A stretch of DNA of 64,000 nt from Bacillota bacterium. Its GTDB lineage: Bacteria; Bacillota; DTU025. Below, one piece after another: positions 1 to 64,000 of the stretch (positions are counted from its first letter, which is position 1; each line of letters begins with the position of its first letter). The notes beneath the pieces are model-generated. The model was not told the origin of the DNA and made no database searches. It was given only the letters and a program-made list of their open reading frames with translations. Position numbers and translations under genes: made by a program. The stretch lies in contig JAGVTS010000124.1 of NCBI GenBank assembly GCA_019136685.1, positions 17,460 to 81,459 on the forward strand, in the 5' to 3' direction.

Positions 1-82
1 CCCAGATCCGACTGTCGGGCGATGGACGAATGCCGAGGCATGTCGTGCCGGACCGAGTGGGAACGGAGGTTGGCGGTAGGCA

Positions 83-544
83 ATGGAACACGGCTGCGCC
101 GCGTACTTGGCCCCTGTCATGCTGGGGGGCATGGATTACGACAAACACTCATGGGTTGCGCAGATACAAGGCTGGCTGGCATCCCTTCCCGGCGACTCTC
201 AGCTACCGGCAGGGGCATTCTGCGAGTTGATGCGCGAAGCTTTTGAGGCTGACAGAGCTGGGATGTACCTGAAAAGCCTCTCGATTCTCAGCAAGGCTGA
301 GCGACTCCTGGCCGATTGCGACGCGCTCGATTCCTTCGTCTACGCGATGGGGGGCACTCCGCGCAGGATTCCGACTGATCCCGGCGGCGGCCCGCGGAAC
401 ACGCAACCCGGCCCCACCGGGGGAGGCGGCACGAGCTCGGGTAACCCGTGCGACTCCATGAATGATGATACGTGTTCGCAGTGTATCGGCGGCTTGTGCC
501 TTTACGGCATTCTGAATGCAATATGCGGAGGCGGGTGCTCATAA
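83..544 (+). CDS. hypothetical small protein (153 aa) with Gly-rich linker and Cys-rich hydrophobic C-terminal tail
   Basis: Complete ORF with ATG at 83, in-frame stop at 77-79 and GGAGG about 14 nt upstream. C-terminus reads ...GGGPRNTQPGPTGGGGTSSGNPCDSMNDDTCSQCIGGLCLYGILNAICGGGCS, holding 7 of the protein's 11 Cys in the last ~35 aa. First gene of a co-directional coupled operon. No family recognised. Confidence 0.45.
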   Translation: MEHGCAAYLAPVMLGGMDYDKHSWVAQIQGWLASLPGDSQLPAGAFCELMREAFEADRAGMYLKSLSILSKAERLLADCDALDSFVYAMGGTPRRIPTDPGGGPRNTQPGPTGGGGTSSGNPCDSMNDDTCSQCIGGLCLYGILNAICGGGCS

Positions 545-571
545 GCCGGTCTGGCCCTGCCGCCAATTTCC

Positions 572-1225
572 ATGGGAAGGAGAATCGTTGTGGAGTTGCC
601 CGATCCGGTCCCGATCACGCAGGATTTCGATGAACCCATGCACGTGCCCGAGCCCGAATCCGACCCAGGCCAGGATGCCTGCAGCGCAGGCACTACCGCG
701 GACATTGGCGCCGTCCAAAGCAAACTGGACCAGCTCATCGCCATGTTCGCCGACAAGATCCAGTACGATGACCAGAAGGAAAAGGCCTTCGCCAGGCTGT
801 ATGATGAACTCGACTCTTTCAAGCGTGACTTTGTGGAGCGCCGGATGAAAGAGGCCTACACCGATCTGATTCTGCTTTACGACAACATTAAGAACTATAC
901 CGGCGACGACGACGTTATGAGGGAAGAAGGCGCTCTCGCGCGAAGGTACCTTGGCTATGTAATGGAAGAACTCACCGAGGTGCTGGCACGGCGTGGGATA
1001 GAACCCATTGTTGCGGGCCCAGGCGTGGGCCCGGCGCAGTGCGGTTTTGATCCGCAGCTTCAGCGAGCCATACGCACGGTGCCCGCCGAATGCCACGGCG
1101 AGGATGGATGCGTGGTCCGCGTGGTGAAGGACGGGTTTACAAAGGACGGTAAGGTGTTCCGCCCACAATCGGTGATCGTGGCACGCTGGACGGAGCCTCC
1201 GAGCCCTCGAGGAGGCGATGTGTAG
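572..1225 (+). CDS. GrpE-like nucleotide exchange factor
   Basis: C-terminal region matches GrpE architecture: dimerisation helix (YLGYVMEELTEVLARRGIEPI), FDPQLQRA (GrpE FDPxxHxA) and beta-domain VVRVVKDGFTKDGKVFRPQSVIVA (GrpE V..V.Q.GY....RPA.V.V). Stop TAG overlaps the GTG start of the next gene (taGTG). Alternative start GTG at 590 follows GGAAGGAG. Confidence 0.65.
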   Translation: MGRRIVVELPDPVPITQDFDEPMHVPEPESDPGQDACSAGTTADIGAVQSKLDQLIAMFADKIQYDDQKEKAFARLYDELDSFKRDFVERRMKEAYTDLILLYDNIKNYTGDDDVMREEGALARRYLGYVMEELTEVLARRGIEPIVAGPGVGPAQCGFDPQLQRAIRTVPAECHGEDGCVVRVVKDGFTKDGKVFRPQSVIVARWTEPPSPRGGDV

Positions 1226-2757
1226 TGTCTCGTGCAATTGGAATCGATCTTGGCACTACGTTTTCGGCTATCGCTGTGCTCAACGAGTTTGGGAAGGCCG
1301 AGATAATCCCGAACGCGGAAGGAGAGCGCGTCACTCCATCTGTTGCGTACTTCGGCGACGATGACTCTGTGGTGGTCGGTACAGTCGCCAAGAATTCTGC
1401 CGTGAGCGATCCGTACAATGTGGTAGAGTTCATCAAACGGCAGATGGGCAATGCCGACTACGTGTTCACCCACGGCGATGCCGAATACGGCCCGGAACAG
1501 ATTTCGGCGCTCATACTCAAGAAGCTCAAGCAAGACGCTGAAAGGCTGCTCGGCGAGGCGGTCAACGATGCGGTGATCACGGTGCCAGCCTACTTCGACG
1601 ATGCACGCAGGCGCGCCACGATAAACGCGGGCAAGATAGCCGGCCTTAACGTGCTCCGCATAATCAATGAGCCCACGGCGGCGGCTTTGGCCTACGGGCT
1701 TACCAATGCGTCAGAGCAGCGGATAATGGTATATGACCTGGGAGGCGGCACGTTCGACGTGACCGTCATGGACGTGGCCAGAGGCGAGATCACGGTCGTC
1801 GCCACTGACGGCGACCACATGCTGGGCGGCAATGACTTCGACGACCAGATAATGCTCTACGTGAACGATGCCTTCAAACGGGAACACGGAGTCGACCTAC
1901 TTCGGGAGGTGGAGGTCCAGCAAGATCTGCGTCAGCGCGCGGAGGCAGCCAAGAAGACGCTGTCTTCTCGTCCATCGGCCAAGATCAGCATGAGCGCCTC
2001 CGGTAGGCGGCTGACGGTCGAACTTACGCGGGAGCAATTCGAACAGATGACCGGTCACCTTCTCGAGCGCACCAAGATGCTTGTCGAGTCGGTGATGAGC
2101 GAGGCCAAAACGGGATGGGGCCAGGTTGACACCGTGCTCTTGGTGGGAGGATCCACGCGCATGCCCATGGTGCCCCAGATGATCGAGCGCATGTCGGGCA
2201 GGGCCCCGAGCCGGGCCATCAACCCCGACGAGGCCGTGGCCATGGGCGCAGCGGTGCAGGCCGGCATCCTCATGGCCCAGAAGGGCGACGCCGCGATACT
2301 TGCTACCGCTGAAGGGCGCAGGCTTGCCAATACTCGAGTGACTGATGTGACGAGCCACGCTTTTGGGATCGTGTTGATGGATGATCGTACGAAAACCGAA
2401 TACAACCAGGTGATGATCGCCAAGAACACGCCGATTCCCCACGAGGTGCATGACCATTTCTATACGATTTCCAACAACCAGGAGCGCGTCAGGTTCGTAG
2501 TGCTTCAGGGGCAGGACCGCGATCCGGCCAACTGCAATACCATCGGCGAGACTGAACTCGAGTTCGACAGGCCCAAACCCAGGGGCTATCCTGTGCGGGT
2601 GACGTACCAGTATGACGCCAACATGGTGATGCACTGCTATATGGAGGATGAAAAGACCGGTCGCATTGCCGAGTTACATATTTCGCAGTCCGGCAGGATG
2701 AGCGACCGCGAAGTTGAGGCCAAGAAGCGGCTCATGGACCGGGTAAAGGTAGACTGA
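1225..2757 (+). CDS. Hsp70-family ATPase, lid-less paralog A (nucleotide-binding domain plus beta substrate-binding domain only, 510 aa)
   Basis: Hsp70 signatures present: IDLGTTFSA, ITVPAYFDD, NEPTAAALAYG, DLGGGTFDV, LLVGGSTRMP, NPDEAVAMGAA, plus SBD-beta motifs IAKNTPIP and PRGYPVRVTYQYDAN. Ends where the alpha-helical lid would begin; no EEVD tail. Translationally coupled to upstream GrpE-like gene. Confidence 0.8.
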   Translation: MSRAIGIDLGTTFSAIAVLNEFGKAEIIPNAEGERVTPSVAYFGDDDSVVVGTVAKNSAVSDPYNVVEFIKRQMGNADYVFTHGDAEYGPEQISALILKKLKQDAERLLGEAVNDAVITVPAYFDDARRRATINAGKIAGLNVLRIINEPTAAALAYGLTNASEQRIMVYDLGGGTFDVTVMDVARGEITVVATDGDHMLGGNDFDDQIMLYVNDAFKREHGVDLLREVEVQQDLRQRAEAAKKTLSSRPSAKISMSASGRRLTVELTREQFEQMTGHLLERTKMLVESVMSEAKTGWGQVDTVLLVGGSTRMPMVPQMIERMSGRAPSRAINPDEAVAMGAAVQAGILMAQKGDAAILATAEGRRLANTRVTDVTSHAFGIVLMDDRTKTEYNQVMIAKNTPIPHEVHDHFYTISNNQERVRFVVLQGQDRDPANCNTIGETELEFDRPKPRGYPVRVTYQYDANMVMHCYMEDEKTGRIAELHISQSGRMSDREVEAKKRLMDRVKVD

Positions 2758-2780
2758 TCAGGGGAGCAGAGGAGCGGGAG

Positions 2781-3488
2781 ATGGCAAAGGGCGCTATACA
2801 CAGAGTCTGGGCCGACTACGACGTGACTTACGGCGGGCGTCGGGGCATCATGATTCACGCCTCAATGGCAGTTACCGAACGCAGAAGAGCTCAGTCGGAG
2901 CAGGTACTAGTGATCTACTGGTTCTACTACACCGACGGCAAGCCGGTGCCCGGCGTTTCCAGCGAATTCACCGATAGCGGCGGGAACGCCTGCGCCTATG
3001 AGAGTGTTGATACTCCATATCCATCTACAGGCTACGATGATTTCTCGGTGTTCGTTCCCTATGAGGCGCTGAGCCATCAAGGGTCCGGGTCGTTCAGCGC
3101 GTATGCCAACGCAGCCTTGTTCGAAGGCGACACCGTCATAGCCTGGGCGCCTAGGGTGCTGTCGTTCACGTTGACTATGCAGGACGTTCATGAGCACGAG
3201 AAGGGCGGGCAAACGGGGCCCCAACGCACAACCAGGACCACCACTACTACGACTAGCCCGGATACGGGCGGCTCACGCGGTTTCGGCGGCCAGTCGCCTG
3301 CACAAAGATACCGTCGGATGTTCGGCATACCGCCCGGCGCAAGCCCGGCTCAGATCAAGCAGATTTTGGACCGCGAGTATCAGAAGTACAGAGCGCGGGT
3401 GAATAGCCCTGACCTTTCGGCCAGGCAGGAGGCTGACCGAATGATTGTGGAGATAGGCAAGGCCCGGCAGGCGTTGCTGCCGCACTAG
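2781..3488 (+). CDS. hypothetical protein with C-terminal J-domain-like region (SPD in place of HPD)
   Basis: RBS GGAGCGGGAG lies before the ATG. C-terminal ~60 aa (RYRRMFGIPPGASPAQIKQILDREYQKYRARVNSPDLSARQEADRMIVEIGKARQALL) aligns by eye to the J-domain helix II - loop - helix III pattern, with SPD at the HPD position. N-terminal ~140 aa is an unrecognised domain, followed by a Thr-rich linker (RTTRTTTTTTSPD). Lies between two Hsp70 paralogs. Confidence 0.5.
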   Translation: MAKGAIHRVWADYDVTYGGRRGIMIHASMAVTERRRAQSEQVLVIYWFYYTDGKPVPGVSSEFTDSGGNACAYESVDTPYPSTGYDDFSVFVPYEALSHQGSGSFSAYANAALFEGDTVIAWAPRVLSFTLTMQDVHEHEKGGQTGPQRTTRTTTTTTSPDTGGSRGFGGQSPAQRYRRMFGIPPGASPAQIKQILDREYQKYRARVNSPDLSARQEADRMIVEIGKARQALLPH

Positions 3489-3505
3489 AAGGGGGAGGCG
3501 GACCC

Positions 3506-5038
3506 ATGAAGGCAGTTGGAATCGACCTTGGCACTACGTTTTCGGCTTTGGCTGTGCTGAACGATTATGGCAATCCCGAAATCGTGCCGAACAGGGAGGG
3601 CGAGCGCATCACGCCGTCGGTGGCGCTGTTCGATGCGGAGAACCAGGTCACTGTGGGGGCGATTGCCAAGAACACCGCGGTAAGCGATCCGGAGAACGTG
3701 GTCGAGTTCATCAAGAGGCAGATGGGCAACCCGGACTTCGTTTTCGTCCACAGCGGCAGGGAGTTCCGCCCGGAAGACATCTCTGCGATGATCATCAAAA
3801 AGCTGAAGGCCGATGCCGAGACGCTTCTCGGCGCCGAGCTTCCCAGCGCAGTAATAACAGTGCCGGCCTATTTCGACGACGCCCGCAGGCAGGCTACCAT
3901 GAATGCGGGAAGAATCGCTGGGTTCAACGTGCTCGGGATAGTGAACGAACCTACAGCGGCGGCGCTGGCCTACGGCATGAGCAACCCCGATGTTCGTCAG
4001 CGGATCCTCGTGTACGACTTGGGCGGCGGCACCTTCGACGTGACGCTTATGGAAGTGACGGAGGGCAAGATCCGCGTGCTTGCCACCGACGGCGACCATC
4101 AGCTGGGCGGCAAGGACTTTGACGACAAGATAATCATGTACTGCAACGACGAGTTCAAGCGCGAGCACGGCATCGACCTTCTTGACGACCTTGAGGCTCT
4201 GCAGGACTTGCGCCAGCGGGCCGAGTCGGCCAAGAAGACTCTCTCGTCCAGAGACTCAGCCAAGATCACCATAAGCGCCCAGGGAGCGAGGCTCACTGTA
4301 GAGATGGCCCGCAAGCAGTTCGAGGAGATGACCGCAGAGTTGCTTGTACGTTCGGAAATGCTCCTGGATGCGGTGATGGGGGCGGCGGAACTAGGGTGGG
4401 CCGATGTCGATCAGGTGCTCCTGGTCGGGGGCATGACTCGCATGCCGGCGGTTATGGAGATGATTCGCAGGGTGAGCGGTAAGGAGCCCACTCTATCAGT
4501 CAACCCAGACGAAGCAATCGCCCTGGGGGCAGCCATATATGCCGGCATCATACTGGCCGGTCGGGGCGATCCTGAGGTGGTATTGAGCGAAGCAGGGCGC
4601 CGGCTGCGCGATACCGTAATCGAGGACGTCACGAGCCACAGCTACGGTGTGCTGCTTGTCGACTCCAAAACAGGGAGCGACATCAATGAGATAATGATCG
4701 CCAAGAACTCCCCCATCCCGGCCGCGCGGACCGCCACGTACTACGTACATGAAGATGGGCAATCGTGCGTGGAACTCGTGGTGCTGCAGGGCGAAGATAG
4801 AAACCCGGCCAACTGCAATGAGATCGGCAGGGTGGTGTTGCCGCTCGGCGGCTCGAAACCCCGCAATTACCCCATAGAAGTAACCTACGAGTACGACGTC
4901 AACATGATAATGCATGCGACCATCAAGGATCCGCAGACGGGGGCCCAAAAGTCGCTCCAGATTACGCAGCAAGGACGGCTGACCAACGCAGAGGTTGAGG
5001 AAAAGCGGGAGACCATGCAAGAAGTCGAGGTAGTTTAA
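3506..5038 (+). CDS. Hsp70-family ATPase, lid-less paralog B (510 aa)
   Basis: Same length as and colinear with paralog A, roughly two-thirds identical by eye. Same Hsp70 motifs: IDLGTTFSA, DLGGGTFDV, LLVGGMTRMP, NPDEAIALGAA, IAKNSPIP, PRNYPIEVTYEYDVN. RBS GGGGGAGG upstream. Stop TAA overlaps the ATG of the next gene (TAATG). Confidence 0.8.
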   Translation: MKAVGIDLGTTFSALAVLNDYGNPEIVPNREGERITPSVALFDAENQVTVGAIAKNTAVSDPENVVEFIKRQMGNPDFVFVHSGREFRPEDISAMIIKKLKADAETLLGAELPSAVITVPAYFDDARRQATMNAGRIAGFNVLGIVNEPTAAALAYGMSNPDVRQRILVYDLGGGTFDVTLMEVTEGKIRVLATDGDHQLGGKDFDDKIIMYCNDEFKREHGIDLLDDLEALQDLRQRAESAKKTLSSRDSAKITISAQGARLTVEMARKQFEEMTAELLVRSEMLLDAVMGAAELGWADVDQVLLVGGMTRMPAVMEMIRRVSGKEPTLSVNPDEAIALGAAIYAGIILAGRGDPEVVLSEAGRRLRDTVIEDVTSHSYGVLLVDSKTGSDINEIMIAKNSPIPAARTATYYVHEDGQSCVELVVLQGEDRNPANCNEIGRVVLPLGGSKPRNYPIEVTYEYDVNMIMHATIKDPQTGAQKSLQITQQGRLTNAEVEEKRETMQEVEVV

Positions 5039-6183
5039 TGGAGGCAGGGGCAGGGACGGAGCGGGGCGCACGTACCCGGGCGCTTTACGAGCAACTGCTG
5101 GCGCCCGTGGCCCGGCAAGTCGACGCGGAACTGACGAATGAAGGGCACAACCTTCCGGCTGAACTGCGCGACATGTACGACTACGCTGTCGGCGGCGGTA
5201 TGAGATTCAGGCCGTGCCTGATGTACCTGGCGTACCTTGTGTGTAGTGCGGGCATGGGCGGGGAGTGCGGGCGTGATGGAGGCGATGGCTGCGGCAGCTG
5301 CATTGGCCTCGATAACCTGATTCAGCTTGCGTCAGCTGTGGAGTTGCTCCACAAAGCGTCGTTGGTTCACGACGACCTCATCGACGGCGACACTCTTCGC
5401 AGGGGGCGGCAGTCGTTTCACGAGGCATTCGGGAGCGAGCGCGCCGTAGTAATGGGTGACTTGCTAGTGGCAATGGCTCACGATGTGGTTGAGCGGATGC
5501 GTTCGGTCTTGCCGACCGGAGTGTACTCCCAAATCCGCTCCCGGTTCAACAAGGCCCATATCGACCTGTGCCGAGGTGAGTTGCTGGAGTTGGTCGCTTC
5601 GCTTTGCGAGCGCGCTCTGGCACGCGATTACGTGGATAGGGTGATCGAAGGAAAGACCGCGTCGCTGATGGAGCAGTCGATGGCCATGGGGGCGATCATC
5701 GCGGGCGCGCCCGCGGCTCGTGTGGATGCCTTGGCACGCTACGGACGGTGCATGGGGTTCGTGTTCCAGACTATCAATGATATAAACAACCTGACAGGGT
5801 TCGACCTAGGCGTCAAGGGGCAGGCCATGACAGACCTGGCGCTGGGCCGTGTGGGATACCCTGTTCTGGGCCTTGCGATGATCGCGGGCGCTGAAGAGAC
5901 TGGCCTCTTTGCACGGGCCCCGGGGATTAGGCGAGTTGAGGGCTCGGGCGACGCCCTGCGTGAGCTGGTTCAGGGGGGGCAGCTGTGCGTGTGGCTCGAG
6001 GGGATAATATGCGAATATGCGGGCCGAGCGCGACAGGCGCTGGAGGCCCTGCCGGAATGTGGCGCGCGCGACGCCCTGGACGCGATAGGACGCGAGATGT
6101 TCGAATCGTGGTTCTGGAATCCCGAAGCGCGCGTCGATAGCCTGGGAGGCGGATGCAGTGAAGAGTCTCCGCCCGCTAACTGA
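5038..6183 (+). CDS. polyprenyl synthetase (trans-isoprenyl diphosphate synthase) family protein with degenerate second Asp-rich motif
   Basis: GGGMRFRP (IPPS GGKRxRP), intact first Asp-rich motif LVHDDLIDGDTLRRGRQ, GKTASL. Second motif reads FQTINDINNL where FQxxDDxxD is expected. Cys/Gly-rich insertion (GGECGRDGGDGCGSCIG) before the first motif. Coupled to the upstream Hsp70 gene. Confidence 0.65.
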   Translation: MEAGAGTERGARTRALYEQLLAPVARQVDAELTNEGHNLPAELRDMYDYAVGGGMRFRPCLMYLAYLVCSAGMGGECGRDGGDGCGSCIGLDNLIQLASAVELLHKASLVHDDLIDGDTLRRGRQSFHEAFGSERAVVMGDLLVAMAHDVVERMRSVLPTGVYSQIRSRFNKAHIDLCRGELLELVASLCERALARDYVDRVIEGKTASLMEQSMAMGAIIAGAPAARVDALARYGRCMGFVFQTINDINNLTGFDLGVKGQAMTDLALGRVGYPVLGLAMIAGAEETGLFARAPGIRRVEGSGDALRELVQGGQLCVWLEGIICEYAGRARQALEALPECGARDALDAIGREMFESWFWNPEARVDSLGGGCSEESPPAN

Positions 6184-6760
6184 GTCGGCCCTTGCCGCGG
6201 CTGTGTGTGTAGTTGTGTGGGCGCTGTCACTGGGTATTCCGGGGCTGGGGGGCTATGTGAGATACATGACGCCGAGCTTTATCGCGATCGTGGGAGCGCG
6301 CCACGGAGCGAGATGGTCGCTGGCGGCGTGCGCAGTGGCGAGCGCCGGTGTAGCGATCACGCTGGGGCCGACCCAGTTCCTCATCTGCCTCCTTCTGGGC
6401 GCCCCCATGGCGGTGCTTCTTCCCATGATGAACCGGCGCGCCAAGCCTGCGCCCTGGTGGGCGCTGACGTCAGTCATCTACGCCGTGGCCGTTACAGTTC
6501 TGGGCTGCGGGTTGGCCGCGCTCTACGGTGCAGGACTTCGCGACTATGGGTCGGCGACTGCGTCAGCCAACTACGCTGCTTTGGGCGGCATGTGGGCTCG
6601 GCTAGGCGTGGAGCGGAGCGAGCTTGCCGCGTTCGCCGGCCGATCAGCGTGGGTCATCGTCCCGGGAGTCGGCGTCGTCAGCGGAGTCATGATGTACATG
6701 ATCAACGTAGTACCGTATAGAATCGGCCTCAGAACCCTCGACCGGACGCGCCGCCGGTAG
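6158..6760 (+). CDS. polytopic membrane protein, unknown function
   Basis: 200 aa, about 5 predicted hydrophobic helices, basic C-terminus. Overlaps the end of the preceding gene by 26 nt in another frame. Last gene of the co-directional block. Confidence 0.4.
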   Translation: MKSLRPLTESALAAAVCVVVWALSLGIPGLGGYVRYMTPSFIAIVGARHGARWSLAACAVASAGVAITLGPTQFLICLLLGAPMAVLLPMMNRRAKPAPWWALTSVIYAVAVTVLGCGLAALYGAGLRDYGSATASANYAALGGMWARLGVERSELAAFAGRSAWVIVPGVGVVSGVMMYMINVVPYRIGLRTLDRTRRR

Positions 6761-7238
6761 CGCCGGCCCTTGCGCCTCCGGCGGTCGCAGCCTGTGCAAA
6801 TGCCGATAGATCCACATCGGCAGATGATATCCGCACCATGGCTTGTCCAGGCTGAATAGTTATCCCCGCCATGTCCAGCGACCTTAGCGCCCCGCGGCTT
6901 GCCTGAACGAGATCGATCGTTATCACGCCGCGACCCAGGTAGCTTACGCCCTGGGGCAGGCGCGAGGAGATCCGGTTGATGAGCACATCCATAGGACCGG
7001 TTCCCAGCCCCATCGGACCGGATACACGCACTGTCAGGCTGGCGCCGCGCGCGGCGACCACCTCTACTCGGAAAGACGGATGAATGGGCACAGGCGCGCG
7101 GACGGTAGTGTCGACAACCACTACCCCTTGTTCGAATCTCAGACCCCTCACAACGAACTCGGGAGACGATGCAACGCTGGCCACGACCTGCTTCACTTCC
7201 CGATCGTCCACAGCAAGCACCAGCGACTCCATTAGCAT
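6729..7238 (-). CDS. hypothetical protein (possible PilZ-like beta-barrel protein)
   Basis: 169-aa ORF with reasonable protein-like composition. Weak resemblance to PilZ/YcgR-type domains (RxxxR ... D.S..G-like spacing). Not confidently assigned. Confidence 0.35.
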   Translation of the reverse strand: MLMESLVLAVDDREVKQVVASVASSPEFVVRGLRFEQGVVVVDTTVRAPVPIHPSFRVEVVAARGASLTVRVSGPMGLGTGPMDVLINRISSRLPQGVSYLGRGVITIDLVQASRGALRSLDMAGITIQPGQAMVRISSADVDLSAFAQAATAGGARAGATGGASGRGF

Positions 7239-7245
7239 CTCAAGC

Positions 7246-8250
7246 TCACTCCTTTCGGGTTCTCGCGCTCAGCAGGCGCCTTACCCGGGCGTCCAGCCCG
7301 AGCAGGATGATGTTCTCTACTATGGGGCGATAGCGGTGCAGCGTCAGCTGCGACAACGCGTTGCGCGCTTCCACATTGCATCGGGCGATCACGTACGACA
7401 GGGCATCTCCCGTGCCGCGCGAGAGCTCAGCGGAATCTTGTTCTGCCATCATGCAGGCGCGCAGGCCGTTAAAAGCCCCGCGTCTCACGTCGCGCGGTAA
7501 GTCCTCCAGGCAGTCGCCTAGATAGACCATGCGACCCACGGCTCGGCCCAGGCGCGCCAAGGATACACAACCCTCATCCAGGCCGGCCAGAATGCCTGTG
7601 TACGCCAACACGTGCGCAAGCCCGTCGGCCGTGGGCGCGGTGAGTTCGTCGAACGTGATACTTCCCGGCGCGGCGCTTGCCTCAGCTTCCAGCTCGGCCA
7701 GGCGATCGTCTGCCTGCAGCAGCGGGGCGATATCGAAAGAGCGCTCAGCGAGAACATGCCGGGCCTTGGCAAACTGTCGGCGGCCCATGGCTCTGGCCGG
7801 GCGGGCTAGGAGCGATCCGTCGCGCACCGAGTCCAGGCTCTTCAGTTCTGCCATGCACACTGTGAGCGCAGCGCCCAGCGACATGAAGTCCTCATGCTCA
7901 CTGATAATGGCGAACCTGCGGAATGCCGACACAGGGCAGAAAGTCCTCCGAAAAGACGGGTCGGGGTCTGCCTGAGCCGACATGAGCAGGACTAGCAAAG
8001 TAGACTCGAAATTGGTGAGCGCGCGGCAGAGTGTGCCGTACTCCCGTGCAAGCGCGAAACAAAGCCCACAGTAGTGGGCTGTGTAGTGATGGCTTTGCCT
8101 GAGTGTAAGGTCGAGCTTCTGAGGCCTTACATATCCAAACAACCGGGCACTCTCCCGCCGACGTGATCTGCTTCCCATCGAGAGTTTTCTCCCTGCCGAC
8201 CGCTTGTTCCTCCATAGTCGGCGGGATCCGGATGATAGAGCAAGAAGCAC
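7246..8250 (-). CDS. hypothetical protein with conserved Y-V-R-P ... HHYxxHYCGLC motif
   Basis: 334-aa ORF with N-terminal FGYVRPQKLDLTLRQSHHYTAHYCGLCFAL Cys/His motif, and a C-terminal region rich in regulatory-looking helices. Family not confidently recognised. Confidence 0.45.
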   Translation of the reverse strand: MLLALSSGSRRLWRNKRSAGRKLSMGSRSRRRESARLFGYVRPQKLDLTLRQSHHYTAHYCGLCFALAREYGTLCRALTNFESTLLVLLMSAQADPDPSFRRTFCPVSAFRRFAIISEHEDFMSLGAALTVCMAELKSLDSVRDGSLLARPARAMGRRQFAKARHVLAERSFDIAPLLQADDRLAELEAEASAAPGSITFDELTAPTADGLAHVLAYTGILAGLDEGCVSLARLGRAVGRMVYLGDCLEDLPRDVRRGAFNGLRACMMAEQDSAELSRGTGDALSYVIARCNVEARNALSQLTLHRYRPIVENIILLGLDARVRRLLSARTRKE

Positions 8251-8260
8251 CTGGGCATGA

Positions 8261-9409
8261 CTAGCCGTTCGGCCCGGTGGTCGAGGCGGGCGAGCCTGGA
8301 GGAGGCGCAGGGCACACCAGGATCGTGCCGGGGGCTATTGTCCTGGGATCCGTTATCCCGTTCATGGCGAGTATCTCGCGCATCCTTTCGTCAGTAGCCC
8401 TGCCGTAGAGGCGTTTGGCGATCACCGCCACCGACTCGCCCGGCGCCACTGTTACGGTTACAGTGCCGGGCGCGCCGGGCTCGGCAGTGGGCCGCGAGGC
8501 ATTGCCCTGGGCAGTGGCTTGCTGGGCCTGAGGGGTGCGCTGCGGCGTAGCCGGCAACTTAGCCTCAGGCGTAACCTTGGGCCGTGGTTCTGCCTGTGGC
8601 TCAGGCCCGGCCTGCAGCTGGGGATGAGCCTGCAACTCAGCTCGGGGCTCAGGCTGTGGTTGGGCTGCGAGCTGTTCTACCCGGCTGCGCGGCGTCCAAA
8701 TCTGTGCCGCCAGAGCGATTGCGGCGATGATCAGGGCGATGGAAGCGAGGCGCAGGGCCAGTGATGTGTCGTTGCTCGGGCGCTGGAGCAGCCAGCGCAA
8801 TCTGCGCAGCCAGGTCATGGGCGAGAGCTTGGCACACTGGCGCAGTCCGTCACCGGCTTGCCTGCGCGACGCCTGGGCCGCCGACCCAGACAGCGACTGC
8901 CCTGAGGATTCGCCGACGGGATCAAACATGTAGTACCCTGGGAATGGCAGCAGCGTTTCTCCGTCCATGTAGAAGAACGACGCCTGTTGCCTCACTGCAT
9001 CGACGATCAGCGCAACCCCTGCTCCCAAAGGTGAGAGCGACTTATGCACCATGGCGTCCTCTTCGGACGCCGACACGCCCGAGCCAGAGTGTGTGTGGAA
9101 CCATCCTATGATCTCTCTGCCTGCGTGTGAGGCCTTGGCCTCCCGGCGCAGGTTGTCAGACAGGGCAATTAGGAGTCCCGGAGGTTCTGCCCTGAGCGGG
9201 ACGTCCGGCAACTCCACTGTGTCGGACACCATGATGATGATTCCATCACTATCACTGGTCAGCCTGCCCACGAGAAGCCCGGCGCGGTCAGCCTGCTGTG
9301 AGCCTGCACTGCCCGTCTTGCCCAGTAGGCCTTCGATTACTGCACGACTCGCCATCACCCTGGACGGCATGCCCCGGGTCTGTACCCTCTCGATCAATGC
9401 GATCACCAT
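8261..9409 (-). CDS. JAB/MPN (JAMM) metalloprotease domain protein with TM segment and C-terminal LysM domain
   Basis: JAMM motif HTHSGSGVSASEED (H-x-H-x7-S-xx-D). Central hydrophobic helix (LASIALIIAAIALAAQIW). Pro/Gln/Ala-rich linker. C-terminal LysM-like GESVAVIAKRLYG...ILAMNGITDPRTIAPGTILVCP. Confidence 0.7.
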   Translation of the reverse strand: MVIALIERVQTRGMPSRVMASRAVIEGLLGKTGSAGSQQADRAGLLVGRLTSDSDGIIIMVSDTVELPDVPLRAEPPGLLIALSDNLRREAKASHAGREIIGWFHTHSGSGVSASEEDAMVHKSLSPLGAGVALIVDAVRQQASFFYMDGETLLPFPGYYMFDPVGESSGQSLSGSAAQASRRQAGDGLRQCAKLSPMTWLRRLRWLLQRPSNDTSLALRLASIALIIAAIALAAQIWTPRSRVEQLAAQPQPEPRAELQAHPQLQAGPEPQAEPRPKVTPEAKLPATPQRTPQAQQATAQGNASRPTAEPGAPGTVTVTVAPGESVAVIAKRLYGRATDERMREILAMNGITDPRTIAPGTILVCPAPPPGSPASTTGPNG

Positions 9410-9597
9410 CCAGACTTCCTATACCGATACACCGATAAGTTAATTCGCACTTGTTGTTGGATTTTCCTTGCGACGCGGCGATTGGTTGCACAGGCTGATA
9501 GTTCTCCTATTCACTAGTGAGTTGGAGGAAGGACAGGGAGGGCCTCGAAACGAATACGTCATGCAGCTGACAGAACCGCCGGGATGGCGAGTCGGCA

Positions 9598-10182
9598 ATG
9601 GGAGGATTGGAGGACCGCATGAACAGAGATGCAAGCAACACGCGCCCACTGCGGTGGGTCGCGCTTCTGATAGTAGGATTGGTCGCGGTTGCGCTGCTCC
9701 TATGGGCGTTATCGCCCGGCGGCGACCGCCTGGTCGCGGCCAGGAACGCCGAGCAACTGGTTGGAGCCGTTGCCCCGGATTTCCAGCTAAAGACCATCGA
9801 CGGCAAGCAGATTGCGCTTCGGGACCAACCTCGCTACGCGTATGTGCTTGACTTCTGGACCGTCAGCTGTCCACCGTGTCATTCGCTCGCTCCCGAGCTG
9901 CAGAGCATCCACAAGAAGTATGGCTTCCATGGAGTGCGCGTCGTGGGGGTCAACCTTGCGGATAGCGCGACCGCTATCAAGAAGTACATGGAGAAGAATG
10001 GCTACACCTACATCCAGACGACTGACAGAGGAGCCGTCGCCAATGCCTACGGGATTTTCGCTACGCCTACCGTGGTTGTAATCGATCGCAAGGGCATTGT
10101 GCGAGATGTCATGGTTGGCTTGGGTCCGGGATGGGAAGGTCGTCTCGAAAGCATTGTGAAGACGGTTGCGGGGGAGAAGTGA
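9598..10182 (+). CDS. TlpA/ResA-like membrane-anchored thiol:disulfide oxidoreductase (thioredoxin fold)
   Basis: N-terminal TM anchor, thioredoxin-like active site WTVSCPPCHSL (CxxC), and AhpC/TSA-like fold features. RBS GGAGGATTGGAGGA upstream. Confidence 0.75.
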   Translation: MGGLEDRMNRDASNTRPLRWVALLIVGLVAVALLLWALSPGGDRLVAARNAEQLVGAVAPDFQLKTIDGKQIALRDQPRYAYVLDFWTVSCPPCHSLAPELQSIHKKYGFHGVRVVGVNLADSATAIKKYMEKNGYTYIQTTDRGAVANAYGIFATPTVVVIDRKGIVRDVMVGLGPGWEGRLESIVKTVAGEK

Positions 10183-10186
10183 GAGC

Positions 10187-10352
10187 TGTGTCGCGGATCG
10201 CGCAGGCGCGTTCAAGATCAGGCCCGGAGCTATACGCAGTGCTCATCATCGCTGGAATCGCGCTAGTGGCGGTGGGTGTCGCCTCCGGCGATTTCTGGGC
10301 CATTCTGGCCAATGCTAGGATGATCTGCCTGTCATGTATAGGCATTCAGTAG
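10187..10352 (+). CDS. small hydrophobic peptide with C-terminal CxxC (about 55 aa)
   Basis: GTG start 5 nt after the TlpA stop. Sequence VSRIAQARSRSGPELYAVLIIAGIALVAVGVASGDFWAILANARMICLSCIGIQ has one TM helix plus CLSC. Could be spurious. Confidence 0.3.
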
Positions 10353-10461
10353 AGTCGACCTCCGTCCGCCGCCGCTGCCCAGGGCGCCCCGAGCCCCGCA
10401 CTGAGCAGCTACGTCCGGGCGAAAAGCGTCAAGTACAAGTACCGGATAACGAGTGTGAGGA

Positions 10462-11274
10462 ATGACGATACACGGCAAGAGATCGAGGCGACGCACCGCA
10501 ATCCAGATCATTGCCGCGGCTGCTGCCAACTCCGGCCTGCCGGCTCTGAAGTTCTGCCCGTATCCCGGGCTGAACTGCTATGCATGCCCGCTCGCGTCTT
10601 TTGCATGCCCAATGGGTTCGCTTCAGAACTTCCTGTCCCTTCGGAGGTTTCCCTTTGCCATAGCAGGTTTCTTCATCACTATTGGAGCCACGTTCGGCCG
10701 GGCTGTGTGCGGCTGGGCGTGTCCGTTCGGCTTGTTCCAGGATCTACTGGCAGGTCTTGGGCCTCGGCACAAGCTGGTGCGCAGCAACCGCTGGACGTGG
10801 ATGCGCTACGCTGTGCTGATTGGGCTGGTAGTGATCGGGGCATTCGCCACAGGGTCGCCCATCTTCTGCAAGCTATGCCCCGCGGGCACGCTGGGCGCCG
10901 GGATACCACAGGTGATACTGAGGCCGTCTCTCCGGCAGATGATCGGTCCGCTTTACTGGATCAAGATCGGGCTTCTGGCTGCACTGGTTCTGGCTGCATT
11001 CTTCGTAAAGAGGCCGTTCTGTCGCTTCCTCTGCCCGCTGGGCGCAGTGTACTCGCCGTTTAACAGGGTGAGCCTGATGCGCATGCGAGTAGACTCCTCC
11101 GCATGTACCAGGTGCAACGCGTGCAAGGGTGTATGCCCAGTTGACATTGCGATCTATGAAGACCCTGATTCGGACGCCTGCATACGGTGTCTTGAATGTA
11201 CCCGCTGCCCGGCCGTCTCCGTATCATACGGGCCGACGAAATCCGAATATCCCTTGCACACTGCGGGAAACTAA
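10462..11274 (+). CDS. membrane-bound polyferredoxin, NapH/MauN-like 4Fe-4S binding protein
   Basis: Multiple TM helices interleaved with Cys clusters (CYACP...CP, CGWACPFG, CKLCPAG, CRFLCPLG) and two C-terminal ferredoxin motifs CTRCNACKGVCP and CIRCLECTRCP. Confidence 0.7.
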   Translation: MTIHGKRSRRRTAIQIIAAAAANSGLPALKFCPYPGLNCYACPLASFACPMGSLQNFLSLRRFPFAIAGFFITIGATFGRAVCGWACPFGLFQDLLAGLGPRHKLVRSNRWTWMRYAVLIGLVVIGAFATGSPIFCKLCPAGTLGAGIPQVILRPSLRQMIGPLYWIKIGLLAALVLAAFFVKRPFCRFLCPLGAVYSPFNRVSLMRMRVDSSACTRCNACKGVCPVDIAIYEDPDSDACIRCLECTRCPAVSVSYGPTKSEYPLHTAGN

Positions 11275-11323
11275 TCTAGCGCAGTCGATCTAGGGCCGCT
11301 GGCCCAGCAATGGTCGCAAGGGA

Positions 11324-12427
11324 GTGGTTTTCGTGCCTAAGTTGAGGGTGGGCGTAATCGGGGCGGGCATGGCTTTCGAACGCTTGCACTACCCGGCTTA
11401 CATGAATCTTACCGACACGTATGAGATCGTGGCCGTGTGTGATCCGGACCGGGATAAGCTGAGCAAGTGGCAAGTCACCCTCGGCCTTTCGCCCGGGGAT
11501 CTCCATACTGATTGGGAGGCCATTGTCGCCCGCGACGATGTGGACGTGTACGACATAATGGTGCCCATAGAGCTGAACTACGCGGTCACGGAAGCCGTAG
11601 CCAAGCGGCTGTCGGGCAAGAGGAAAGCGATCATCTGCGAAAAACCCCTGGCCGGGTCGTTCAAGGAGGCCCTATCAGCGCGCGAGCTCGCGCAACGCTA
11701 CCAGATACCCATCCTGATAGCCGAGAACTACCGTTACAACGAAGAGACCAACATCATCAGGCAACTCGTCGCCGACAATCGGGTGGGCAACGTGGTGTAC
11801 TTCCTGTATAATCGCGTGATGGATTTTCCCCAGGAGATGTGGAAGGACGCCTTTCCGGCCAGAGACTGGCGGCAGTATCCTGAGTACCCGGGAGGGGCCA
11901 TCACCGACAGTGCTGTGCACGACCTCGCCGCAATTCGCCACATCTTCGGCGCCGTCGACAGGCTGCAGGCCTTTGGCCATCCGCAGGACGAGGAGTTCTC
12001 GCCCTACAGCGCCATTGTTGTCAACATGCTGTTCAGCAGCGGCGTCGTGGGCCAGTTCAGCTTCTTCTGCGCAGGCAAGGAGGCACAGCGCCCTGCGGTC
12101 GGTCTCCGGATCTTCGGAGATTCGGGGATGATCTACTTGGAGAGCAGGGACGCAGGAGTGATACACATCGCCATGAATGATGGGCGGATCGAGGGCATTC
12201 CTTTCGAACCGCAGAAAGGGTACTATAATGAGCTGCTCAACCTGGCCAACGCCATGGCCGGCAGGGAACCCATCAGCGTGCCTCCTGAGATGGAATACGG
12301 CGACCTGAAGACTGTGAGGGATATTCTCAGGTCCATTCAGGAGCAGAAGATAGTCACCGTCGACAAGACCCCCGACTACACTCCAGACTACAGCCAGACC
12401 GGTGTTCACGTGCCGTTCATGCATTGA
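11324..12427 (+). CDS. Gfo/Idh/MocA family NAD(P)-dependent oxidoreductase
   Basis: N-terminal Rossmann motif VGVIGAGMAFERLHYPAY, EKPLA motif (ICEKPLAGS), 367 aa. Confidence 0.8.
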   Translation: MVFVPKLRVGVIGAGMAFERLHYPAYMNLTDTYEIVAVCDPDRDKLSKWQVTLGLSPGDLHTDWEAIVARDDVDVYDIMVPIELNYAVTEAVAKRLSGKRKAIICEKPLAGSFKEALSARELAQRYQIPILIAENYRYNEETNIIRQLVADNRVGNVVYFLYNRVMDFPQEMWKDAFPARDWRQYPEYPGGAITDSAVHDLAAIRHIFGAVDRLQAFGHPQDEEFSPYSAIVVNMLFSSGVVGQFSFFCAGKEAQRPAVGLRIFGDSGMIYLESRDAGVIHIAMNDGRIEGIPFEPQKGYYNELLNLANAMAGREPISVPPEMEYGDLKTVRDILRSIQEQKIVTVDKTPDYTPDYSQTGVHVPFMH

Positions 12428-12512
12428 TCAGTGGATGCACCCACGAGGATTCGGTTGGCGAGGGCGGACCGCACCGGCAACCCCCATGGGTTTTACCAGC
12501 ATGCCCCATCAC

Positions 12513-12563
12513 CTGTGGGTTTTTCGTACGGCTTTCGGCGAGGCCGTACTGAAAACCCCACGG
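12513..12563 (+). terminator. long imperfect hairpin (about 20 bp stem with nested perfect GTACGGC/GCCGTAC stem) downstream of oxidoreductase gene
   Basis: CTGTGGGTTTTTCGTACGGC-TTTCGGCGAG-GCCGTACTGAAAACCCCACGG. No U-tract, so terminator function is uncertain; it could be an RNA structural element. Confidence 0.3.
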
Positions 12564-13512
12564 TTCTGAACATGCAGGCTTCGCCGAACGCAACCGGCGG
12601 TAGGGCCTCGCGACCCAGGCGGTCGGCGCTCGACAAACGCGCAGCTATAGCAGCTGGCATAGCATGGCGCTTCTAGTGCGGATCCTCGATCGTCGCCGCG
12701 GGGCCTCCAGAGTTCCCAAAGCGCCTTCCGATTTCGCCCGACCGCGCCGAACCGTCCCGAATAGCATGTGCGCCCACCTGGTGCGGAGGAATAGGGCTGG
12801 GCGCCACATGCCAGTACCGGAAGGGGGTCTTGATGCACTCTGGGGCATCCTGTTCGTTTTTGAGTAGGTTTTTCGAGCAACCTATACGGATTCTACGTGG
12901 CTTGGTGGGTGCAAGTTATCTGAATTCGCGCCGGCAACGGCGCATCCTTTTGCTGGAGCCAGGCCCGTGGCAAATCCGCAGGCAGAGACGGGTTACACAA
13001 TATGGTCACGCGCGCGTATCTCCCGAGCCTCCCCGCGAGGGCCCCGAGACGACCTCCGATTCCCCAGTAAGCCCCAAATTCGCCCGATTGCCTCCCTGGC
13101 CCGTCAAAACCTAGTACTTTCTGAATAGGCTCCGCGGAAAACCGTACTCTTTTCTCATAGGTTCGCTAACGCCCTGCTAAACACGGTTTTGCCCAAAGGC
13201 CTGCGTAAGGTCGCTTTCGCCGACAACTGACGCCTCCGAGCGTAGGCAGGCCCCCGCGCATCCTTTCCGGCGATGTGGGTAGTGCTGCAGAAGTCTTGGT
13301 ACCGGCTGGGTTAGCCATAGCAGTTCTAGGTGGGCCTGCAGATATCCGCAATCTCCGGAAACCGCTCCGATGTGTGCAAAGCCTGTAATTGGCAGCGACC
13401 TGCCGTGCCGTCGCCGTGATTCGGCCCACACCCATTTCATCCTGCGTGATGCCCAATTCGATCTCGCACGAAGGCCTCGCATCAGGTGAAGAAGGAATCT
13501 GTGCACCAGGGG

Positions 13513-13526
13513 CGAATATATGTTCG
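13513..13526 (+). promoter_or_regulatory. LexA (DinR) Cheo-box-like operator upstream of uvrB
   Basis: CGAATATATGTTCG matches the Gram-positive SOS box consensus CGAACRNRYGTTCG with one mismatch. It sits about 30 nt upstream of an extended -10 (TGCTATAAT, 13555-13563) and about 95 nt upstream of the uvrB start. Confidence 0.5.
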
Positions 13527-13619
13527 GCCGCGAGCGTTCGAGGCTCGCGGCTCGTGCTATAATTGTGGGGGTGCGGCGTTCTGTGCGCTGCTCGCCGATG
13601 GGTACGGGAGTGATGAGGG

Positions 13620-15650
13620 GTGCCTGATTTCCAGCTCAAGTCGGACTTCACTCCGACGGGAGATCAGCCTAGGGCCATAGATGAGCTCGTTCAGGGCGTG
13701 CTCTCCGGCATGCGGGGGCAGGTGCTTCTGGGCGTAACGGGCAGCGGCAAGACATTTACCATGGCCAACGTGATCATGCGTCTGGCCCGCCCTGCGCTGG
13801 TCATTGCGCACAACAAGACGCTCGCGGCGCAGCTGGCTGCGGAGTTTCGAGAGTTCTTCCCGAATAACGCAGTCCACTATTTCGTCAGCTACTACGACTA
13901 CTACCAGCCGGAGGCGTATATACCCCAGTCTGACACCTACATCGAGAAGGATGCGCAGATAAATGACGAGATTGATAGGATGAGGCACGCGGCCACAGCG
14001 GCACTGGTCGAGCGGCGCGATGTTGTCATCGTGGCCAGCGTGTCCTGCATATACGGGCTAGGCATGCCCGAGGAATATCTAAAGCAGGCGGTGGTTGTGA
14101 GGCGCGGCGAGGCGTCTGACCGCGACCGCCTTCTGCGCAAGTTGGTCGCCATTCAGTACAGCAGAAACGACATAGGAATTGCTCGCGGCACGTTCAGAGT
14201 GCGCGGCGATGTGGTGGAGATAGTCCCTGCGAGTGGAGAACAAGCGATCAGAATCGAGTTCTTTGGCGACGAAATCGACCGTATCACCGATGTTGACCTC
14301 ATAACCGGAGAAATGCTGGGCGAGAGGGAATCTGCTTTCATCTATCCAGCGTCTCACTGGGTGACCAACCAGGAGCGGATGCAGGCTGCGATCGCAACAA
14401 TTGAGGAAGAACTGGAGGCTAGGCTCGCGGAGTTGAAAGGCGCAGGCAAGCTCCTTGAAGCTCAGCGACTGGAGCAGCGCACTCGATTCGATCTGGAGAT
14501 GATGCAGGAGGTAGGGTACTGCTCGGGGATCGAGAACTACTCACGCCACCTGGCCGCGAGAGAGGCGGGCAGCGCTCCTGCGACTCTCATCGACTACTTC
14601 CCCGACGATTACCTCATGTTCATCGACGAGTCGCACGTGACGGTGCCTCAGATACGCGCGATGTACAATGGCGATCGGTCGCGCAAAGAGAGCCTTGTGG
14701 AATATGGTTTTAGGCTGCCCTCTGCCTACGATAATCGGCCCTTGCGTTTTGACGAGTTCACGCGGCGCGTCAACCAGGTGATCTTCGTATCCGCCACTCC
14801 GGCCGAATGGGAAAGATCCATGAGTGGTCAAGTAGTGGAGCAGGTCATACGCCCGACCGGCCTGGTAGATCCGGCGGTTGAGCTCAAGCCCGTGCGGGGG
14901 CAGGTCGACGACTTGATAGGCCAGATCCGTCAGACGGCGGACTGCGGATACCGGACGTTGGTGACAACGCTCACCAAGAAGATGGCCGAGGACCTCACGG
15001 ACTACCTCCGCGAGCTGGGGATCAGAGTGAGGTATCTGCACTCTGAAATTGACACGTTGGAACGGATCGAGATACTCAGGGGGCTACGCCTGGGCGAGTT
15101 CGATGTTCTGGTGGGCATAAACCTGCTCCGCGAGGGTCTGGATCTGCCTGAGGTTGGGCTCGTGGCTATCCTCGACGCCGATAAAGAAGGGTTCCTGCGG
15201 TCGTCAACGTCTCTCATACAGACTATTGGCAGGGCCGCCCGGAATGTGGATGGACGCGTCATCATGTATGCCGATGAGGTCACAAGATCCATGCGCGAAG
15301 CCATAGGTGAAACTGACCGGCGTCGTGCCATACAGATAGCGCACAACAAGACGTGGGGTATCACCCCCGAGTCTATCAAGAAGGCAGTCCGCGACCTATC
15401 CGAGATACAGCGTGCCGCAGGCGCCGAGGGCACGCGCGCGACCGCGGCCCGAGGCGCGGCAGGCGCAATGGGCGGGGCTGACATAGGGGCTCTGCAGGAA
15501 GTCGAGGGGATGGACGAGCGAGAGCTCGCCAGGCTCATCAAGAACCTAGAAGAGCAGATGAAGAAGGCAGCCGGCCTGCTTGAGTTCGAGCGGGCGGCGG
15601 AAATACGGGATCGCATCAGAGATCTTAGGCGGAGGTTCGTCCAGCTTTGA
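13620..15650 (+). CDS. uvrB: excinuclease ABC subunit B
   Basis: GVTGSGKTF Walker A, DESH helicase motifs, C-terminal UVR domain ([19 protein letters not shown]). 676 aa, GTG start. Confidence 0.95.
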
Positions 15651-16885
15651 GCAAAGACAAGATTGTCATCCGAGGTGCGCGCGAGCACAACCTCAAGAAT
15701 ATCGATGTGGAGATTCCCCGCGACAAGCTGGTGGTAGTGACCGGCCTGTCGGGTTCGGGCAAGTCGTCGCTTGCCTTCGATACGATATATGCGGAGGGGC
15801 AGCGGCGCTACGTGGAATCGCTGTCAGCCTATGCGCGTCAGTTTCTGGGCCAGATGAACAAGCCGGACGTGGATTACATAGAGGGCTTGTCTCCTGCGAT
15901 CTCCATAGACCAAAAAGCGGCCGGCAGAAACCCGCGGTCCACCGTGGCCACGGTCACTGAGGTTTACGACTACATGAGGCTGCTGTACGCCCGAATAGGG
16001 GTACCTCACTGCCCCGAGTGCGGTCGCGAGATCACCCAGCAATCGGTAGATCAAATCGTCGACAGGATCATGGACATGCCGGAGGCGACACGCATTCAGG
16101 TATTGGGCCCGGTTGTCCGTGGTAAGAAGGGCGAGCACAAGAAGGTTCTCGACGATCTCAGGCGCGATGGGTTCGCTCGTGTACGGGTCAACGGAGAGGC
16201 ACGCGAACTCACCGACCAGATTGACCTGGAGCGCTACAAGACCCACAGCATAGAGGCTATTGTGGATAGGCTGATCGTAAGGCCCGGCATACAGCGCAGG
16301 TTGGCTGATTCGCTGGAAACGGCCTTGAAACTCGGAGGCGGCCTGGTACTGGTAGACGTGGTTGGCAGCGGCGATATCGTCTTTTCGGAGACGCTGGCCT
16401 GCCCTGACTGCGGGCTCAGTTTCGGGGAGTTGCAGCCCAGGCTGTTCTCGTTCAACAGCCCGTACGGCGCGTGCCCGGCCTGCTCAGGCTTGGGCGTGAG
16501 CATTGAGTTCGACCCGGAGCTGATCTTCGATGCCGGCCGCTCCATTGACGACGGCGCTGTCTTGCCCTACAACCGAAACGGGGTCATAGCCGACTTCTAT
16601 GTCGGCCGGATACGTGAAGTGTCCCGGGTGAAGGGGATAGATACCACGGCCCCCTGGTCGTCGTTGCCTGAATGTGCCCGCGAGATGCTGAAACACGGGT
16701 GCGGAGAGGAACGGCGCGCGGCTAAAGCCGGAAGCGCTCGCCGTGACAGTTGGCGGGAAATCCATTGCCGAAGTCACCTCGATGTCCACGGCGGATGCTC
16801 TGGCCTACTTCGAGGGCTTCAGCCGGCAGCTTACAGAACGCGAAACGCTCATAGCCAAGCAAGTCTTGAAGGAAATTCGGGCTAG
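15647..16885 (+). CDS. uvrA: excinuclease ABC subunit A, N-terminal portion (gene disrupted by frameshift/deletion)
   Basis: [14 protein letters not shown] Walker A, Zn-finger CPECG...CPDCG...CPAC, LPYNRNG. UvrA identity is lost after ...LKHGCGEE around 16710 and the frame runs into non-UvrA sequence. Confidence 0.8.
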
Positions 16886-18359
16886 GTTAGGCTTTCTCAG
16901 TAACGTTGGGCTGGACTACCTCACCCTTGACCGTGAGGCGGGAACCTTGTCGGGCGGCGAGGCTCAGCGGATCAGGCTGGCCACCCAGATCGGGTCGAGC
17001 CTGGTAGGAGTGCTCTACATTCTGGACGAGCCGTCTATCGGGCTGCACCAGCGCGACAATGCACGATTGATCGCTACGCTGAAAGACCTGCGCGACTTGG
17101 GTAACACGCTCATTGTAGTGGAGCACGACGAGGAGACTATCAGATCGGCTGACTATGTAATCGATATAGGTCCGGGCGCCGGCGCCCATGGCGGCGAAGT
17201 GATCGCCGCCGGCACTGTCGGCGAAGTTGAGAGGAATCCGGCTTCCCTGACAGGGCAGTATCTTTCAGGCGCTCGAAGCATCCCTGTGCCGCCGGCGCGA
17301 AGAGAGCCCAACGGGAAGTCGCTGGTGATAGTGGGCGCTCGCGAGCATAACCTCAAGAACCTGGATGTGTCGATACCTCTGGGGTTGTTCGTGTGTGTGA
17401 CGGGCGTTTCCGGATCCGGGAAGAGCACTTTGATCAACGAGATACTCCACGCGCGGCTGGCGCGCGACCTGAACCGGGCGTATGCCAGGCCCGGCGCGCA
17501 CGACGACATACGGGGCACTGAGTACCTCGACAAGGTGATCGGCATCGACCAGTCGCCGATAGGGCGGACGCCAAGGTCCAACCCGGCCACCTACACCGGC
17601 GTGTTCGACTTCATCAGAGAGGTATTCGCGCGAACGACCGAGGCCAGGGCAAAAGGCTATAAGCCCGGCAGGTTCAGTTTCAACGTCAAGGGCGGCCGAT
17701 GTGAGGCGTGCCGAGGCGACGGCATTATCAAGATAGAGATGCATTTCCTACCCGACGTGTACGTTCCGTGCGAGGTGTGCAGGGGCGCACGGTACAACAG
17801 AGAGACCTTGGACGTGAAGTACAAGTCCAAGAGCATTGCAGACGTGCTTGCCATGAAGGTCGACGAGGCACTGGAATTCTTCTACAACATCCCGAGGATC
17901 CGGCGTAAGCTGCAGACTCTCTATGACGTCGGTCTCGGCTATATCCAGCTGGGCCAGCCGGCTACGACTCTCTCAGGGGGCGAAGCCCAGCGCGTGAAAC
18001 TCGCCACAGAGCTGTCGCGGCGCACCAATGGAAAGACACTGTATATACTGGATGAGCCCACTACTGGGCTGCACTTCGCGGACGTCGGTAAGCTCTTGGA
18101 GGTACTGCAGAAACTGGTAGACGGCGGCGATACCGTGCTGGTGATCGAGCACAATCTGGATGTCATCAAAACTGCTGACTACATCATAGACCTTGGCCCT
18201 GAAGGCGGCGACAAGGGCGGATGCTTGATCGCCGCGGGCACTCCGGAGCAAGTCGCAGCCACGCCCGGATCATACACCGGGCAATTCCTGACTAGGATTC
18301 TGCCGACTGAGGTGAAATCCGAGCACGGGCTGGAGGCGATGACCGGTGCCCTTGGATGA
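16743..18359 (+). CDS. uvrA: excinuclease ABC subunit A, C-terminal portion (continues in a different frame)
   Basis: [12 protein letters not shown]..., [17 protein letters not shown], second Walker [11 protein letters not shown], Zn-finger CEACRGDG...CEVCRGARY, second ABC signature [12 protein letters not shown]. Frame differs from the N-terminal part. Confidence 0.8.
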
Positions 18360-20196
18360 CACCCTTGCAGGCCTTCCCACATCTCCAGGCGTCTACTTGA
18401 TGAGGGATGACACAGGGCAGGTAATCTACGTAGGCAAGGCCATAAACCTCAGAAATCGAGTCCGGTCTTACTTTCAGTCATCTCGCGGCCATTCGCCTAA
18501 GGTTCAGCGAATGGTGGAGCGCATCGCCGACATAGACTACTTAGTCACCGGCTCTGAGCTAGAGGCTCTCATACTCGAGTGCAATCTGATCAAGAAGCAC
18601 AGGCCGCACTACAATGTCAGGCTGCGCGACGACAAGACCTACCCGTTCATCAGGGTGACTGTGAACGAGCCTTATCCTAGGATCTTCATGACGCGAACAG
18701 TGGTGAGGGATGGTTCACGTTACTTCGGTCCCTACACGGACGTCCCGGCCGTGCGTGAGACGCTCCGGATGCTCAAGACGCTCTTCCCGCTCAGGCAGTG
18801 CTCTCGGAAGTTCGACCCGGAGACCCCTGCGCGCCGTCCCTGCCTCAACTTCCACATCCGGCGTTGCCTCGGGCCGTGTGCCGGACAAGTGGAACCCCGC
18901 CTTTACCGAGAGATGGTCGACGAAGTAGTGCTCTTCCTAGAGGGAAGGCAGGTGGACCTGATCGAGAGCCTCCGCCGACGCATGGAGGCTGCAGCGGACG
19001 GCCTCGATTTTGAACAGGCAGCCCGGCTTCGCGACCAGATGCGCGCCGTGGAGAAGGTCGTCGAGAAGCAGAGGATCGTATCTGACACCGGCGTTGACCA
19101 GGATGTCATAGCGTTCGCTACTGATCCCTGGGGCGCATGCGTGCGGGTGATGTTCGTCCGCGATGGCAAGATCGTAGGCAGTGAGCACTTCATGTTGGGC
19201 GGCGCCGACGGGGCGGACGACGCCGAGATGCTGTCGGCATTTATCAAGGAATACTACTCAGAGGACTCTGTAGTTCCCCGGGAACTGCTCCTGCAGGCGG
19301 CGATAGACGATGCCGACATCTTGGAGAAGTGGTTGGCCGGCCGACGCGGGGGCGCCGTGTCGATCAAGACCCCGCAGCGGGGCGCCCGGCGCAGGCTGGT
19401 GGAACTGGCCGCCGAGAATGCCCGGGAGTACCTTGCAAGGGCGCGCGCGGCAGAGCAGAGCGAGATGCGGACGCGCATGGACGGCCTGGCTGAACTTGCG
19501 GCTTACCTGAAACTCGACGCGCCTCCCGCCAGGATAGAGTGTTATGATATATCCAATCTGCAGGGTACGGATGCTGTGGGGTCGATGGTGGTTTTCGAGG
19601 AGGGGCGTCCGGCGAAGTCACAGTACAGGCGTTACCGCATTCGCAGGGTGGAGGGGCAGGACGACTTTGCCATGATGGGAGAAGTCATCGATAGGCGACT
19701 TGCCCGCGCAACTGGGGAGAATCCAGATCCGAAGTTTGCGCGTCTGCCCGACCTCATAGTCATTGACGGCGGCAAGGGTCAGCTCAACTCGGCGGGCGCA
19801 GTCGTCGACGCCATGGCGCAATCGGCGGGATTGCCGCGAATCCCCGTAGTCAGTCTGGCGGAGCGCAATGAAGAGGTCTTCGTGAGAGGCGAGTCAGCGC
19901 CGCTGATTCTTCCTCGCGAGTCGAAGTCGCTCCGTCTTGTTCAGCACATGAGGGATGAGGCGCACAGGTTCGCCGTAGCATACCACCGGTCCCTAAGGGG
20001 CAAGAAGGGAATCACCTCGGAACTCGCCGAAGTGCCGGGAATCGGCAAGAAGAGGCTAGTGGCCCTGATGAGGAAGTTCGGGTCGCTCGGGGCGCTGGCG
20101 GAGGCTTCGGAGGATGAGATTGTTTCGGTTAAGGGCATGACCGCTCCGGCAGCCAGAGCAGTTTGGGAGCATCTTCATCCGGAGGAGGAACGATAG
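18346..20196 (+). CDS. uvrC: excinuclease ABC subunit C
   Basis: GIY-YIG domain ([26 protein letters not shown]), UVR domain, RNase H-like/HhH C-terminus. 616 aa. Confidence 0.95.
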
Positions 20197-20874
20197 ATGA
20201 GTGCGGGAATCAACGGCGGAGATAGCCGGTCTCGGGTCGTGACTGCGATCGTCGAGACTCGAATCGGTCCAGTGCGGGCTGAGGCCGGTCCGGGCGGCCT
20301 CAGGCGTGTATCGCTCCCGGAGGTGGACACCGCTCGGCTGCTGCGCCTGCCTCTGCCGACGCCGATCCGACGCACTCTGGCAGAGGGAACGCTTACACCT
20401 GCGACACTCCTGTCGAGCCTGGGGCTGAATCGGGTGGTCATTGGCTCGGAACAGCTTGCGGCAGGGCCGGACGGAACCCCGTCCCGTCGGGCCGGCGCGG
20501 ATCCCCAGGACGTCCTGTCATCTGTCCTGCACGACCTGAAGCTTCTCTTCGAAGGCGATCTGGATCCTCTGGGGTTACGTTTTGATTACCCCATCGATCT
20601 TACGTGGTGCGGCAACTTCACCCGTCTGATCATGACCGGCATGGCAAGTATTCCGCCGGGAGCGGTCACGACCTATGGCGCGCTGGCCGCGGCGGCTCGA
20701 AGCCCTCGCGCAGCCAGGGCCGCAGGATCTGTGGTCGGCGCCAATCCCCTAGGGGTAGTGGTGCCGTGCCATCGGGTGATCGGATCCAACGGGGCCCTGA
20801 CAGGCTTCGGAGGCGGATTGGCGCTCAAAGTGGCGCTGCTGGCTTTGGAAGAGGCGGCAGTTGTACAAAATTAA
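20197..20874 (+). CDS. ogt: methylated-DNA--protein-cysteine methyltransferase
   Basis: Active-site PCHRV motif (VVPCHRVIGSNGALTGFGGG). ATG immediately follows the uvrC stop (TAGATG). Confidence 0.8.
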   Translation: MSAGINGGDSRSRVVTAIVETRIGPVRAEAGPGGLRRVSLPEVDTARLLRLPLPTPIRRTLAEGTLTPATLLSSLGLNRVVIGSEQLAAGPDGTPSRRAGADPQDVLSSVLHDLKLLFEGDLDPLGLRFDYPIDLTWCGNFTRLIMTGMASIPPGAVTTYGALAAAARSPRAARAAGSVVGANPLGVVVPCHRVIGSNGALTGFGGGLALKVALLALEEAAVVQN

Positions 20875-20882
20875 TGTCGATG

Positions 20883-20911
20883 TTGACATTATCAATACTT
20901 GGCTTTATGAT
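20883..20911 (+). promoter_or_regulatory. near-consensus sigma-A-type promoter (TTGACA-17-TATGAT) for the DUF2089-DUF4097-PspC operon
   Basis: TTGACA at 20883-20888, 17-bp spacer, TATGAT at 20906-20911. Confidence 0.5.
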
Positions 20912-20951
20912 GTGAAGTAGGGTTATGCCGGACGAGGGAGGTGTGCCTTTG

Positions 20952-21338
20952 ATGAAGCGACGCGAGCTCTTGGGTAAGTGCCCGGTGTGCGGAGAGAGCC
21001 TGGACGTGACCAGGCTTGCGTGCAGAGGCTGCGGCACCGCCATAGAGGGGCGGTTCGATACGTGCAAGTTCTGCCAGCTCACGCCGGAACACCGCGCGTT
21101 CGTAGATGTGTTCATCAAGAACAGGGGCAATATCAAGGAGGTCGAGAAGGAGCTAGGAATATCGTACCCCACCGTCCGCAATAGGCTGGATGCGGTCATC
21201 GCCGCCCTGGGCTACCGGGTTGAGGAGCCTGCGGAGGAGAAGGGTGAGGCCGGGGTTCAACGCAAGGCGATTGTGGAAGCTCTGGCGCGCGGCGAGATCA
21301 GCGCCGACGATGCCGTGAAACAACTCCGGGCCAAGTGA
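20952..21338 (+). CDS. DUF2089-family protein (zinc ribbon + HTH; YvlA-like position) with C-terminal SHOCT-like motif
   Basis: CPVCGESLDVTRLACRGCG zinc ribbon, NRGNIKEVEKELGISYPTVRNRLD HTH. GGAGG lies 9 nt upstream of ATG 20952. The ORF-track start at 20925 is probably too early. Confidence 0.7.
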   Translation: MKRRELLGKCPVCGESLDVTRLACRGCGTAIEGRFDTCKFCQLTPEHRAFVDVFIKNRGNIKEVEKELGISYPTVRNRLDAVIAALGYRVEEPAEEKGEAGVQRKAIVEALARGEISADDAVKQLRAK

Positions 21339-21357
21339 TCAGGGGGAGGGTGGAGCC

Positions 21358-22464
21358 ATGAGCGAAGAGCGGAAGATCATACTGAACCTGCTGGCGGAGG
21401 GCAGAATCACCGCCGATGAAGCCGAGCAACTGCTGGAGGCGTTGGACGAATCCGATCTGTACGATCCGGGCGACTCAGGCCCGGTCGATCAGAGCGACTT
21501 GGGTGATCGACTGGAAGCTCGCCATGATGTGATCGCTGACGACCTTTCCGAGAGGCTTTCGAAAGCGGTATCGGAAATGGCCGAGGCCGGTCAGGAGCTG
21601 CCCGACAGGCTGGCGCGGATGTTGGGCTCCATGTTTGGTTCGCTCGGCTGGTCGTTCGGGCCCGTGGGTGTGCAAGCCGAGCGGACGTTTGAGTCGGAAA
21701 TCCCTGCAGACTGCATCATATCCGCCATCGACTTCGCAACCTCAAACGGCAGCGTCAAGCTGACGGGCTGGGATAGGCCAGGTTACAAGGTAGTGGCTAG
21801 AGCAACGGTGAGGGGTGTTGAGAGCCGATCCGAGGCGGAGCGGAGGTTGGCTTCGGGGCTCGCGCTTTCGTTCGAGGGCGGAGTGATGCGGCTTGAGTGC
21901 AGAGATGATGCTATCCGCAACTCGCTCTCGGTCGAAGCGTACCTGCCCCGGGCGAACACATATGATGTCAAGGTGAGCTCGCGCAACGGGTCCGCGACGC
22001 TGGAGTCGCTGACCGCGGGATCGATCGACGTGCACTCCGCCAACGGGCGCGTCGCGCTCGGCGACGTTACGGCGGCGAGCACCACTGCGTCTGCGCGCAA
22101 TGGATCTGTGACAGCATCTGGGGATTTGGGCGATGCCGACCTCGAGACGGCCAACGGCTCCGTGAGCGTGACCCTATCCTACCGGTCCGCCGGAAGGCTC
22201 CGAGTGAACACTGGGAACGGCAGCGTGCGACTGAACGTTCCGCGGGATGCTCGCGTGGCTTATGAGATCAACGCACACACGGTCAACGGCTCAGTCAGGA
22301 CTTCGTTGGAAGGCGCGGAGGTTAGGCGGGAACCAGGCGCCGGGAGAGGCGCACGTCGTAGCGTGTCGCTGGTTGCCCGTCCCGGCAGCGCCGTGTCATC
22401 GCCTTCAACCGTCGTCGTGGAAGCGAGGGCGGTCAACGGTTCCGTATCAATCCACAGCGTCTAG
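21358..22464 (+). CDS. DUF4097 (putative adhesin / YvlB-like) domain protein with N-terminal SHOCT-like motif
   Basis: N-terminal ILNLLAEGRITADEAEQLLEAL. C-terminal repeated beta-strand units with recurrent NGSV/NGSA motifs, typical of DUF4097 LiaF/YvlB-like proteins. Confidence 0.7.
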   Translation: MSEERKIILNLLAEGRITADEAEQLLEALDESDLYDPGDSGPVDQSDLGDRLEARHDVIADDLSERLSKAVSEMAEAGQELPDRLARMLGSMFGSLGWSFGPVGVQAERTFESEIPADCIISAIDFATSNGSVKLTGWDRPGYKVVARATVRGVESRSEAERRLASGLALSFEGGVMRLECRDDAIRNSLSVEAYLPRANTYDVKVSSRNGSATLESLTAGSIDVHSANGRVALGDVTAASTTASARNGSVTASGDLGDADLETANGSVSVTLSYRSAGRLRVNTGNGSVRLNVPRDARVAYEINAHTVNGSVRTSLEGAEVRREPGAGRGARRSVSLVARPGSAVSSPSTVVVEARAVNGSVSIHSV

Positions 22465-22491
22465 GATGAAGCTTCTGGGGAGGGATGAACA

Positions 22492-22860
22492 GTGGAAGCC
22501 GAAAAGAGACAAATTCTTGAGATGGTGCGCGACGGCAAGCTGACTGTGGAGGAAGCGCAGAAGGTAATGGAGGCCATGGATCAGGGAGACGAAGGCGGGC
22601 GTTCGCCGGCTGCGTCTAGGCCTCCCAGGTTCCTGCGTGTGCGGGTGAAGGACGAAGATGGCTCCAGGGTCAACATCAGCCTTCCAATATCGCTTGTGCG
22701 TACGCTATGGAGGTTCATCCCCCGGGACGCCATGCGCGAGCTGGAAGCGCAGAACATCAACGTGGATTCTATTCTCACGGCGATCAACGAGGGTGCGCAG
22801 GGAAGCCTGGTCGACGTGGAAGACGAAGACGGCTCTAGAGTCGAGATAGTCATTGAGTAG
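22492..22860 (+). CDS. hypothetical protein with N-terminal SHOCT-like motif
   Basis: ILEMVRDGKLTVEEAQKVMEAM, followed by a duplicated EDEDGSRV... segment. 122 aa. Confidence 0.5.
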   Translation: MEAEKRQILEMVRDGKLTVEEAQKVMEAMDQGDEGGRSPAASRPPRFLRVRVKDEDGSRVNISLPISLVRTLWRFIPRDAMRELEAQNINVDSILTAINEGAQGSLVDVEDEDGSRVEIVIE

Positions 22861-22939
22861 GGCGCTGTATCGCAGGTCATGGAGGATTCCTGGCGGAATG
22901 CTAGAATAATATCAAGATGAATGCAAGCTGACTGGGGGT

Positions 22940-23143
22940 GTGGGCAGTATGCAGAGGCGTCTTTACAGATCAGTGCGCGAGCGCATGCTTGGAGGCGTTT
23001 GCGGAGGACTTGCCAACTACTTGGGAACCGATCCAACACTCATACGTCTAGTATGGGTAGCACTCTCCCTGTTCACCAGAGGGTTTCCCGGCATCATACT
23101 CTACATTGTCGGATGGATCGTGATACCGGAGGAACCCGCTTGA
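22940..23143 (+). CDS. PspC domain-containing protein
   Basis: RLYRSVRERMLGGVCGGLANYLGTDPTLIRLVWVALSLF...ILYIVGWIVIP is the PspC signature. GTG at 22940 or ATG at 22949. TAGAATAAT -10-like element upstream. Confidence 0.7.
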   Translation: MGSMQRRLYRSVRERMLGGVCGGLANYLGTDPTLIRLVWVALSLFTRGFPGIILYIVGWIVIPEEPA

Positions 23144-23170
23144 TTACTCTTGGGGAGGCTTTGCATTCAG

Positions 23171-23572
23171 ATGACGGGCAGCTACGATAATCGCCCGCAC
23201 GGCGCGATGCCGGGTTGGCTGGTGAAATGGCTCATTAATGCGCTCGCGCTGCTGATAGTGTCGTACGTGCCCTATGGCCGCGGCCAGCTTATACAGATCG
23301 ACGGCGCGGGAGCCGCTCTTATCGCCGCGATGGTGTTGGGTATCGTCAACACGTTCATCAGGCCGGTGTTCATGTTGTTCAGTCTGCCGATGCAGTTCGC
23401 CACGTTCGGCCTGTTCACTCTGGTCATCAATGCGCTGATGCTCATGTTGGGCGATTGGTTGATGGGCTCCTCGTTTGACCTGCCCGGAGGGCTTTTTGCC
23501 GCGATCGTTGCCTCCGTCCTGTTGAGCCTGACCGGCGCGGCGCTCAATTCCATTATCCGAGGAGACAGGTAG
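23171..23572 (+). CDS. DUF360 / phage-holin-4-like membrane protein (YvlD-like)
   Basis: Hydrophobic protein WLVKWLINALALLIVSYV...GIVNTFIRPVFMLFSLP. ATG 23171 is preceded by GGGGAGG. The ORF track starts at TTG 23150. Confidence 0.65.
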   Translation: MTGSYDNRPHGAMPGWLVKWLINALALLIVSYVPYGRGQLIQIDGAGAALIAAMVLGIVNTFIRPVFMLFSLPMQFATFGLFTLVINALMLMLGDWLMGSSFDLPGGLFAAIVASVLLSLTGAALNSIIRGDR

Positions 23573-23575
23573 CCA

Positions 23576-24370
23576 TTGATACGTCTCGTAGCCATTGATC
23601 TGGATAACACGTTGCTTCGCTCGGATTTGTCGATTTCTTCCGCGAACCGGAATGCTCTGAAGCGAGCCCGCAGGGCCGGGGCCGTGGTAGCAATCGCAAC
23701 AGGCAGGATGTTTCAGACCGCTCGTCTGATCGTGTCTGACCTGGGGCCCGAGATGCCCATAGCTGCGTACAACGGCGCACTGATCAGGATGCGTGACAGC
23801 GGCGAAACCCTATGCAGCATGCCGATAGATCCCGAAGACGGTGAACGGGTCGTCAGGTTCCTGTGGGATTGGGGTATTGTGTTCCAGGCATACTTCGACG
23901 ACGAGCTCTACGTGCCGCGGCCGACATCGGCCTCGGCTGACTACGGGTCCAGGTACGGCGCGGCGGTGCATGTCCTGGACGATATCGAGGAGTTCGCGAG
24001 GCGCCCGTCGCTGAAATACTTGATCATCGAGGATCCTGGGAGGATCGATTCGGTGCGGCGGGCGCTTGAAGGCGTCATTGGACCCAACTTGCGTACTATG
24101 CGATCCCAGCCTGAGTTGCTCGAAGTAGTTGACTCGCGCGTGTCAAAAGGGCAGGCCCTCCGTCATCTTGCTCGTCATTTTCGAATAGATATCGCTCACA
24201 CGATGGCCATCGGCGATTCGGAGAATGATATCGACATGTTGCGCGATGCAGCGGTCGGAATCGCCGTGTCGGGCGCCGCCCACGACGTGCAGGCAGTTGC
24301 CGACTATGTCGTAGCTTCGAATGACGATGATGGTGTGGCGGAGGCCCTGTCCAGGTTCGTGTCGTGCTGA
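23576..24370 (+). CDS. Cof-type HAD-IIB family hydrolase
   Basis: IDLDNTLL (motif I), ATGRM, IAIGDSENDIDML (motif IV). Confidence 0.8.
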   Translation: MIRLVAIDLDNTLLRSDLSISSANRNALKRARRAGAVVAIATGRMFQTARLIVSDLGPEMPIAAYNGALIRMRDSGETLCSMPIDPEDGERVVRFLWDWGIVFQAYFDDELYVPRPTSASADYGSRYGAAVHVLDDIEEFARRPSLKYLIIEDPGRIDSVRRALEGVIGPNLRTMRSQPELLEVVDSRVSKGQALRHLARHFRIDIAHTMAIGDSENDIDMLRDAAVGIAVSGAAHDVQAVADYVVASNDDDGVAEALSRFVSC

Positions 24371-24397
24371 GTCTGCCTGACTTGTTTTCGGTGGGGA

Positions 24398-25234
24398 GTG
24401 ACTGCTGGATTGACCGTGCTGAGCTTTCCCGATGTGACCCCGATACAGATTTTGACCACTATTGCCGACGTGGCGATAGTGGCTTTCCTCGTCTATCAAG
24501 TCATGACCCTTTTCAAGGGCACTCAAGCAGTGTCGTTAATCAAAGGGTTAGCCATTCTGTTCGCCGCCAACGCCCTTGCTGGGTTGCTTAGGCTGGACGC
24601 TCTCCACTGGTTGCTCAGGCAGGTTACCACCATGACGTTTGTGGGCATTCCCATTGTCTTTCAGCCGGAAATACGTAGAGGCCTCGACCAGCTGGGGCGC
24701 GGTCGTTTGTTCGGCACGCCCATGAGCGCCATCGGCCCTGAGGAAACGCGCAGGGTGCTGGCTGAACTGTGCCGAGCTGCCGAGATGATGTCGCGGGAGT
24801 ACACCGGGTCTCTCATCGTTCTGGAGAGAGAGACCGGCGTGGGCGATGTGGCGGAGTCAGGAGTGAAGCTCGACGCGCGTGTGTCAGGGGAGCTCTTGCT
24901 GAACATCTTCACACCCCATACGCCGCTCCACGACGGGGCAGTTGTGATTCGGGGAAACCGGATAGTAGCTGCGGCCTGTATCCTGCCGCTCACGGAGAGG
25001 CGTGCCGGCGGGCGGAAGGTCGGCACTAGGCACCGTGCGGCGCTGGGCATCAGTGAGCGCAGCGACGCGGCGGTTGTGGTGGTGTCAGAAGAAACAGGAG
25101 CAATCTCCCTGGCCAGCGGCGGCGAGCTCGTTCGCGATCTTTCGCCTACCGAGCTTCGACGGCGGCTGGATACGCTGTTCGACCTAGACGCGAAAGAGAG
25201 CAAGTTCTGGCGGATAAGGGGCGCTGGGCGATGA
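24398..25234 (+). CDS. cdaA: diadenylate cyclase (c-di-AMP synthase)
   Basis: N-terminal TM helices, DAC domain motifs LHDGAVVIRGNRIVAA, GTRHRAALGISE, VVVSEETGAIS. Confidence 0.9.
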   Translation: MTAGLTVLSFPDVTPIQILTTIADVAIVAFLVYQVMTLFKGTQAVSLIKGLAILFAANALAGLLRLDALHWLLRQVTTMTFVGIPIVFQPEIRRGLDQLGRGRLFGTPMSAIGPEETRRVLAELCRAAEMMSREYTGSLIVLERETGVGDVAESGVKLDARVSGELLLNIFTPHTPLHDGAVVIRGNRIVAAACILPLTERRAGGRKVGTRHRAALGISERSDAAVVVVSEETGAISLASGGELVRDLSPTELRRRLDTLFDLDAKESKFWRIRGAGR

Positions 25235-25941
25235 CACCGACTGCAAGTGGCTGGAAAGAGATATCTATGAGGGCTCTCGCACTTTGTCTGGCGGGAGTGA
25301 TATGGGTAGTTGCAGGCAGCGAGAAGAGCCGCACAACGCCTGCGCTTACATTTGACGCAATTCGGGACGCCACAGTCGTTGTCAAGAACGTTCCCCAGGG
25401 TATGGTGGTGACCCAGGTCCCGTCTTCCGTGACTGTCCGGCTCAGAGGAGCCAGGGGGCTTGAGACGGCCAGTACCGCTGAGATCGTCGCCGTGGTCGAC
25501 CTGGCGGGTATGACCCCCGGGCAGCATCTGCTGACCGCCGAGCCATTGCCTCCGTCCGGGCTGGAAGTGGTGAAGTCTGGAGCCATCATGGTGGGAGTGA
25601 CGGTGGAGGAGCTTGTGTCCGCCGAGTTCGACGTGGAAGTGGCCATTGGTCCGGATCTGGCGCCCGAGGGCATGGTCAGGGTGAACCCGGCGCCCTGCAG
25701 GGTTCGGGTAGAAGGCCCTGCAGCTGCCGTTGGCAGTGTATCGCATGTAGTGGCGCTTGCTCTAGGGAGTGTAGAGGAAGCGCCGGCCGAGGACGAGGAC
25801 GAAGGGGCGACTCCGGGTCAGATGGCTGAGCAATCGCAGGGAGTAGTGGCTACACTGCTGGCGCTGAGCGACAGTGGCGAGGTTGTACGGAGCGTGGAGG
25901 TGTATCCCGGCGAGGTGCTGGTGCGCTGGGAATCTCATTGA
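25231..25941 (+). CDS. cdaR: CdaA regulatory protein CdaR (YbbR-like)
   Basis: Position immediately downstream of and overlapping cdaA. N-terminal TM anchor. YbbR-like repeat region. Classic cdaA-cdaR-glmM order. Confidence 0.65.
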   Translation: MTPTASGWKEISMRALALCLAGVIWVVAGSEKSRTTPALTFDAIRDATVVVKNVPQGMVVTQVPSSVTVRLRGARGLETASTAEIVAVVDLAGMTPGQHLLTAEPLPPSGLEVVKSGAIMVGVTVEELVSAEFDVEVAIGPDLAPEGMVRVNPAPCRVRVEGPAAAVGSVSHVVALALGSVEEAPAEDEDEGATPGQMAEQSQGVVATLLALSDSGEVVRSVEVYPGEVLVRWESH

Positions 25942-25950
25942 GCGTCCTGC

Positions 25951-27354
25951 ATGAAGTGGAGGTCGAATTGTGCCGTGGGCGTACTTTTCGGGACTGATGG
26001 AGTAAGGGATGTTGCCAACACCCGATTAACTCCTGAGCTTGCGTTCAGATTGGGCAGGGCGGGGGCCGTCATTGCTCTGCGTCGCACGGAAGGCAGGCCG
26101 CTGATGGTGGTGGGCGGGGATACGCGCAGATCCACCGGCATGCTGGAGGCAGCCGTGGTGGCCGGTATCACCTCAGCGGGGGTCGATGTGACCCGGGTGG
26201 GAGTGGTTCCCACGCCGGCGGTGGCGTACTTGACTCGTGCACTGGGCGCAGATGCGGGTGTGGTGATTTCCGCCTCTCATAACCCCGCGGAGTACAACGG
26301 GATCAAGTTCTTCGGGCCGGATGGGTTCAAGCTCGCCGACGAATTGGAGGACGAAATCGAGGCCGGGGCTTTGGCAGCAGGAGGCGGCGACATGGGCGCG
26401 GCAGCGTGGCAGGAGGCCGACGGCCTTCCGCGCCCACACGGGCGCGGCGTTGGGGTCGTTCGTGACATCGTTGACGCTGCCGACAGATACGTGCAGTCTG
26501 TGATGGGTGTAGCCCGGCGCAGGCTGGACGGGCTACATGTCGTGATCGATTGTGCCAACGGCGCTTCCTATCGCACTTCACCTGCGGCCTTTCGGGCGCT
26601 TGGCGCCACGACGACGGTGATCAACGACTCCCCGAACGGCGACAACATCAACGTCCATTGCGGATCGACGCATCCCGAATCGCTTCAGAGTGCGGTGTGC
26701 GAGCTCGGGGCGGACCTTGGATTCGCGCACGACGGCGATGCAGACCGTGTCATGGCCGTTGATGCTCGTGGGAGTGTTGTGGACGGCGATCAGATGATGG
26801 CTGTGTGCGCGGTTTTCCGCGCGGCCAACGGGGGCCTGCCGGGTGGGGCAATTGTGGCTACGCAGTACAGTAATCTCGGCCTGGTTCAGGCATTGAACGC
26901 CATCGGGTGTCAGGTGGTAATGGCCGACGCAGGCGACAAGTATGTCCTTCAGGAGATGAGGCGTCGCGGGCTGGTGCTCGGAGGCGAGCAATCCGGACAC
27001 ATCATAATGCTGGAGAAGACTACTACAGGCGATGGTTTGGTCACAGCCATCGAGGTTGCGTCCATTGTGGCAGCTACAGGCAAACCCCTGGAGGAACTGG
27101 CCTGCGCCATGGTGAAATTTCCACAGATCATGGTGAACGTGAACGTGTCGCGCAAGGAAGAGTATGGCGCTTCCCGGAGGATACAGGCGGCTGTGGAGGA
27201 GGCCCAGGCCGCGCTGGGCGACGCGGCCAGGCTTGTGGTTAGGCCCTCAGGCACTGAACCGGTGGTCCGCGTCATGGGCGAAGGGGCTGATGAGTCCTTG
27301 GTGAGGAAGGTTGTTGAGAGTGTCGCAGTTGTCATTCGGGCGGAACTTGCCTGA
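25951..27354 (+). CDS. glmM: phosphoglucosamine mutase
   Basis: FGTDGVRD, active-site SASHNPAEYNGIKF, phosphohexomutase domains. 467 aa. Confidence 0.9.
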   Translation: MKWRSNCAVGVLFGTDGVRDVANTRLTPELAFRLGRAGAVIALRRTEGRPLMVVGGDTRRSTGMLEAAVVAGITSAGVDVTRVGVVPTPAVAYLTRALGADAGVVISASHNPAEYNGIKFFGPDGFKLADELEDEIEAGALAAGGGDMGAAAWQEADGLPRPHGRGVGVVRDIVDAADRYVQSVMGVARRRLDGLHVVIDCANGASYRTSPAAFRALGATTTVINDSPNGDNINVHCGSTHPESLQSAVCELGADLGFAHDGDADRVMAVDARGSVVDGDQMMAVCAVFRAANGGLPGGAIVATQYSNLGLVQALNAIGCQVVMADAGDKYVLQEMRRRGLVLGGEQSGHIIMLEKTTTGDGLVTAIEVASIVAATGKPLEELACAMVKFPQIMVNVNVSRKEEYGASRRIQAAVEEAQAALGDAARLVVRPSGTEPVVRVMGEGADESLVRKVVESVAVVIRAELA

Positions 27355-27766
27355 GAGCGTCATCGGCGTGGGCGTCGACATCATACGTACTGCGAGATTC
27401 GAGGACATAGCGCTACGCGCGCCGGGCGGGGTGGCTGCGCGCCTGTTTACCGCCAATGAGTTAGCCGACCGCAGGGCCAATGACTGTGAGTACCTAGCCT
27501 CCAGGTTCGCGGCCAAGGAGGCGGTGATGAAGAGCCTGGGCTGCGGTATGGGCGACATGTCCTTTGAAGATATTGAGGTCTACCATCTGGAGAGCGGCGC
27601 GCCCGCAGTCAGGCTCTCGGGCGTTGCTTCTCGTCGGGCGCGCCAGGCCGGTGCTGTGCGTGTGCTGGTGTCGGTGTCGCACGATCGTGACTATGTGTGC
27701 GCGTTCGCCGTCGCATTGGGCAGCGCCGGGGGCGGGGGTGCCGATGATGAGACTTGCGACTCCTGA
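27311..27766 (+). CDS. acpS: holo-[acyl-carrier-protein] synthase
   Basis: IGVGVDIIRTARFE, ...KEAVMKSLG, 4'-phosphopantetheinyl transferase family. True start probably a few codons inside the ORF. Confidence 0.8.
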   Translation: MLRVSQLSFGRNLPESVIGVGVDIIRTARFEDIALRAPGGVAARLFTANELADRRANDCEYLASRFAAKEAVMKSLGCGMGDMSFEDIEVYHLESGAPAVRLSGVASRRARQAGAVRVLVSVSHDRDYVCAFAVALGSAGGGGADDETCDS

Positions 27767-29369
27767 CGAGATTCGGCTGATGGATCGGGCCGCCGCCGAG
27801 CGCTACGGCGTATCGGGGTTGGCTCTGATGGAGAACGCGGGCGCGGCGGTGGCCCGGGTTGCGTTTCGCGTGGCCGCTCGGATGGCTCGAGCTGGTCCGC
27901 GCTGCCGGGGTGAACTGGGGCGTCCTGTGTGTGTATGCATACTTGCGGGTCGCGGCAACAACGGCGGGGATGGTTTCGTAGCCGCGCGTCACTTGGTGGG
28001 GTTCGGCGCGCGAGTCGCTGTCTACATGGTCGGCGACCCTTCCACAACTGCGGGGGATGCCCGCACCAACCTGGACGCGATGGTGAAGTCGGGTATTGGC
28101 GTCGTTCCCCTGTTGGACGAGGGCGCATGGAACGCCGCCCGGGCGGATCTGGCCGCATCCGACGTGACCATCGATGCTATCTTAGGCACCGGAGCGCGCG
28201 GGGCGCCGTCGCCAGAGGCGGCGCGCGCCATATCATCGATGAACGAGTCGCCTGCGCCTGTTGTGGCTGTGGATGTTCCCAGCGGCGTGGACGCCCTGAC
28301 CGGCGCAGTGCCCGGGGAATGCGTGATCGCTCACGCCACAGTCACGTTGGCGTTGGCCAAGACCGGTTTGCTGACGTATCCCGGGGCGTCTTATGTGGGT
28401 CGTCTAGTTCTGGACGGGATCGGCATGCCGCCGATGCTCATTGACTCGAGCGAGATTAGGACGCGTCTGACCACGCCGGACGGTGTACGTGCAGCTCTGC
28501 CCGGGCGACGCCCTGACGCGCATAAGGGCGATTTTGGGCGTGTTCTGATCATCGCCGGCTCGCCCGGAATGTCCGGGGCTCCGTCGCTGGCTGCGATGGG
28601 GGCCTTAAGGTCCGGGGCGGGGCTGGTTCACCTATCGGTTCCTGCCTGCATAGCAGGTGAAGTGAGCGCCCGGCATGCGGAGGTCATGACGCACCCGGCG
28701 CCCGAGGGCGACTTGTCTGCCATACTTGAGATGGCCGCTACTTGTCAGGCAGTAGTCGTTGGCCCGGGAATGTCGTGTTGTGAGCGCACGTCGGCGATTG
28801 TGGATGCGGTGATCTCCGAGGTTCGCACGCCGCTGGTGCTGGATGCCGACGCAGTCAACGTCATGGCAGGTAGGGCTCAGGCGCTCAGGGAGGCAAAGGC
28901 GCCGGTTGTTCTCACTCCTCACCCGGGCGAGCTGGGCAGGCTGCTGGGAGTCGGAGCGGACGAGATTAACCGGGATCGCCTGGGGTGGGCCCGGCGGGCG
29001 GCGATGGAGACAGGCGCCACAGTGGTACTTAAGGGCGCAAGGACGGTTATTGCCGACAAAACCGGGGAGGCGTATGTGAACCCCACCGGGAATTCCGGAA
29101 TGGCCAGCGCCGGAATGGGCGATGTCCTGGCGGGTGTAACAGGGAGTTTGTGTGCCGCGGGTTTGGACAGCCTTGCGGCCGGGTATTGCGCGGCGTACCT
29201 CCACGGCTTAGCAGGGGATTTCGCAGCGCGCGAGCGCGGCGTGGACGGGATGGTCGCCGGCGATGTGCTGGCACAAGTTCCCGAAGCATTTAGGGCGGTG
29301 CGCACGAAGACGGCTATGCTCTGGCGTATGATGCCGATTGCGTATGCGCACACGCTAGAAGGATGGTGA
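27744..29369 (+). CDS. nnr: bifunctional NAD(P)H-hydrate epimerase / ADP-dependent dehydratase
   Basis: YjeF-N (LAGRGNNGGDGFVAARHL) and YjeF-C/carbohydrate kinase (GPG..., GDVLAG) domains. Real start MMRLATPDEIR at 27744; the upstream ORF extension is non-protein-like. Confidence 0.85.
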   Translation: MMRLATPDEIRLMDRAAAERYGVSGLALMENAGAAVARVAFRVAARMARAGPRCRGELGRPVCVCILAGRGNNGGDGFVAARHLVGFGARVAVYMVGDPSTTAGDARTNLDAMVKSGIGVVPLLDEGAWNAARADLAASDVTIDAILGTGARGAPSPEAARAISSMNESPAPVVAVDVPSGVDALTGAVPGECVIAHATVTLALAKTGLLTYPGASYVGRLVLDGIGMPPMLIDSSEIRTRLTTPDGVRAALPGRRPDAHKGDFGRVLIIAGSPGMSGAPSLAAMGALRSGAGLVHLSVPACIAGEVSARHAEVMTHPAPEGDLSAILEMAATCQAVVVGPGMSCCERTSAIVDAVISEVRTPLVLDADAVNVMAGRAQALREAKAPVVLTPHPGELGRLLGVGADEINRDRLGWARRAAMETGATVVLKGARTVIADKTGEAYVNPTGNSGMASAGMGDVLAGVTGSLCAAGLDSLAAGYCAAYLHGLAGDFAARERGVDGMVAGDVLAQVPEAFRAVRTKTAMLWRMMPIAYAHTLEGW

Positions 29370-29399
29370 CCCTAGCTGAAAGAGACCTATCTGCCCGGT

Positions 29400-30512
29400 A
29401 TGCGACCCACTTGGGTCGAGGTAGACACCGGGAGTATTGCAAGGAATATTGAGCGCGTAAGGGCAGCCATCCCCGGCAGGACGCAGATCATGGCGGTGGT
29501 GAAGGCCGACGGATATGGCCACGGAGCTGTTCCGGTGGCGATCGCGGCTCTGAAGTCGGGCGCTACTTTTCTAGGAGTGGCTTTGGTGGAGGAGGGCATC
29601 GCGCTGAGGAGGGCCGGCATCGTTGCGCCCATACTATTCATGGAGGCCCTCTTTCCGTGGCAGGCGCCCGATCTGGTCAGGTATGGCCTAACTGCCACCG
29701 TGGCGTCGTATGAGTCTGCAGACGTGTTGTCAGAATCAGCCGCCTTGCTGGGGCGGAAGGCCAAGGTGCACATTAAGGTGGACACCGGCATGGGCAGGCT
29801 GGGCCTGCCCCCTGAAGCCATTCCCGGGCTGATCAGGTATGTATCAGGGCTGCCGCGACTCGAGATCGAGGGCGTATTCACCCACCTAGCGTGCGCTGAG
29901 AGCGACCCATCCATGACGCGCAGGCAGCTGGGAGTGTTCCGCGACGTCATAGGCAGTCTGGCCGCGGCGGGATATGAGATACCCATCAAGCACGTGGCAA
30001 ACAGCGCAGCAGCGCTGTGCGTTCCGGAAGCCGCCATGGACATGGTCAGGATCGGCGGCGCGATGTACGGGATATCCCCGCTGGGAGCATCTCCGCTGGG
30101 CCAGGGATGGCAACCGGCGCTATCATTCAAGACCAGAGTATCGTATGTCAAACCTGTGCAGGCCGGCGCCACAGTCAGCTATGGAGCGACCTACACTGCT
30201 CCCGCGCCTCAGCTCATTGCCACATTACCGGTGGGTTACGCAGATGGGTACTCCCGCCAGCTATCCGGGCGAGGAGAGGTACTTATCGGGGGTGTACGTT
30301 GCCCCGTGGCAGGGCGGGTCTGCATGGATCAGGTAATGGCGGCGCTGCCTCCCGACGCGGATGTGGAGGTCGGAGACGAGGCGGTGCTTATCGGAGCGCA
30401 AGGCAACGAGGCGATATACGCGGAGGACATTGCGCGAATCATGGGCACCATAGGCTATGAAGTCGTGTGCGCCATCAGCAAGCGGGTACCGCGCGTGTAC
30501 GTGTCGTCGTAG
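29400..30512 (+). CDS. alr: alanine racemase
   Basis: PLP-site AVVKADGYGHGAV, C-terminal beta domain. 370 aa. Bacillus-like acpS-(nnr)-alr order. Confidence 0.9.
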   Translation: MRPTWVEVDTGSIARNIERVRAAIPGRTQIMAVVKADGYGHGAVPVAIAALKSGATFLGVALVEEGIALRRAGIVAPILFMEALFPWQAPDLVRYGLTATVASYESADVLSESAALLGRKAKVHIKVDTGMGRLGLPPEAIPGLIRYVSGLPRLEIEGVFTHLACAESDPSMTRRQLGVFRDVIGSLAAAGYEIPIKHVANSAAALCVPEAAMDMVRIGGAMYGISPLGASPLGQGWQPALSFKTRVSYVKPVQAGATVSYGATYTAPAPQLIATLPVGYADGYSRQLSGRGEVLIGGVRCPVAGRVCMDQVMAALPPDADVEVGDEAVLIGAQGNEAIYAEDIARIMGTIGYEVVCAISKRVPRVYVSS

Positions 30513-30607
30513 CCGTGACGATACACGCCGGGTCACGGGCGAAATACCCACTATCGGGCAGTATCGCCGCAGGTTGACATCACTTTAGGCATACATGTAT
30601 AATTGGC

Positions 30608-30934
30608 ATGCATACGAATATGCGGGGGCACGGACCAGCGCTTCGGGGGTGTATTGCTTTGGCAGAACTCAAGCGCATCATGGTGTCTGTTCCATCTTCT
30701 CTTTTGAGCGAAGTGGACGTTTTTAGCAGGACAATCGGGCTTAATCGAAGCGAGGTCGTGCGCGAAGCTGTAAGGATGTTCATGGCGGAGCACGCCCGAT
30801 CGGAACTGGGCAAGAAGCTGAAAGAGGGCTATGGCGAGATGGCCTCCATTAACTCGCAGATGGCCGATGAATGTGCCGCGGCCGAGGAAGAGGCCTTTGT
30901 CAGGTACGAGCGGTTTCTTGCAGGCGGTGACTGA
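30608..30934 (+). CDS. mazE: ribbon-helix-helix antitoxin (EndoAI/MazE-like)
   Basis: RHH region MVSVPSSLLSEVDVFSRTIGLNRSEVVREAVRMFM. Followed by a MazF-family toxin. Same position as ndoAI in B. subtilis. The true start is probably internal to the ORF. Confidence 0.65.
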   Translation: MHTNMRGHGPALRGCIALAELKRIMVSVPSSLLSEVDVFSRTIGLNRSEVVREAVRMFMAEHARSELGKKLKEGYGEMASINSQMADECAAAEEEAFVRYERFLAGGD

Positions 30935-31286
30935 CTTGGACATCAAGCGCGGGGATGTTTTCTATGCCGATCTCAATCCGGTGGTCGGCTCAGAGCAGGG
31001 CGGGGTCCGCCCTGTGCTGGTGGTTCAAAACGACATCGGCAACCGGTATAGCCCCACTACCATAGTGGCCGCCGTCACCTCCCGAATCAAGCGGGCCAAA
31101 CTGCCGACTCACGTTGAGCTTCCGGCCTCCCAGGGGAACCTTGCTTTTGATTCCGTGGTGCTCATGGAGCAGCTGCGGACGATCGACAGGGCCCGCCTGC
31201 TCCAGCATGTTTGCACTCTCGATGGCGATACCATGAGAAAGGTGAATCGTGCGGCTGAGATCAGCCTAGGGCTGATCGATATCTGA
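30927..31286 (+). CDS. mazF: MazF/EndoA (PemK family) endoribonuclease toxin
   Basis: KRGDVFYADLNPVVGSEQGGVRPVLVVQNDIGNRYSPTTIVAAVTS is near-identical in pattern to EndoA. GTG 30927 or TTG 30936 start overlaps the antitoxin stop. Confidence 0.85.
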   Translation: MTDLDIKRGDVFYADLNPVVGSEQGGVRPVLVVQNDIGNRYSPTTIVAAVTSRIKRAKLPTHVELPASQGNLAFDSVVLMEQLRTIDRARLLQHVCTLDGDTMRKVNRAAEISLGLIDI

Positions 31287-31321
31287 TACTGCCCGGCAGT
31301 GCAAGCCCTGCCGGGATAGGT

Positions 31322-32068
31322 GTGTTGTGGGGTGGTTTTTCGGTGCGTCCGCTCGTTATTGTCTCTGCCGACTGCGATAATGAGTCGAGCGATTCGATTA
31401 AGCTCCAGGCAGACTACGCGCGAGCCGTCTACGCGGCCGGCGGGCTCCCTCTAGTTGCGGTTCCTTCTATGGAGTGCGGCGACACGACTGAGGCAGTTGC
31501 TGAGCTGTGCTCTCTGGCGCGGGGGCTGGTGCTCACCGGCGGGCCCGACATCCTTCCCGGTCTGTTCGGCGAAGAACCCCACCCGAAGCTGGGCTCAGTC
31601 AACCCTGTGAGGGACCAGTTCGAACTGGCCTTAGCTCGGGCAGCCATGCAGGCTGATCTGCCTACGCTCGCGATCTGCAGGGGCATGCAGATACTGAACG
31701 TGGCGGCAGGGGGCGGGCTGATCCAAGATATCGAGTCGTGCGTTCCAGGCGCTCACGCGCACAGGATGGCAGCCCCGCGATGGCTTCCAACGCATTCGAT
31801 ATCAGTAGTCCCTGGCTCGATTCTGTGCAGAGTGTTCGGGCGCGATTCGGCCATGGTGAACAGCTTCCACCACCAGGCCGTGCACCCCGTGGCGCCCGGT
31901 TTCGAAGTCGCAGCCCGGGCCGGCGACGGTGTTGTCGAGGCCATAGAAAAGGCTGAAAGTCGGTTCATGGTGGGCGTCCAATGGCATCCCGAGGCTCTGG
32001 CCGGCAGGAGCCCGGAAGCCCTCAACCTATTCAGGGAATTCGTAATCGCTGCGCAAGGAGTGTGCTGA
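31322..32068 (+). CDS. class I glutamine amidotransferase-like protein (gamma-glutamyl-GABA hydrolase / peptidase C26 family)
   Basis: Catalytic-triad context LAICRGMQILNVAAGG ... FHHQAV ... QWHPE. Confidence 0.7.
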   Translation: MLWGGFSVRPLVIVSADCDNESSDSIKLQADYARAVYAAGGLPLVAVPSMECGDTTEAVAELCSLARGLVLTGGPDILPGLFGEEPHPKLGSVNPVRDQFELALARAAMQADLPTLAICRGMQILNVAAGGGLIQDIESCVPGAHAHRMAAPRWLPTHSISVVPGSILCRVFGRDSAMVNSFHHQAVHPVAPGFEVAARAGDGVVEAIEKAESRFMVGVQWHPEALAGRSPEALNLFREFVIAAQGVC

Positions 32069-32069
32069 A

Positions 32070-33128
32070 TTGCATTCGATGTCGCAAGCGCTGGTCTCGC
32101 TCCACAGGGGCGAGCTGGTTGAGAGTGTGCACAGAGGGCACGTCGCTGTGGCGGATGTCAGTGGAAAGCTGCTCCGGTGGGCCGGAGATCCGCAGGTTGT
32201 GACTTACTTTCGATCCTCTGCAAAGCCCATTCAGGTACTTCCGATAATCGCGTCGGGCGCGGTGGACCGGTACGGGATCACCCAGGCTGAGCTGGCGGTG
32301 ATGGCTGCGTCCCATCGCGGAGAAGATATCCATGTGGAGGCCGTCGCGAGCATACTGGGCAAGATAGGGCTGACTGAATCTGCGCTGATGTGCGGAACCC
32401 ATGCACCATCATGCGTGTGGCCTCCGGAACGCGCCTCGGCGAGGTCGGGCCAGGCGGCCCACCGGATCCGGTCCGGTATTCCATTTAGCCCGATTTTCAA
32501 CAACTGTTCCGGAAAGCATGCCGGGATGCTCATGTATGCGATGGATAGGGGCTACTCCAGTGATGATTACATGTCCCCGGACAGCCGGGTGCAGCAGGAT
32601 ATGTGGCAGGCCGTATCGGACGTGGCGGGTCTACCCCGCGAAGAGGTTGTACGCGGGATAGACGGGTGCGGGGTGGTTGTGTTTGGAATGCCGCTGTCGG
32701 GCATGGCCCGTGCATATGCCAGGATGTCGTCGCCGGAATCACTTCCGGCGGAGTTCACGGAACCGGCTAGGCGGATTGTGCGCGCCATGACGGATCATCC
32801 TGAGATGGTGGGCGGATCGGGCGACTTCGGAACCAACCTTATGCTGGCAGCGCGGGGCGCCCTATTCTGCAAGGGAGGGGCCGAGGGGCTCTTCTGCCTG
32901 GGTATCCCCGGGAAGGGCTTGGGCGTGGCTATCAAAATCGAGGACGGTGGAGCGAGGGCTATTCCATCAACTGTCATGGAGATTCTGCGCGTGTTGGGGG
33001 CTATTACCCCCGAAATGGCAGGCGTGCGCGAACTCGCCATTGAACGGCCTGTGCGCAACTGTAGGGGCGAAGTGGTTGGCTACATGCGCCCATGCTTCGA
33101 ACTGGAAGAGCCTCTGATAGCCATTTGA
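32070..33128 (+). CDS. asparaginase (L-asparaginase II family, Pfam Asparaginase_II-like)
   Basis: N-terminal LHRGELVESVHRGHVAVAD...FRSSAKPIQ pattern typical of the Rhizobium-type asparaginase II family. 352 aa. Confidence 0.65.
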   Translation: MHSMSQALVSLHRGELVESVHRGHVAVADVSGKLLRWAGDPQVVTYFRSSAKPIQVLPIIASGAVDRYGITQAELAVMAASHRGEDIHVEAVASILGKIGLTESALMCGTHAPSCVWPPERASARSGQAAHRIRSGIPFSPIFNNCSGKHAGMLMYAMDRGYSSDDYMSPDSRVQQDMWQAVSDVAGLPREEVVRGIDGCGVVVFGMPLSGMARAYARMSSPESLPAEFTEPARRIVRAMTDHPEMVGGSGDFGTNLMLAARGALFCKGGAEGLFCLGIPGKGLGVAIKIEDGGARAIPSTVMEILRVLGAITPEMAGVRELAIERPVRNCRGEVVGYMRPCFELEEPLIAI

Positions 33129-33171
33129 CCGGGCGCGAGCCGGTCAAGTATAATCATAAAGGTAAAGATAT

Positions 33172-33643
33172 CATGACTGAAACCGTTAGAATCATGTCGC
33201 ACTCGCCTGCCGAGACCATCGCCATAGGCTGTGGCCTCGGCAAACTGCTTCAGCCCGGCGATATTCTGTGCCTCGCAGGGGGGCTGGGTGCAGGGAAGAC
33301 TTGCCTTGCCAGGGGTGTAGCCATGGGGTTGGGCGCGGATGAAGCGCGTGTGTCGAGCCCTACGTTCGTGCTCGCCCAGGAGTACCGCGGGAGAATCCCC
33401 ATGTACCACCTGGACTTGTACAGGCTGAGGTCTGCCGAGGAGGTTGAGGACGCGGGGCTCGACGAGTATATCGGCCTCGACGGGGTGGCAGTCATCGAAT
33501 GGCCGGACGTCTACGGTCCACTGCTGAATATGGATCGGCTCACCGTGGACATCGCGACGACTGCTGCCTTCGAGCGTGAGTTGATCCTGGCTGCGCGAGG
33601 CGACAGATACATACGCATCCTGGAGGAGATGAGGCCGTGTTGA
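33172..33643 (+). CDS. tsaE: tRNA threonylcarbamoyladenosine biosynthesis protein TsaE
   Basis: P-loop LAGGLGAGKTCLARG, SPTFVL, YHLDLYRL. ATG 33172 is internal to the longer ORF. Confidence 0.85.
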
Positions 33644-34392
33644 TCCTGGCGATGGATACGTCGACCATGGTCGGAGGCGTCGCCCTGCTCAAGGATGGGG
33701 TTATCGTTGGCGAGCACATTCTGAACGTTCGGGCGACCCACTCTGAGCGACTGATGTCATCAGTGGAAGCACTGATGACAGCGGCGGGCGTCAACCCGGG
33801 CGACCTCGGAGCGATAGCATGCGGCGTTGGACCAGGGTCATTCACCGGTGTCCGTATCGGTGTGTCTGCGTGTAAGGCAATGGCATACGCTCTCTCAATA
33901 CCCATAGTATCAGTGCCGTCCCTCGATGCGCTGGCGTACGGGCGCGGCAGAGGGGCGTGCGAGGTGTGGTGCCTTGTCGACGCCCGGCACGGCAGGTGCT
34001 ATTCGGCTTCGTTCGTGCCGCCCGCGTCGGGCCACACCTGGGCCCCCGAAAGAGGGTCGGCCTGCGCTATCAGGCATGTTAGCGAAGTCGCGGCCCTTTC
34101 TCGTGAAACGGCGTGGGCGTCGCCGTCATCAGCATCGAGCGAGAGTGACCGCCGGGCTCGGGTGCTTTTCCTCGGAGACGGTGCCCTGAAGTACGCCGAG
34201 TCGATCCGCGCAGGACTACCTGACGCGGCAGAGATTCCGCCCGCGCCCATGGCCATATTGCGGCCGTCGCAAGTTGGCCTACTGGGAATGGATCTGCTCC
34301 GCGCGGGGGCAGCAGATGACCCTGCCGGCGTAGTTCCCATGTACCTGAGGCCCTCGGAGGCAGAAGTGAGGCTCGCTGAGGGGGAGCGGTGA
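33637..34392 (+). CDS. tsaB: tRNA threonylcarbamoyladenosine biosynthesis protein TsaB
   Basis: MLILAMDTSTMVGGVALL (YeaZ N-terminus), inactive Kae1-like fold. Overlaps tsaE end. Confidence 0.85.
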   Translation: MLILAMDTSTMVGGVALLKDGVIVGEHILNVRATHSERLMSSVEALMTAAGVNPGDLGAIACGVGPGSFTGVRIGVSACKAMAYALSIPIVSVPSLDALAYGRGRGACEVWCLVDARHGRCYSASFVPPASGHTWAPERGSACAIRHVSEVAALSRETAWASPSSASSESDRRARVLFLGDGALKYAESIRAGLPDAAEIPPAPMAILRPSQVGLLGMDLLRAGAADDPAGVVPMYLRPSEAEVRLAEGER

Positions 34393-34396
34393 TAGG

Positions 34397-34894
34397 ATGG
34401 AATACACGGTATCGCTCATGACCCTCGCCGATGTAGATGATGTGGCCGAGATTGAGAGGCAGTCTTTTCCGATCCCGTGGAGCCGGGCTGCGTTTGTTGA
34501 CGAGCTCACCCGAAATGAGCGGGCTCTTTATATCGTAATCCGGGACGAATCGGGAACGATGGCGGGTTACGGCGGCATGTGGTTGGTGTGCGAGGAAGCT
34601 CACGTGACCAACATAGCAGTCCGCTCCGACCGCCGCCGCCAGGGGGCAGGCATGGCAATAATGGTTGGACTGATAGGGCTGGCTCAATCGAAGGGAGCAA
34701 GCAGGATGACCTTGGAGGTGCGCGTCTCAAACCGGCCGGCGCAGGAACTCTATCGAAAGCTAGGGTTTGTTCCGGCTGGAGTGAGGCGTCGTTACTATAT
34801 GGACAACCGGGAAGACGCGCTCATTATGTGGCTTGACGACATGTCCGGCGCCTTGCGCGCGCTTGATGGGAGGCAGGACGCGGATGCAGAATGA
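34397..34894 (+). CDS. rimI: ribosomal-protein-alanine N-acetyltransferase
   Basis: GNAT motifs (RRQGAGMAI, ...LEVRVSN...A..LY.K.GF). tsaB-rimI-tsaD context. Confidence 0.8.
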   Translation: MEYTVSLMTLADVDDVAEIERQSFPIPWSRAAFVDELTRNERALYIVIRDESGTMAGYGGMWLVCEEAHVTNIAVRSDRRRQGAGMAIMVGLIGLAQSKGASRMTLEVRVSNRPAQELYRKLGFVPAGVRRRYYMDNREDALIMWLDDMSGALRALDGRQDADAE

Positions 34895-35936
34895 GCGAGG
34901 CATCGTTCTCGGGATCGAGACCAGCTGCGACGAGACGGCCGCGGCCTGTGTCGCACGGGGGCGCAACATGCTGTCATCGGTGGTGTCGTCGCAGATAGAA
35001 GTGCACCGCAAGTTTGGAGGGGTCGTGCCCGAGATCGCCTCGCGTCGCCACGTGGAAGCGATCATCCCAGTAATCGACCAGGCTCTGAACGAAGCTGAAG
35101 TCACGCTGGCCGGGATTGATGCCGTGGCGGTTACCTACGGGCCTGGCCTGGTAGGCGCTTTGCTTGTGGGGCTTGCGGCGGCAAAGGGGCTGGCATTCGC
35201 AGCCGACATCCCCTTGGTGTGCGTCAACCACATTGAGGGGCACATCTACGCGAACTTTCTGGCTCATGCAGAGCTGGATCCGCCTGTGTTGTGCCTGACT
35301 GTGTCGGGGGGCCATACTGAACTTGTGGCGATGCACGGGCACGGACGATACGAGGTGCTTGGCCGCACGCGCGACGATGCGGCTGGAGAGGCTTTCGACA
35401 AGGTTGCCAGGGTGATGGGGCTTCCGTATCCGGGCGGTCCGGCGCTGGAGAATCTAGCGCGATCAGGCGACCCTAACGCAATCGAGTTTCCCCGTGCCCG
35501 GGTGGAGGGAAGGCCGCTCGACTTCAGTTTCAGCGGGCTCAAGACAGCCGTCATAAACTACCTACATACGTCGGAGCAGAAAGGCGCCCGGATCGACTAT
35601 CCGGACGTCGCTGCAGGGTTTCAGAGGGCAGCCGTGGACGAGCTAGTGTCGAGGATCGGACCATGCGTGCGCGCCACGGGTATCCGTAAGCTTGCAGTGT
35701 CGGGCGGAGTAGCGGCCAACGGGGCACTAAGGGCAGCCTTAGGCGGCCTTGTGGCCGAGCTGGGAATCGAAGTATTCTGCCCTCCGCTGCCGCTATGCAC
35801 TGACAATGCAGCCATGATAGCTTCGGCCGGTTACTATGGGCTGGCCGGCGGGCGGATGTCCGGGCTTGATGCTAACGCAGTGCCGGGAGCAAGGCTCGAG
35901 GACGTTTCGTCGGAAGGATACGGCAGCCTATCGTAG
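34884..35936 (+). CDS. tsaD: tRNA N6-adenosine threonylcarbamoyltransferase
   Basis: GIETSCDETAAA, HIEGH metal site, GGVAAN. ATG 34884 overlaps rimI end. Confidence 0.9.
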   Translation: MQNERGIVLGIETSCDETAAACVARGRNMLSSVVSSQIEVHRKFGGVVPEIASRRHVEAIIPVIDQALNEAEVTLAGIDAVAVTYGPGLVGALLVGLAAAKGLAFAADIPLVCVNHIEGHIYANFLAHAELDPPVLCLTVSGGHTELVAMHGHGRYEVLGRTRDDAAGEAFDKVARVMGLPYPGGPALENLARSGDPNAIEFPRARVEGRPLDFSFSGLKTAVINYLHTSEQKGARIDYPDVAAGFQRAAVDELVSRIGPCVRATGIRKLAVSGGVAANGALRAALGGLVAELGIEVFCPPLPLCTDNAAMIASAGYYGLAGGRMSGLDANAVPGARLEDVSSEGYGSLS

Positions 35937-35982
35937 AATTACACTGAGTGTGGGCGCTTGGAGTGCCTGAGGAGTATGGATT

Positions 35983-36867
35983 ATGTCGCACGTTTCCGAT
36001 GAATCAGGCAATGCTCGAAACCCGCGTCGTTGGCGTGGGCTCGTAGCTGCAATAGTGATACTTGTCGTTGTCGCCGGAGCGCTGCTCGGCGCGGCGCTGT
36101 GGTATGTCCGCTTTCCGGGCGAGGGATCGTACTTCAGCGTATTGCTAGTGGGCGAAGATCGCGACTACGCAAGGAACGGGGAGGCCATCGCCTCCGCGGG
36201 CAGGATGGATGCCATCATGCTGCTCATTGTGCCGCGACGTGACAAGGCGGCGCTTCTCGTGTCGATTCCCCGCGACAGCCTCGTCAGGTTCCCCGGCGGT
36301 GGTCGACGCAGGATCAATTCCGCCACGGCCACAGGCGGGATGGATCTGGCGCGCCAGGTCGTGTCCGAGCTTGTGGGGCTGGACGTGCACAGGCATGCGT
36401 CAGTCAACTTCGCCGGATTCATCGAGATCGTGGATGCCGTGGGCGGGGTTGACATAACCGTTGATCGGCGGATGAAATACACCGACCACGCCGGAGGGTA
36501 CTCTATCGACCTAGAGCCCGGCGCGTACCATATGGATGGCGAAATGGCCCTGAGTTACGTGAGATACCGCTACGATGCCCTGGGCGACATTTCGCGCACC
36601 GCCCGTCAGCAGGAGTTCTTCCGGGCGCTCCTGGATGAGCTGGCAAGCTGGCGGGGGATTCGATCCATTGAGAAGATCGTGAAAATCGCCCAGGATAACA
36701 CCAACACCGACCTGTCTGTGCGCGAGATGGCCGCCGTGGGATGGCGCTTGCGCAGGCTCGACTCAAGCGCTCTTCAGTCAACCACGCTTCCCGGCCACTT
36801 CAAGGGTGCGTACTGGGAACCCGATTATGAGGCTATACATGCGCTGGTAGAGCCGCTGGGCCGGTGA
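35983..36867 (+). CDS. LCP family (LytR-CpsA-Psr) cell-envelope phosphotransferase
   Basis: N-terminal TM anchor. LCP motifs DAIMLLIVP...LVSIPRDS, INSA, VNFAGF..VDAVGGV. Confidence 0.8.
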   Translation: MSHVSDESGNARNPRRWRGLVAAIVILVVVAGALLGAALWYVRFPGEGSYFSVLLVGEDRDYARNGEAIASAGRMDAIMLLIVPRRDKAALLVSIPRDSLVRFPGGGRRRINSATATGGMDLARQVVSELVGLDVHRHASVNFAGFIEIVDAVGGVDITVDRRMKYTDHAGGYSIDLEPGAYHMDGEMALSYVRYRYDALGDISRTARQQEFFRALLDELASWRGIRSIEKIVKIAQDNTNTDLSVREMAAVGWRLRRLDSSALQSTTLPGHFKGAYWEPDYEAIHALVEPLGR

Positions 36868-36911
36868 TTTGTCCTAGTTCATAGCTCAGACTAGCTGAAA
36901 GGGGAGTCGCA

Positions 36912-37655
36912 ATGCGAGTCGACGTATCCCTGATTCCAGGTGAAGTTGCTGCGAAAGATGTATCAAATGCTGCGGTAGTCGTAATCGATGTCCTACGGGC
37001 CAGCAGTACAGTTACTACAGCGTTGGCGAATTCGTGCGAGGAAGTCATTCCGGCGGAGAGCATAGAAGAGGCCATAACCCTTGCCAGCGGTTATTCCAGA
37101 CCCGACTACGTGTTGGGGGGAGAGCGGCGTGGGCTTGCGGTCGATGGGTTCGACCTCGGCAATTCGCCCGGCGAGTACTCCGAGGCGAGAGTGGCCGGTA
37201 AGAAGGTGATCCTGGCAACTACCAACGGCACTCGCGCTGTGAAACAGTACGGGGGCGCCCGAGAGATAGTCGTGGCCTGCTTCCTCAACGCCGGCGCTGT
37301 GCTTCACATGCTTGCGACTGCGGAGGACCGTGACGTACTGCTGCTGTGCGCAGGCCAGGACGGACGTTTCAGCATTGAAGACGCCCTGTGCGCAGGCTTG
37401 TACGCATCCGAGTTGGCTCAGTTGTCAGGGGCGGCGCTTTCTGACTCGGCCCGCGCCGCGGCGGCAATCTACGAGCATCGCAGAGGCTCCATTGAGGATG
37501 CGCTGACAGAGTCGGAGCATGGCACGTATCTTGCCAGTATCGGGTTTCTGGATGATGTCAGGTACTGCGCTCGTCAGTCAGTGCTGGACGTGATCCCGAA
37601 GGTCTATGACCGGAGGGTCATCAGAAGGGCTCGTTTGGGGCCCGGGGAGTCATGA
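36912..37655 (+). CDS. comB: 2-phosphosulfolactate phosphatase family protein
   Basis: VVVIDVLRASSTVTTAL, full-length ComB-like. Confidence 0.75.
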   Translation: MRVDVSLIPGEVAAKDVSNAAVVVIDVLRASSTVTTALANSCEEVIPAESIEEAITLASGYSRPDYVLGGERRGLAVDGFDLGNSPGEYSEARVAGKKVILATTNGTRAVKQYGGAREIVVACFLNAGAVLHMLATAEDRDVLLLCAGQDGRFSIEDALCAGLYASELAQLSGAALSDSARAAAAIYEHRRGSIEDALTESEHGTYLASIGFLDDVRYCARQSVLDVIPKVYDRRVIRRARLGPGES

Positions 37656-37685
37656 ACCTCGCGCCTTGGGCCGGGGGTTGGAGGA

Positions 37686-38195
37686 GTGGTTGATTTGCTG
37701 AGGGACATCGAGAAGAACGGGATCGTCAAGTGGGAAGACGTCCAGGCCTCCCGGGGATGCCCCGGTGAAGGCCGGGCGAAGAAGGGTCCTGTGGCGGTCA
37801 TCGAGTGCCTGCAGGAGATTCCATGCAACCCGTGTGAAACCGGCTGTCGGTTCGGGGCCATCACCGTTGGCGACCCGATAACGAACTTGCCAGTTCTGGA
37901 CGAAGAGAAATGCACAGGATGCGGTACGTGCGTCGCGGTCTGCCCCGGGCTCGCCATCTTTATCGAGGACGAATCGAAAGACGGCCCCGAGGCCATGGTA
38001 TCTGTTCCATACGAGTACATGCCGGTGCCCGAGCGCGGAGCCGAGGTGCGCGCAACCGACAGGTCGGGGCAGGTTATATGTGACGCGAAGGTCGTCAACG
38101 TCAGGAAGCCCAAGGGTTTCAACAAGACCGCGGTGGTCACGCTCGCCGTACCACGCGAGTACGTACACGTGGCAAGAGGAATCGCTATTCAGTAG
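37686..38195 (+). CDS. 4Fe-4S dicluster ferredoxin-domain protein
   Basis: CNPCETGC and CTGCGTCVAVCP motifs. 169 aa. Confidence 0.6.
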   Translation: MVDLLRDIEKNGIVKWEDVQASRGCPGEGRAKKGPVAVIECLQEIPCNPCETGCRFGAITVGDPITNLPVLDEEKCTGCGTCVAVCPGLAIFIEDESKDGPEAMVSVPYEYMPVPERGAEVRATDRSGQVICDAKVVNVRKPKGFNKTAVVTLAVPREYVHVARGIAIQ

Positions 38196-38286
38196 AATCA
38201 TTCATCCTACATTCCGGGCGCCTTCACGGGCCGGCCCATTCCGATTCGCAGGGCCGGCCCATAGGTTTGATAGGGGGCATCGTGCT

Positions 38287-38868
38287 GTGTCTGAACGGCT
38301 GCCTGAGCGCATAGAGGACGACATCAAGGAGATACTGCTTTCCGCTGAACAAATCGAATCAAAGGTCGCACAGCTAGGCGAGGAGATATCCCGTGACTAC
38401 CAGGGCAAGGATCTGCTTCTCGTGTGTATACTCAAGGGCGCCCTTGTGTTCATGGCCGACCTAATGCGCCGCATCACCATCCCCATGTGCATCGACACGA
38501 TGGCGGTGACAAGCTACGGAGCTTCTACCGTATCATCTGGCGTTGTGAGGATAGTCAAAGACCTAGATGCGGCAGTAGAGGGCAAACACGTGCTCATAGT
38601 GGAAGACATAGTCGACTCGGGGCTCACCCTGAGCTACTTGGTCTCCTATCTCAAGAACCGCAAGCCTGCATCTGTGAGAGTATGTACGCTGCTCGACAAG
38701 CCCGACAGGCGGCAGGCGCCGGTCGTTCCCGATTACAACGGGTTCGTCATACCCGACAAGTTCGTTGTCGGGTATGGCCTGGACTACCGTGAGAAATACC
38801 GCAACCTGCCCTTCGTGGGCGTTCCAATGGATCGCGTGTGGAACGGGGATGGCGAGGGGCCGGCATGA
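38287..38868 (+). CDS. hpt: hypoxanthine phosphoribosyltransferase
   Basis: PRPP-binding [14 protein letters not shown], ...VGYGLDY. GTG start 38287; the upstream ORF extension is Arg/Pro-rich non-protein-like. Confidence 0.85.
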
Positions 38869-39905
38869 AGAGGTATGCTGGGATGGATGTGAATGACAGC
38901 TTGCTCCGGGAGGAACAGGCGCGTGCCCGCGTGGCCTGCATGACGCCTGATGAGTTTGTGGAGTACTCGATAGGCGCGATTGCGCGGCAGGTGGGATCAG
39001 AGCGCGCCGTGTGCGGGCTGTCGGGAGGAGTGGACTCGTCAGTGGCGGCGGTGCTCACTCACCGCGCCATAGGCGATGCGCTGACATGCATCTTTGTGGA
39101 TCACGGTCTGCTGCGCAAAGGCGAGGCCCAAGAGGTCCAGAGGTTGTTCCTGGGCCACTTCCACATGAATTTGGTGGTTGTGGATGCGCGAGACCGCTTC
39201 CTAGCCAGGCTGGCTGGAGTGGCGGACCCCGAGGCCAAGCGGAAGATAATAGGCGAGGAGTTCATCCGGGTTTTCGAGGAAGAAGCGTCTCGGCTGGGCG
39301 AAGTGCGCTACCTCGTGCAGGGGACGATCTACCCCGACGTGCTCGAGAGCCGGTCGGACGGGCGCGGTGGAACCGGGGTGAAGAGTCACCACAATGTGGG
39401 CGGGCTCCCCGAGAATCTTCGCTTCGAACTAGTGGAGCCACTGAGATATCTCTTCAAGGAGGAAGTTCGCCGGGCGGGAACCGCGCTTGGCCTTCCTGGG
39501 TCGGTAGTAGGTAGGCAGCCGTTCCCCGGTCCCGGGCTTGCAGTTAGGATCGTGGGAGAGGTGACGCGCGAGAGGCTGGAAGTCTTGCGCGAAGCCGACG
39601 CCATAGTACGCGAGGAGATCGAGAGGCTCCCGGCGGCGGGCGGCGCGTGGCAGTATTTCGCGGTTCTTCCCGCGATACGAAGTGTGGGCGTGGCGGTGGA
39701 GGAGGGTTCGCGTGCGAGATCCTACTCTCACCTGATCGCGGTACGCGCTGCTGCAAGTGAGGATGCAATGACAGCAGATTGGGTGCGCCTTCCCCACGAT
39801 GTGCTGGATGCGATTTCAAGAAGAGTTGCTCTGGAGGTTCCCGGCGTTAACAGGGTGGTGTACGACATTACGTCCAAGCCCCCGGCTACTATTGAATGGG
39901 AGTAG
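38865..39905 (+). CDS. guaA: GMP synthase (glutamine-hydrolysing) ATP-pyrophosphatase subunit (GuaA C-terminal domains as a stand-alone protein)
   Basis: PP-loop [57 protein letters not shown] and C-terminal dimerisation domain. No N-terminal class-I GATase domain. ATG 38865 overlaps the hpt stop. Confidence 0.7.
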
Positions 39906-39914
39906 GGCACGAAA

Positions 39915-40805
39915 TTGCGTACGCGGCTATCGACATCGTCCAGATCACTCCTTGCCGACCTTAGCCTGGTCGGCATATGCGTGGTGTGGGGTACTAGCTT
40001 CGCAATTGTCAAGAGCGTGGTCGGCGACATCAACCCCGCCACGTTCATTGCAGTTCGATTCGGAATTGCATCGATCATCCTGGGGTTGATCGCCAGCCCG
40101 CGTATGAAGGGGCTTGACAGGCGTACGTGGGCGGCCGGCCTGTTTTTGGCGGTTCCGCTGATGGCTGGATTCCTTACGCAGACTCATGGCCTGAAGGTCA
40201 CGACTGCCTCCAAAGCGGGTTTCATCACAGGGATGCACGTTGTGTTCACTCCGCTTCTGGAGTATGTCCTCCGGCGCAGGAGGGTACTAGCGCATCAGGC
40301 GGCCGGAGTGGCGGTGGCCCTAGTTGGACTGGGTCTGCTCACACTTGAGGGTTTTGGGCGTCCCTCCGTTGGCGACTTGCTCGTTCTGGCATGCGCGTTT
40401 GCGTTTGGGCTTCACATTGTCATGTTGGGCCGCTACTCGCCGGAGCACGACGGTTTCCTGCTTTCGTTCACTCAGATGGTATGGTCGGCAGTTCTCGCCA
40501 CCCTGATCGCCGGACGCGACATGGTCCAGGCGCTATCGTTCGATCCCGGCGTGGTGTGGTCGGTGATATACCTTGGCGCCACAGGCACGGCCTTAGCGTA
40601 CCTTGTTCAGACAATTGCGCAGAAATACACTCCGCCGACGAGGGCGGCTCTAATAATGCAGTCGGAACCGGTGTTTGCCGCGCTATTCGCGTGGCTCTTG
40701 ATCGGAGAGCGCATGGCCGCGAAGCAGTTCGTCGGCGCAGCGCTGATACTTCTTGGCATACTCGTGTGCCAGATAGGCGATACTGCACGACCGCGGGAGG
40801 TGTGA
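39915..40805 (+). CDS. EamA/DMT-family transporter
   Basis: 10 hydrophobic segments, duplicated EamA halves. Confidence 0.75.
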   Translation: MRTRLSTSSRSLLADLSLVGICVVWGTSFAIVKSVVGDINPATFIAVRFGIASIILGLIASPRMKGLDRRTWAAGLFLAVPLMAGFLTQTHGLKVTTASKAGFITGMHVVFTPLLEYVLRRRRVLAHQAAGVAVALVGLGLLTLEGFGRPSVGDLLVLACAFAFGLHIVMLGRYSPEHDGFLLSFTQMVWSAVLATLIAGRDMVQALSFDPGVVWSVIYLGATGTALAYLVQTIAQKYTPPTRAALIMQSEPVFAALFAWLLIGERMAAKQFVGAALILLGILVCQIGDTARPREV

Positions 40806-42256
40806 TGGTGTTGAGACCACTCGAAACGGCCCTTGACCGGGCGCGTGCGGCCGGGGCATCCTATGCCGATGCCCGGTCGTTGCAGCAGGCCGATGAGGGC
40901 CTGACCGTGCGAAACGGCCAGGTGGAGCAGGCGCGTAGCGGCATGTCGTGCGGGCTAGGCGTGAGGGTGCTGGTGGATGGCCAATGGGGCTACGCTGCAG
41001 GCAGCGTGGTATCGGAGGCCGAAGCGGCCCGTCTTGCTGGCCTTGCCACGGAGATCGCCAGAGCCAGCGGCGCGGCTCGCAAACGTGAGGTCAGGCTGGC
41101 GCCCGCGACCCCGGCGGTCGACACTTGGGAATCACCCTGCCGGATCGACCCCTGGTCGGTGCCGACCGCGCGCAAGGTAGACTTGCTGCGAGAGGCCTGC
41201 AGAGCTGCGAAGGCCGGAGGGAAAGACGTGCGGGTCGCCACGGCGTACATGGGGGCTATCCGTGAGACGAAAACCTATGCCAGCACGGAGGGGGCTCGGA
41301 TCGTGCAGACGTCGACTGTTACGTCGGCAGGCGTGCGGGCAGTGGCGGTGGGGGCAGGAGAGATGCAAATAAGGTCGTATCCCGGAACCTTTGATGGCAA
41401 CGTGCGCCAAGCCGGCTACGAGTTCGTCGAGGAGATGGACCTGGCCGCAAATGCTGAGCGGGCTGGAGCGGAGGCGCAGGCCCTGCTGAGAGCGGAGCAA
41501 TGCCCTTCCGGTACGATGACGCTGATTCTCGGTACGAACCAGCTGGCCTTGCAGATCCACGAATCGTGTGGGCACCCCACAGAGCTTGACCGCGTCTACG
41601 GAACCGAGGCGTCTTTCGCTGGAACGAGTTTTCTCACCACCGAGAAACTGGGTAACTGCAGGTATGGCTCGGACCTAGTGAACTTATACGCTGACTCGCG
41701 AATCCCGGGCGGGCTCGGCACTTTCGCATACGACGACGAGGGAACGCCCGCCTGCCGCAGTCATCTTGTCAAGGACGGCATGTTCGTGGGCTACTTGATG
41801 TCGCGGGAGACTGCGCATGACCTCGGCATGGTTAGCAACGGGGCTATGCGTGCGAGCGGATGGGACAGGATGCCCATAATCCGCATGACCAACATCTGTC
41901 TTGAGCCAGGCAACGACACACTGGAATCGCTGATTGCCGGAACTGAGGACGGCGTCTTCATGGACGGGATCAAGAGCTGGAGCATAGACGACAAGCGACT
42001 CAATTTCCAGTTCGGGTCGGAGATAGGCTACCGAATTCACAACGGCGAGCTCGCTGAGATGGTCAAGAACCCTACCTATACTGGGATAACGCCCGAGTTC
42101 TGGGGCTCATGCGATGGGATAGCCGGCCCCGAGGAATGGGTGCTCTGGGGAGTGCCCAATTGCGGCAAGGGCGAACCCCTCCAGATCATGCGGGTGGGCC
42201 ATGGCACATCGCCTGCCAGGTTCAGAAACGTGAAGGTGGGTGTGGGAAGGTGGTAG
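40804..42256 (+). CDS. tldD: TldD-family metalloprotease
   Basis: PmbA_TldD fold. HExxxH-like IHESCGHPTELDR. GxC ... conserved C-terminal region. True start MVLRPLE at 40804; the ORF extension upstream overlaps the EamA gene. Confidence 0.85.
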
Positions 42257-43602
42257 GCAAGGAGCGAGCGCTCGAAACTTGCGAGGCCGCGATTTCCGCC
42301 TCGGGCGCCGACGCGGCAGAAGCGGTACTCATATCAGAGTCCGACAGCTTGACCAGGTTCGCCAACTCCGAAATCCATCAGAACACAACCGTCGACGATG
42401 TTACGTTGTTCGTCCGCGCGGTGCTCGGCACGCGGGAGGGATGGGCTTCCACCAATCAGATCACCCGCGATGCCGTACAGGGGGCTGCCAGAAGAGCTGT
42501 CCAGGCAGCCGACGTCCAACCGGAGACTCCCGATGCGCCGGGGCTTGCGGACCCGGCAGAATACGAGGAGGCCGACGGGTACGACGAGCTTACTGCAGCT
42601 TTCACTCCGGCCGAGCGAGCGCAGGGTGTGAGCCGCATAATACAACAGGCTGACGCGCATAGGCTTAACGCCTCCGGATCGCTCAGGACGCGCGCAACGG
42701 AGGTGGCGGTTGCGAACTCCAGGGGCGTCAGGGCATGGACCCGCGGGACAGACGCTTCACTGATCACTGTGGTGATGACGGGTTTCGAATCCGACGCCGG
42801 ATCAGGGTACGCCGGGGCAGCCTCAAGGCGCGTGGGCGACCTCGACTTCGGGGCCATAGGCATATCGGCTGTTCGCAAGTGCCTTGCCATGCGACATCCC
42901 GGCGATGTGGAACCGGGGGAGTACGTGGTGGTTATGGAGCCCTCGGCCGTAGCCACAGCCCTGCAGATGCTTGCGTACATGGGTATGAACGGGATATCTT
43001 TTGTAGAGGGAAGAAGTTACGCGAGCGGGCGACTCGGGACGAAGGTCACGTCCGAGATGGTCACGATTGCCGACGATTGGCGCGACCCCGATACTTCGCC
43101 GCTTCCGTTCGACTTCGAAGGCGTGCCCAGGCAGAGGGTGACCCTGATCGACCGGGGGATAGCCTCCGGGATGATCTACGACAGGGCGGCGGCGGCCAGG
43201 GCTAACGCGAGGTCTACGGGGCATGCTGTTCTCGGGGGAGGCATGCCGGGCGGCTATCCTTTGCATCTTGCGATGAACGCCGGCGATTCCAGCATTGAGG
43301 ACATGGTAGCCGGAACGGATCATGGGATCTACATCACGCGGTTCAACTACGCCAACCCAGTCCATCCCGTGAAGACCATCTTCACAGGAATGACCAAGGA
43401 CGGCACGTTTCTTATTGAGGATGGCAAGATCGGGCGCCCTCTGAGAAACCTGAGGTTCACCGACTCCATCTTGGACGGGCTGTTCGCGAGCATAACGGCG
43501 ATATCGCGTGACACAGGGCTGCTGCCCGCGATAAACGGCATGTCCATATACCGCGCGCCGGCCATCCGGGCGCGGCTACAAATCACAGGATCAACGGTCT
43601 AG
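42250..43602 (+). CDS. pmbA: PmbA/TldE-family protein (TldD partner)
   Basis: Same superfamily as tldD but lacks the HExxxH. GTG start overlaps the tldD stop. Typical tldD-pmbA adjacent pair. Confidence 0.8.
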   Translation: MVGKERALETCEAAISASGADAAEAVLISESDSLTRFANSEIHQNTTVDDVTLFVRAVLGTREGWASTNQITRDAVQGAARRAVQAADVQPETPDAPGLADPAEYEEADGYDELTAAFTPAERAQGVSRIIQQADAHRLNASGSLRTRATEVAVANSRGVRAWTRGTDASLITVVMTGFESDAGSGYAGAASRRVGDLDFGAIGISAVRKCLAMRHPGDVEPGEYVVVMEPSAVATALQMLAYMGMNGISFVEGRSYASGRLGTKVTSEMVTIADDWRDPDTSPLPFDFEGVPRQRVTLIDRGIASGMIYDRAAAARANARSTGHAVLGGGMPGGYPLHLAMNAGDSSIEDMVAGTDHGIYITRFNYANPVHPVKTIFTGMTKDGTFLIEDGKIGRPLRNLRFTDSILDGLFASITAISRDTGLLPAINGMSIYRAPAIRARLQITGSTV

Positions 43603-43626
43603 GCAAAGAGGAGCTGACACTGGATC

Positions 43627-45093
43627 ATGAATGCGGAATGCGGTTCGACGATTAGGGTTCGCATAGCGCCTTCACCCACAGGCAATTGTCACGTGGGCAC
43701 CGCGCGCACTGCGCTCTATAACATGCTCTACGCCAGAAAATTCGGCGGCAAATTCATCCTCAGAATAGACGACACAGACCAGAGCCGCAGTACCAGGGAG
43801 TCGGAGGAGGGCGTGCTCGAAGGGCTGAGATGGCTTGGCATCCAATGGGATGAAGGCCCCGATATCGGCGGGCCGTACGGGCCGTACCGTCAGATGGAGC
43901 GCGCCCATACATATGGCGACGCTGCTGCTAGGCTAATGGCGGAGGGCAAGGCTTACCGGTGCTACTGCACGCCCGAGGAACTGGAGGCTGAGCGCAGGGA
44001 GGCCCTGGCGGCGGGCAAGCCTCCGCGCTACTACGGCAAGTGCAGGAATCTTGCGGCTGAAGAGCGCGCGGAACTCGAGGCGGAGGGCAGGAAGCACGTT
44101 ATCAGGATGCGAGTCCCCGACAAGATCCTGACCTTCGTCGACCTGCTCCGTGGGCATCAGCAGAAGGACATGGGCGAGCGCGGCGACTTCGTGATAGTCA
44201 AGTCCGACGGCAGCCCGGTATACAATTTCGCCACAGTCGTCGATGAGCACTACATGGACATGACTCATGTATTCCGCGCTGTGGAGCACCTTACTAACAC
44301 CTTCGACCAGCTAGCTGTGTACGAAGCAATGGGATGGGATCCGCCCCAGTTCGGGCACTTGACGCTTATGCTCAACCCCGATCGCACCAAGATCTCGAAG
44401 CGCGCAGGAGCCGTGTACATCGGCGAGTTTCGCGACATGGGGTACCTTCCGGAGGCGCTGGTAAACTTTCTCGCGCTTTTAGGCTGGAACCCCGGCACTG
44501 ATCAGGAGATTTTCAGCATGGACGAGCTGGTCGGGGCTTTCTCTGTGGACACGCTGTCGCGTTCGGATGCAGTGTTCGACATCAAGAAACTCGACTGGTT
44601 CAACGGGGTGTACATCCGGAGCTTGACGCCGGAGAACCTAGCTGCTAGGGTGCGCCCGTTCATGGAGAAGGCTGGGTACGTCATCGGTGATCAAGAATTC
44701 CTGGAGCGAGCCGTCGCGCTGGTCACCGACAGGCTGGGCAAGCTGACCGAGGCGCCCGACATGCTGGGGTTCCTCTTCGTGGACCAGGTTGATCTCGCCA
44801 GAGAGTCATTTGGAGGAAAGGCCAAGTTCACATCGGCCGACATCGTGCGGGCGCTCACGGCTTGCGAAGGCGCACTCAGCGGACTCGCTCAATGGACACA
44901 CGAGGAGATTGAGGCAGCCCTGCGCGGGTTGTCGAAGTCGCTCGGATGGAAGGTGGGTGATTTGCTCATGCAGGTACGCGTGGCTATCACCGGCAGGCGA
45001 GTCACGCCGCCTCTGTTCGAAAGCCTTGTTCTGCTGGGACGGGCCAAGTCGCTCGCCCGCATAGCCCGAGCCATAGCGGCTTTGGAGGAGTAG
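43627..45093 (+). CDS. gltX: glutamate--tRNA ligase
   Basis: HIGH-like PSPTGNCHVGTARTALYN and KISKR (KMSKS) motifs. 488 aa. Confidence 0.9.
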   Translation: MNAECGSTIRVRIAPSPTGNCHVGTARTALYNMLYARKFGGKFILRIDDTDQSRSTRESEEGVLEGLRWLGIQWDEGPDIGGPYGPYRQMERAHTYGDAAARLMAEGKAYRCYCTPEELEAERREALAAGKPPRYYGKCRNLAAEERAELEAEGRKHVIRMRVPDKILTFVDLLRGHQQKDMGERGDFVIVKSDGSPVYNFATVVDEHYMDMTHVFRAVEHLTNTFDQLAVYEAMGWDPPQFGHLTLMLNPDRTKISKRAGAVYIGEFRDMGYLPEALVNFLALLGWNPGTDQEIFSMDELVGAFSVDTLSRSDAVFDIKKLDWFNGVYIRSLTPENLAARVRPFMEKAGYVIGDQEFLERAVALVTDRLGKLTEAPDMLGFLFVDQVDLARESFGGKAKFTSADIVRALTACEGALSGLAQWTHEEIEAALRGLSKSLGWKVGDLLMQVRVAITGRRVTPPLFESLVLLGRAKSLARIARAIAALEE

Positions 45094-45097
45094 GCGC

Positions 45098-47410
45098 ATG
45101 GGCGCTGAGCTTCTTGACGGGCTGAACCCACCGCAGAGAGAGGCCGTCGTTTGCACCGACGGCCCCCTTCTCATACTTGCAGGCGCCGGGAGCGGCAAGA
45201 CGAGAGTGCTTACGCACCGCGTCGCTTACCTGATCTCCCACGCCAACGTGCCGCCGTACAGGATCCTGGCGGTGACATTCACCAACAAAGCCGCGGCCGA
45301 GATGAAGAGCCGAGTGGCCTCGCTTGCTGGGTCGGCGGCGCGGTGGGTGAGGGTTTCGACATTCCACTCGCTTTGCGCGCGCATACTGCGCGAAGACATC
45401 GAGGCCCTGGGTTACAAGAGGAGTTTCACGATTCTGGACGAGTCGGACCAGTTGACAGTAGTCAAGCGCTGCTTGAAGCAGCTGAATGTGTCCGGCGACA
45501 TGTTCAGGCCGCAATCGGTGTTGGCCGCGATAAGCGCAGCCAAGAACGAGCTTGTGGATGTGGAGCGCTTTCAGGAGAACGCGCGCGATATAAGGCAAAG
45601 GACTATCGCCCAGATCTACGAAGCCTACCAGCGTGTGCTGGTACGCGATAATGCGCTGGACTTCGACGATTTGATAATGGCGACAGTGCGTCTATTCAGG
45701 GAACGGCCTGAGGTGCTGGAAAAGTATCGTAACCGGTTCACGCATATCATGGTCGATGAGTATCAAGACACCAACCATGCCCAGTACATGCTGGTCAAGT
45801 TGCTGGCGGCCAGAACTCGGAACCTGTGCGTGGTGGGCGATGATGACCAGTCTATCTATGAGTGGCGGGGAGCGGATATCCGCAACATCCTGGAGTTCGA
45901 ACGGGATTACCCGGAGGCGCGCGTAGTCAAACTGGAGCAGAACTACCGTTCAACCCAGACGATTCTGGATGCTGCCAATAGCGTCATCGCTAACAACCGC
46001 GACAGAAAGAGCAAGTCGCTGTGGACAGCCCGGGAGCCGGGCGCAAAGATCGCCCTATACAATGCCGACACGGAGAAAGACGAGGCTCGATTCATCGCCG
46101 AGGAGCTCGACCGCCTGATTACGGCCGAGGGGCGATGCTACGGGGACTTCGCCGTGCTGTACAGGATGAACGCGCAATCGCGCGCCATAGAGGAACTGCT
46201 TGTCAACAGGGGAATACCCTACAGGATTGTGGGCGGGCTCAAGTTCTATGAACGGCGCGAGATTAAGGATGTACTAGCGTACCTGCGAGTGATTGAGAAC
46301 CCGGAGGACTCTGTTAGCCTGGAGCGAATTATCAACGTGCCCAGACGCGGAATAGGCGATTCCACGTTGGCCGCAGCCCGTGCGCTGGCTCAGGAGAAAG
46401 GGATGCCGCTTCTCGCAGGCGTACAGATGGCAGCCGAGTCGACGGAGCTCGCGCCGCGGGCACGGGCTGCGTTGGCCGGCTTCATTGCGACCATGGCGCG
46501 TCTTTGGCCACTCAGGGGCGAGAAAACGGTGTCGCAGATCGTCAGAGCAGTGCTTGACGACACCGGCTACTTGGCAGAGCTTGAGCGTGAACAGACTATC
46601 GAGGCCGAGGGCAGGATCGAGAACCTGAAGGAGCTGATCACTGTCACGCAGGAATTCGAGTCGAGGCATTCGGGGGACGGCGCAGCGACGGAAGACGATG
46701 CTCATCCTGAAGGCGCGCAGCTCGAGGTGGACGCGTCAGGCCCCACCGATCTTGCTGCCTTCCTGGAGGAGGTCTCGCTCCTTACCGATCTGGACCGAGC
46801 CGACCTTTCAACCGATCTGGTGACGTTGATGACTCTGCATTCGGCCAAGGGCCTCGAGTTCCCGGTGGTCTTCATGGTGGGCATGGAGGAGAACGTGTTC
46901 CCATTGGCGCGCTCAGCATACGATCCGGCGGCCCTCGAGGAGGAGCGCAGGCTGTGCTATGTGGGGATCACGCGCGCCAAAGACAGGCTGTACCTGGTTC
47001 ACGCCTTCACCCGCACCATATTCGGCTCCTCCACGGCCAACCCCGTATCGCGGTTTGTGGAGGAAATCCCCGGGCATCTTCTGGCAGACGCGTTCGCGGA
47101 GCGGTACAGAGCTTACCATGGCTGGCAAGGCAGCACGTCGGGTCGCGCCGGGTTCGGCGATCGCGCGCGGTCGGGGGCAGGAAGGACCGTGAAGGTCGTC
47201 TCTTCAGTTGAAGAAGCCCGGGCAGCCCGCCAGGAGTCCGGCAAGCCCGAGCTTAATGCGGGCGATAAGGTCCGGCACGCCAAGTTCGGAGAAGGCACTG
47301 TGGTTTCCGTGCAGCAGACGGCGGGCGAGTGGCTCGCCACTATTGCGTTTCCCGGCGGAGGGGTCAGGCAGTTTCTGTTGAGCCTGGCGCCGATCGAGAA
47401 GGTTCGCTGA
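45098..47410 (+). CDS. pcrA: ATP-dependent DNA helicase PcrA/UvrD
   Basis: AGAGSGKTRVLTHR Walker A, DEYQDTN, UvrD helicase motifs, C-terminal Tudor-like domain. 770 aa. Confidence 0.9.
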   Translation: MGAELLDGLNPPQREAVVCTDGPLLILAGAGSGKTRVLTHRVAYLISHANVPPYRILAVTFTNKAAAEMKSRVASLAGSAARWVRVSTFHSLCARILREDIEALGYKRSFTILDESDQLTVVKRCLKQLNVSGDMFRPQSVLAAISAAKNELVDVERFQENARDIRQRTIAQIYEAYQRVLVRDNALDFDDLIMATVRLFRERPEVLEKYRNRFTHIMVDEYQDTNHAQYMLVKLLAARTRNLCVVGDDDQSIYEWRGADIRNILEFERDYPEARVVKLEQNYRSTQTILDAANSVIANNRDRKSKSLWTAREPGAKIALYNADTEKDEARFIAEELDRLITAEGRCYGDFAVLYRMNAQSRAIEELLVNRGIPYRIVGGLKFYERREIKDVLAYLRVIENPEDSVSLERIINVPRRGIGDSTLAAARALAQEKGMPLLAGVQMAAESTELAPRARAALAGFIATMARLWPLRGEKTVSQIVRAVLDDTGYLAELEREQTIEAEGRIENLKELITVTQEFESRHSGDGAATEDDAHPEGAQLEVDASGPTDLAAFLEEVSLLTDLDRADLSTDLVTLMTLHSAKGLEFPVVFMVGMEENVFPLARSAYDPAALEEERRLCYVGITRAKDRLYLVHAFTRTIFGSSTANPVSRFVEEIPGHLLADAFAERYRAYHGWQGSTSGRAGFGDRARSGAGRTVKVVSSVEEARAARQESGKPELNAGDKVRHAKFGEGTVVSVQQTAGEWLATIAFPGGGVRQFLLSLAPIEKVR

Positions 47411-47431
47411 ATCAGAATGGGGGTGGAGTAG

Positions 47432-49763
<2,332 letters not shown>

Positions 49764-49767
<4 letters not shown>

Positions 49768-51278
49768 GCGACAACATCAACGCAAGGCTGTGTCATATGA
49801 CTCTGCACGAACTCCACGACATGCTGGCTCAGGGTCAAGTGTCATCAAGGGAGATTACAAGCGACGTCCTTGCCCGGATAGATGAGGTAGAGGCATCCGT
49901 CGGAGCGTATGTAACAGTCGACCGCGAAGGAGCGCTGAGCGGCGCCGACGCTGCTGACGCCGCGATTGCCCGCGCCAGGCGCGTCGGCGATGCCGCGGAG
50001 ATTGGAGCGGTGGTCGGGATACCCGTGGTCCTCAAAGACAACGTGTGCACCCGCGGGATGCGCACCACATGTTGCTCGAAAATGCTCGAGGACTTCGTTC
50101 CGACCTACGATGCCGCCGTAACGGCGCGTCTGCGGGCGGCAGGCGCGGTCATCGTGGGCAAGGCCAACATGGATGAGTTCGCCATGGGGTCTACCACCCA
50201 GACCTCGATCTTCCATGTGACGCGGAATCCATGGGACCCAGAGCGGGTTCCGGGCGGGTCCAGCGGCGGGTGTGCTGCGGCCGTGGCGGCAGGTGAGGCT
50301 GTGGCGGCAGTAGGTTCCGACACAGGCGGGTCGGTGAGGCAACCGGCGTCGTTTTGCGGAGTAGTGGGGCTGAAGCCCACGTACGGACGGGTGAGCAGGT
50401 ACGGCGTGGCTGCGTTCGCATCGTCACTGGACACAGTGGGGCCGGTCACGCAGGATGTACGCGATTGTGCGATCATGCTGAATGTCATGGCCGGGCATGA
50501 TGAGCGAGATTCCACGTCCGCGCCTAATGCAGTGCCCGACTACACAGAGTATGTGGAAAGAGGAGTAGAGGGGCTCAAGATCGGGATTCCGAAGGAGTTC
50601 TTCGGGCCGGGAATGGACGAAGGTGTGCGGACGGCGGTGGAACGGGCTGTGCATGCGCTCGAGGGCGCCGGCGCCAAGATAGTGGACGTATCGATTCCCC
50701 TCGTCGAGCATGCGCTGGGAGTGTACTACCTAGTAGCCACGGCCGAGGCCAGCTCCAACATGGCACGGCTTGATGGGATTCGGTATGGACACAGGCCCGA
50801 GGGGCGCAGCGGCATGGACGTGGCCGACCTGATGAGCGCAAGCCGCGGACAGGGTTTCGGCATGGAAGTGAAACGCCGAATCATGCTGGGAACGTTCGTC
50901 TTGAGTGCTGGAAATATCGATGCGTTCTACGGGCGCGCACTCAGGTCGCGGCGTCTCCTGAAAGAGGATGTTGAGCGCGCTCTGGCTCAGTGCGATTGTC
51001 TGGCGTCTCCCACTGCTCCCACTGTTGCGTTCAGGTTCGATGAGGAGCCGGACGACCCGCTTGCCATGTACCTACAGGATATCTACACTACTCTGGCAAA
51101 CCTGGCGGGCGTGCCGGCGATATCAGTGCCGTGCGGATTCGCTGACGGATTGCCGGTGGGGTTGCAGATCATGGGCAGGATGTTCGATGAGGGCACGCTC
51201 ATGCAGGTCGCACGAGCAGTTGAGTTGACGTCGGGTTTTGACCGAGCTAGGCCTGAGGTCGGGGGGTGCGTAAAGTGA
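49764..51278 (+). CDS. gatA: Asp-tRNA(Asn)/Glu-tRNA(Gln) amidotransferase subunit A
   Basis: Amidase signature GGSSGGCAAAVAAG...GSDTGGSVRQPA. Confidence 0.95.
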
Positions 51279-52768
51279 CGGAGCGAGATGACTACGAGGT
51301 TGTTGTCGGAATCGAGGTCCATGCGGAGCTGGCGACCGAGTCCAAGGTGTTCTGTGGGTGCAAGACGGATTTCGGAGCTAGGCCCAACTCACAGACGTGT
51401 CCGGTTTGCCTGGGCATGCCGGGCGCCCTGCCGGTGCTGAACAGACGCGCACTGGAGTACACGATCCGGGCTGGGCTCGCGCTTAACTGTAGCATCGCCG
51501 TCCGGACCAAGTTCGACAGGAAGAACTACTTCTATCCCGACCTCGCCAAGGGCTACCAGGTGTCGCAGTATGACATCCCCGTCGCGCACGACGGGTACAT
51601 TGATATAGAGGTGGACGGGCAGCCCAAACGGATACGAGTCAGGCGTGTGCATCTTGAGGAGGAGACCGCCAAGCTAGTGCATGCCGGGGACGACATAATC
51701 TCCGCCAACCAGTCCCTCCTCGATTTCAACCGCTCCGGGATCGGACTGATCGAGATTGTGTCAGACGCCGACATGCGTTCGGCCGACGAGGCCCGGGCGT
51801 ATCTGACTAAGCTTCGGTCTATCTTGGTGGCCATCGGCGTGTCCGACTGCAAGATGGAGGAAGGCTCCATGAGGTGCGAAGCCAACGTCTCCGTGAGGCT
51901 CCGGGGCTCGAAGGAGTACGGCACCCTGGTGGAGCTGAAGAACATAGCGTCGTTCAGGGCAGTGCACAGGGCCATTCAGTATGAGTCGGCGCGCCAGATC
52001 GACCTGGTGCGCTCCGGCGGACGGGTCACCCGCGAGACGCGACACTGGGATGACGCCCGCGGCGAAACGGCGTTCATGCGCAGCAAGGAGCAGGCGGCCG
52101 ACTACCGCTACTTCCCCGAGCCGGACCTGATGCCGCTTGAGATCTCCCGTGAATGGGTGGATGAGATCAAGAGCGGTCTGCCGGAACTGCCCGATGCCAG
52201 GGCCGCAAGGTACGCGCGCGAGTTCGGCCTCCCGGCAAGCGACGCGGCCCTGATAGCCGAGTCTCGGGAGCTGGCCTCCTTCTTCGATGGCGTGTGCGAT
52301 GCTCTCGCGAAGGCAGGCGCCGAGGCCGTCGACCGCACTGACGGGCCCAGGGAAGCGGCGAAGTGGCTTGTCGGTGATGTGTCGGCAGCGCTCAATGCCA
52401 GTGGAATTGAACTTTCGCAGTCGAAGCTCGCGCCGGAGCTTCTGGCGGAGCTGATCGGGCTCGTGGCCTCGGGCAAGATCTCCGGCAAGATTGCGAAATC
52501 CGTGTTCGAGGAGGTTTTCGCCTCAGGCAAGCGCCCCGGCGACGTGGTGCGGGAGCGTGGGCTAGTTCAGATAAGCGATGCGGGTCAGCTTGCTGCGATT
52601 GTGCAGCGTGTGATCGAGGCCAACCCCGGTCCGGTGTCCGACTACTTCGCGGGCAAAGAGAAGGCCATCACCTTCCTGGTGGGTCAGATCATGAAAGAGA
52701 CCAGAGGACGGGCCAACCCGCAGGAGACCAACAGGATCCTCAGGGAGGAGCTGGCCAAGAGGGCGTAG
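51266..52768 (+). CDS. gatB: Asp-tRNA(Asn)/Glu-tRNA(Gln) amidotransferase subunit B
   Basis: GatB N-terminal cradle domain (EVVVGIEVHAEL, CPVCLGMPGALP) and C-terminal YqeY-like domain. Confidence 0.95.
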   Translation: MRKVTERDDYEVVVGIEVHAELATESKVFCGCKTDFGARPNSQTCPVCLGMPGALPVLNRRALEYTIRAGLALNCSIAVRTKFDRKNYFYPDLAKGYQVSQYDIPVAHDGYIDIEVDGQPKRIRVRRVHLEEETAKLVHAGDDIISANQSLLDFNRSGIGLIEIVSDADMRSADEARAYLTKLRSILVAIGVSDCKMEEGSMRCEANVSVRLRGSKEYGTLVELKNIASFRAVHRAIQYESARQIDLVRSGGRVTRETRHWDDARGETAFMRSKEQAADYRYFPEPDLMPLEISREWVDEIKSGLPELPDARAARYAREFGLPASDAALIAESRELASFFDGVCDALAKAGAEAVDRTDGPREAAKWLVGDVSAALNASGIELSQSKLAPELLAELIGLVASGKISGKIAKSVFEEVFASGKRPGDVVRERGLVQISDAGQLAAIVQRVIEANPGPVSDYFAGKEKAITFLVGQIMKETRGRANPQETNRILREELAKRA

Positions 52769-52813
52769 GCCGTCATCGAATCACGGCGAGCCCACACGTC
52801 TACGTGATTGTGC

Positions 52814-52859
52814 GTCGGCGCGGCGACGAGTTCGAGTTGCCGCGCCGACGATTCTTCAT
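52814..52859 (+). terminator. hairpin terminator after gatCAB (perfect 11-bp GC-rich stem GTCGGCGCGGC/GCCGCGCCGAC)
   Basis: Stem 52814-52824 and 52839-52849, 14-nt loop, followed by ATTCTTCAT. Lies between convergent genes. Confidence 0.45.
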
Positions 52860-52953
52860 AGGCCATTGGCGGTTTCGATAGCAGGCGGAGCCAAGCCTGG
52901 CAGCGGGAGCGGCATAGCGGCGGACCGCAAGCCCGATGGGACAGTGTGTGTGT

Positions 52954-53502
52954 TCATTTTGCGGACGCATCACAAAAGGCCATGTAAACGGGGCATTGCC
53001 CGTCTGGGCCCTGCGGAAGGCCGCTCTCGCTGCCCGCCGAGGCTACGCCCGAGACTAGCAAGACTTGATCATCGTCATCATACCCGTACGCCACCCCGAA
53101 CTCCCCGGTGTCCACTCCCCATAGTATCGCTCCGATCCCCCGGTCGACTGACTCCCGGATCCGCTGAATCGTGTGCCGACGGGCCGCGTCGCAGATAGGC
53201 GTGCGGGGTTCGGCCATGTTGACCTCGGCGAAGATTCCGATCCTGGCCATGGCTTGCTGATGCTCCGACGTCCAGTCATACACCGTTACCGACGACGGGC
53301 AGCATTCCTCGTGCACGATGAAGTGAAATCCTATACCTGTCATCCCCATCATCTGGCTGAGGCTGAAGTCGGTCATGTTGGCTGCCGTCAGCACGCCGTG
53401 GGCAGCGCCCACATAGGAAGTCCATGATGGAGTGAGACGGGCTCGTATCGAGTTCTTCATCTCTGCAGCACCTCCGCGAAGCGATTCTGACATGTGCGAC
53501 AT
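52954..53502 (-). CDS. hypothetical protein (possible BtrH_N / peptidase-C39-like fold)
   Basis: 182-aa ORF convergent with gatB. Weak resemblance only (GIGFHFIVHEECCPSS). Start uncertain. Confidence 0.3.
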   Translation of the reverse strand: MSHMSESLRGGAAEMKNSIRARLTPSWTSYVGAAHGVLTAANMTDFSLSQMMGMTGIGFHFIVHEECCPSSVTVYDWTSEHQQAMARIGIFAEVNMAEPRTPICDAARRHTIQRIRESVDRGIGAILWGVDTGEFGVAYGYDDDDQVLLVSGVASAGSESGLPQGPDGQCPVYMAFCDASAK

Positions 53503-53939
53503 GTGATGTCATATTGTGCTGAGCCGGCTTCGGCGACGAGTTCGACTTCCGGTGCCGGCAATCCTGCATAGGCTGCTCGTGGAATGGGAGTGGAGATCAT
53601 CCTCGCCCGGCGGCTCCTCGAATTGCTGCGTCGGATCGCCAACTCACAGCTCACCGCGCCTAGAGCTCCCCAAGCGCAATGCAGCATTGCGGAGCAGGCG
53701 TATCTACGTGGAGTGTCGAGCCTGACGGAGGCGTCACTCCGTGCGCAGGCCTCAGAGCGCCACAGTTCGTGGTCGGCAACGTACGACAGGCACAGCTGGC
53801 CGACATCGTTGGTGATTCAGTAGCCGGTCCCGCTACCCAGAGGGTATTGGGAGCGGATTTCATGTGCAGTGAGGAGGCCTGGTTCTCTGGAGAGACGCAG
53901 AAACCTTTGTTGCCGCGGCGGCGGAGGCGCCATAGGTGG

Positions 53940-54305
53940 TCAGCTATCTGGCATGAAGCCGCTGCACTTGCGTATTACCTGGCAGATCTGGGTATCAAGC
54001 GCCGGGAGCTCGTCCTGGACCACTGCCCACACGAGCTGAGGATCAACATGCCCGTAATCGTGTATCAACTTGTTCCTCATGTCCTTTATGTCGCGCCAGG
54101 GGATTTCTGGGTACCGAGCCTTTAGTGACTCAGGAAGTCTGCCGACTGCTTCCCCCACGATCTCTATTCGCCTTATGACTGCATCCTGCAACACGTCATC
54201 ATACAGGAATTCGTCCATACCGAGACCATCAGTGTACCGCCTAATGCGCGCAATGCTATCCGCAATGTCCTCCAGGTAGGGGCGAACATCACGTGAGCGA
54301 GTCAT
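53940..54305 (-). CDS. hepT: HepT-like HEPN toxin (DUF86)
   Basis: Rx4HxY motif in RNKLIHDYGHVD. 121 aa. Overlaps the stop of the upstream MNT gene. Confidence 0.7.
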   Translation of the reverse strand: MTRSRDVRPYLEDIADSIARIRRYTDGLGMDEFLYDDVLQDAVIRRIEIVGEAVGRLPESLKARYPEIPWRDIKDMRNKLIHDYGHVDPQLVWAVVQDELPALDTQICQVIRKCSGFMPDS

Positions 54306-54586
54306 AGTAGCGGCACCCTTTCTTCCATCACTCGCTCGCGGATGATGGGGTGCAGGCTATTCGGGGTCACTACATCAACATCAACACCAAGCGCATCCCT
54401 GAGTTCTCGTTCTAGGCGAACCAGATCAAAGAGCGATCTCCCATGCTCAAACTCAACAAGAACATCGAGGTCGCTTTCGCGATCTGCGTCACCACGCGCG
54501 TACGAACCGAAGATGCAGACACTGACTACTCCGTGCTTCTGGGCAATGCGGATGAGTTCCTGAGTACTCTCATTTGAGAGGCGCAC
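54302..54586 (-). CDS. mntA: minimal nucleotidyltransferase antitoxin (MntA-like)
   Basis: GSYARGDADRESDLDVLVEF (GS-x9-DxD) nucleotidyltransferase motif. 94 aa. Classic MNT-HepT pair. Confidence 0.7.
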   Translation of the reverse strand: MRLSNESTQELIRIAQKHGVVSVCIFGSYARGDADRESDLDVLVEFEHGRSLFDLVRLERELRDALGVDVDVVTPNSLHPIIRERVMEERVPLL

Positions 54587-54811
54587 TTCGACCTACCTCC
54601 GCAACCTGCCGGATTGTGTCCTCCGCTCGCTACTATTCTACCATACGTCCGACTCGGCCCGCATCACTTCGCAGGGGACCTTCCCAGGACCCAGTCCCGT
54701 GAGGACATGCGGTCGGGCACAGAAGGAATGGGCGCGCGTCGCGTTGAACAAGACGACTGGAGGAAGCTTGGCCAGAGCTGGGATGGCTGGGCGATTATGT
54801 ACGAGGAGGAG

Positions 54812-55738
54812 ATGCCTGTGACCAAGAGAAGGGCGAGATTCGCGTGGACCATCGTGGCGCTGTTTGTGGCTATGTCCGTTTGCGCATGGAGGCCTATTGC
54901 GGCGACGGCGGCGAGCCCTGCGGAGCGCGACACCTGCGGCATTATCGCATTCCTCACAGACTGGGGCACCCGCGACTTCTACGTGGGGGCCGCCAAGGGC
55001 GTGGCCTATTCAGTGTTCCCGGAGGCGCGGCTCGTCGATATCACGCACGAGATCGAGCCGTACAACATCATGGAGGGCGCGGTAACCCTGCTTCTTGCGG
55101 CCAGGGAGTTCCCGTCCGGCACAGTATTCGTGGCTGTTGTGGATCCCGGGGTGGGCACCGAGAGGCGCCCCATAGCGGTCAGGACCGCAGACGGCAGGTT
55201 CTTCATCGGCCCGGACAACGGGATATTCACTATGGTGATGCAGGAGTTCGGCGTCGATGAGGTTCGAACCATAACTAACCGGGCGTTCATGCGCCCCGGG
55301 CCCACATCGTTCTCGTTCCACGGACGCGACATATTTACTCCTACCGCCTCCAATCTGGCTGCGGGCCGCAAGTTTGCGGAAGTTGGACCCGCGGCGGACG
55401 AGGTCGTTCTGCTCGACATCAAGGCGGCGCGAGTTGAGGACGGAAAGGCATACGGAGAGATCGTGCTGATTGACCAGTACGGGAACCTCCAGGCCAACAT
55501 CGGTCGTGACCTCCTGGCTGAGCTGGGGCTGACACTTGGAGACACAGCCTTGGTGACGGTGGGCGGCAAGACGATTCCCAGCAAGCTTGTGAATACATAC
55601 GGCGATGTTCCCGAAGGCGAGCACCTGATTTTCGTCGCCAGTACAGACTGGGTGGAGATCTCTATCAATATGGATGATGCCAAAGCCGCCTTCGGCGCGC
55701 AGATCGGGTCTCCTGTCGTGATTGAGAAGGCCAGGTAA
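54812..55738 (+). CDS. SAM hydroxide adenosyltransferase family protein (DUF62) with N-terminal signal peptide
   Basis: IAFLTDWGTRDFYVGAAKGV...VVDPGVGTERRPIA motifs of DUF62 fluorinase/chlorinase-like proteins. ATG 54812 follows GAGGAGGAG. The upstream part of the ORF track extension is not protein-like. Confidence 0.7.
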   Translation: MPVTKRRARFAWTIVALFVAMSVCAWRPIAATAASPAERDTCGIIAFLTDWGTRDFYVGAAKGVAYSVFPEARLVDITHEIEPYNIMEGAVTLLLAAREFPSGTVFVAVVDPGVGTERRPIAVRTADGRFFIGPDNGIFTMVMQEFGVDEVRTITNRAFMRPGPTSFSFHGRDIFTPTASNLAAGRKFAEVGPAADEVVLLDIKAARVEDGKAYGEIVLIDQYGNLQANIGRDLLAELGLTLGDTALVTVGGKTIPSKLVNTYGDVPEGEHLIFVASTDWVEISINMDDAKAAFGAQIGSPVVIEKAR

Positions 55739-55783
55739 ACGTCTGCGCAATGCGGGCCGGGCAAGGCCTCGGGGAGTGGCTAC

Positions 55784-56749
55784 ATGCTAGTTGCTGATTT
55801 GCAGCAGTGTCATCTGGAAGAAGCCTGTGAACTCTTTGCTGCTACTTACCGCCGCCAACGTGAGGCGGCGCCCATACTGGACGAAAGCAATGCAGATGCA
55901 GCACGAGTACTGCCTATGCTGAAATGGTGTTTGGAAAAGCACCCGGGCACGGCAGTGATTGAGAGCGGCAAGATGATTGCCTACATGACAGGGTTTTACA
56001 TCGACGAACTCCTGGGCGTACATAGAGGAGCCTTGTGTCCTGAATGGGCCCATGCGTCTACGAATGAGGAATCCTTCGAAACTCACCGTCTCATGTATCA
56101 GGCTTTAGGACAGAAATGGGTCGACGACGGATGCCTCACTCATGCCATCTACTTCATGAACTATGCCCGAGAGGCACAGGGCGCTTTCGTCTGGAATGGC
56201 TTCGGGAGCATATGTGTCGATGCCGTTCGTCCTGTCGAGCCTATAAGCGTGAAGGCGCCGGAGGGGGTTCGGATTGCCGCGATACGCGAAGAAGACATGC
56301 CGGTCTGGTTGCCATTGGTAGACGGACACAATCGGCATGTGGCCAAATCGCCCGCGTTCAAGCCATATCTGGAGCCCGAAAGCGCGGCTGAGCTTGGCGA
56401 TACGTTGAGGCAGCCTGGGAATCTTGCATGGATGGCATGGCATGGCAATGAAGCCGTGGGGTACATGAAGGTAGCGCCTGTTGAGGATGGAACCGCCTGG
56501 ATAGTCAATGGAGAAAGGAAATTCGCCGTGAACGGCGCCTACGTGAAGCCTGAATACAGGAGCATGGGTATTGCTAAGTCGTTGCTCTCAGCCGTCATGG
56601 AATGGGCACTGAGAGAAGGGTTTGTACGGTGTTCAGTGGAGTTTGAGGCAACGAATGTGGAGGCATGCCGGTTCTGGCTGAAGCATTTCGAGCCTGTATG
56701 CAGGTCCATGGTGCGGCGGTTGGACGAGAGGATATTGAGCACCATCTGA
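55784..56749 (+). CDS. GNAT-family N-acetyltransferase (tandem GNAT-like domains)
   Basis: C-terminal GNAT motif VNGAYVKPEYRSMGIAKSLLSAVMEWA. 321 aa. Confidence 0.55.
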   Translation: MLVADLQQCHLEEACELFAATYRRQREAAPILDESNADAARVLPMLKWCLEKHPGTAVIESGKMIAYMTGFYIDELLGVHRGALCPEWAHASTNEESFETHRLMYQALGQKWVDDGCLTHAIYFMNYAREAQGAFVWNGFGSICVDAVRPVEPISVKAPEGVRIAAIREEDMPVWLPLVDGHNRHVAKSPAFKPYLEPESAAELGDTLRQPGNLAWMAWHGNEAVGYMKVAPVEDGTAWIVNGERKFAVNGAYVKPEYRSMGIAKSLLSAVMEWALREGFVRCSVEFEATNVEACRFWLKHFEPVCRSMVRRLDERILSTI

Positions 56750-56769
56750 GTAGAGGCCGCGCAGAAGAC

Positions 56770-56794
56770 AAGGGGCGGGATAAACCCGCCCCTT
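56770..56794. terminator. bidirectional GC-rich hairpin between convergent genes
   Basis: AAGGGGCGGG-ATAAA-CCCGCCCCTT, a perfect 10-bp stem. No U-tract. Confidence 0.5.
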
Positions 56795-56835
56795 CGCTGG
56801 TCTTGAAGATGAACGAGACAGCTTGGCGAAGCCGG

Positions 56836-57765
56836 TCACTTGGGCCACACGATAATGGAGCCCAATCGCCGAGAATCGATTCTCTGCATTCCGGCAGAAC
56901 CTCCGCTTACTAGGAGGTCCAGACCATCGGCGCCGACCAGGATTCCATCGATGATGGAACCATCCAGCATCATCAGGCGGACGGGAATGCCCTGTGCCGC
57001 GTCGGCGCCTAACGAGACTACTGACTCCGGAATCGATGATGCTACCTCGCTGGCTGTCAGTGCTCGGCTGTAGATACGAACCTCGCGTACGGCCCCGGAT
57101 AGGTTATGGCGCTCGTCGTCATCCGCATACGCGCCTATGGCGAGCACGCCCTGGTCAGGGTAGCAAATCAAGCCGTGCTGGTCATTGGACTCTGCCGCCA
57201 GCCGACCATCCACATAGAGCCTCATCACTGTTCCGTCGTACACCCCTACCACGTGGTACCACTTGCCTGTCTCGAAAGGGCCGTCAGCCTTCATATACGT
57301 CAGGTATGAAGGATAGGGGTCTGTTACTTTGCGGTCCCCGAGCGAGGCCAGGCCGAACATGAATCTGCCGTCCAGGCAGCCTAGTATCCAGCCACGCTCG
57401 TAGCTTCCGTTGTCCTGTATGAAGTTCGCGAAGCTGGCCCAGTTCGTTGACTCTGCGACCATTACCCACGCTTCGACGGTGATGGCGGCCGATGGCAAAG
57501 CAAGACCGCTTGTCGCCCCTGAGTAGATAACGAAGTGGTTTGAAGAACCGTCCATGAGGTACCACTTGCCGTCAGGCCCGTCGATCCAGGCCGCAGGGCC
57601 GGCGGTCTTGCCGGGCGGCCCGTGAAGTGCGATCAGTGTGTCGGCGGATACGTGAGCCGGGTCAAGAACCCATTGCATCCAGAGCCCCGGCGGAGCGGCA
57701 CTGCAGATGCCACTGGCACCCATTACTAGGAGTACGACTGCTAGCGCGACTAGTCTTCGAGCCAT
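56836..57765 (-). CDS. secreted LamG-like (concanavalin A-like lectin/glucanase) domain protein
   Basis: Signal peptide MARRLVALAVVLLVMGASGICSAA. Laminin_G_3-like core (WYHVVGVYDGTVMRLYVDG...SRAL). 309 aa. Confidence 0.6.
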   Translation of the reverse strand: MARRLVALAVVLLVMGASGICSAAPPGLWMQWVLDPAHVSADTLIALHGPPGKTAGPAAWIDGPDGKWYLMDGSSNHFVIYSGATSGLALPSAAITVEAWVMVAESTNWASFANFIQDNGSYERGWILGCLDGRFMFGLASLGDRKVTDPYPSYLTYMKADGPFETGKWYHVVGVYDGTVMRLYVDGRLAAESNDQHGLICYPDQGVLAIGAYADDDERHNLSGAVREVRIYSRALTASEVASSIPESVVSLGADAAQGIPVRLMMLDGSIIDGILVGADGLDLLVSGGSAGMQRIDSRRLGSIIVWPK

Positions 57766-57814
57766 GTGTCTGCGCCTCCAATCACGGTTCTGATGAGTGG
57801 CGTCGGTGGATAGC

Positions 57815-58633
57815 TCATCTGCCCACCTGGATCTGATCGATAGCCATTGCGGAAGGCCCGCCTTCCGCGCGAGGGTGCGAGAAGATTTGCAGATACACCG
57901 GCGTCCCTTCGCCGATCCAGCCCATGTCTACGACCGCTGGACTATCCATGCCCGATACCTGGAGCGCCACCTTGCCCGGATATACCTTGAGCCCGACCCA
58001 CTCGGGCGCCTTTGTCGGCTCGATCGGAAGATAGCCCTCACTTCCGTACTTCTCGGGACCGTGCGTGTTGATGAATACGACGAAACCCTCACCTTCATCA
58101 GTCGCGCAGGCGATGTGCACCCACACAGTCTGCAGAACCCACACGTCGTTGTGCCATGCAGAGGCGAGTGTCACCACAAACCCGGTCGTAAGTTTCGGGT
58201 CGGTCTTGATGAGTATCAAGCCCGGTTGCGCTGCAAACGATCGGTCAACAGTGAATATGGGCTGCCCGGACTGGATGCCGGTCTTCCCCCATGAGTTGCC
58301 GCTGGGCACGTTGACAACGAGTTTCCCCTGTTCAAACCTGGCAAACCTTCCGAAGTCGCCTCCTACCACGGCGACGGGATCCCACCGATCGCCCAGACCG
58401 TTGTCAAAGTCCTCTATCATCGCCGGTTTAGCGATAGCGAACGGTGGCCCGGAAGGCGATGCTGCCGGTATCGCGGGTGCGCCGGAGAACGTGATCGACT
58501 CGATCTCGTCTGTATCGTACGTGACAGTAGTGCCGTTGCGGAAGACTATGGTCATTGGGGCGCCGCAGACAATGGAGAGAGGAAAGGACGCCAGTGTAAA
58601 CGCGAGAATGCACAGAGCAAGAATCCGCTTCAT
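57815..58633 (-). CDS. secreted hypothetical protein
   Basis: Signal peptide MKRILALCILAFTLASFPLSIV. 272 aa. Beta-rich composition. No family recognised. Confidence 0.45.
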   Translation of the reverse strand: MKRILALCILAFTLASFPLSIVCGAPMTIVFRNGTTVTYDTDEIESITFSGAPAIPAASPSGPPFAIAKPAMIEDFDNGLGDRWDPVAVVGGDFGRFARFEQGKLVVNVPSGNSWGKTGIQSGQPIFTVDRSFAAQPGLILIKTDPKLTTGFVVTLASAWHNDVWVLQTVWVHIACATDEGEGFVVFINTHGPEKYGSEGYLPIEPTKAPEWVGLKVYPGKVALQVSGMDSPAVVDMGWIGEGTPVYLQIFSHPRAEGGPSAMAIDQIQVGR

Positions 58634-58770
58634 GAAATCGCCTCCTCAAGTGGGCACACGCCTAGAGAGACTGATGAGCGATGATTCTGCAAATCTGCGT
58701 CCTTTCCTTCGATCCCAATGACCAGGGCGTCAGAAAATCTCGGACTACCGCTGATCAGGCAGTATTCTCT

Positions 58771-60119
58771 CTACTGCTTCCCAGTGACCGAGCACCCGTC
58801 GAACTGGACATATGGAAGCCTCATGTCGGCTATCTCTACCGACTCGCGCGATACTCCGGTCACCTGTCGGAGCAGATCGTAGACATTGCCGGCGATCATC
58901 GCTTCCCTGACGGGGCAGATGATCCTGCCGGCCTCGATGTAGTAACCGCCCTTGACCACGCCGGAAAAATCCCCGCTCACCTCGTCCAGGTTTCCGGAGA
59001 ACCTGTTCACGATCAGCCCCTTCGAGCATGCGGCTACCATCTCGTCGAGCGAGCGTTCGCCGGGGGCGATCACAAAATTGGTCGGACCGATAGACGGCGT
59101 ATTCTGATCGCTTCCGGCGGCGCGCCCGTTCGAGGCAACTCCGTCCTTTCGGGCGGTGTAGCAGTTGTACAGGTAGTGATTGAGCACGCCGTCCTTCACA
59201 AGCTCGAGCCGGCGCGCCGGCACGCCCTCCCTGTCGAACGCGGTTGAGCCGGCGGCTCCGGGAATCGATGGATCATCGACGATCGACAGCAGGGGCGACA
59301 GAACCTGTGTCCCAAGCATTCCTTTCCACTTGGACCGGCCGGTCTGAACATTCTCCGCATCGGACGAGAAAGCGATAGGGGGGGAAATCAGATCTATCCC
59401 TGCGTATGGAGCGACGATCACTGCGCCTCTGAAACTGGGTATAGTAGTCGCCCCTAAGGTGGCGACGACCTTTTCGCCCAGCTTGCGTCCTAGAGCGGCC
59501 GGATCCATCCCGGACATCCGGCTCGATGCGCCGACTTCCATGTCGAAGGAGGACACGGTCTCGCCGTCGCGGGCGAACGCCATGGCCTGACATACGAATA
59601 AGCTGCGCTTCTCGGAAAGACGAATCCCCCGGGAGTTGGCGATGGCTTTCTCCGAAACCTCTATGGTGTACATAGCTGAGTCCAGAGTCACCCTCGGGTC
59701 GGCGCCGCGTGCCGCCTCCAGCATGAGACGGCCTTGATCGATCGCGTCTCGGAGGGTACGCTCTTCAGCTGACTGATTATAGATATCGGTCACTGGCTCG
59801 GTTGGCGCGGGCTCGGGGAGGGAGTAGTTGGGGTCTTCCGGCGAGGCATGGGCTATCGCTATGGCGGCGGAAAGCGCGTTTTCGAGCGACTCGGAGGTGA
59901 GAAGGTTTGTGGCTGCGAAACCCAGCCTGGCGCCATTCGATCCGCCAAGGAGCACCCGTATGCCCACGCCTTCATAGGTATCGCCTTTGGGAACCTGGAG
60001 GTCGTTCTTTTCGAACATGGCCTCGAGTTTCCTGACCTTTCTGTAGAACACTTCCGCATCGGCCGCGCCCAACGCCAGAGCGCGCCGGACCAGATCGTCG
60101 CAGAGATCGAGATGCATCG
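58771..60119 (-). CDS. PmbA/TldE-family protein (second copy)
   Basis: PmbA_TldD superfamily without HExxxH. Real start MHLDL... is preceded by GGAGGG. The upstream ORF extension overlaps the next gene. Confidence 0.75.
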
Positions 60120-60133
60120 AACCATTCCCTCCT

Positions 60134-61513
60134 CTACTCATGGCGCCCTCCAACAGTGACCCGGCAGCGCAGGTAAGGGCCTCCGGCATCTACCTTGGCC
60201 GGCTGCCACTTGCCGCAATGGCCGGCGCCAAGGCTGCAGACGAAGTCTGACGATACTGCGTCTACGCTCTGCAGTACTTCGAAGGCCTGCCCTGAGATGG
60301 TTATGCCTTTGACCAGCTCTCCGAGCTTGCCGTGGTTGATGACGTAGCCTTCGGCCACTCCGAACATGAACTCCGCCGTGGAGTCGGCTTGCCCGCCGCC
60401 GGCGCCCATCTCGCGGAGAAGCAGGCCATCGTCGATGCCCGCAATCATCTGGTCCAGATCGTCGTTCCCGGGGAGTATGCATGTGTTTGTCATACGGATA
60501 AGAGGCTCATCACGGTACGTGAAAGCGCGAGCATTGCCGCGTGGTTCGGCCTTGAGGACTTCAGCCGACTCGCGGCTATGCAGGTAGTCGCGGAGAATTC
60601 CGCGGTCTATGATGACGGTGCGCTGGCCCAGAACGCCCTCGTCGTCCGCGAGGACCATGCCCGCGGCCCCTGTCATCGCGCCATCGTCTACCATCGTGAC
60701 TAGATCAGACGCGACCTTCTGGCCGATCTTGCCCTGCACCACAGACCCGGCCTGGACGAAGTCGGCTTCCACTGTGTGTCCGATGGCCTCGTGAGCCAGC
60801 ACCCCAACGAGCATGGGGTCGAGGATCACGGTATACTGCCCGCCGCGGACGTAGCCTGCGTCGAGCTTGCGTACGGCCAAGTCCGCGGCGTCATCGGCCG
60901 CTCTGTCCAGACTGACCTTGCCCAGCAGATCCTTCCATGAGCCTGTGACCCCCCAGCTCTTGATTGCCATCTCGAGTTGGTCGCCTCGGCCCGCAGTGGC
61001 TGTCACGTGGAAGCTGGGCTTGTTGTCGAGGATGTGGACAGCCGCCCCGTCGCTGGTGACTATGTACTTCTCGTCTTCATACTGTAGATATCTCACTGTG
61101 CTCGCCACAATCAGAGACGAGCGCTCGCGAACACGCCTCTCGGCGGCCATGATCAACTGGATCTTCTCTGCAATGCTGGGCTCGCCCGCTGAGTCATAGT
61201 AGACGAACTCGCCTTGGGCGAGCTTGGCCGGGGCTAGCGCAACCTTTTCGCGGCGCAGCTCGGCGCCTATGCGCGCTGCCGCCGCCGCCTCGGAAATGGC
61301 TTTTCGCAAGCCGCCCGGGGTTACGTCCGTGGTGGAGACAAATCCCCAACAGCCGTCCACAAGGCACCTGACTCCGGCGCCTGCGAGGGTGCGCCGCTCC
61401 ACTCGGGCCAGTCTGCCGTTTTTGGCCTCAATGGACGTCTGTTCACGCTTGTGGTACCGGATCTCGCCGTATCCGGCGGCTCCCGAGATCGCCGCCTTCA
61501 GTAGATCGAGCAT
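60134..61513 (-). CDS. TldD-family metalloprotease (second copy)
   Basis: HEAIGHTVEAD HExxxH motif. 460 aa. Real start MLDLLKAAI is preceded by GGAAGGTGA. Adjacent to its PmbA-like partner. Confidence 0.8.
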   Translation of the reverse strand: MLDLLKAAISGAAGYGEIRYHKREQTSIEAKNGRLARVERRTLAGAGVRCLVDGCWGFVSTTDVTPGGLRKAISEAAAAARIGAELRREKVALAPAKLAQGEFVYYDSAGEPSIAEKIQLIMAAERRVRERSSLIVASTVRYLQYEDEKYIVTSDGAAVHILDNKPSFHVTATAGRGDQLEMAIKSWGVTGSWKDLLGKVSLDRAADDAADLAVRKLDAGYVRGGQYTVILDPMLVGVLAHEAIGHTVEADFVQAGSVVQGKIGQKVASDLVTMVDDGAMTGAAGMVLADDEGVLGQRTVIIDRGILRDYLHSRESAEVLKAEPRGNARAFTYRDEPLIRMTNTCILPGNDDLDQMIAGIDDGLLLREMGAGGGQADSTAEFMFGVAEGYVINHGKLGELVKGITISGQAFEVLQSVDAVSSDFVCSLGAGHCGKWQPAKVDAGGPYLRCRVTVGGRHE

Positions 61514-62201
61514 TCCATCACCTTCCCTGCTAGACTCTGCCATACCGTTGCATGCCGTTTGTGGTCCGATATTCGCGTTTGGTATGCGTTCACCTTCCAG
61601 GTGCGCCTCCTGGCGGCCTACAATCACGGAGTCAGCACCCGCAAGTTGGATGACCTAGTGAGAGCATCGGGTCTGGACCGTGAGGAGAATCACAACGGCA
61701 AGTCACATCACCTGACAAGACTTGACCCGGGGAACAGTCCACAATCTCGCGACCGTCCCAGAAAGGGCACGGTTTTTCGCGAAACCGTCTCAGGAAGGGT
61801 ACGGTGTGACTGGCGGTGGGCCGGAAATCGGCCCAAGTTGGGGCTTCCTGGAGAATGCACGGCCGTTTGAAGGCCTCCCCGAGGGAAGTTGGTAGATAGG
61901 CGCGAGCGGCCGGATTATGGAAATGGCCTCTGCTTGCGGGTTTGGCGGCGATGCGTTTCCTGAAAAAGGAGGCGCCTCGAGCGGCGGGAATTCGGACAAC
62001 TCTCACCTGTCCAACCGTGCTAGATCTGAGAAGGTTGCTCGAAGAACCTTTTCAGAAATGAGAAGGATGCCTCAGAACCCCATTAGGGCCTGCCACAGTC
62101 GAACACCGCGCCCAGGAATAGCATGGATACGGGTAATGCATAGGCGGCAGTAGGTATTCGCCTCGACATGGAGAATGAATGTAGCCGGGGAGGCGAAGAC
62201 G

Positions 62202-62630
62202 ATGTCGGAGCCGGTCTGTTTTGACTGGGATGCGTATCGGCGCTGGATGGCTCAGGCCGCCAACACGCTTGCGTCGGCTAGGGTCGACGCCGACCACGGC
62301 TTTCACAACTGGTGTTGCTTCAAGGCGCAGCAGGCCGGGGAGTGTGCAGTGAAGGCGATACTTTACGGCCTGGGCGCTCCCGCGATCGGGCACTCTATTG
62401 TTGTCCTCGCAGAGAAGCTGAGGGAGCTTGGAGTGGCGGCGTATGAAGGCTTCATGACAGATGCCCGGCTGCTGGACCGGCATTTCATTCCTCCGCGTAA
62501 TCCCGATGCATATCCGTCCGGGAACCCGCATGATTACTATGACAGCGCCGCTTCCGGCGAGGCGCTCCGGGCTTGTGAACGCGTCCTTGAGTTGGCTCGC
62601 GAAATAGGCGGACAGGCTGGAGAAGGGTGA
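62202..62630 (+). CDS. HEPN domain protein (toxin-like component of HEPN/MNT pair)
   Basis: AQQAGECAVKAILYGLG matches the HEPN-family AQQAaEKalKA helix. ATG 62202 follows GGGGAGG. Stop overlaps the start of the downstream MNT gene. Confidence 0.6.
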   Translation: MSEPVCFDWDAYRRWMAQAANTLASARVDADHGFHNWCCFKAQQAGECAVKAILYGLGAPAIGHSIVVLAEKLRELGVAAYEGFMTDARLLDRHFIPPRNPDAYPSGNPHDYYDSAASGEALRACERVLELAREIGGQAGEG

Positions 62631-63022
62631 GGGCACTGAAGAAGGCACTGGAAGAGCGGCAAGCCCAGCGACTCAGGTTAATCGACCTGGCTCGGGACTA
62701 TGTCAATCGAGTGGCCTCCCGCGACGATGAGCCGATCCGAGTAGTGGCAGCCGCAGTGATCGGGTCGGTTGCGAGGGGAGACTTCAACCCCGCCAGCGAC
62801 ATCGATGTGATCATTGTGTCCGAGGGGTTGCCCGGCAGCCCTCTTGCCCGGGCGGACTCGATGTACCGCGATGTTGGTGCTAGAATCGAGCCCAAAGCAT
62901 TCACGCGCGACGAATTCGAACGCATGGCGGCGAACAGGAACCCCTTGGCTGTGGCGGCGCTCACCGAAGGGGTCGTCCTGCTCGATCCATATGGAGTGTT
63001 TCGGAGCCCCCCATCCCACTAG
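62627..63022 (+). CDS. nucleotidyltransferase domain protein (MNT-type antitoxin-like)
   Basis: GSVARGDFNPASDIDVIIV (GS-x9-DxD). 131 aa. Confidence 0.7.
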   Translation: MRALKKALEERQAQRLRLIDLARDYVNRVASRDDEPIRVVAAAVIGSVARGDFNPASDIDVIIVSEGLPGSPLARADSMYRDVGARIEPKAFTRDEFERMAANRNPLAVAALTEGVVLLDPYGVFRSPPSH

Positions 63023-63070
63023 ACTTGAGCACTGTGCCACTGCAATCAGGGGAAGGATATAGGTATCGCT

Positions 63071-63748
63071 ATGACAGGAACGTTAATAAACGCAGCTACA
63101 GTGGTCGCGGGCACTGCGGTCGGCCTGGCGGTCGGGAAGCGCATGCCCGAGAGGATGTCGCAAGCTCTCATTCAGGGGCTCGGCATCTTCACGGTGTTCA
63201 TTGGCTTCAAGATGGCCGCCGAAACCCGCAACGTGCTGGTAGCGCTATTTGCCATAGTGATCGGAACAGCCATAGGAACGGCGCTGGATATCGAGGGCTG
63301 GCTAGAGAGAATCGCTGTCGGAATCGAGAGACGATTTGCGAAAGGCGGCTCGGGATTGGCTGGCGGTTTCTTGGCGGCGAGTTTGCTCTATTGTGTAGGG
63401 CCCATGAGCATCATAGGCTCCATAGAGGACGGGCTGTCCGGCGATTACCGGATCCTGATGACCAAGGCCCTGATGGACGGATTCTGCTCCATCGCGTTTG
63501 GCGCCACTATGGGCGTAGGAGTTGCCCTTTCCGCCCTGACGATTCTAGTGTACCAGGGCGGGCTTACACTCGCTGCTGCAGCTGTAAAGGGTTTTCTGAG
63601 CGATGCCGTCATGACCGAGATGGGCGCAGTGGGCGGGCTCCTGATCGTAGGGATCGGCCTGAATACACTGGAAGTGAAGAAGGTTCACGTTGGCAATATG
63701 CTGCCGGCGATATTCGTCGCGGCGGCGCTGGCGCGGATACTGTCGTAG
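63071..63748 (+). CDS. DUF554-family membrane protein
   Basis: MTGTLINAATVVAGTAVGLAVG... glycine-rich polytopic membrane protein typical of DUF554/YqgA-like proteins. Confidence 0.7.
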   Translation: MTGTLINAATVVAGTAVGLAVGKRMPERMSQALIQGLGIFTVFIGFKMAAETRNVLVALFAIVIGTAIGTALDIEGWLERIAVGIERRFAKGGSGLAGGFLAASLLYCVGPMSIIGSIEDGLSGDYRILMTKALMDGFCSIAFGATMGVGVALSALTILVYQGGLTLAAAAVKGFLSDAVMTEMGAVGGLLIVGIGLNTLEVKKVHVGNMLPAIFVAAALARILS

Positions 63749-63796
63749 TCGTTGCGATAGTCTCTATGGGGTCGGACCCCAGACGCGCTTGCTTAT

Positions 63797-64000
63797 CAAG
63801 CATCCTGCTGTTCGTGGCGTTTTATTAATGCCTCGACGAATGCCTCTAGTCGGTGTAGCTCCTTATCCAGCGTTGGGCGCATCTCCAGGGTTTGGATGAC
63901 TAAATCCTTCACTCGCTCGCGATTAAGCTCTGCGCCGTAGGCATGTCGGAAGAGATGGCGAAAACGGCGCAGTTCATCTAGCCACGCGAAAGCGCTTTCA
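63797..64000 (-). CDS. partial HEPN/HepT-like protein (C-terminal part; 5' end beyond window)
   Basis: Minus-strand translation ...ESAFAWLDELRRFRHLFRHAYGAELNRERVKDLVIQTLEMRPTLDKELHRLEAFVEALIKRHEQQDA* contains an Rx4HxY motif (RHLFRHAY). Truncated by the window edge. Confidence 0.45.

Follow-up and report, generated by a model that had tools for sequence, protein, structure and literature searches.

Escherichia coli possesses specialised Hsp70s that are served by dedicated J-proteins: HscC (YbeW) works with DjlC and DjlB, and HscA with HscB. The J-proteins of these systems contain the canonical His-Pro-Asp (HPD) motif and four helices, and to our knowledge neither system carries a GrpE of its own. 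In the mitochondrial import motor, Pam16 (Tim16) acts by binding the canonical HPD J-protein Pam18 (Tim14).

HscA and HscC are described in a 2026 review (PMC13580251), according to which the HPD is kept by about 99% of natural J-domains and is considered necessary to trigger the Hsp70. In the DnaJ-DnaK system, the Asp of this motif pairs with R167 of DnaK, and substitutions of His33 abolish stimulation (PMC13012618). In the ribosome-associated complex, the lidless atypical Hsp70 Ssz1 and the J-protein Zuotin act on Ssb (PMC13580251). DnaK derivatives whose lid is shortened or deleted occur beside the housekeeping DnaK in complex bacteria such as Myxococcus; they are treated as possible DnaK co-chaperones, no dedicated J or GrpE partners are reported for them and their function is left open (PMC13580251). 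GAP1-N2 GTPase-centric conflict systems, finally, associate HSP70 and GrpE with an FNIII-repeat protein fused to DnaJ/TPR; operons on this theme, found in Firmicutes and Actinobacteria, sometimes include a second truncated Hsp70, and a missing HPD is not discussed (Kaur, Burroughs, Iyer, Aravind 2020, PMC7159879).

The stretch of DNA analysed here (64,000 nucleotides, hereafter the window) carries a gene for a J-like protein, flanked by two Hsp70 genes within an operon and followed by convergent genes:

83..544, + strand: small protein with a Cys-rich C-terminus, a possible client (conserved synteny, motifs)
572..1225, + strand: GrpE-like nucleotide exchange factor (Pfam GrpE, E=1.2e-9, 38.5 bits against a cut-off of 25.8)
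1225..2757, + strand: Hsp70 paralogue 1, 510 aa, no helical lid (Pfam HSP70, E=6e-143)
2781..3488 with stop codon, + strand: gene for the J-like protein, 235 aa, comprising beta-sandwich, Thr-rich linker and J-like domain (ORF list, homologues, synteny, selection)
3506..5038, + strand: Hsp70 paralogue 2, 510 aa, no lid (Pfam HSP70, E=7.3e-141)
5038..6760, + strand: polyprenyl synthase (5038-6183) and DUF2232 membrane protein (6158-6760) (Pfam)
6729..8250, - strand: 169-aa hypothetical protein (6729-7238) and DUF5685 protein (7246-8250) (synteny)

More than 20 loci of uncultured Bacillota show the order small Cys-rich protein, GrpE, Hsp70, J-like gene, Hsp70, polyprenyl synthase, DUF2232. In the window, the reading frames are tightly packed or overlapping. 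The GrpE gene, syntenic everywhere, ends within the start of the gene for paralogue 1, and the frames of the polyprenyl synthase (Pfam polyprenyl_synt, E=2e-42) and of the DUF2232 protein (E=5.4e-9) also overlap. The core order GrpE-Hsp70-J-like gene-Hsp70 is conserved in loci L001-L013 and L018-L032; its presence in every recovered orthologous locus bears out the association with two neighbouring divergent Hsp70 paralogues that an earlier note on this DNA had proposed. Loci with a single Hsp70 (L011 and L013) retain the J-like gene, as well as the synteny with polyprenyl synthase and DUF2232. The Cys-rich protein, which belongs to no Pfam family, displays the conserved motifs ADQAGMYL and C-x-Q-C-x2-G-x-C-x-Y-x-I-C; synteny of its gene extends to L005-L012, L025 and L030, and in L011 the gene is found immediately 5' of the J-like gene. 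The J-like domain is also found fused to TPRs (P0153, L033, L034) or standing alone; both forms adjoin genes for GrpE and lidless Hsp70s, so that this adjacency is invariant across the three architectures.

Pfam scans of the neighbours identified GrpE, HSP70, polyprenyl_synt, DUF2232, DUF5685 (E=2e-41), JAB/LysM and AhpC but no GTPase. No canonical HPD J-protein was found by Pfam among the operon genes, and tblastn with E. coli DnaJ detected no other J-domain within the window. A defence-system reading of the locus was rejected: PADLOC gave zero matches for all operon proteins, GTPase, CHAT and HerA genes are absent, and the neighbours in the window, uvrABC, cdaA-glmM, alr and tsaBD among them, are of the housekeeping kind. 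Searches of plasmids and phages found nothing similar. The DUF5685 protein and the 169-aa protein had no relatives in a PDB sequence search; the one paper naming DUF5685 was uninformative.

As in the HscC and HscA systems, a specialised Hsp70 with a shortened lid or none is encoded here beside its dedicated J-type co-chaperone, the J-domain is not N-terminal as in the class A/B DnaJ-like architecture, and the non-J part of the co-chaperone gives target specificity, as we propose for this locus. Unlike HscC and HscA, the Hsp70s described here score below the NCBIfam cut-offs (at best 371 against 620 bits for HscA and 490 against 648 for DnaK), form a separate lidless clade in the Hsp70 tree and carry a 14-residue insertion in the interdomain linker. 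They also come as two paralogues, one of them devoid of an R167 equivalent, and the putative target-binding domain is an unrelated beta-sandwich. The pair Ssz1-Zuotin provides a precedent for paralogue 2 (without R167) and the J-like protein acting together on paralogue 1; however, Zuotin has a canonical HPD while both Hsp70s here keep their catalytic residues, and the likeness is one of function only. The combination of HSP70, GrpE and a beta-sandwich/TPR-J-type fusion is shared with the GAP1-N2 theme, whose description both the TPR-fused and the beta-sandwich-fused versions fit. In contrast to GAP1-N2 systems, the core GTPase and GAP1 genes are absent, the partners being polyprenyl synthase, DUF2232 and DUF5685, and the beta-sandwich is single-copy and matches no Pfam model, fibronectin type III included. 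Unlike the Myxococcus-type DnaK derivatives, these lidless Hsp70s are accompanied by a GrpE and a J-like protein of their own, a combination that points to an autonomous machine.

The open reading frame of the J-like protein is real and under purifying selection. It begins with an ATG preceded by a Shine-Dalgarno-like GGAG run, and its N-terminus is common to all orthologues. We found 15 close homologues (68-100% identity to the window protein) and orthologues with the same synteny in 20+ loci; one of them, HON41583.1, already bears the NCBI name 'J domain-containing protein'. The protein divides into three parts:

2781..3185, + strand: predicted beta-sandwich domain, residues 1-135 (AlphaFold2, exhaustive profile search)
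3186..3290, + strand: Thr/Gly-rich linker, residues 136-170 (predicted disorder, Thr count, orthologue variation)
3291..3485, + strand: J-like domain, residues 171-235 (AlphaFold2, family profile, hhalign, dN/dS)

The ratio dN/dS is 0.05-0.10 for the J-like domain, 0.07-0.17 for the beta-sandwich and 0.28-0.78 for the linker. The C-terminal domain is thus the most constrained part of the protein.

AlphaFold2 predicted for the C-terminal domain a helix I (residues 173-181) packed on an antiparallel hairpin of helices II (189-208) and III (212-232) connected by a turn (209-211), with pLDDT values of 75-90 for the block. Helix II is basic (K193, R198, K202, R204, R206). The protein ends three residues past helix III, and helix IV, with its typical D-P-x-x-R-x-x-Y-D, is missing. 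Taken singly, the sequence could be that of a generic helical hairpin or coiled coil bearing a fortuitous resemblance to J-domains and playing no role with Hsp70: the full-length protein had no Pfam, NCBIfam or PDB phmmer match, Pfam DnaJ (PF00226) scored 13.4 bits (E=0.086) on the isolated last 65 aa, under the cut-off of 27.8, phmmer against PDB J-domains gave E~0.4, single-sequence E-values ranged from about 0.1 to 0.4 overall, and the alignment register is ambiguous. A profile of eight family members gave a different picture. Its top 21 matches in the PDB were all J-domains (best E=1.8e-6, nine matches under E=1e-3), and profile-profile comparison with four canonical J-domains by hhalign yielded probabilities of 96-98% with E about 1e-9. 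More distant relatives, which share the helix III signature RQEAERM, matched PDB J-domains across all four helices (E=6e-7); L035 exceeds the Pfam DnaJ cut-off (34.0 against 27.8 bits), and L035, L035b and L038b contain helix IV. Considering also the invariant adjacency to Hsp70 and GrpE genes, we regard the fortuitous hairpin as very improbable. On profile evidence the C-terminal ~65 aa are homologous to J-domains, a relationship that the family profile reveals and single-sequence searches never do. Family profile and hhalign thus agree with the earlier note that the protein ends in a J-type domain lacking a canonical HPD, no His-Pro-Asp being present anywhere in the domain, and the TerB-like or coiled-coil outcome against which the C-terminus was checked did not arise.

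Which residues stand at the position of the HPD is ambiguous. Y203 is followed by R-A-R-V-N-S-P-D, and two registers, which score equally, place different triplets opposite the motif:

3405..3413, + strand: S209-P210-D211 (codons AGC CCT GAC), in the helix II/III turn, opposite HPD in register A
3390..3398, + strand: R204-A205-R206, opposite HPD in the ungapped register B (phmmer, MAFFT, hhalign)

In register A, Y203 corresponds to Y32 of DnaJ and a five-residue insertion (RARVN) brings S209-P210-D211 opposite H33-P34-D35; this alignment was obtained by HMMER with T. thermophilus DnaJ2 and by hhalign with the full family. In register B, Y203-R204-A205-R206-V207-N208 face Y32-H33-P34-D35-R36-N37 without gap, N-S-P-D lies opposite N37-Q-G-D40 before a four-residue insertion, and SPD would cap helix III. 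This second alignment was returned by phmmer with DNAJA3 and DNAJB9, by MAFFT with E. coli DnaJ and by hhalign without the HPD clade described below: removing its four sequences from the profile was sufficient to flip hhalign from A to B (score 51.8 against 51.5). R204 is invariant in the eight-sequence family alignment, and in the AlphaFold model SPD lies in the turn that joins helices II and III, within a hairpin about one turn longer than usual. Of the proposal that SPD replaces HPD, the lack of an HPD therefore stands, while SPD occupies the HPD position in only one of the two registers.

Comparison of homologues revealed how freely the turn varies. A sister clade, ~40% identical and with the same synteny, has HPD where the window clade has SPD, and keeps it across sequences as low as 48% identity. 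The earlier note called for a check of whether homologues retain SPD; across the family we found SPD, HPD, NPD, SAD, SPP, SPV, APT and AAT, with RPY in orthologue P0006. This variability argues that selection is not preserving the classical HPD mechanism. Ser at the turn position is common to the outgroup lineages (TPR type and L013 type), which indicates an old state and not a recent lesion. Together with the Hsp70 tree, these outgroup states suggest that in this lineage Ser came first and His arose later, in one clade, contrary to a replacement of His by Ser, which would imply recent loss. The outgroup states and the register switch of hhalign also weaken the HPD of the sister clade as proof that SPD equals HPD, an argument we did not retain.

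Absence of His from the window clade, RPY in P0006 and the missing helix IV might all be expected of a canonical J-domain that is decaying while the protein functions through its beta-sandwich alone. The selection data disfavour this explanation so strongly that we find it hardly credible: dN/dS stays at 0.05-0.10 at dS up to 1.2, the J-like domain is nearly invariant among the 13 orthologues compared, and the Ser of the turn is old.

The two Hsp70 paralogues are 60% identical, and paralogue 1 covers positions 1-509 of the 599 in the Pfam HSP70 profile. Alignment with E. coli DnaK places Arg145 of paralogue 1 (nt 1657-1659) and Gly144 of paralogue 2 (nt 3935-3937) at the position of R167; in all lineages and orthologues this residue is Arg or Lys in paralogue 1 and Gly or Ala in paralogue 2. 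Paralogue 2 is nonetheless highly conserved. Throughout the subfamily, the hairpin at DnaK 206-213 is four residues shorter and the interdomain linker 14 residues longer. We looked for covariation between the J-like turn (H, S or N, with or without Asp) and the R167 or linker positions of the Hsp70s and found no pattern: J-like loops devoid of Asp go with Arg in both Hsp70s, and the SPD systems of TPR type with Gln. Co-evolution with the divergent Hsp70s, as the earlier note had envisaged, was thus not found at R167 or at the hydrophobic linker contact residues.

On balance, we lean slightly towards reading the protein as a dedicated, atypical J-domain co-chaperone of class-C type. It would serve a self-contained Hsp70 machine encoded by the operon and comprising its own GrpE and the two lidless paralogues. 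The beta-sandwich would bind a specific target, perhaps a client, for instance the Cys-rich protein, or a component linked to the membrane or to polyprenyl, and the disordered Thr-rich linker would supply reach. The three-helix J-like domain may then dock on paralogue 1, the upstream one, at its nucleotide-binding domain and linker region; this paralogue retains the Arg whose DnaK counterpart pairs with the HPD Asp. Such docking would couple target binding to ATP hydrolysis, and GrpE would reset the cycle. The geometry would differ from that of DnaJ-DnaK on both sides, with a helix II about five residues longer, a conserved Arg-x-Arg and a Ser-Pro-Asp turn in the J-like protein, facing a shortened helix-II docking hairpin and the 14-residue linker insertion in the Hsp70. 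What the data show is the homology to J-domains, the architecture of the protein, the synteny, the purifying selection and the states of the Hsp70 residues; the physical binding, the choice of paralogue, the stimulation of ATPase activity and the nature of the target we infer. Several observations weigh against the co-chaperone reading. The window protein alone reaches no curated J-domain threshold, His33 substitutions abolish stimulation of DnaK, nearly all natural J-domains keep the HPD, the turn is variable, and it does not covary with the R167 or linker positions of the Hsp70s. In register B, moreover, the conserved Arg at the position of DnaJ Asp35 would repel the Arg retained by paralogue 1.

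The lack of a canonical HPD, and a turn that in some versions has neither Pro nor Asp, also bring to mind a non-stimulating adaptor or regulator, a possibility we consider real though rather unlikely. Such a protein would bind a paralogue stably without triggering ATP hydrolysis, either tethering a lidless Hsp70 to the target of the beta-sandwich or forming with paralogue 2 a fixed heterodimer that acts on paralogue 1, like Ssz1-Zuotin or the J-like Pam16. Conservation of J-like positions elsewhere ([YW]-x-x-R-x-N and L-x-x-R-Q-E-A-E-R) is consistent with it, as are the location of the J-like gene exactly between both paralogue genes, the conservation of a catalytically intact paralogue 2 devoid of the R167 equivalent in every lineage, and the proposal that bacterial DnaK derivatives serve as co-chaperones of other Hsp70s (PMC13580251). 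However, the single-Hsp70 lineages still keep the J-like gene, so that a two-paralogue heterodimer is not obligatory; the conserved HPD turn of one clade suggests that classical stimulation is at least possible there; and the presence of a dedicated GrpE implies that the nucleotide cycle is complete. Pam16 resembles the J-like protein as a J-fold without His-Pro-Asp inside an Hsp70 system but, in contrast to it, has no putative target-binding domain of its own. Pam16-type regulation moreover requires a canonical J-protein partner. This defining partner is encoded neither in the operon nor elsewhere in the 64-kb window, and the analogy drawn in the earlier note fails on this point. No Pam16-type chain appeared among the PDB matches of the family profile, all of which were class A/B DnaJ domains.

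The co-chaperone reading could be taken further, towards a scheme that we regard, as a whole, as doubtful. The J-like domain would then represent a separate, HPD-independent class of Hsp70 co-chaperones, characterised by an extended helix II/III hairpin and the signature [YW]-x-x-R-x-N ... L-x-x-R-Q-E-A-E-R, and co-evolved with monophyletic lidless Hsp70s, which have a remodelled docking hairpin and a 14-residue linker insertion. GrpE, the Hsp70 pair and the J-like protein would form a portable module. One of its two settings would be the Bacillota operon, housekeeping-like in character and shared with the Cys-rich protein, polyprenyl synthase, DUF2232 and DUF5685; the other would be conflict-type islands, where a CHAT protease and a HerA-like ATPase are its companions. 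In the Bacillota operon, paralogue 2, which has no Arg, would join the J-like protein in a unit resembling the ribosome-associated complex and drive paralogue 1 to act on a specific client, either membrane-linked or Cys-rich.

As a test case the locus is compact, conserved and to all appearances autonomous, with two lidless Hsp70s, their own GrpE and a constrained J-type partner devoid of a canonical HPD. Among otherwise syntenic operons a single position varies naturally between H, S and N, and the two paralogues offer a built-in contrast, one of them keeping and the other lacking the Arg that partners the Asp of HPD. With these features, five or six recombinant proteins would suffice to test directly whether a J-domain can signal without HPD and what lidless Hsp70 pairs do.

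The two other parts of the protein agree with what the earlier note had recognised, a Thr-rich linker and an N-terminal beta domain of no known family. Thr accounts for 10 of the 25 residues at positions 141-165, and AlphaFold2 predicted residues 135-170 to be disordered (pLDDT <50, with values of 26-44 within the linker). Length and sequence of the linker differ between orthologues, and P0013 lacks it. The N-terminal ~135 aa were modelled with confidence as an all-beta sandwich of seven strands (pLDDT 94.1, pTM 0.87, 59-sequence alignment), and no Pfam or NCBIfam model matched them. A fold search of the PDB returned nothing at E<=1e-3, the best TM being 0.56 for the carbohydrate-binding domain of Wzt. 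The CBM27 module of a mannanase was the best PDB profile match but was discarded as a relative (E=0.064, not significant). Word-indexed profile searches (alignments A3 and A5) gave almost only known sequences, whereas an exhaustive search opened up the family, with 611 cluster representatives at E<=1e-3. The model and these profiles thus reveal a beta-sandwich family that is large and yet lacks a model in Pfam. Most members have two to four tandem copies of the domain, against one in the window protein, and it is reused in fusions, usually with caspase, TIR or trypsin-type protease domains.

The J-like gene opens with ATG after a purine-rich ribosome-binding stretch in the window sequence, and lies within a tightly packed co-directional row in which several stops and starts overlap:

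83-544, + strand: 153-aa protein of no known family, first gene of the row
572-1225, + strand: GrpE homologue (Pfam E=1.2e-9)
1225-2757, + strand: Hsp70-1 (paralogue 1), 510 aa (E=6e-143)
2781..3488, + strand: J-like gene, ORF of 235 aa
3506-5038, + strand: Hsp70-2 (paralogue 2), 510 aa (E=7.3e-141)
5038-6183, + strand: polyprenyl synthase, directly after Hsp70-2
6158-6760, + strand: DUF2232 membrane protein, last gene of the row

Two conserved genes, for a 169-aa hypothetical protein and a DUF5685 protein, are convergent on this row. The wider window (60.7% GC) is chromosome of an ordinary kind, carrying uvrABC, cdaA/ybbR/glmM, alr and tsaB/tsaD, and the context of the module here is housekeeping-like. 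The complete arrangement (Cys-rich protein, GrpE, Hsp70-1, J-like, Hsp70-2, polyprenyl synthase and DUF2232, plus the hypothetical and DUF5685 genes on the opposite strand) was found in loci L001-L010, L012, L018-L026 and L028-L032, which come from uncultured Bacillota, Clostridia and Limnochordia genomes, all of them uncultured MAGs, and from metagenome contigs. Loci L011 and L013 encode a single Hsp70 and keep the J-like gene, synthase, DUF2232 and DUF5685. A TPR-fused J-like type lies between GrpE and an Hsp70 in L033 and L034, and in L035, L038 and L039 GrpE and two lidless Hsp70s are followed by J-like forms that stand alone or have a TPR tail. From this recurrence in differing settings, we conclude that GrpE, lidless Hsp70(s) and an HPD-less J-like protein behave as a portable module. 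The neighbourhoods of L035 (338-11634), L038 (213-11385) and L039, where the J-like turn is APT or AAT, also encode a CHAT protease and a HerA/DUF87-type ATPase of about 1000 aa, together with a second weak DnaJ-like protein that in one case has a zinc ribbon, and look like a conflict or defence island. A single ORF of L036 (4288-5209) joins, in frame, a J-like domain with the turn NAPT and the initial ~215 residues of the nucleotide-binding domain of an Hsp70; this is either a fusion of J-like protein and Hsp70 or a frameshift from assembly.

A J-like C-terminus had been read from the sequence alone in the earlier note. The full-length protein matched nothing in Pfam or NCBIfam, its last 65 residues alone scored 13.4 bits on Pfam DnaJ (below the cut-off of 27.8), and phmmer against PDB J-domains gave E about 0.4. 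A word-indexed protein search went no further than 15 close homologues (68-100% identity); an exhaustive profile search added the distant proteins P0016, P0017, P0018 and P0022, of like two-domain architecture, and P0153, a TPR-like protein carrying the same type of C-terminal domain. When a family profile built from eight C-terminal domains was run against the PDB, the top 21 matches were all J-domains, nine of them below 1e-3 and the best being T. thermophilus DnaJ2 (E=1.8e-6), while profile-profile comparison (hhalign) with four canonical J-domains gave 96-97% probability. The helix III signature RQEAERM is also present in still more distant relatives, and the one from L035 reaches 34.0 bits on Pfam DnaJ, above its threshold, and aligns with solved J-domains across all four helices (E=6e-7). 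In the AlphaFold2 model of the whole protein the C-terminal block (pLDDT 75-90) comprises helix I (173-181), helix II (189-208), a three-residue turn (209-211) and helix III (212-232), after which the protein stops, leaving helix IV absent. The domain thus has the hairpin fold, a basic helix II and an association with Hsp70, and lacks a Pfam score above threshold, HPD and helix IV. Taken together, profile statistics, distant relatives and predicted helices establish it as a truncated J-domain homologue. The refuting outcome named in the earlier note, a C-terminus without the J-fold, did not arise.

The same note had SPD replacing HPD, which is its least secure point. Between the conserved aromatic Y203 (DnaJ Y32, end of helix II) and the conserved E217-A218 (E42-A43, helix III) there are 13 residues, compared to 9 in DnaJ, and two placements of the four additional residues are possible. 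In register A, RARVN is a five-residue insertion after Y203 and S209-P210-D211 fall on H33-P34-D35; it was picked by HMMER (against T. thermophilus DnaJ2) and by hhalign with a family profile including four HPD-clade sequences. In register B, Y-R-A-R-V-N aligns ungapped with Y-H-P-D-R-N and N-S-P-D with N37-Q-G-D40, the insertion coming afterwards; it was picked by phmmer (DNAJA3, DNAJB9), by MAFFT (E. coli DnaJ), by hhalign once the HPD-clade sequences were left out of the profile, and by every alignment of the distant relatives. Both helices are about one turn longer than those of DnaJ in the AlphaFold model, with RAR helical and SPD as the tip, a predicted topology that would reconcile the two registers. 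In the broad family it is not the turn that is conserved but the positions [YW]-x-x-R-x-N and L-x-x-R-[QH]-E-A-[ED]-R. That the domain lacks the canonical HPD is a safe statement; that Ser occupies its His position is not, and the hhalign scores of registers A and B (51.8 vs 51.5) are ambiguous on this.

SPD is retained in 13 of the 15 sequences of the window's own clade (68-100% identity); of the other two, one has RPY and one a frameshifted C-terminus. A sister clade, about 40% identical and with identical synteny, has N-H-P-D, kept in members as divergent as 48% identity. The turn is NPD in L011 (annotated Limnochordia), SAD in L013 and P0022, SPP and SPV in P0017 and P0100, again SPD in the TPR-fused type (P0153, L033, L034), and APT or AAT in distant stand-alone types. 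A census of the unique C-terminal domains found, biased by the search pattern used, gave NSPD 17, NHPD 10, NAPT 4, VSPP 2, NNPD 2, NSAD 2, NRPY 1, VSPV 1 and NAAT 1. The close orthologue P0006 reads N-R-P-Y for N-S-P-D with the other domain residues unchanged, either a natural variant or an assembly error. A neighbour-joining tree of the J-like-associated Hsp70s, built without bootstrap, pairs the SPD clade with the HPD clade as sisters in each paralogue subtree and places the Hsp70 duplication before their split. L011, L013 and the TPR type branch outside these two clades, so parsimony favours Ser, or at least a residue other than His, as ancestral, with His probably a derived state of one clade.

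The two Hsp70s are 60% identical and retain the catalytic residues. Both score under the NCBIfam DnaK and HscA cut-offs and stop shortly past the beta-basket, so that neither has the helical lid. Compared with E. coli DnaK, an insertion lengthens the interdomain linker by 14 residues throughout the subfamily, and the beta-hairpin at DnaK 206-213, which belongs to the helix II docking surface, has lost four residues; the DnaK E217 position is occupied by Thr (paralogue 1) or Arg (paralogue 2). The inserted residues (…AEGRRLANT…) lie in the otherwise highly conserved DVLLLD region of the linkers (window 2284-2352 and 4565-4633). In DnaK, R167 is normally salt-bridged to Asp35 of HPD, and His33 contacts the linker residue L391 (PMC13012618). 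The R167 position is Arg or Lys in paralogue 1 across all lineages (window Arg145, 1657-1659) and Lys in the single-copy Hsp70s of L011 and L013; in paralogue 2 it is Gly in the SPD clade (window Gly144, 3935-3937) and Ala in the HPD clade. Because of this difference, paralogue 1 would, judging from sequence, be the likelier classical partner of the J-like domain. Paralogue 2, which has lost the Arg in every lineage yet kept its catalytic residues, is more conserved than the J-like protein. Systems with Asp-less J-like loops keep Arg in both Hsp70s, and the Hsp70 beside TPR-type SPD proteins has Gln. Across the lineages compared, no covariation was found between the J-like turn and the R167 or linker positions, and at these contact positions the suggested co-evolution with the divergent Hsp70s was not borne out.

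The N-terminal half folded poorly with close homologues only; with a 59-sequence alignment of domain relatives, AlphaFold2 predicted a seven-stranded beta-sandwich (pLDDT 94.1, pTM 0.87). As the earlier note had it, this domain has no recognised family: no Pfam model matched even at E<=1, and Foldseek found no structure at E<=1e-3 (best TM-score 0.56, a Wzt carbohydrate-binding domain). The best sequence-profile match, a CBM27 module, was rejected as not significant (E=0.064). The domain is nevertheless far from an orphan, belonging to a large family (611 cluster representatives at E<=1e-3 and 104 at E<=1e-10 in an exhaustive profile search), most members of which have two to four tandem copies spaced by ~140 residues and many of which have signal-peptide-like N-termini. 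Its Pfam neighbours in 114 representatives include BACON, caspase, trypsin-like peptidase, TIR, CarboxypepD_reg, PEGA, CsgG, LpoB and TPR. A core motif W-x-D-x-N/D-V...G-M-x-I-H...F-x-P-Y-x-E-L recurs (P0021-P0164, e.g. P0026, P0030, P0031); the domain usually occurs in secreted or lipoprotein-like proteins, and subtilase is a further fusion partner. J-like proteins have one copy of the domain, which begins at residue 1 and so is cytoplasmic; members of the L013/P0022 lineage have a hydrophobic, Gly-zipper-like segment ahead of it. The Thr-rich linker noticed earlier corresponds to residues 136-170; it is rich in Thr and Gly, differs in length among orthologues and is predicted to be disordered. 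When codons were compared with those of six orthologues (dS up to 1.2), dN/dS took values of 0.07-0.17 for the beta-sandwich, 0.28-0.78 for the linker and 0.05-0.10 for the J-like domain, which is the most constrained part of the protein and no relic. These values, together with profile statistics and synteny, make both a chance resemblance of the C-terminus to J-domains and a decaying J-like domain highly improbable.

On balance we lean slightly towards a dedicated class-C-type J co-chaperone. The beta-sandwich would pick the target, the flexible linker would supply reach, the J-like hairpin would dock on an operon Hsp70, most likely paralogue 1, with a geometry shifted relative to DnaJ-DnaK, and GrpE would close the cycle. 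The main rival reading, distinctly less probable, is an adaptor that does not stimulate Hsp70 or a fixed partner, in the manner of RAC, for the Arg-less paralogue 2. The variable turn and the conservation of other positions speak for this rival; the HPD conserved in the sister clade, the lineages with a single Hsp70 and the dedicated GrpE speak for the co-chaperone. As to a client, the Cys-rich protein encoded in the operon and the polyprenyl/DUF2232 membrane context offer no more than leads.

Specialised Hsp70s with their own J-protein are known as the HscC-DjlC and HscA-HscB pairs, which the window system resembles functionally as a specialised Hsp70 with its own J-type partner; its two Hsp70 paralogues recall Ssz1-Zuotin-Ssb. 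Assignment to the HscA/HscC system itself was rejected, scores being under the cut-offs. A Pam16-type protein, the analogy drawn earlier, was also rejected, no HPD partner J-protein being encoded in the window or operon. The operon fits the Hsp70, GrpE and beta-sandwich-or-TPR-DnaJ operon description of the GAP1-N2 paper (PMC7159879), but a GAP1-N2 conflict system was rejected as the GTPase is missing. No paper describing a GrpE, lidless Hsp70 and J-like system was found in the literature. The J-like call is already in public annotation, NCBI naming the SPD and NPD orthologues 'J domain-containing protein'. What appear undescribed and experimentally tractable are an HPD-less yet strongly constrained domain, a natural H/S/N turn series in syntenic operons, an Arg-plus/Arg-minus Hsp70 pair, a dedicated GrpE, and a large beta-sandwich family without a Pfam model. 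The annotation is inconsistent (clusters of P0016 and P0018), since 'hypothetical protein' is the name given to the HPD-clade orthologues, the very ones that have HPD.

The conserved small protein at 83-544 (+), directly 5' of grpE and, in L011, directly 5' of the J-like gene, matched no Pfam family; its features are an ADQAGMYL motif, a middle part rich in Pro and Gly, and Cys residues clustered at the C-terminus as C-x-Q-C-x2-G-x-C-x-Y-x-I-C...C-S. The protein could be a client of the Hsp70 system or, since a polyprenyl synthase adjoins, a modified peptide. A 382-aa protein at 8261-9409 (-), with a weak JAB/MPN-like N-terminal region, Pro/Gln-rich repeats and a C-terminal LysM, is kept beside the cluster in the closest relatives. 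Between uvrB and uvrC, uvrA appears split into two overlapping ORFs, 15647-16885 (+; 412 aa, the UvrA interaction and DNA-binding domains) and 16743-18359 (+; 538 aa, the ABC ATPase part), which suggests a frameshift or sequencing error.

Follow-up and report, generated by a model that had tools for sequence, protein, structure and literature searches.

An isoprenyl diphosphate synthase-like protein of a deep multi-phylum ND/WFW clade, encoded with chaperones and DUF5685, and its possible part in Cys-string prenylation

The characterised prenyltransferases that resemble the trans-IDS enzymes (IDS, isoprenyl diphosphate synthase), namely ComQ, ChrPC-P, PalQ and Ord1, all modify Trp (PMC13290415). 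ComQ needs a pseudo second Asp-rich motif (pseudo-SARM) of the form NDxxx or GDxxx for its non-IPP acceptor, and changing the Asn to Asp cuts its activity drastically (PMC5331326). The moenomycin prenyltransferase MoeN5, a divergent form of the isoprenyl diphosphate synthase (IPPS) fold, also transfers a prenyl group to an acceptor other than IPP. HepS/HepT, HexA/HexB and the large and small subunits of GPPS (LSU/SSU) each pair a near-canonical IPPS-fold protein with a highly divergent one; in heteromeric GPPS, HexPPS and HepPPS the small subunit is non-catalytic. Class I terpene synthases combine a first DDxxD motif with a second metal motif, the NSE/DTE motif; in its NSE form Asn can ligate Mg2+. 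Among J-proteins, Ydj1/DNAJA is farnesylated and DNAJC5 works with Hsc70. The Cys string of DNAJC5 is reported to be palmitoylated (PMC10903463).

We analysed a gene for an IPPS-like protein in a 64,000-nucleotide stretch of DNA from a Bacillota bacterium, the whole of which we call the window. The gene and its neighbours are as follows.

83–544 (+): Cys-string tail protein, 153 aa, with a helical N-domain, a Pro/Gly linker and then CDSMNDDTCSQCIGGLCLYGILNAICGGGCS
572–1225 (+): GrpE-like nucleotide exchange factor (PF01025, E 1.2e-9)
1225–2757 (+): Hsp70 paralogue A, 510 aa, with a short C-terminus (PF00012, E 6e-143, profile positions 1–509 of 599)
2781–3488 (+): 235-aa protein, an N-domain without assignment and a probable J-like C-terminal domain (weak evidence)
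3506–5038 (+): Hsp70 paralogue B, 510 aa (PF00012, E 7e-141)
5038–6183 (+): the IPPS-like gene, 381 aa, trans-isoprenyl diphosphate synthase fold (PF00348), ND/WFW clade
6158–6760 (+): polytopic membrane protein, DUF2232-like (PF09991, E 5e-9; score 36.1 bits, gathering threshold 27.8)
6729–7238 (−): 169-aa protein downstream of DUF5685, function unassigned, Bacillota clade only, no Pfam or NCBIfam match
7246–8178 (−): DUF5685 protein (PF18937, E 2e-41) with C37/C40/C81, D116xxxD120 and D222xxxD226xxxD230

The order from the Cys-tail gene through GrpE, Hsp70, the J-like protein, Hsp70 and the IPPS-like gene to the membrane protein is kept down to 47% identity. Start/stop overlaps are present in this run: the IPPS-like start overlaps the upstream Hsp70 stop (ATGA), and the DUF2232-like gene, which is kept in Bacillota-clade loci, overlaps the IPPS-like stop by 26 nt. 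The Cys-tail protein that a first-pass annotation had placed in the operon is indeed there, with six Cys within its last 34 residues, no Trp in that stretch, and no Pfam or NCBIfam match to the ORF. Among Bacillota-clade loci reaching far enough upstream, orthologues with a conserved Cys-rich end occupy the same position (L012, L014–L017, L022); in L020 the orthologue lies between Hsp70 and X235. The assignment of a putative J-domain to ORF 2781–3488 is weak: in alignment the J-like motif is SPD in the window and HPD in orthologues, hhalign gave E 2.3e-4 and 45% probability against clostridial DnaJ domains, and Pfam DnaJ gave no more than 12.5 bits, with the L020 orthologue. No quinone or carotenoid genes were found in the genomic context of the IPPS-like gene. 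Just upstream of the window is a methyltransferase with a sub-threshold match to daptide-type RiPP methyltransferases (119.9 bits; cut-off 175).

In sequence and predicted fold the IPPS-like protein is like an ordinary medium- or long-chain trans-IPPS. It carries the polyprenyl synthetase domain (PF00348, polyprenyl_synt; E 2e-42, 145.6 bits, aa 42–280), and its best PDB sequence match is Pyrococcus horikoshii GGPPS (E 7.5e-55). An AlphaFold model, which the first-pass annotation had recommended, has a pLDDT of 86.4 and the all-alpha IPPS fold; Foldseek TM scores against long-chain trans-IPPS were 0.83–0.87 (target-length normalised), with the large-subunit chains of two heteromers, HexPPS (3aqb_B) and HepPPS (9kp1_B), among the matches. 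As modelled, the fold is indistinguishable from that of ordinary long-chain synthases. With canonical enzymes (GGPPS 1wy0, 3aqb_B, HepT 9kp1_B, OPPS, DPS) it also shares the first Asp-rich motif (FARM), RRG, KT, FQ and small residues at −5/−4 of the FARM. By contrast, none of the NCBIfam equivalog cut-offs considered (GGPPS, HepT, OPPS, FPPS and so on) was reached, all 16 matches falling far below theirs. The top-scoring model, NF041169 (family 2 encapsulin cargo polyprenyl transferase), scored 153.2 bits (cut-off 450).

The motifs and other elements of the protein map as follows.

5194–5214 (+): GGMRFRP, corresponding to GGKRxRP of canonical enzymes (Lys to Met, M55), from the alignment of ND with DD sequences
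5245–5307 (+): Cys/Gly-rich insertion, aa 70–90, only in P0001–P0013
5344–5385 (+): LLHKASLVHDDLID, with K106 and A107, both specific to the clade, then the first Asp-rich motif, which is intact (D112, D113, D116)
5650–5667 (+): GKTASL, aa 205–210 (K206/T207, allylic diphosphate-binding region), K206 being invariant in all alignments
5764–5790 (+): FQTINDINN, aa 243–251, pseudo second Asp-rich motif (N247, D248, N250, N251)
6109–6117 (+): WFW, closing the last helix, in place of the canonical C-terminal Arg
6145–6180 (+): C-terminal tail GGGCSEESPPAN, predicted to be disordered (pLDDT <50)

As annotated in the first pass, the FARM is canonical (DDLID, aa 112–116, nt 5371–5385, invariant in the clade), as is the GKTASL region, and the second motif is degenerate. 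RRG stands at aa 121–123. The second motif proves to define a clade: instead of the canonical DDxxD it reads NDINN (nt 5776–5790, codons AAT GAT ATC AAC AAC), and together with DDLID it gives the combination of FARM and NDxxx found in ComQ. Position 247 is Asn in 100% of ND-clade sequences and Asp in 100% of 53 canonical DD sequences; position 250 is Asn in 91% of the ND clade versus Leu in 91% of DD enzymes. K55, the Lys of GGKRxRP, is present in all 53 canonical sequences and is Arg or Met in the ND clade, and K106 is found in 95–100% of the ND clade versus Thr or Asn in DD enzymes. Also lost from the clade are the Tyr at 199 of canonical enzymes and the C-terminal Arg, which 94% of DD enzymes have at aligned position 357, next to the WFW motif. 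In alignment A5 neither W358 nor W360 varies.

Across at least 28 diverse clade sequences there is no variation in the FARM, R121/R122, K206, F243-Q244 or D248, which argues for selection on an active site. Judged from alignment, the predicted Mg2+/allylic-diphosphate site is kept (D112/D113/D116, R121, K206, F243-Q244, D248), and so are many basic residues at canonical diphosphate-binding positions (R56, R58, H105, R121/R122, K206); R58, H105 and R122 are retained in a protein that has neither the GGK Lys nor the C-terminal Arg of canonical IPPS. The last two correspond to IPP-binding positions of studied FPPS, and their changes may reflect a remodelled acceptor side. A107 stands where Phe is usual; A107/S108 are at −5/−4 upstream of the FARM, the chain-length-limiting positions of studied enzymes, and small residues there may give room for a long prenyl chain.

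The Cys/Gly-rich insertion that the first pass had also singled out exists, but it is not conserved. It was seen only among relatives of at least 63% identity, it varies (P0004 has no Cys, P0012 is shorter), and in the AlphaFold model it forms a low-confidence loop joining two helices (block pLDDT ∼62, <50 at aa 76–78); it is therefore no conserved functional element. Close relatives have three Cys in the C-terminal tail (DCLGGGCSEEC), and this tail is similar to the last residues of the Cys-tail protein (CGGGCS).

Sequencing error does not account for the Asn residues: an identical protein, in an unchanged gene order, was found on 11 contigs that come from independent samples, and ND-x-N-N is kept in all homologues down to ∼30% identity. 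Of 151 sequences, namely the window protein and the 150 highest-ranking representatives of 50% clusters, 57 were of the ND type and ranked first. A neighbor-joining tree placed these in one group with no DD sequence inside, rather than among DD enzymes with sporadic Asn substitutions. The group is represented in Bacillota, Halanaerobiales, Pseudomonadota (Ca. Thiomargarita) and Planctomycetota. On the evidence of these alignments, N-D-x-N-[N/D/S] together with the C-terminal WFW is the signature of a deep multi-phylum clade separate from canonical DD enzymes. The IPPS-like protein belongs to this old, uncharacterised ND/WFW clade of the trans-isoprenyl diphosphate synthase fold.

A constant second partner with the same type of fold, DUF5685, had been overlooked in the first pass. 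Of 25 related loci, 22 have its gene next to that of the IPPS-like protein (19 of 22 loci plus all three long loci), two of the three exceptions being truncated contigs, and the two reading frames often overlap. The top PDB ranks of a Foldseek search with its AlphaFold model (pLDDT 89.6) were almost all isoprenoid-synthase-fold proteins: MoeN5, OPPS, SPS, HexPPS, HepPPS and Ord1; 9kp1_A and 3aqb chains were matched as well. MoeN5, the closest solved fold, came first (E 9e-4, TM 0.54–0.64, ∼15% identity); unlike it, DUF5685 has no moenomycin-type context and has a Cys3 site and a beta-hairpin. Comparison with IPPS by hhalign (E 5e-5) aligned the DxxxD motifs to the FARM and SARM. Sequence and model together mark DUF5685 as a hidden member of the isoprenoid-synthase fold, and it carries two DxxxD motifs and three invariant Cys.

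The link to Cys tails, suspected in the first pass from one operon, is no coincidence. All DUF5685 loci with sufficient flanking sequence carried a Cys-string tail, in different phyla and in three architectures: fused to DUF5685 (L010, L024–L026, L028–L032), on a separate protein (the window clade and L042), or on a neighbouring DnaJ/TPR protein in Clostridia (L037, L038, L119–L121). The Cys spacing is not conserved, and in Thiomargarita the Cys-rich stretch is succeeded by a TM helix at the C-terminus; these features fit membrane anchoring or lipidation better than a fixed metal site, although the tails could bind metals instead. In Clostridia, DUF5685 and Cys-string proteins occur without any ND-type IPPS-like neighbour. 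DUF5685 is therefore at least an equal candidate for the actual transferase, and the IPPS-like enzyme is not generally required for the fate of the tail.

We propose, tentatively and at somewhat less than an even chance, that the IPPS-like protein belongs to a system that prenylates Cys strings and anchors them to the membrane, with an Hsp70, J-protein and GrpE of its own. The enzyme would not perform ordinary IPP chain elongation. A107/S108 would accommodate a long prenyl chain, and the acceptor side would be remodelled by the replacement of the GGK Lys with Met and the C-terminal Arg with WFW. With DUF5685 as its partner, perhaps in a heterodimer, the IPPS-like protein would prenylate the Cys thiols of the ORF 83–544 tail, so that this hydrophobic, Cys-rich stretch becomes a lipid anchor. 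The IPPS-like protein may be either the transferase, using its ND motif as ComQ does, or a supplier or holder of the prenyl donor for DUF5685. The two Hsp70s, the J-like protein and GrpE would either hold and deliver the unfolded hydrophobic tail or be the machine that is anchored, with the DUF2232-like protein as membrane-side partner. An earlier suggestion of peptide or protein prenylation thus survives in putative form, upheld by the ComQ-like ND motif and the Cys-tail link and not by ComQ lineage or the insertion. DNAJC5 and farnesylated Ydj1/DNAJA, as J-protein/Hsp70 systems with a lipidatable Cys-rich C-terminal string, offer an analogy at the system level, and no homology is claimed: the lipid is there attached by DHHC palmitoyltransferases or alpha/beta FTase and here, as proposed, by IPPS-fold enzymes, and the window lineage splits the Cys string and the J-like domain over separate proteins.

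Against Cys prenylation, all characterised trans-IDS-like prenyltransferases act on Trp and not on Cys (PMC13290415), and the clostridial pairs of DUF5685 and Cys-string lack an ND-type neighbour. Other ND-type relatives are in small-molecule terpenoid contexts: DUF116 fusions adjoin squalene-hopene-cyclase-like genes in 43 of 62 loci, one relative (P0021) adjoins a geranylgeranyl reductase, and another (L021) is near a 184-aa ORF that by eye resembles IPP isomerase. The many basic residues kept at diphosphate-binding positions, the match of the predicted fold to ordinary long-chain synthases and the weak J-domain assignment count against it too. The main rival, rather unlikely in our estimate, is that the IPPS-like protein and DUF5685 are the two subunits of a heteromeric synthase for small-molecule isoprenoids, like HepS/HepT or HexA/HexB, or a terpene-synthase-like pair. 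Its product would be an unusual prenyl diphosphate or a hydrocarbon lipid, and the Cys-rich tails would anchor or regulate and stay unprenylated. Two adjacent, often overlapping genes of IPPS fold, one near-canonical and the other highly divergent, are what such a synthase predicts, the Foldseek matches of both proteins to 3aqb and 9kp1 chains agree with it, as do the terpenoid neighbours and retained basic residues, and Asn is able to ligate Mg2+, with the NSE motif as precedent. It leaves unexplained why a Cys-string tail, and nothing else, always accompanies DUF5685, in three architectures, and why DnaJ or Hsp70 components are linked. To our knowledge the large subunits of known heteromeric synthases retain both DDxxD motifs, whereas the ‘large subunit’ of the window has NDINN and has lost the canonical Lys at K55 and the C-terminal Arg. 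DUF5685 has no sequence relationship with HepS or HexA and has its own DxxxD motifs and invariant Cys. As for terpene synthases, the window protein shares a first DDxxD and a second motif starting N-D, whose Asn would ligate Mg2+, but NDINNLTGF (N247–F255) departs from (N,D)Dxx(S,T)xxxE, with Asn at +4, Phe at +8 and an acidic residue only at +9, and sequence and fold are those of an IPPS and not of a terpene cyclase.

That the protein is simply a medium- or long-chain prenyl diphosphate synthase (e.g. for a menaquinone side chain), with the Asn tolerated and the chaperone operon there by chance, seems improbable despite its similarity to P. horikoshii GGPPS and long-chain synthases, its intact FARM, RRG, KT and FQ and its A107/S108. 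No equivalog cut-off was approached, the Asn runs through a whole deep clade and is not sporadic, that clade has lost the GGK Lys, Tyr199 and C-terminal Arg, and the conserved context is DUF5685 and Cys-string without quinone or carotenoid genes. Mutating the first Asp of the FPPS SARM lowers kcat by several orders of magnitude. A catalytically inactive prenyl-binding, regulatory or scaffold subunit, perhaps a lipid-binding adaptor for DUF5685 or the Hsp70 machine, has just as little probability; the degenerate second motif, Met at K55 in the window lineage and the precedent of heteromeric synthases speak for it. This option, raised in the first pass, is weakened by the invariant catalytic-type residues, and the non-catalytic subunits we know of have lost the FARM too. 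Least probable by far, and largely refuted by context, is a ComQ-type enzyme that prenylates Trp in the maturation of a secreted peptide pheromone or RiPP. The protein resembles ComQ, PalQ, the ChrPC P domain and Ord1 in its isoprenoid-synthase fold and in an intact first Asp motif of the kind that binds the prenyl donor, and ComQ in the ND pseudo-SARM and a candidate substrate encoded nearby; the upstream methyltransferase would suit a RiPP, but it is missing from the 47%-identity orthologous loci. The acceptor of the ComQ group is Trp, whereas the candidate tail here is Cys-rich and Trp-free. The neighbours are GrpE, Hsp70, DUF2232 and DUF5685, and no ComX-like Trp-containing precursor or comP/comA was found among them. 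Unlike the ComQ group, the window protein is far closer to canonical IPPS in sequence and fold, keeps many basic residues at diphosphate positions, and pairs with a second IPPS-fold protein and chaperones. BLASTP against an unverified B. subtilis ComQ sequence matched the FARM region only, without significance (E 0.18). Descent from the ComQ lineage, which the first pass had entertained, is not borne out.

Cys-string prenylation, our preferred reading, can be taken further, to a claim that we place on the unlikely side: that bacteria have native protein S-prenylation, in which the ND/WFW protein and DUF5685 put long prenyl chains on Cys-string tails and so tether the J-protein/Hsp70 machine or DUF5685 to the membrane. 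If true, prokaryotes would have a counterpart to palmitoylated DNAJC5 and farnesylated Ydj1, and Cys instead of Trp would for the first time be the target of a trans-IDS-like prenyltransferase.

The isoprenyl diphosphate synthase (IPPS)-like gene at window positions 5038–6183 (+) encodes 381 aa and matches the Pfam polyprenyl synthetase family (PF00348) with an E-value of 2e-42. As the first-pass annotation had it, the first Asp-rich motif (FARM) is canonical (DDLID, aa 112–116), as is the GKTASL region (aa 205–210), while the second (SARM) is degenerate, reading FQTINDINN at aa 243–251 with the codons AAT GAT ATC AAC AAC for NDINN. The RRG at aa 121–123 is also canonical. Eleven contigs, from independent samples in NCBI, JGI, ENA and Logan, carry an identical protein in a constant gene order, so the Asn codons are not a read error; the motif is moreover kept down to ~30% identity, and both sequencing error and sporadic substitution are ruled out. 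The Cys/Gly-rich insertion claimed in the same annotation is present at aa 70–90, but occurs only in relatives of at least 63% identity and varies among them, lacking Cys in homolog P0004 and being shorter in P0012. In the AlphaFold model (mean pLDDT 86.4) it forms a low-confidence loop between two helices. A functional insertion was ruled out, given its variable sequence, its restriction to one lineage and the low model confidence, and we treat it as a lineage-specific decoration.

The last 22 residues of the IPPS-like protein are disordered in this model. Comparison with orthologs from loci L012–L014 showed that this C-terminus (window 6145–6180, SLGGGCSEESPPAN) is DCLGGGCSEEC in close relatives, with three Cys, resembling the AICGGGCS end of the Cys-tail protein encoded in the same operon; this C-terminus could itself serve as a further, self-contained acceptor. 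A search of the window for a second IPPS found none.

A word-indexed search returned orthologs at 40–100% identity, followed by a sharp fall in score to ~33% identity and 131 bits. Every sequence as far as homolog P0022 has N-D-x-N-N together with a C-terminal WFW, and the next matches have DDxxD; we term the two types ND/WFW (or ND) and DD. When 1.84 billion cluster representatives were scanned by HMMER with the clade profile, ND-type sequences ranked first and canonical DD enzymes started at ~205 bits. ND-type sequences made up 57 of the 151 inspected (the best 150 cluster representatives plus the window protein). A one-genome-per-species scan placed ND/WFW members in Bacillota MAGs, Halanaerobiales, Planctomycetota and Pseudomonadota, the last including Candidatus Thiomargarita nelsonii. 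A neighbor-joining tree of 128 sequences, indicative only as it has no bootstrap values, showed one ND group with no DD sequence nested inside, and two ND sequences near the root outside the main group. The alternative of sporadic Asn changes among ordinary IPPS does not fit, as the ND sequences group apart in the tree and the motif is clade-wide. By these comparisons the Asn motif defines an ancient, multi-phylum clade of polyprenyl synthetases; the fold and motifs of the IPPS-like protein and its place in the clade are established. Annotation pipelines now label the clade "polyprenyl synthetase family protein" or "GGPP synthase". One ND-type enzyme (P0177, 559 aa) is fused to an HD phosphohydrolase domain.

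Comparing ND with DD sequences column by column revealed further differences. Position 247 is N in 100% of ND and D in 100% of DD sequences, and position 250 is N in 91% of ND versus L in 91% of DD. A new Lys106 directly upstream of FARM is 95–100% conserved in ND where DD has T or N, and is followed by Ala107 in place of the usual Phe. The Lys of GGKRxRP, 100% conserved in DD, gives way to R or M in ND sequences (Met55 in the window protein); Tyr199, at 96% in DD, is lost. So is a C-terminal Arg (94% in DD), where ND has gained an invariant W-F/Y-W. Invariant throughout the ND clade are FARM, R121/R122, K206, F243-Q244 and D248. In well-studied farnesyl diphosphate synthases, the GGK Lys and the C-terminal basic tail bind isopentenyl diphosphate (IPP) and close over it, roles that we presume by homology for these positions in the window protein. 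Our reading of these columns is that the donor site for allylic diphosphate and Mg2+ is under strong selection, while the acceptor side has been remodeled toward lower acidity and greater aromaticity.

In the window's clade the IPPS-like gene lies in the following order, which is kept as a whole down to 47% identity:
83–544 (+), Cys-tail protein, 153 aa
next, a divergent GrpE-like protein
1225–2757, Hsp70 paralog, 510 aa
2781–3488 (+), 235-aa protein, probably J-like
3506–5038, Hsp70 paralog, 510 aa
5038–6183 (+), IPPS-like protein
6158–6760 (+), DUF2232-like membrane protein
6729–7238 (−), 169-aa protein
7246–8178 (−), DUF5685 protein

Mapping the window operon proteins onto related loci showed DUF5685 adjoining the ND/WFW gene in 19 of 22, and also in three long metagenomic loci; of the three exceptions, two are truncated contigs and the third is the Pirellulaceae locus L021. 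DUF5685 is the obligate partner of the ND/WFW gene. The top-ranked PDB matches of its AlphaFold model (pLDDT 89.6) were almost all enzymes of the isoprenoid synthase fold (MoeN5, OPPS, solanesyl-PP synthase, HexPPS, HepPPS, Ord1 and a CrtM-like protein), at modest E-values of ~1e-3 but consistently, with TM scores of 0.5–0.64. Profile–profile comparison with the IPPS alignment gave an E-value of 5e-5, aligning D116xxxD120 with FARM and D222xxxD226 with SARM positions 1 and 5. Invariant in DUF5685 are three Cys (C37, C40 and C81) and N237. By fold match and profile alignment, then, two paralogous proteins of the IPPS fold are encoded at this locus, each with plausible metal-binding motifs. A 382-aa protein adjoining DUF5685 (window 8261–9409, −) has weak JAB/MPN and LysM matches and a Pro/Gln/Glu-rich repeat, PQPEPRAELQAHPQLQAGPEPQAEPRP; it is kept only in the closest relatives, L012 and L014.

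DUF5685 loci share a Cys-string tail, whose carrier varies. DUF5685 itself has a long Cys-rich C-terminal extension (for example ...CCDCDDLITTAICCDAADCDCDALECLTSGNPCELLECFC) in Proteobacteria, Halanaerobiales, Planctomycetota and an unassigned metagenomic contig (L010); the Thiomargarita extension has a terminal TM helix after its Cys-rich stretch. DUF5685 of the window's Bacillota clade is tail-less, and the tail is there the end of a separate protein of ~145 aa, CDSMNDDTCSQCIGGLCLYGILNAICGGGCS. Typical Clostridia have no IPPS-like gene beside DUF5685, and the product of the next gene ends in a hydrophobic Cys string (e.g. ...CDGMDCCTAMMCMNCLCGGCR and ...FCWNLCAMILFFRFCFCWI). Five such clostridial-type genes were located:
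L037:6869–7474, Cys-string protein after DUF5685
L038:6795–7382, Cys-string protein after DUF5685
L121:4827–5435, Cys-string protein after DUF5685
L119:4851–5546, Cys-string protein after DUF5685
L120:4851–5525, Cys-string protein after DUF5685

Three of the five encode DnaJ-domain proteins, with a clear TPR match in L037; the other two have weak TPR-like matches at most. The clostridial Cys-string DnaJ proteins look like a bacterial counterpart of the eukaryotic cysteine-string protein. Homology between them or the TPR proteins and the N-terminal domain of the window's Cys-tail protein was not detected (hhalign E 0.25). Scanning all fetched loci, we found a Cys-string tail in 35 of 36 with DUF5685, a set that includes several duplicates of the window or of each other; the sole exception is a 4-kb contig. 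The unconserved Cys spacing, the hydrophobicity of the tails and, in one variant, a TM helix beyond the Cys-rich stretch fit a membrane-anchoring or lipidated element better than a fixed metal center, although a metal-binding role is conceivable.

The genomic coupling of the IPPS-like gene with DUF5685 and a Cys-string tail is established; in the window lineage chaperones are added. Start and stop codons of the operon overlap at three junctions. For both Hsp70s the match to the Pfam model stops near position 510–516 of 599, so that they are C-terminally shorter than the model. The C-terminal segment of the 235-aa protein aligns with J domains (hhalign E 2.3e-4, Pfam only 12.5 bits), its J motif being HPD in three orthologs, SPD in the window and NPD in locus L020; no family was detected for its N-terminal domain of ~130 aa. 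An association with DnaJ is seen again, independently, in the clostridial loci. In the phyla with Cys-tailed DUF5685, a small polytopic membrane protein is encoded after the IPPS-like gene:
L025:7710–8324, small polytopic membrane protein
L028:3929–4552, small polytopic membrane protein
L029:10932–11354, small polytopic membrane protein
L030:2897–3319, small polytopic membrane protein
L010:2359–3009, small polytopic membrane protein

Three of these five match Peptidase_A24 (the prepilin peptidase family) weakly and one lies just over the gathering score, making this a marginal assignment. The window's DUF2232-like protein had no detectable homology to these Peptidase_A24-like proteins, nor to the membrane protein encoded after the clostridial J gene.

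Directly upstream of window position 1, and 270 bp before the Cys-tail gene, is a class I SAM methyltransferase gene (L001:4026–4775). Its product scored 119.9 bits against the daptide-type RiPP biosynthesis methyltransferase, below the cut-off of 175, and it is missing from the orthologous loci at 47% identity. An anti-phage defense system was rejected, with no PADLOC match among 10 proteins. The window gave no Rfam matches to structured RNAs or riboswitches, and promoter and terminator scans found sites no more numerous than in shuffles. The ~1.2 kb between a GFO/IDH/MocA oxidoreductase and uvrB (12430–13620) contains only short overlapping ORFs; an Rfam scan of it returned nothing. Literature searches returned nothing relevant on DUF5685, DUF116 or the ND/WFW clade, nor on cysteine-string DnaJ proteins in bacteria or clusters of Hsp70 with polyprenyl synthetase.

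Sequence, predicted structure and gene neighborhood lead us to favor, tentatively and at somewhat short of an even chance, a system in which the IPPS-like enzyme and DUF5685 together would prenylate Cys thiols of the tail. The IPPS-like enzyme would bind and ionize a medium or long allylic diphosphate at its intact FARM, and would depart from the usual use of IPP. The chaperones (Hsp70, the J-like protein and GrpE) would either handle the hydrophobic tail or be the machine that is anchored. In Clostridia DUF5685 and the Cys string are found with no ND enzyme alongside, an argument that DUF5685 may act as the transferase, with the ND enzyme as a dedicated subunit for donor handling or partnership; the ND enzyme's ComQ-like motif and rebuilt acceptor side argue instead that it is the transferase. 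ComQ, an IPPS-fold enzyme that prenylates a Trp of ComX, keeps FARM and requires NDxxx or GDxxx at the second motif, an N-to-D mutant losing most activity (PMC5331326).

The strongest rival to Cys prenylation, though in our estimate an unlikely one, is a heteromeric synthase of a small-molecule isoprenoid, which draws on ND-type relatives in terpenoid contexts. A very abundant sister group, a fusion of ~600 aa (loci L045–L118, e.g. L049:5176–6990 and L073:5161–6978), joins an N-terminal Cys-rich DUF116 domain to an ND-type IPPS with FHKASLVHDD, RYG for RRG, and FQILNDLKDW. It nests within the ND clade in the neighbor-joining tree, which has no bootstrap values, and has a squalene-hopene-cyclase-like neighbor in 43 of 62 loci; genes of the radical-SAM, 4Fe-4S and prenyltransferase-toroid types also recur nearby. 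In L021, the Pirellulaceae MAG locus without DUF5685, the ND-type gene (L021:1229–2284) is near a 184-aa ORF that resembles IPP isomerase by eye, and homolog P0021 adjoins geranylgeranyl reductase and LGT-family genes. The P0021 contig looks archaeal in context (eIF2-alpha, S27e).

Less likely than a heteromeric synthase are an ordinary housekeeping synthase and an inactive scaffold, each of which we consider improbable, and a ComQ-type Trp prenyltransferase, which we consider very improbable. ComQ shares with the ND clade an intact FARM and an ND-type second motif; it differs in modifying Trp, and the candidate Cys tail has none. Membership of the ComQ lineage, raised in the first-pass annotation, was not borne out: by sequence and predicted fold the window protein is nearest to ordinary synthases, and ComQ orthology is rejected on gene context, there being no comX, comP or comA neighbors. 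The nearest solved structure by sequence is P. horikoshii GGPPS (E 7.5e-55), followed by GPPS-LSU, HexPPS-B and OPPS, and by predicted fold the nearest are medium- and long-chain synthases (TM 0.83–0.87). A provisional, unverified ComQ query sequence matched in the FARM region only (E 0.18). The protein approached none of the NCBIfam equivalog cut-offs (best 153 bits versus 450).

To our knowledge, protein Cys prenylation is regarded as a eukaryotic trait, performed by alpha/beta-toroid enzymes. According to a 2026 review, every characterized trans-IDS-like prenyltransferase, including the bacterial IPPS-fold peptide enzymes, targets Trp (PMC13290415). The locus offers a testable candidate for non-Trp prenylation in three small genes, encoding the Cys-tail protein, the IPPS-like protein and DUF5685. 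Whatever its function, a fold and candidate active-site residues are now assigned to DUF5685, a dedicated Hsp70/GrpE/J set is linked to isoprenoid-fold enzymes, and bacterial DnaJ proteins with cysteine-string tails are revealed. Should the product prove to be a small lipid, the textbook family would still gain a new catalytic variant in the ND/WFW and DUF116-fused enzymes; if the system prenylates Cys, it would be new biology.
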